Positions 1 through 11,123 of a stretch of 11,123 nt of DNA are shown here, piece after piece. This DNA comes from Promethearchaeota archaeon (GTDB lineage Archaea; Asgardarchaeota; Lokiarchaeia; Sigyniarchaeales; SOKP01). The DNA is taken from positions 1 through 11,123 of the forward strand of contig JAHPZJ010000017.1 of NCBI GenBank assembly GCA_019058245.1. The letters are read 5' to 3'. The translations under genes and the position numbers were made by a program. The first letter of the stretch is position 1. The number at the start of each line of letters is the position of its first letter. Under the pieces are notes generated by a model that worked only from the letters and a program-made list of their open reading frames with translations, had not been told where the DNA came from and did not search any database.

Positions 1-177
1 GTAATATAGCAGAATTCCAATCATATAAAACAGAATCTATTAAAAAAAAATTATGTTTTTTCTTTATAAAAAATATTAAATTGAAAGTTTATTACAATTA
101 GATTTTTTTAAAATTACTTTATAATTTATACTTTGAATATCAGAAATCCAAAAAAATAGAAGAAATTAAAGGATGAA

Positions 178-333
178 TCATCTATGGACGTTAACATTTT
201 TTTTCAAATCATTTAATGAGGTTATTATAATTTCCAATATCGTTTCTCTGACATTTGGATTCTCTTCGGTAAAATCCTTTATTTTGGAAACTACATCATC
301 CACAAAATTCATTTGTTCATAATTTAATCCCAT
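178..333 (-). CDS. Small hypothetical protein, 51 aa (MGLNYEQMNFVDDVVSKIKDFTEENPNVRETILEIIITSLNDLKKNVNVHR), absent from the ORF track
   Basis: Manual translation: ATG at 333-331 to TGA at 180-178, 52 codons with no internal stop. An SD-like AGGTGGG (345-339) lies 5 nt upstream of the ATG. The sequence has an amphipathic two-helix pattern, and open frames this long are uncommon in such AT-rich intergenic DNA. Confidence 0.65.
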   Translation of the reverse strand: MGLNYEQMNFVDDVVSKIKDFTEENPNVRETILEIIITSLNDLKKNVNVHR

Positions 334-338
334 TATTT

Positions 339-345
339 CCCACCT
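339..345 (-). promoter_or_regulatory. Shine-Dalgarno-like site for the 51-aa ORF
   Basis: The minus strand reads AAAAAGGTGGGAAATAATG, a partial match to the GGAGGTGA consensus at suitable spacing. Confidence 0.55.
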
Positions 346-543
346 TTTTCATGCATTTAACTTAATTTTCTCTATTTTATACCATCAAATCAAGAGTTAA
401 GATATTTTATAAATATATATATCATATTTTAAATTTTCTTCTTACAGAAAATTAAAGCTTTCGCGATTAAGGTTTATTACTAAGGTAATCGAAGCAGAAA
501 TTTTTTTAGTTCAGAAACAAAATAACCTATTTTAATCTCATAA

Positions 544-1509
544 TTATGCTGTTAATTTATGTAATCCCCGAGAAAAAATTTTTTCCTTATACCATGTTAT
601 TTGCTTTCGAAGTATTTCTTCTAAACTTGTATGAGGTTCATAGCCTAATATGCGACGTGCTTTATCAATATTAGCTAGAGTATGTAATTGATCTCCAGGT
701 CGATTAGGTTTTATATCAAAACGAGCTTTTTTACCCATAATTTTTTCAACAATTGCTATACCATCTTTAGTTGTAATTTCATTATCAGAGCCAATATTAA
801 ATATTTCACCAATGCATTTCTCAGGATGATTTAAAACTAACAAAAAGCCAGTTAAAATATCTGAAATTGCTGTATAGCTACGTGAATGGTTTAAACTGTC
901 TTCAAATAATGGGAATGGCTCATCTATTAAAATAGAACGAATAAGTTTTGTGTACAACTTTTCTGGTCGTTCACGTGGACCTAGAACTGAGAAGATTCTT
1001 AAGGAACATGCAGGTAAGCCTTTTTCTCTTTGATAGACCAAAACTAATTGTTCAGCGGCTAATTTAGTAACACCATAGTATGAAGTCGGTTTTGGAGCAC
1101 TATCTTCCGCATCGTATGCAAATTTACCATAAATGGATGATGTAGCAACATTGACAAAACATTTTAAACCAGAGAGAAATTTCACAGCTTCCAGTAATTT
1201 ATAAGTTGCATTTAAGTTATTGCGTATATATTCTTCATATGTTGTCGTACTTGAAATACCAGGTTGAGCTGCTAAATGAAAGATAAACTGGACATTTTTA
1301 ACAACATCAGACAAATCATCACTAACTAAATCGATTTCCAAAACCTGTACTCCTTTAGCGGAAATTTCTTCAGCATTAAGACGTTTTAATTCAGGAGCGT
1401 AATATGGATTGAAATTGTCAATACCTATGACTTCATGCCCCATTTCGGAGAGAGTTTCAGATAAATGAGAACCTATAAATCCTGCAGCACCAGTAACAAG
1501 AATCTTCAT
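544..1509 (-). CDS. NAD-dependent nucleotide-sugar epimerase/dehydratase (extended SDR, UDP-glucuronate 4-epimerase-like)
   Basis: N-terminal TGAAGFIG Rossmann motif, GIDNFNPYY, HLAAQPG, TSSIYG catalytic Ser region, YGVTK (YxxxK), GPRERP, FNIGS and RPGDQ motifs. Confidence 0.93.
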   Translation of the reverse strand: MKILVTGAAGFIGSHLSETLSEMGHEVIGIDNFNPYYAPELKRLNAEEISAKGVQVLEIDLVSDDLSDVVKNVQFIFHLAAQPGISSTTTYEEYIRNNLNATYKLLEAVKFLSGLKCFVNVATSSIYGKFAYDAEDSAPKPTSYYGVTKLAAEQLVLVYQREKGLPACSLRIFSVLGPRERPEKLYTKLIRSILIDEPFPLFEDSLNHSRSYTAISDILTGFLLVLNHPEKCIGEIFNIGSDNEITTKDGIAIVEKIMGKKARFDIKPNRPGDQLHTLANIDKARRILGYEPHTSLEEILRKQITWYKEKIFSRGLHKLTA

Positions 1510-1670
1510 AATTCAATCGTATTTAATTTAAGTAGTATTTATACCTTACTTTTAATAATTTAAAGAAAGTCAAAAAGATAATGTATTAAATTTGGATAAT
1601 AAATTAAATTTTTTTCAGAAAATATTTAAAATTCTTTCCTTCTTGATTTAATCTATTATTATCTTTTTTT

Positions 1671-1676
1671 GGTGAT
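1671..1676 (+). promoter_or_regulatory. Shine-Dalgarno site (GGTGAT) of the dehydrogenase
   Basis: GGTGAT lies 8 nt upstream of the ATG at 1685 and is a typical archaeal RBS core. Confidence 0.6.
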
Positions 1677-1684
1677 CCTGAAAA

Positions 1685-2692
1685 ATGAAAGCTGCTATAT
1701 TTAATGGGAAAGAAATAACGATAAGAAATGTATCTGACCCTAAAATAAAAGACTCTGAAGTCTTGGTTCGTGTTAAAGTAGCTGGAATCTGTGGTACAGA
1801 TCTTGCTATCGTTAATGGATATCTCCCAACACCTACACCAATTATTTTAGGGCATGAATTTGTTGGTATAGTTGAAAAAGTAGGTAAAGATGTTGATAAA
1901 TCTTGGCTAAATAAGAGAATAACTTCAGAAATTAATACTAATATTGATTTTAACTGTTATTATTGCAAATTAGGGATATATACTCAATGTATTTCTCGTA
2001 AAGCGATTGGAATTGATGTTGACGGAGCTTTAGCAGAACTTATTGCTTTAGAATCATATTTATTACATGAAATTCCAGATTTTATTTCTGATGATGAAGC
2101 TACGTTTATTGAACCTCTTGCTGCAGCTTTTCAGGTTTTCGAAATGATGCCTATAGATGACGATGATAAAGTAATTGCTATTTTTGGGCTTGGTAAGCTT
2201 GGATTATTGATAAGTCAAGTCGCTAAATTAAAAGGTTTAGAAATAATTGGGGTGGATGAGTCAGATAGGAAATTAAAGCTAGCGAAAAAATTGGGAGTTA
2301 AAGAAATCATTAATCGATTAAAAGAAAAAAATATTCCGAATGTAATACAAAACTTCACAGATGGATTAGGAGCAGATATGGTAATTGATGCGACAGGTAA
2401 TCCAGACGCATTAGGGGATATAATTGCTTCTTGTAGAACCAGAGGAAAAATTCATATAAAAAGTACGTATGGAATTGAAACCCCTATTAATCTTACTGAT
2501 GTTGTAGTAAGAGAATTGACTCTTTATAGTAGTAGATGTGGTCCATTTGAAAAAGCTATAGAGGGAATAAAATCGGGAAATATAAAGGTTGAAGAATTAA
2601 TTTCTGATAAATTTCAGTTGAGTGAAATAAATAAAGCTTTTGAATCCTATAAATTAAGCCAAGATCACATTAAGACAATTATTCAGATATAA
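1685..2692 (+). CDS. Zn-dependent medium-chain dehydrogenase/reductase (threonine/sugar-alcohol dehydrogenase-like MDR)
   Basis: GICGTD (catalytic Zn Cys36), LGHEFVG, structural Zn lobe D88-x2-C91-x2-C94-x7-C102, EPLAAA, GLGKLG nucleotide-binding motif, DATG, IKST and SRCGPF motifs. Confidence 0.93.
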   Translation: MKAAIFNGKEITIRNVSDPKIKDSEVLVRVKVAGICGTDLAIVNGYLPTPTPIILGHEFVGIVEKVGKDVDKSWLNKRITSEINTNIDFNCYYCKLGIYTQCISRKAIGIDVDGALAELIALESYLLHEIPDFISDDEATFIEPLAAAFQVFEMMPIDDDDKVIAIFGLGKLGLLISQVAKLKGLEIIGVDESDRKLKLAKKLGVKEIINRLKEKNIPNVIQNFTDGLGADMVIDATGNPDALGDIIASCRTRGKIHIKSTYGIETPINLTDVVVRELTLYSSRCGPFEKAIEGIKSGNIKVEELISDKFQLSEINKAFESYKLSQDHIKTIIQI

Positions 2693-2808
2693 AGATAATT
2701 ATTCAAAAAAGTCCAAGAAAAAATTATGAATTAATTTTGGGATCATTGAATTTTTTAGATACAAACTCTTAATTACTAGATATAACTCAAAATCATTAAT
2801 TTTTTATA

Positions 2809-4635
2809 ATGGAAAAAGTAAAGCAACAAATTGTAGAAAATATTTCAAAAAAAGAAACACCTAAAGAGGAAATAAAATTTCAATATTTTTGGTATCTCAT
2901 TATTTTTTTTACTATATACTTAACATCATTGATAGTACCAGCATTTATATTCATGACATATATAATCCTTTTTTTTTTACCACATTTTTTAGAAATTGGA
3001 GGTTTTATTACTCTATTTACAAACACTAAATCAGTTATAGCTTTGGTGACTATGCCATTAGTTATTATTAGTTGTTATATTATTCGATTGTTTTTAATTG
3101 GATTAGTAACTCGCGGATTTTGGACTTTAAGCGAAAAAAAATCACCAAGCAAAAATGGTATAATTCCCAGGAATTTTTCGAGTAAAACATTAAATTATTA
3201 CCATATTAGAAGTATGATGATTAAATATGGAAAGAATGTTTTTACAAAAGGAATTACACCTTGGCTCAGTAATTGGTTTTTTAACTTTGTGGGATCAATT
3301 ACAATTGGAAAAGGCACAACTTTAGAAGAGAGTATGATGAATGATAAATTTGCTATTGTTGGAAGTAATTGCTATTTTGGTGTCAATTCTGCATTAGCTA
3401 GCCATATGGTGGATGGTACTCTTGGAAATATTAATTATTTTCAAGTGAAGATAGGAGATAATGTTACTACTGCAGGGACAAATCTAATTGCTGCTGGATC
3501 AGATGTACATGGGAATTCTTATCTACTTCCTTTAGCTTCAACTGGTAAACATAGTATAATAAATAAAGGAAATAACTATTTTTTTGGAATCCCTATGAGA
3601 AAAATCTTTAGAAAAAAGCTAGTGAAGTATTTAGATTTAACTCCAAAACATTTTGATATAAATGAAAATATTGAGAAGTATATAGATAAGAAAAATATAG
3701 AAAAATTAAAAATTGAAATAAATAATGTTGTATCTCAGCCTGATGATAAACCTAAAACTGAGAAGTCTCAAAAAGAGATTATTGATATAAATAAATTGAC
3801 CGAAAATGATTTAAAAATTGATTTTACAACAAGTAGTGCCATTTCAAGAGTAAATATTAAATTCTTAGTGGTATATCTACCAATATTTTGGCTTTCTGGA
3901 ATGATAGACACTATAATTTTCTATACATTCATATCTTATGTCCCAAATGGATTCTTAATGATATTTTTTCTTCCAGCAATGATATTTATCATGTGGTTTG
4001 TATTTATTATGGGGTGTTTCTTTTTTAGTAAATTATTTTTAGTGTTAATAAATTTGATTCATAAACCAAAAGAAGGAATATTTAAAGCTGAAATAGGAGA
4101 TACTGACTTTGAATTTTGGTGTTTACGTACTGAATTAAAAAAAATTGTTCTATGGCTTATACGAAATTGGCCTATACCCTGGATGGATATTTTAGCTTTC
4201 AAATGGTTTGGAATAAGGATGACTTTATCTAGTTCTTTATATGATTCTTGGTGTGATGGTGAGTTTATTACTTTTGGTCGGAGAGTTTTGGTGGGTCAGG
4301 GAGCTTCTATAAATTCTTCTATGGTATTAGGAAAGTACTTGATTATAAAAAGGGTAATATGTGGTGATTATTCTCTAGTTGGTGGGCAATCCACAATCGC
4401 ACCTGGTAGCATCATAGGGAAAGAAGCATTTGTTAGTGCTATCTCTAATACTGTATATAATCAGATTCTTGAACCAGGATGGATCTATCTAGGAATTCCC
4501 GTTATAAAATTTAAAAAAAATAAGTATGCTAGTGAACGAAGAGATATAATAATTAAAAGAGATATAAATGACCAGATGAAATTTGAAATGGAACATGAAG
4601 TAAACATTGATGAAGATAAAAATGATAAATTATAA
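2809..4635 (+). CDS. Membrane protein with two [TM pair + LbH hexapeptide acyltransferase] modules; Pls/PosA C-terminal-like (paralog A)
   Basis: Two hydrophobic segments precede each hexapeptide-repeat region (TIGKGTTL, IVGSNCYFG, KIGDNVTT, ending YFFGIP; then TFGRRVLVG, ICGDYSLVG, IIGKEAFVS, ending IYLGIP). A charged linker separates the modules. The family assignment is from motif recognition, not a search. Confidence 0.8.
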   Translation: MEKVKQQIVENISKKETPKEEIKFQYFWYLIIFFTIYLTSLIVPAFIFMTYIILFFLPHFLEIGGFITLFTNTKSVIALVTMPLVIISCYIIRLFLIGLVTRGFWTLSEKKSPSKNGIIPRNFSSKTLNYYHIRSMMIKYGKNVFTKGITPWLSNWFFNFVGSITIGKGTTLEESMMNDKFAIVGSNCYFGVNSALASHMVDGTLGNINYFQVKIGDNVTTAGTNLIAAGSDVHGNSYLLPLASTGKHSIINKGNNYFFGIPMRKIFRKKLVKYLDLTPKHFDINENIEKYIDKKNIEKLKIEINNVVSQPDDKPKTEKSQKEIIDINKLTENDLKIDFTTSSAISRVNIKFLVVYLPIFWLSGMIDTIIFYTFISYVPNGFLMIFFLPAMIFIMWFVFIMGCFFFSKLFLVLINLIHKPKEGIFKAEIGDTDFEFWCLRTELKKIVLWLIRNWPIPWMDILAFKWFGIRMTLSSSLYDSWCDGEFITFGRRVLVGQGASINSSMVLGKYLIIKRVICGDYSLVGGQSTIAPGSIIGKEAFVSAISNTVYNQILEPGWIYLGIPVIKFKKNKYASERRDIIIKRDINDQMKFEMEHEVNIDEDKNDKL

Positions 4636-4649
4636 AAAATTATAATTTT

Positions 4650-5045
4650 CTAATCTAATTTCAAATTTAATTGTTCTCTCAGAAAATTTTTTAAATTTCG
4701 ACAACTTTTTTCAAAATCTTGTTTACTTTCATAGAAAACATGGGTTCTGGGGCAATCAGCATCAAGTTTACATAACTGTTCGTCAATATCATATATCAAT
4801 GGATAGAATCTACATCCTTGAGGTCGAAAATCATAAATTGTGCATTTCATCGAGAGATTATCTAAAAATACACAATGATTTGTAGAATTTTTTAATTGAA
4901 AAAACCCATTTTGATTAATAAAACTAAATTTTTTCTTTTTTATTTTTTTTGGATAAAATTTGATTATTTTTTCAATATCTTGTTGAGATAAAATCATTTC
5001 TGTATTGATACAGCATTTTCCGCAATAATCGCATCTATTTTCCAT
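4650..5045 (-). CDS. YkgJ-family / CxxCxxCC cysteine-cluster (Zn or Fe-S binding) protein
   Basis: CDYCGKCC at the N-terminus, then CVFLD, CTIYDFRPQGCRFYP and further Cys residues, matching the PF03692-type pattern. Confidence 0.88.
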   Translation of the reverse strand: MENRCDYCGKCCINTEMILSQQDIEKIIKFYPKKIKKKKFSFINQNGFFQLKNSTNHCVFLDNLSMKCTIYDFRPQGCRFYPLIYDIDEQLCKLDADCPRTHVFYESKQDFEKSCRNLKNFLREQLNLKLD

Positions 5046-5179
5046 AGTGAATTATTATTTTTGTGTTAATCTCATAAATTTTAAAGGTAGGAAAATATCT
5101 ATTAAAATATAATAATCTTTAATTGCTTTTTAATTGAGTAAAAAAATAGAAAAAAATGATAATATAAACGAAAATAGCG

Positions 5180-7051
5180 ATGAGCAGAGAAGATAAAGAA
5201 ACTACAGCTCTCGAGTATGAAGAAAACAATGAAGAAGTATTAAAAGAAGAATTAAGTCTACAATTTCATTTGTATATCTTAATTTTTGCTATAATTTATT
5301 ATGTGTCATGGCTGGTACCTGGATTTGTTTTTTGGTTATATTTTATGGGTCCATTTCGAATATTTTTCTTAGAAAATTTGGATTTTTTCTCAATTTTTAC
5401 AAATATTAATTCATTGTTAACTCTATTATCTATGCCAATTATACTTATTAGCTGTTATTTACTCCATTTGTTATTAATTGGTTTAACAACACGCATTATT
5501 TGGAAAATCACTGAGAAGATTTCACCCTCAAAATCAGGTGTGATACCACGAAATATTAGAAGCAGGACTGCAAATTATTATCATATTAGAAGCTTTATGA
5601 TCAAATATGGGAAAAATACTTTTACTAAAGGGATGTTCCCTTGGTTATCTAATTGGTTTTTCAATACAGTTGGCTCAAATAAAATTGGTAAAGGTACAAC
5701 AATCGAAGAGTCTGTAGGTAATGATAAATTTATTGATATTGGTAAAAATTGTTATATTGGCGTGAATGCTACATTAGCGAGTCATTTACTTCAAGGAATT
5801 TTTGGCAACATTACTTATTTTGAGATTAAGGCAGGAGATAATGTTACAACTGCTGCTATGAATCAAGTTGGTCCAGGATCAGAACTTAATGATAATTCTT
5901 TTTTATTACCATTAGCTTCAACAAGTAAACATAGCATCGCAAAGGGAGGTTATTATTTTGGAATACCATTTAGAAAGATCTTTAGAAAAAAAATATTAAA
6001 TTATCTTGATTTATCTCCAAAAGATTTGGAAAGGAATGAAAATATTGAAGGATATAAAGATAAAAAACTTATTAAAGAACTTAAAAAAAAGAATCTTTTA
6101 CAAAATGATGTTGATTACGTTCATAGAGAAAATGCTGTAATAGAAGAACAAAAGGAGGTACAAATAGATATCAATAATTTATCAGATGAAGAATTAGCTA
6201 TTGATTTTGCTACTAGCTCAGCAGTAAGTCGAATAAATATAAAGTTTTTAATTGTATATTTACCTCTTTTATGGGTTGCGGGATTAGTAACTACAATAAT
6301 TTGGTATTGGTATTCTGAAAATGAATTAAGTTCAATGCATTTTCGGTTGGAATTTTTCCTATTCTTTCCACTAATTTTATTCGGTCTAATATATATCTTT
6401 ATTGTGGCATGCTTACTTTTTAGTAAGTTGCTCTTACTGTTAGTTAATCTCATTCATAAACCTAAGGAAGGTGTATTCAAAGCTGAAAAAAGAAATAAAG
6501 ATTATGAATTTTGGATGATAAGAACCGAATTAAAAAAGTTGGGTTTATGGTTTATGAGAAATTCTCCATTACCATGGACTGATGTGGTTGCTTTAAAATT
6601 ATTTGGAGTCGATATGGATTCATCAAGTCATTTGCCTGATGCATGGTGCGATCCAGAATTCGTTAAATTTGGTAGAAAGAATCTAATTGGGCAAGGAGCT
6701 TTAATAATGTCGAGTATGGTAGTTGGAAGATATTTATTAATAAAAAAGATATTTTTTGATGATTATGTAATGGTTGGAGGGCATACAACAATATCTCCTG
6801 GCACAATTATCGGCAAAGAATCTGTAATAGGTGCTGTTAGTTCAACAACATATAATCAGGTTTTGGAACCAGGCTGGGTGTATTTTGGATTCCCCGCTAT
6901 TAAACTCAAGGAAAACAAATATGCTGAAGAAAAAAGAGATGTAATTATTAAGCGTGATGTTGATGGCGAAAAAAAATTCACAACTATCCATGAAGTAAAT
7001 ATTGATGAAGATAAAAAAAAATTAATTAAAACTCAAAAAGAAAAGGTATGA
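5180..7051 (+). CDS. Membrane protein with two [TM pair + LbH] modules; Pls/PosA C-terminal-like (paralog B)
   Basis: Same architecture as 2809..4635, with shared blocks NYYHIRS(M/F)MIKYGKN, PWLSNWFFN, IGKGTT, LASH, LLPLAST, RKIFRKK, NLIHKPKEG, RTELKK, YNQ(I/V)LEPGW and HEVNIDEDK. Confidence 0.8.
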   Translation: MSREDKETTALEYEENNEEVLKEELSLQFHLYILIFAIIYYVSWLVPGFVFWLYFMGPFRIFFLENLDFFSIFTNINSLLTLLSMPIILISCYLLHLLLIGLTTRIIWKITEKISPSKSGVIPRNIRSRTANYYHIRSFMIKYGKNTFTKGMFPWLSNWFFNTVGSNKIGKGTTIEESVGNDKFIDIGKNCYIGVNATLASHLLQGIFGNITYFEIKAGDNVTTAAMNQVGPGSELNDNSFLLPLASTSKHSIAKGGYYFGIPFRKIFRKKILNYLDLSPKDLERNENIEGYKDKKLIKELKKKNLLQNDVDYVHRENAVIEEQKEVQIDINNLSDEELAIDFATSSAVSRINIKFLIVYLPLLWVAGLVTTIIWYWYSENELSSMHFRLEFFLFFPLILFGLIYIFIVACLLFSKLLLLLVNLIHKPKEGVFKAEKRNKDYEFWMIRTELKKLGLWFMRNSPLPWTDVVALKLFGVDMDSSSHLPDAWCDPEFVKFGRKNLIGQGALIMSSMVVGRYLLIKKIFFDDYVMVGGHTTISPGTIIGKESVIGAVSSTTYNQVLEPGWVYFGFPAIKLKENKYAEEKRDVIIKRDVDGEKKFTTIHEVNIDEDKKKLIKTQKEKV

Positions 7052-8001
7052 TAATGAGTGTCCCAAATACGATGAGAGTAGGGCCTTTCACGCCTACAGT
7101 TCTAGTAAAAAAGAGATATTTAATATTTTATTTTTTCCTAATTTGGATAAGTATTATTCCTGTACTTTTAGAATTTTGGGTCTATTGGCGTTTTTTATGG
7201 AATTATGAGAGACCTATTCATTTTTATACCTTTCTTCCTCTTCTAATATTTGGAATGTATATATCTATAGTGTTTTTTTCTATTTTATTTGCTAAAATAT
7301 TATTAATAATAATTAATGCAATACATAAACCTCGAGAAGGTGTATTCTTACGTATCCCAGAAGATAAAGATTATAGATATTGGAGTCTTCGAAATACAAT
7401 TAAGCGGTGGCCAATATGGCTTGCTCATAAATTTCCCTTTCCTTTCTTGGACAATATCTGTTTTAAAGCTTTTGGTGTAAAAACAAAATTCTCAAACTCT
7501 CTATTTGAAGGGTGGGTTGATACAGAATTTATAGAATTTGGTAAAGACGTAGTGGTAGGTCAAGGTGCAATCATTCAATCCGCTGTCATTATAGGTAATT
7601 TATTAATAATTCGGAAGACTATGATTGAAGATGATGTGAGGATTGGATCACATGCAATAGTTATGCCTGGTACTCATATTGAAAATAAATGTATCCTAGC
7701 AGCGAATTCTGTAACCACAATTGGACAGGTTTTAGAAAAAGAATATATATATGTGGGTATTCCCGCAAAGAAATTCAAAAAGAATTTTTTCTTTGAAGAT
7801 GGATTGGAAAATAAAATTGGTCATGTTGAAGATATCGAAAAATTAAGAGAAAAGTACGAGGAAATTTATACAAAACGTTACGATCAACTTACTCGTAAAG
7901 ATCGTAGAGAAAAAAAGAGAGAAAAAAAAGAAGAAGAGAAAAAGAGATTTGATAAAGGAGTAGAGGAATGGGACGATTTTGATGATGATTTCAATATTTA
8001 G
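7048..8001 (+). CDS. Membrane protein with a single [TM pair + LbH] module and a charged C-terminal tail; translationally coupled to paralog B
   Basis: ATGA start/stop overlap at 7048-7051 (alternative Met at 7054). Two TM segments are followed by IHKPREGVF...YRYW, EFGKDVVVGQGA, MIEDDVRIGSHA, MPGTHIEN and YVGIPAK. It is most similar to module 2 of the two long paralogs. Confidence 0.82.
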   Translation: MIMSVPNTMRVGPFTPTVLVKKRYLIFYFFLIWISIIPVLLEFWVYWRFLWNYERPIHFYTFLPLLIFGMYISIVFFSILFAKILLIIINAIHKPREGVFLRIPEDKDYRYWSLRNTIKRWPIWLAHKFPFPFLDNICFKAFGVKTKFSNSLFEGWVDTEFIEFGKDVVVGQGAIIQSAVIIGNLLIIRKTMIEDDVRIGSHAIVMPGTHIENKCILAANSVTTIGQVLEKEYIYVGIPAKKFKKNFFFEDGLENKIGHVEDIEKLREKYEEIYTKRYDQLTRKDRREKKREKKEEEKKRFDKGVEEWDDFDDDFNI

Positions 8002-8039
8002 CGTTTATTGAATAATCTATGCAATTCAAGATATCCGTT

Positions 8040-8747
8040 TCATTTTAACTTAAAATACATCCTTCTATTGTTCTTACATTTATTAACAGTTTTGATTAAT
8101 TCAATTTTACCAATTTCTTTAAGGTGTTTAATATGAGTCCCTCCATCGACTTGCTCATCGATATCTCCTATTCTGATAATACGAAATTCGCTAATTTTTT
8201 CCGGTAATCCTACAGCTAAACGTGCTAATTCTGGTTTTACTATTACTTCTTCTCTTGACATATAATCAATAGTAATTGATAGATCCTGCTCTATAAGTTT
8301 GTTTGCCTCCTCAACAAAATCCCGTAATTTTTCAGGAGAGTAATCTTGCATTGAGAAATCCATCCTCGTTTTATCTAATTCAATTTGATTACCTGTAATT
8401 TTCGCATCAGCTCTTTTATAAAGAATGCTGCTAATTAGATGCGAAGCTGTATGATATCGCATAAAGGTATATCTTCTTTCCCAATCGATCTCACAACTAA
8501 CTTCATCACCCACCTTTAATCCGATTTTATCTACTTCATGACTAATATAACCCGAGAATTTATCGACATAGATTACTTTAAATTTTAGATCATTTTTTAT
8601 AATAAATCCCTCATCCCAAGGCTGTCCCCCACCTTTAGGATAGAATGCTGTTTGCTCAAGAAGAATATACTTTCCATCAGTAACACTTACAACTTTAGTA
8701 TTCCAACTCTTAAGATAAGAATTATCCATATATAAAGCTCTAACCAT
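8040..8747 (-). CDS. alaXM: Alanyl-tRNA editing protein AlaX-M (trans-editing deacylase of mischarged tRNA-Ala)
   Basis: LYMDNSY start, TAFYPKGGGQPWDEG glycine-rich motif, IDWERRY, HTASH (HxxxH), GNQI, RMDF and DGGTH (the CGGTH position). The 235-aa length is typical of the medium AlaX class. Confidence 0.92.
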   Translation of the reverse strand: MVRALYMDNSYLKSWNTKVVSVTDGKYILLEQTAFYPKGGGQPWDEGFIIKNDLKFKVIYVDKFSGYISHEVDKIGLKVGDEVSCEIDWERRYTFMRYHTASHLISSILYKRADAKITGNQIELDKTRMDFSMQDYSPEKLRDFVEEANKLIEQDLSITIDYMSREEVIVKPELARLAVGLPEKISEFRIIRIGDIDEQVDGGTHIKHLKEIGKIELIKTVNKCKNNRRMYFKLK

Positions 8748-8768
8748 AAAGAAAAAAAAGTATCCAAC

Positions 8769-8775
8769 TATAAAA
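8769..8775 (-). promoter_or_regulatory. Putative TATA box for a leaderless alaX transcript
   Basis: TTTTATA on the minus strand 22-28 nt upstream of the ATG, preceded by purine-rich AAAAG, with no SD before the ATG. Weak, because the region is very AT-rich. Confidence 0.3.
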
Positions 8776-9109
8776 TATTGACTTTTATTAGTCTTAGGAT
8801 TTCTTAGAATTTTTTAATTTATTTTTAATATATTGAATAGAAAGAATAACCTTGGCAGAAAAAAATAAAATTTTTTATAGTAATTTTAATAGTTTTCTCA
8901 CAAATTAAAGAATTTAAACTTTTTTGTTTTTTTAATTTGAGATATTTTATTTTTATATATCGTATTCTGATATATCCTATTTGGGAATATTAAGTTTTTA
9001 TACAAAGTCAACTAAATCATTGATTATAGTTTTTATTTACTAAAAAACTGAAAAAAAAAATTTTTTTCAAAAAAAAAATAACATAAAACATATTAGAGGT
9101 TTGTTTTAT

Positions 9110-10981
9110 ATGGAAAAAGAAAGAAAAACAAAGATGTTTTTAATAATTTGTACGGCGTTCATACTTTTCTGTGGATTAATGGCATTTGAATATCAAACTA
9201 ATTTTAATACTATTAATGTAAGCGAAGTTCAAATTACAGATCCAAATGGATATACAATTGTAGGGAAACTTTTTCGTCCTAACGATGTAAGTTCAGTAAA
9301 TACAGCTCCTGGAATTCTTGGATTACATGGATATAATAATGATAAGAATATTCAAAGAGGGACCGCTCTAGAATTAGCCAAAGCAGGATTTGTAGTGTTA
9401 ATAATTGACCAAGATGGTCATGGATCTTCGGATTCTCCTTATTATGGTATAGCTGATATTACCGAAGCTAGTGCTGCTTATGATTGGTTGGAGGCGCAAC
9501 CATATGTTAATGGATCTACTGTTCAGGGCGAAACTATGATGGGCATTTATGGTCATTCAATGGGCTATATTAAAGGTTGGGTATTAGCACAGGCTAAACC
9601 AGATCATGATGCATGCGTATTCGAATCCTTTCCACCACAAATCAAATTTCCGAATGTTCACAATGTTTTACATACTTGGGCTGAATATGAAGAATGGTAT
9701 GCTACAGATTTATATACTAGTGTATATTATGGATTTGGATATACTGCAAACATGAGTGTAAAGGAAGTTAAAGACACAGGACTACTTGTAACAGGCTTAA
9801 ATGGAGGATTGCTAGGTCCTGGCGAAGTAGATACAACTTATGGTAATTTTTCACTTGGAACGGCGTTTCGAACCCATTATAATATTGGTGTTACCCATCC
9901 AGGATTAACAATGGACCAATCCTGTAATAAAGAGATTGTAGCTTGGTTCTTACAGTCATTAAAGGGCGAAACTGAAGCTAACGCGATGAGTGCCGCAGCT
10001 ATAAGCGGTCAAACATATATTGCTGTGGAAGTATTCCAATGTTTGGCTTTACTTACAATTTTTGCTTCTCTGATCTTCTTAACTAAATGGCTATTAATGA
10101 CAAACTTTTTCAAAGAAGTTGTACAACCAATGCCAGAACGCACAACATTTATTTCAGAAAAGAAGTGGGCTTGGTGGGCGGCTGCTACACTTAATAATGT
10201 CATTGCTGCAATTGCTTATATATTTGGTGTAAATGCTGATGAAGCTTGGCATTTCAAAGCGCCATTTGAAATGGGAATGATTAATAATTTCTTAGGATTT
10301 TATCTCTATTGTTCCTTAATTGGACTTATTTTCGTCGTTGTGTGGTATTTCGTTACTTGGAGGCAAAATAGAGAGAGTATAGCCCCATATGATCTTGGAA
10401 TTACTTATGGCAAGGAGAATAAGAAAGAAGCTTTGCAGATATTCTTAAAGACTTGTCTAATAGCTGTAATTCTTTTTGCGTGGATGTATTTATTGGTAAG
10501 CATCTTTCAGACATTCTTCGTAATTGAAATAGGAGTATTCTGGACGTTCATGAAGATGTTCACACTGCAGCGATTATTTATGTTCTTACTCTACCTACCA
10601 CTGATTTTACCATTTTTCTTAATAATAGGTGGAGTATTTGCATTTGCAGAACTTCGTCAAAAAGAAGCAAGTTCAGGAATCAAAACACAACTGATTTGGT
10701 GGGCAAAACTTTGTTACGTTATGGTATTTGGTCTTTTCATAGTATTTGTAATTCAATATGTTGGATTTTGGGTCGGTCAAAATCCTACACTCAAGAGTCT
10801 GGAGTCAACACCAATAATGCCACTTCAATTATGGTTCGTAGTTCCAGTTACTATGTTAATCTTATTCTTTATGGTCTTCTGGTATCGTAAAACGGGGAAA
10901 ATTTATCTTGGATCCATTATGGCTTCACTCCTCACAACTTGGTTCTTGACAGTTTCTACAATAATGGGTCCAGCTTTATAA
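9110..10981 (+). CDS. Membrane-bound alpha/beta-hydrolase (Ser esterase/peptidase-like) with an N-terminal anchor and a multi-TM C-terminal domain
   Basis: N-terminal hydrophobic helix, LHGY oxyanion motif, LAKAGFVVLIIDQDGHGSS, GHSMG nucleophile elbow (Ser codon 9557-9559), candidate catalytic His in THPG, and about 8-9 hydrophobic segments at the C-terminus. The start is moved from TTG 9101 to ATG 9110 because GAGGT (9096-9100) is 9 nt upstream of that ATG. Confidence 0.85.
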   Translation: MEKERKTKMFLIICTAFILFCGLMAFEYQTNFNTINVSEVQITDPNGYTIVGKLFRPNDVSSVNTAPGILGLHGYNNDKNIQRGTALELAKAGFVVLIIDQDGHGSSDSPYYGIADITEASAAYDWLEAQPYVNGSTVQGETMMGIYGHSMGYIKGWVLAQAKPDHDACVFESFPPQIKFPNVHNVLHTWAEYEEWYATDLYTSVYYGFGYTANMSVKEVKDTGLLVTGLNGGLLGPGEVDTTYGNFSLGTAFRTHYNIGVTHPGLTMDQSCNKEIVAWFLQSLKGETEANAMSAAAISGQTYIAVEVFQCLALLTIFASLIFLTKWLLMTNFFKEVVQPMPERTTFISEKKWAWWAAATLNNVIAAIAYIFGVNADEAWHFKAPFEMGMINNFLGFYLYCSLIGLIFVVVWYFVTWRQNRESIAPYDLGITYGKENKKEALQIFLKTCLIAVILFAWMYLLVSIFQTFFVIEIGVFWTFMKMFTLQRLFMFLLYLPLILPFFLIIGGVFAFAELRQKEASSGIKTQLIWWAKLCYVMVFGLFIVFVIQYVGFWVGQNPTLKSLESTPIMPLQLWFVVPVTMLILFFMVFWYRKTGKIYLGSIMASLLTTWFLTVSTIMGPAL

Positions 10982-11010
10982 ATAAAAATTTATAATTAAC
11001 AATTTATCTA

Positions 11011-11029
11011 TTTTTTTTTTTTTTTTTTT
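11011..11029 (+). terminator. Oligo-T tract, likely an archaeal-type intrinsic terminator of the hydrolase gene
   Basis: T19 run 30 nt downstream of the stop codon at 10981, with no GC-rich hairpin before it. Confidence 0.55.
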
Positions 11030-11123
11030 CATCCATCATCTTTTTGTTAAAAGAACAATAAAGAAATTATTTTGATTTTTAAAATTAAATTTTTTCATGG
11101 ATTTTGAAAAATTCTTCAATTTT

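Follow-up and report, generated by a model that had tools for sequence, protein, structure and literature searches.

P0001 and P0002, the products of two coupled genes in the window (the whole 11,123-nucleotide stretch of DNA that was analysed), probably form one ring-shaped, single-site membrane acyltransferase, which would most likely take an acyl group from a CoA thioester and pass it to a membrane acceptor. In the proposed arrangement, P0001 would contribute modules A and B, and P0002 module C, to a 1:1 pseudo-threefold ring acting as one hetero-oligomeric membrane enzyme, with six transmembrane (TM) helices as its membrane part and a bundle of three left-handed beta-helices (LbH) on the cytoplasmic face.

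Gene organization and conserved neighbourhood

The sequence-only reading had assigned two TM-TM-LbH modules to the 623-aa gene and one to the gene coupled to it, and this was confirmed by the open reading frames, hydropathy, a module HMM, and self-alignment (Table 1). The ATGA overlap between the two genes was likewise found at 7048-7051. The orthologues of P0002 begin with MSVPNTMR, which corresponds here to the second ATG (7054, two bases past the TGA stop), and in the related loci L009, L010, and L015 this start overlaps the stop as ATGA. The genes for P0001 and P0002 are tightly coupled whichever start (7048 or 7054) is used.

A third gene of the system lies in the window outside 5180-8001 and encodes P0003, a two-module protein (ORF 2809-4635) for which no C gene of its own was found within the window. 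Its position is kept in L009, L010, and L015, and is occupied by separate A, B, and C genes in L013. The CxxCxxCC gene retains its place and strand in L009, L010, L013, L014, and L015, and in the same five loci the Zn-dependent dehydrogenase gene immediately precedes the first AB (or A) gene. The NCBIfam models nearest to this dehydrogenase are Tdh and scyllo-inosose dehydrogenase, both far under cut-off, and the two conserved neighbours name no pathway.

Table 1. Genes, modules, and candidate active-site codon of the locus, with positions in the window
Feature	Positions	Strand	Basis
Zn-dependent alcohol/polyol dehydrogenase	1685..2692	+	Pfam ADH_N, ADH_zinc_N
P0003, 608 aa, AB paralogue of P0001	2809..4635	+	55% identity; types A and B
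CxxCxxCC (PF03692) gene, between both AB genes	4650..5045	-	Pfam E 6e-14
Gene 1, P0001, 623 aa, modules A and B fused	5180..7051	+	ORF, translation, type HMMs (A then B)
Module A, residues 21-274 of P0001	5240..6001	+	Module HMM envelope, hydropathy; type A clade support 99
Module A parts, in order: TM1a, TM2a, SPSKSG turn, helices, LbH, YFGIP	TM1a 5261-5347; TM2a 5405-5491	+	
Codon of His202 (P0001 module A), candidate catalytic His of the whole assembly	5783..5785	+	Column conservation
Charged A-B linker, residues 275-340	6002..6199	+	Translation; variable in alignment
Module B, residues 341-584 of P0001	6200..6931	+	Hydropathy, module HMM, type assignment
Module B parts: TM1b, TM2b, HKPKEG, LbH, YFGFP	TM1b 6242-6307; TM2b 6350-6448; HKPKEG 6455-6472	+	
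Gene 2, P0002, 317 aa, module C	7048..8001	+	ORF
Module C parts: TM1, TM2, HKPREG, LbH	TM1 7111-7200; TM2 7213-7323; HKPREG 7324-7341; LbH about 7480-7782	+	
Charged C-terminal helix of P0002	7825-7953	+	

Architecture of the modules

Two hydrophobic pairs were found in P0001 (residues about 28-56/76-104 and 355-376/391-423), each followed by hexapeptide coils, and P0002 has a single TM pair (22-51 and 56-92) followed by LbH. Residues 355-573 of P0001 align with residues 23-240 of P0002 at 36% identity (E 5e-51), and residues 85-263 of P0001 with residues 63-239 of P0002 at 23% identity (E 8e-9); given these E values, the module repeats are not due to chance. For Pfam Hexapep (PF00132), the two proteins scored 30.6 and 38.3 bits, with a gathering cut-off of 27. 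The motifs named in the sequence-only reading were present as well: P0001 has HKPKEG at residue 426, P0002 has HKPREG at residue 93, and SPSKSG occupies the corresponding position in module A. The closing aromatic-x-G-x-P motifs are YFGIP (259) and YFGFP (568) in P0001 and YVGIP (235) in P0002. The AF2 model of P0002 (mean pLDDT 87.8) has the order TM, TM, strand, two helices, and LbH. The charged linker between A and B is missing where these modules are encoded by separate genes.

Mean numbers of K+R residues after TM2 were 4.6, 3.4, and 5.0, compared with 0.6-0.7 in the loops between TM1 and TM2. This distribution agrees with the earlier expectation that the LbH domains all lie on one side of the membrane, and the K/R-rich side on which they would stand is read as cytoplasmic.

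Module types and their cyclic order

In the module tree, the modules fell into three distinct types forming separate clades, with A and B in gene 1 and C in gene 2 (support of 96 for the type C clade). When the synteny and fusion of the proposed 2+1 pair were checked in related Asgard genomes, the modules co-occurred, always in the cyclic order A-B-C, and split, permuted, and fused forms were found. This order is realized as three genes (four operons in L013-L016), as AB+C (the window, L010, L013, L014, and L015), as a permuted CA+B form (contig C13 of the same genome), and as a fully fused C-A-B form, a single protein of 797 aa present in two MAGs. A B module was located directly upstream of the C gene, on the same strand, in all 23 assessable relatives (at least 59% identity).

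More than 400 homologues of P0001 (606-646 aa) were found in Asgard MAGs, with 59-95% identity among the matches listed, and several diverged sets of the system occur per genome. The query found the system in 17/17 sampled genomes of one order and in 0/103 of the other sampled genomes of the phylum.

The 531-aa gene that follows the module pair on contig C28 was considered as a third module and rejected, being a double metallophosphoesterase with neither a TM helix nor a module. A tRNA-type mini-intron was also considered for the missing start of the CA gene on C13, and no stable bulge-helix-bulge fold was seen.

A single candidate active site

The column of His202 distinguishes module A from its partners. 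In AB proteins, it holds His in 121/121 module A copies and Ser in 121/121 module B copies; type C has Ser, and the column is nearly invariant among divergent type A modules. The equivalent column of Pls/PosA contains His in all 120 copies of module 3 (C3) and in that module only, and the bacterial stand-alone forms have His in 3/3 copies of module 2. Because the His is kept only in module A, these results suggest one active site per ring. Catalysis would depend on His202, the active site would lie at the interface of A with a neighbouring module, and B and C would serve as structural or substrate-binding partners.

The candidacy of His202 comes from column conservation. The type A profile matched LacA/Maa among solved structures, and module A searched by itself against solved structures gave nothing significant. 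In the literature, we found no paper on the catalytic residues of Pls C domains.

Relationship to Pls/PosA and to bacterial stand-alone proteins

Against the TIGR02353 profile, P0001 scored 48.1 bits (E 5.7e-13) and P0002 33.9 bits (E 1.2e-8), the second match extending into the TM region. With 48 and 34 bits against a curated family cut-off of 423.1, the two proteins are not members of this family, with which the sequence-only reading had compared them, and no match above the cut-off was found anywhere in their own genome. The Asgard module HMM detects three modules in Pls/PosA proteins, and three stand-alone, three-module proteins of bacteria (P0215, P0232, and P0270), with 168-184 bits against TIGR02353, connect the Asgard proteins with true Pls/PosA members. 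Among Atlas folds, the Pls/PosA NRPS family came closest to the P0002 model once the Asgard clusters were set aside (TM-score 0.65 over 244 residues, including the hairpin). According to the published description of the PosA model, six bent helices carry a pseudo-threefold bundle, with modules in the order TM, TM, strand, two helices, and LbH (PMC10522769). Judged from profiles and predicted folds, the kinship to the terminal region of Pls/PosA is real but distant, and it includes the TM hairpin.

All Asgard modules formed one clade in the module tree, apart from Pls C1-C3. The AU test rejected a grouping of the His-bearing modules in one clade (p 1.5e-49, a value subject to composition bias and to the tested group having been named only after the tree was seen), and the Asgard A module was accordingly rejected as an orthologue of Pls C3. 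The equivalence to Pls that had been proposed therefore stands for the architecture (three tandem modules of two TM helices and LbH, with the same fold order) and falls for module orthology; since both the tree and the AU test separate the Asgard modules, "equivalent" here denotes the same architecture and not module-for-module orthology.

As in the terminal region of Pls/PosA, each Asgard unit comprises three modules of TM hairpin, P-x-x-G turn, strand, two helices, LbH, and aromatic-x-G-x-P, of which exactly one bears the His (C3 in Pls, A in the Asgard ring). Unlike in Pls/PosA, the Asgard modules are distributed over two genes, elsewhere over three genes or in permuted form, and the system lacks adenylation and thiolation domains both in cis and nearby. 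The bacterial stand-alone forms resemble it in being carrier-less 6-TM/3-LbH proteins with one His-bearing module (module 2 there). However, they are single polypeptides (P0215, 683 aa; P0232, 680 aa; P0270, 960 aa with an N-terminal SDR), are much closer to TIGR02353, and form a clade separate from the Asgard modules. A sequence search of solved structures returned generic LbH proteins only and no Pls-type structure, and our literature search found no paper on stand-alone archaeal forms or on TIGR02353.

Donor, acceptor, and possible polymerization

In the domain search, none of the ORFs in the window matched an AMP-binding or PP-binding domain, in agreement with the lack of A and T domains reported from the sequence. 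At the genome level, 15 AMP-binding ligases of acyl-CoA synthetase size are encoded in the same genome. Neither a PP-binding domain nor a PPTase was detected there (76% complete) or in 19 of the 21 genomes of the family, a set that includes carriers of the system that are 98-100% complete. A trans-acting carrier, one of the donors proposed earlier, is thus unlikely. Because carrier domain and PPTase are missing to this extent, an acyl-CoA donor appears more likely than Pls-style polymerization.

The acyl group would be moved from this putative CoA donor to an acceptor in or at the membrane, and the candidates include lipids, lipid-linked glycans, and other membrane-bound molecules. The surroundings of P0232, which include a GT1 glycosyltransferase, oxidoreductases, and deoxysugar genes, were taken as a hint of the acceptor. 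This glycosyltransferase/deoxysugar cluster is unlike the Asgard neighbourhood.

We consider it unlikely that the pair is a functional analogue of Pls, i.e., a membrane polymerase that would condense activated amino acids or bifunctional monomers iteratively and release the product through the six-helix bundle, with a donor supplied in trans (e.g., aminoacyl-CoA, a direct adenylate-forming ligase, or aminoacyl-tRNA). The module architecture and fold common to the polymerization region of Pls/PosA, including the TM hairpins, and the one-His-per-ring pattern, as in Pls C3, are consistent with such a polymerase, but the Asgard modules are phylogenetically apart from Pls C1-C3, and the carrier domain and PPTase that Pls-type synthesis would involve are missing in most genomes of the family, as described above. 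The 15 AMP-binding ligases also count in its favour, but the conserved neighbourhood contains no ligase gene, and none of the Asgard loci examined has an A or T domain fused to the modules or next to them. Similarly, an AlaXM editing gene adjoins the pair in the window and in L013, but L009 and L010 do not share this neighbour. Longer, A/T-fused relatives of P0001 were looked for and not found, which is weak evidence against a polymerase, and the several diverged sets per genome are more like the substrate diversification of a modifying enzyme. Polymerization or export, as raised in the sequence-only reading, received no support from our analysis.

By analogy with Pls, whose product is secreted, the common TM hairpins could point to an export-coupled function beyond simple acyl transfer. 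In a rather improbable reading, the system would be a carrier-independent synthase-translocase, similar to an ancestor-like minimal Pls, that uses a freely diffusing activated monomer to make a polymer or to acylate a lipid (e.g., an ether or ester membrane lipid of Asgard archaea) and passes the product into or across the membrane by way of the six-helix bundle, with interchangeable AB subunits sharing one C and setting the specificity.

Assembly of the proposed ring

LbH acyltransferases have their active sites between subunits, and the solved LbH enzymes are mostly homotrimers. The complex model of P0001 with P0002 gave an ipSAE of 0.83 (0.00 for the best of three controls), a mark reached by 58/80 solved complexes and 2/110 mismatched pairs in the benchmark; this score may partly reflect memory, because homotrimeric LbH complexes are common among solved structures. 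The model runs agreed in at least 76% of contacts, with partner pLDDT of at least 81. In the model, C contacts A through TM2 (82-90) and LbH-A (174-262), and B through the pre-TM1/TM1 segment (338-384) and LbH-B (489-571), so that the LbH of C meets those of both other modules; the modelled ring is closed. The constant cyclic order combined with the split, permuted, and fused forms provides strong comparative evidence for a single hetero-assembly. Together with the predicted complex, it supports the proposal that the three modules form one assembly, in which P0001 would associate physically with P0002.

Local 1:1 pairing is not the whole story, since AB genes exceed C genes (2:1 in the window and 3:1 in L010), and in G135, a closed genome, AB is flanked by a truncated C gene, with an intact C copy 1 Mb away. 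If no mixed ring existed, and P0002 formed homotrimers and P0001 its own oligomers (e.g., three chains with A3 and B3 bundles) as separate neighbouring membrane-anchored acetyltransferases, the cyclic A-B-C order over 1+1+1, 2+1, permuted 2+1, and fused forms would be difficult to account for. A homotrimer made of B or of C would have no site like that of A, because both lack the His kept by A, and the complex model sets C against both A and B. Separate oligomers are therefore very unlikely in our view, although the prevalence of homotrimers among solved LbH enzymes, the distance of the intact C gene from AB in G135, and the AB genes with no adjacent C gene (P0003 in the window, and others in L009 and L010) would be in keeping with them.

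Comparison with other LbH proteins

Among solved folds, the best matches were to enzymes that use acyl-CoA, namely maltose O-acetyltransferase and sugar N-acetyltransferases. Proteins of the Maa 1ocx/LacA/YvoF (NF058585) type and sugar N-acetyltransferases combine LbH with a helical N-terminal extension, as in the Asgard modules. The Maa/LacA type is soluble, with three identical subunits and three sites, whereas the Asgard ring would have a TM hairpin per module, three differing modules, and the His in only one of them.

When solved structures were searched by sequence, the best hits for P0002 and for the type A profile also included gamma-carbonic anhydrases (gamma-CA) and the CA/CAL subunits of complex I. 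In plants and protists, the membrane arm of mitochondrial complex I carries a gamma-CA/CAL heterotrimer, an asymmetric LbH assembly in which not all subunits keep catalytic residues; gamma-CA is a zinc enzyme with different chemistry, and its heterotrimer has no TM hairpin per subunit, unlike the Asgard modules. A membrane LbH scaffold without acyltransferase activity, gamma-CA-like or purely structural, would agree with these matches and with the loss of the conserved His from two of the three modules, but it is highly improbable, as the matches span generic C-terminal coils only, acetyltransferases dependent on acyl-CoA give the best fold matches, the acyl-transfer region of Pls/PosA is the closest specific relative, and the strict retention of the His in module A (121/121) is expected of a working site.

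Implications

To our knowledge, neither the structure nor the catalytic residues of the polymerizing end of Pls/PosA have been determined. The Asgard family presents a Pls/PosA-like architecture without NRPS parts that is naturally cut into three modules, and separate subunits are available for expressing, mixing, and mutating one by one. The His that is confined to one module, and is invariant in Pls C3 (120/120), provides a testable active-site candidate for both systems. With regard to Asgard biology, the system represents a strongly conserved, multi-copy membrane enzyme family, the product of which may be a lineage-specific envelope or lipid modification.

Gene pair and genomic neighborhood

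The window is the start (11.1 kb) of a contig 119 kb long, in an assembly of 3.09 Mb (29% G+C, 76% complete), and its closest database matches were named Promethearchaeota or Asgard MAGs. The sequence-only reading had placed two modules, each a transmembrane (TM) hairpin with a left-handed beta-helix (LbH), in one gene (P0001) and a third in a coupled gene (P0002). This was borne out by the ORFs, by hydropathy (two helix pairs in P0001, one in P0002), by Pfam Hexapep matches above cut-off in both proteins, and by internal repeats that are highly significant in sequence comparison (second module of P0001 against P0002, 36% identity, E 5e-51; first module, E 8e-9). The predicted motifs were also present, with HKPKEG and HKPREG after TM2 and aromatic-x-G-x-P at the module ends. 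The ATGA overlap claimed between P0001 stop and P0002 start was located at 7048-7051; orthologues of P0002 begin with MSVPNTMR, which corresponds to ATG 7054 in the window, 2 bases past the stop, and in three other loci this start itself overlaps the stop as ATGA. The genes are tightly coupled with either start. Both genes in the span first proposed (5180-8001) are real, although that span leaves out the paralogue P0003.

Features of the window and of related loci
Feature	Location	Strand	Remarks
P0003, 608 aa	2809-4635	+	Two-module AB paralogue, 55% identical to P0001
CxxCxxCC (PF03692) gene, 131 aa	4650-5045	-	Lies between the AB genes P0003 and P0001; position shared with five other Asgard loci
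P0001, 623 aa	5180-7051	+	ORF/translation
P0002, 317 aa	7048-8001	+	ORF/translation
AlaXM-type alanyl-tRNA editing protein	8040-8747	-	283 bits, slightly below cut-off (300)
626-aa ORF, TTG start	9101-10981	+	Weak alpha/beta-hydrolase Pfam matches
CA-type two-module gene	Own genome (G000), C13:200493-202128 (L003)
Pair of other-type single modules, 288 aa and 245 aa	Own genome (G000), C28:261250-264458		Conserved
374-aa ORF	Own genome, C13:7000-10600 (L001)		Several N-terminal TM helices, one C-terminal LbH
Truncated C gene	G135, 1924777-1925196		Beside AB
Intact C gene	G135, 2934800-2935756		82% identical
P0232 cluster	L017, 7001-15407		Bacterial
P0270	L018, 6304-9883		Bacterial

A Zn-dependent dehydrogenase upstream was conserved across the compared loci; neither this gene nor the CxxCxxCC gene names a pathway. 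The AlaXM-type gene comes immediately after the C gene but on the other strand, as it does in Asgard locus L013, and is absent from that place in L009 and L010. No NCBIfam family matched the 626-aa ORF. In the CA gene on contig C13, no ATG, GTG or TTG lies in frame ahead of the conserved N-terminal sequence ISIPSSFRVGP, which runs from 200518; the ATG at 200493 is out of frame by 3k+1 bases. A frameshift, a small insert or the use of a non-canonical start might account for this, and the gene showed no clear bulge-helix-bulge fold.

Other membrane-LbH genes were also identified in this genome. Downstream of the module pair on contig C28 comes a 531-aa double metallophosphoesterase. Most of the family's genomes carry the same pair; in two genomes, G008 and G077, the second module sits in an open frame of about 780 aa. 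The 374-aa ORF, whose LbH matches the C3 end of TIGR02353, has a different membrane-LbH architecture.

Module order and proposed assembly

Three Asgard types were distinguished with a module HMM and a 95-module tree: A and B, the first and second modules of P0001 and P0003, and C, represented by P0002. In loci from six further genomes, HMMs built for each type returned A-B-C order without exception. Three adjacent genes were found in L013, L014 (twice), L015 and L016; AB+C in the window, L010, L013, L014 and L015; CA+B on contig C13 of the own genome; and a single C-A-B protein of 797 aa in two MAGs. The 2+1 pair thus has split, permuted and fully fused counterparts, all of them cyclic permutations of one A-B-C order, as expected if the modules form a closed ring that gene fission or fusion can cut anywhere.

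The proposed 1:1 complex agrees with this fixed order and with an ESMFold2 model of P0001 (residues 16-600) and P0002 (residues 1-262), run with the purpose-built alignments A1 and A2. The ipSAE was 0.83 versus 0.00 for the highest-scoring of three controls. Among solved complexes 58 of 80 reached this value, as did 2 of 110 mismatched pairs. Solved structures include many LbH trimers, so the score may be partly memorised. Contact agreement between runs was at least 76% and partner pLDDT at least 81. In the model, module C contacts TM2 and the beta-helix of A, and the pre-TM1/TM1 segment and beta-helix of B, so the predicted ring closes in both layers. For assembly, the comparison across loci weighs more than the model, and the architectural reading of three modules in one assembly is well supported.

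Positive charges were gathered after each TM2, with few in the TM1-TM2 loops. This pattern would place all three beta-helices in the cytoplasm, in line with the expectation that they share one side. In the alignment column of His202 (P0001), His occupied module A of AB proteins (121/121) and Ser module B (121/121) and type C modules. His was also found in module 3 of polylysine/polyornithine synthetases (Pls/PosA, 120/120) and in module 2 of three bacterial stand-alone proteins (3/3), and rarely in Pls/PosA modules 1 and 2. These counts suggest that the ring is asymmetric and has one site, for which His202 is a candidate.

Relation to Pls/PosA synthetases

The likeness to Pls claimed earlier held for profile, fold and three-module architecture, but not for family membership. 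TIGR02353 matched P0001 (E 5.7e-13) and P0002 (E 1.2e-8, from TM2 through LbH), although both scores were far under the 423-bit cut-off. Each of eight Pls/PosA proteins yielded three modules with the Asgard module HMM, with the hairpin covered in some matches. An exhaustive P0002 search gave 694 representatives, including stand-alone three-module bacterial proteins (P0215, P0232 and P0270; 168-184 bits on TIGR02353), and P0215 as query retrieved 693 true Pls/PosA synthetases. For P0002, AF2 gave a model (mean pLDDT 87.8) that runs TM, TM, strand, two helices and LbH, the order of the modelled PosA terminal domain (PMC10522769), followed by a long C-terminal helix. By shape, the nearest Atlas clusters beyond Asgard were Pls/PosA synthetases (TM 0.65 over 244 residues), and the best solved structures were maltose O-acetyltransferase and sugar N-acetyltransferases. 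Unlike Pls/PosA, the Asgard pair has no A/T (adenylation/thiolation) domains, and all Asgard modules fall in one cluster of the tree, without module orthology. A single clade of His-bearing modules was rejected by the AU test (p 1.5e-49, with composition bias as a caveat).

One neighboring Atlas cluster, of carrier-plus-hexapeptide proteins, was 52% eukaryotic, with Rotifera commonest, which hints at Pls-like genes in rotifers.

Distribution and putative function

Among 121 sampled genomes of the phylum, relatives (E <= 1e-20) occurred in all 15 of the same family, both of the sister family and none of the other 103. In all 23 cases that could be assessed, a same-strand B module immediately preceded the close P0002 relative. 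The window has two AB genes for one C gene and L010 three for one; P0003 lacks a C gene of its own in the window, and L013 has separate A, B and C genes at its position. In the closed genome G135, the C gene beside AB is reduced to its first ~140 codons, followed by an H+-PPase fragment, and the intact C gene lies about 1 Mb from AB, which points to rearrangement. Either C is common to AB paralogues or other single modules stand in for it; C subunits may be shared among AB genes.

A literature search found no publication on a split Asgard three-module system. Among the bacterial carrier-less relatives, P0232 clusters with an EryCIII-like GT1 glycosyltransferase, a GMC oxidoreductase, an SDR and RmlA/RmlD/dehydratase-like deoxysugar genes, and P0270 has a fused N-terminal SDR domain and is preceded by a soluble hexapeptide protein. 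These contexts hint weakly at glycoconjugate or lipid acylation.

The sequence-only reading had proposed a free donor: acyl-CoA, a trans-acting carrier or aminoacyl-tRNA. PP-binding and PPTase families were not found in the own genome (76% complete) or in 19 of 21 family genomes, including nearly complete carriers of the system, which argues against the carrier; the own genome encodes 15 AMP-binding ligases whose size fits acyl-CoA synthetases. A CoA thioester would therefore be the most economical donor. Pls-style polymerisation, which the shared fold and module number recall, is a minority reading given these carrier searches. We infer that, in these archaea, the three modules function as an acyl-CoA-dependent, single-site membrane acyltransferase.
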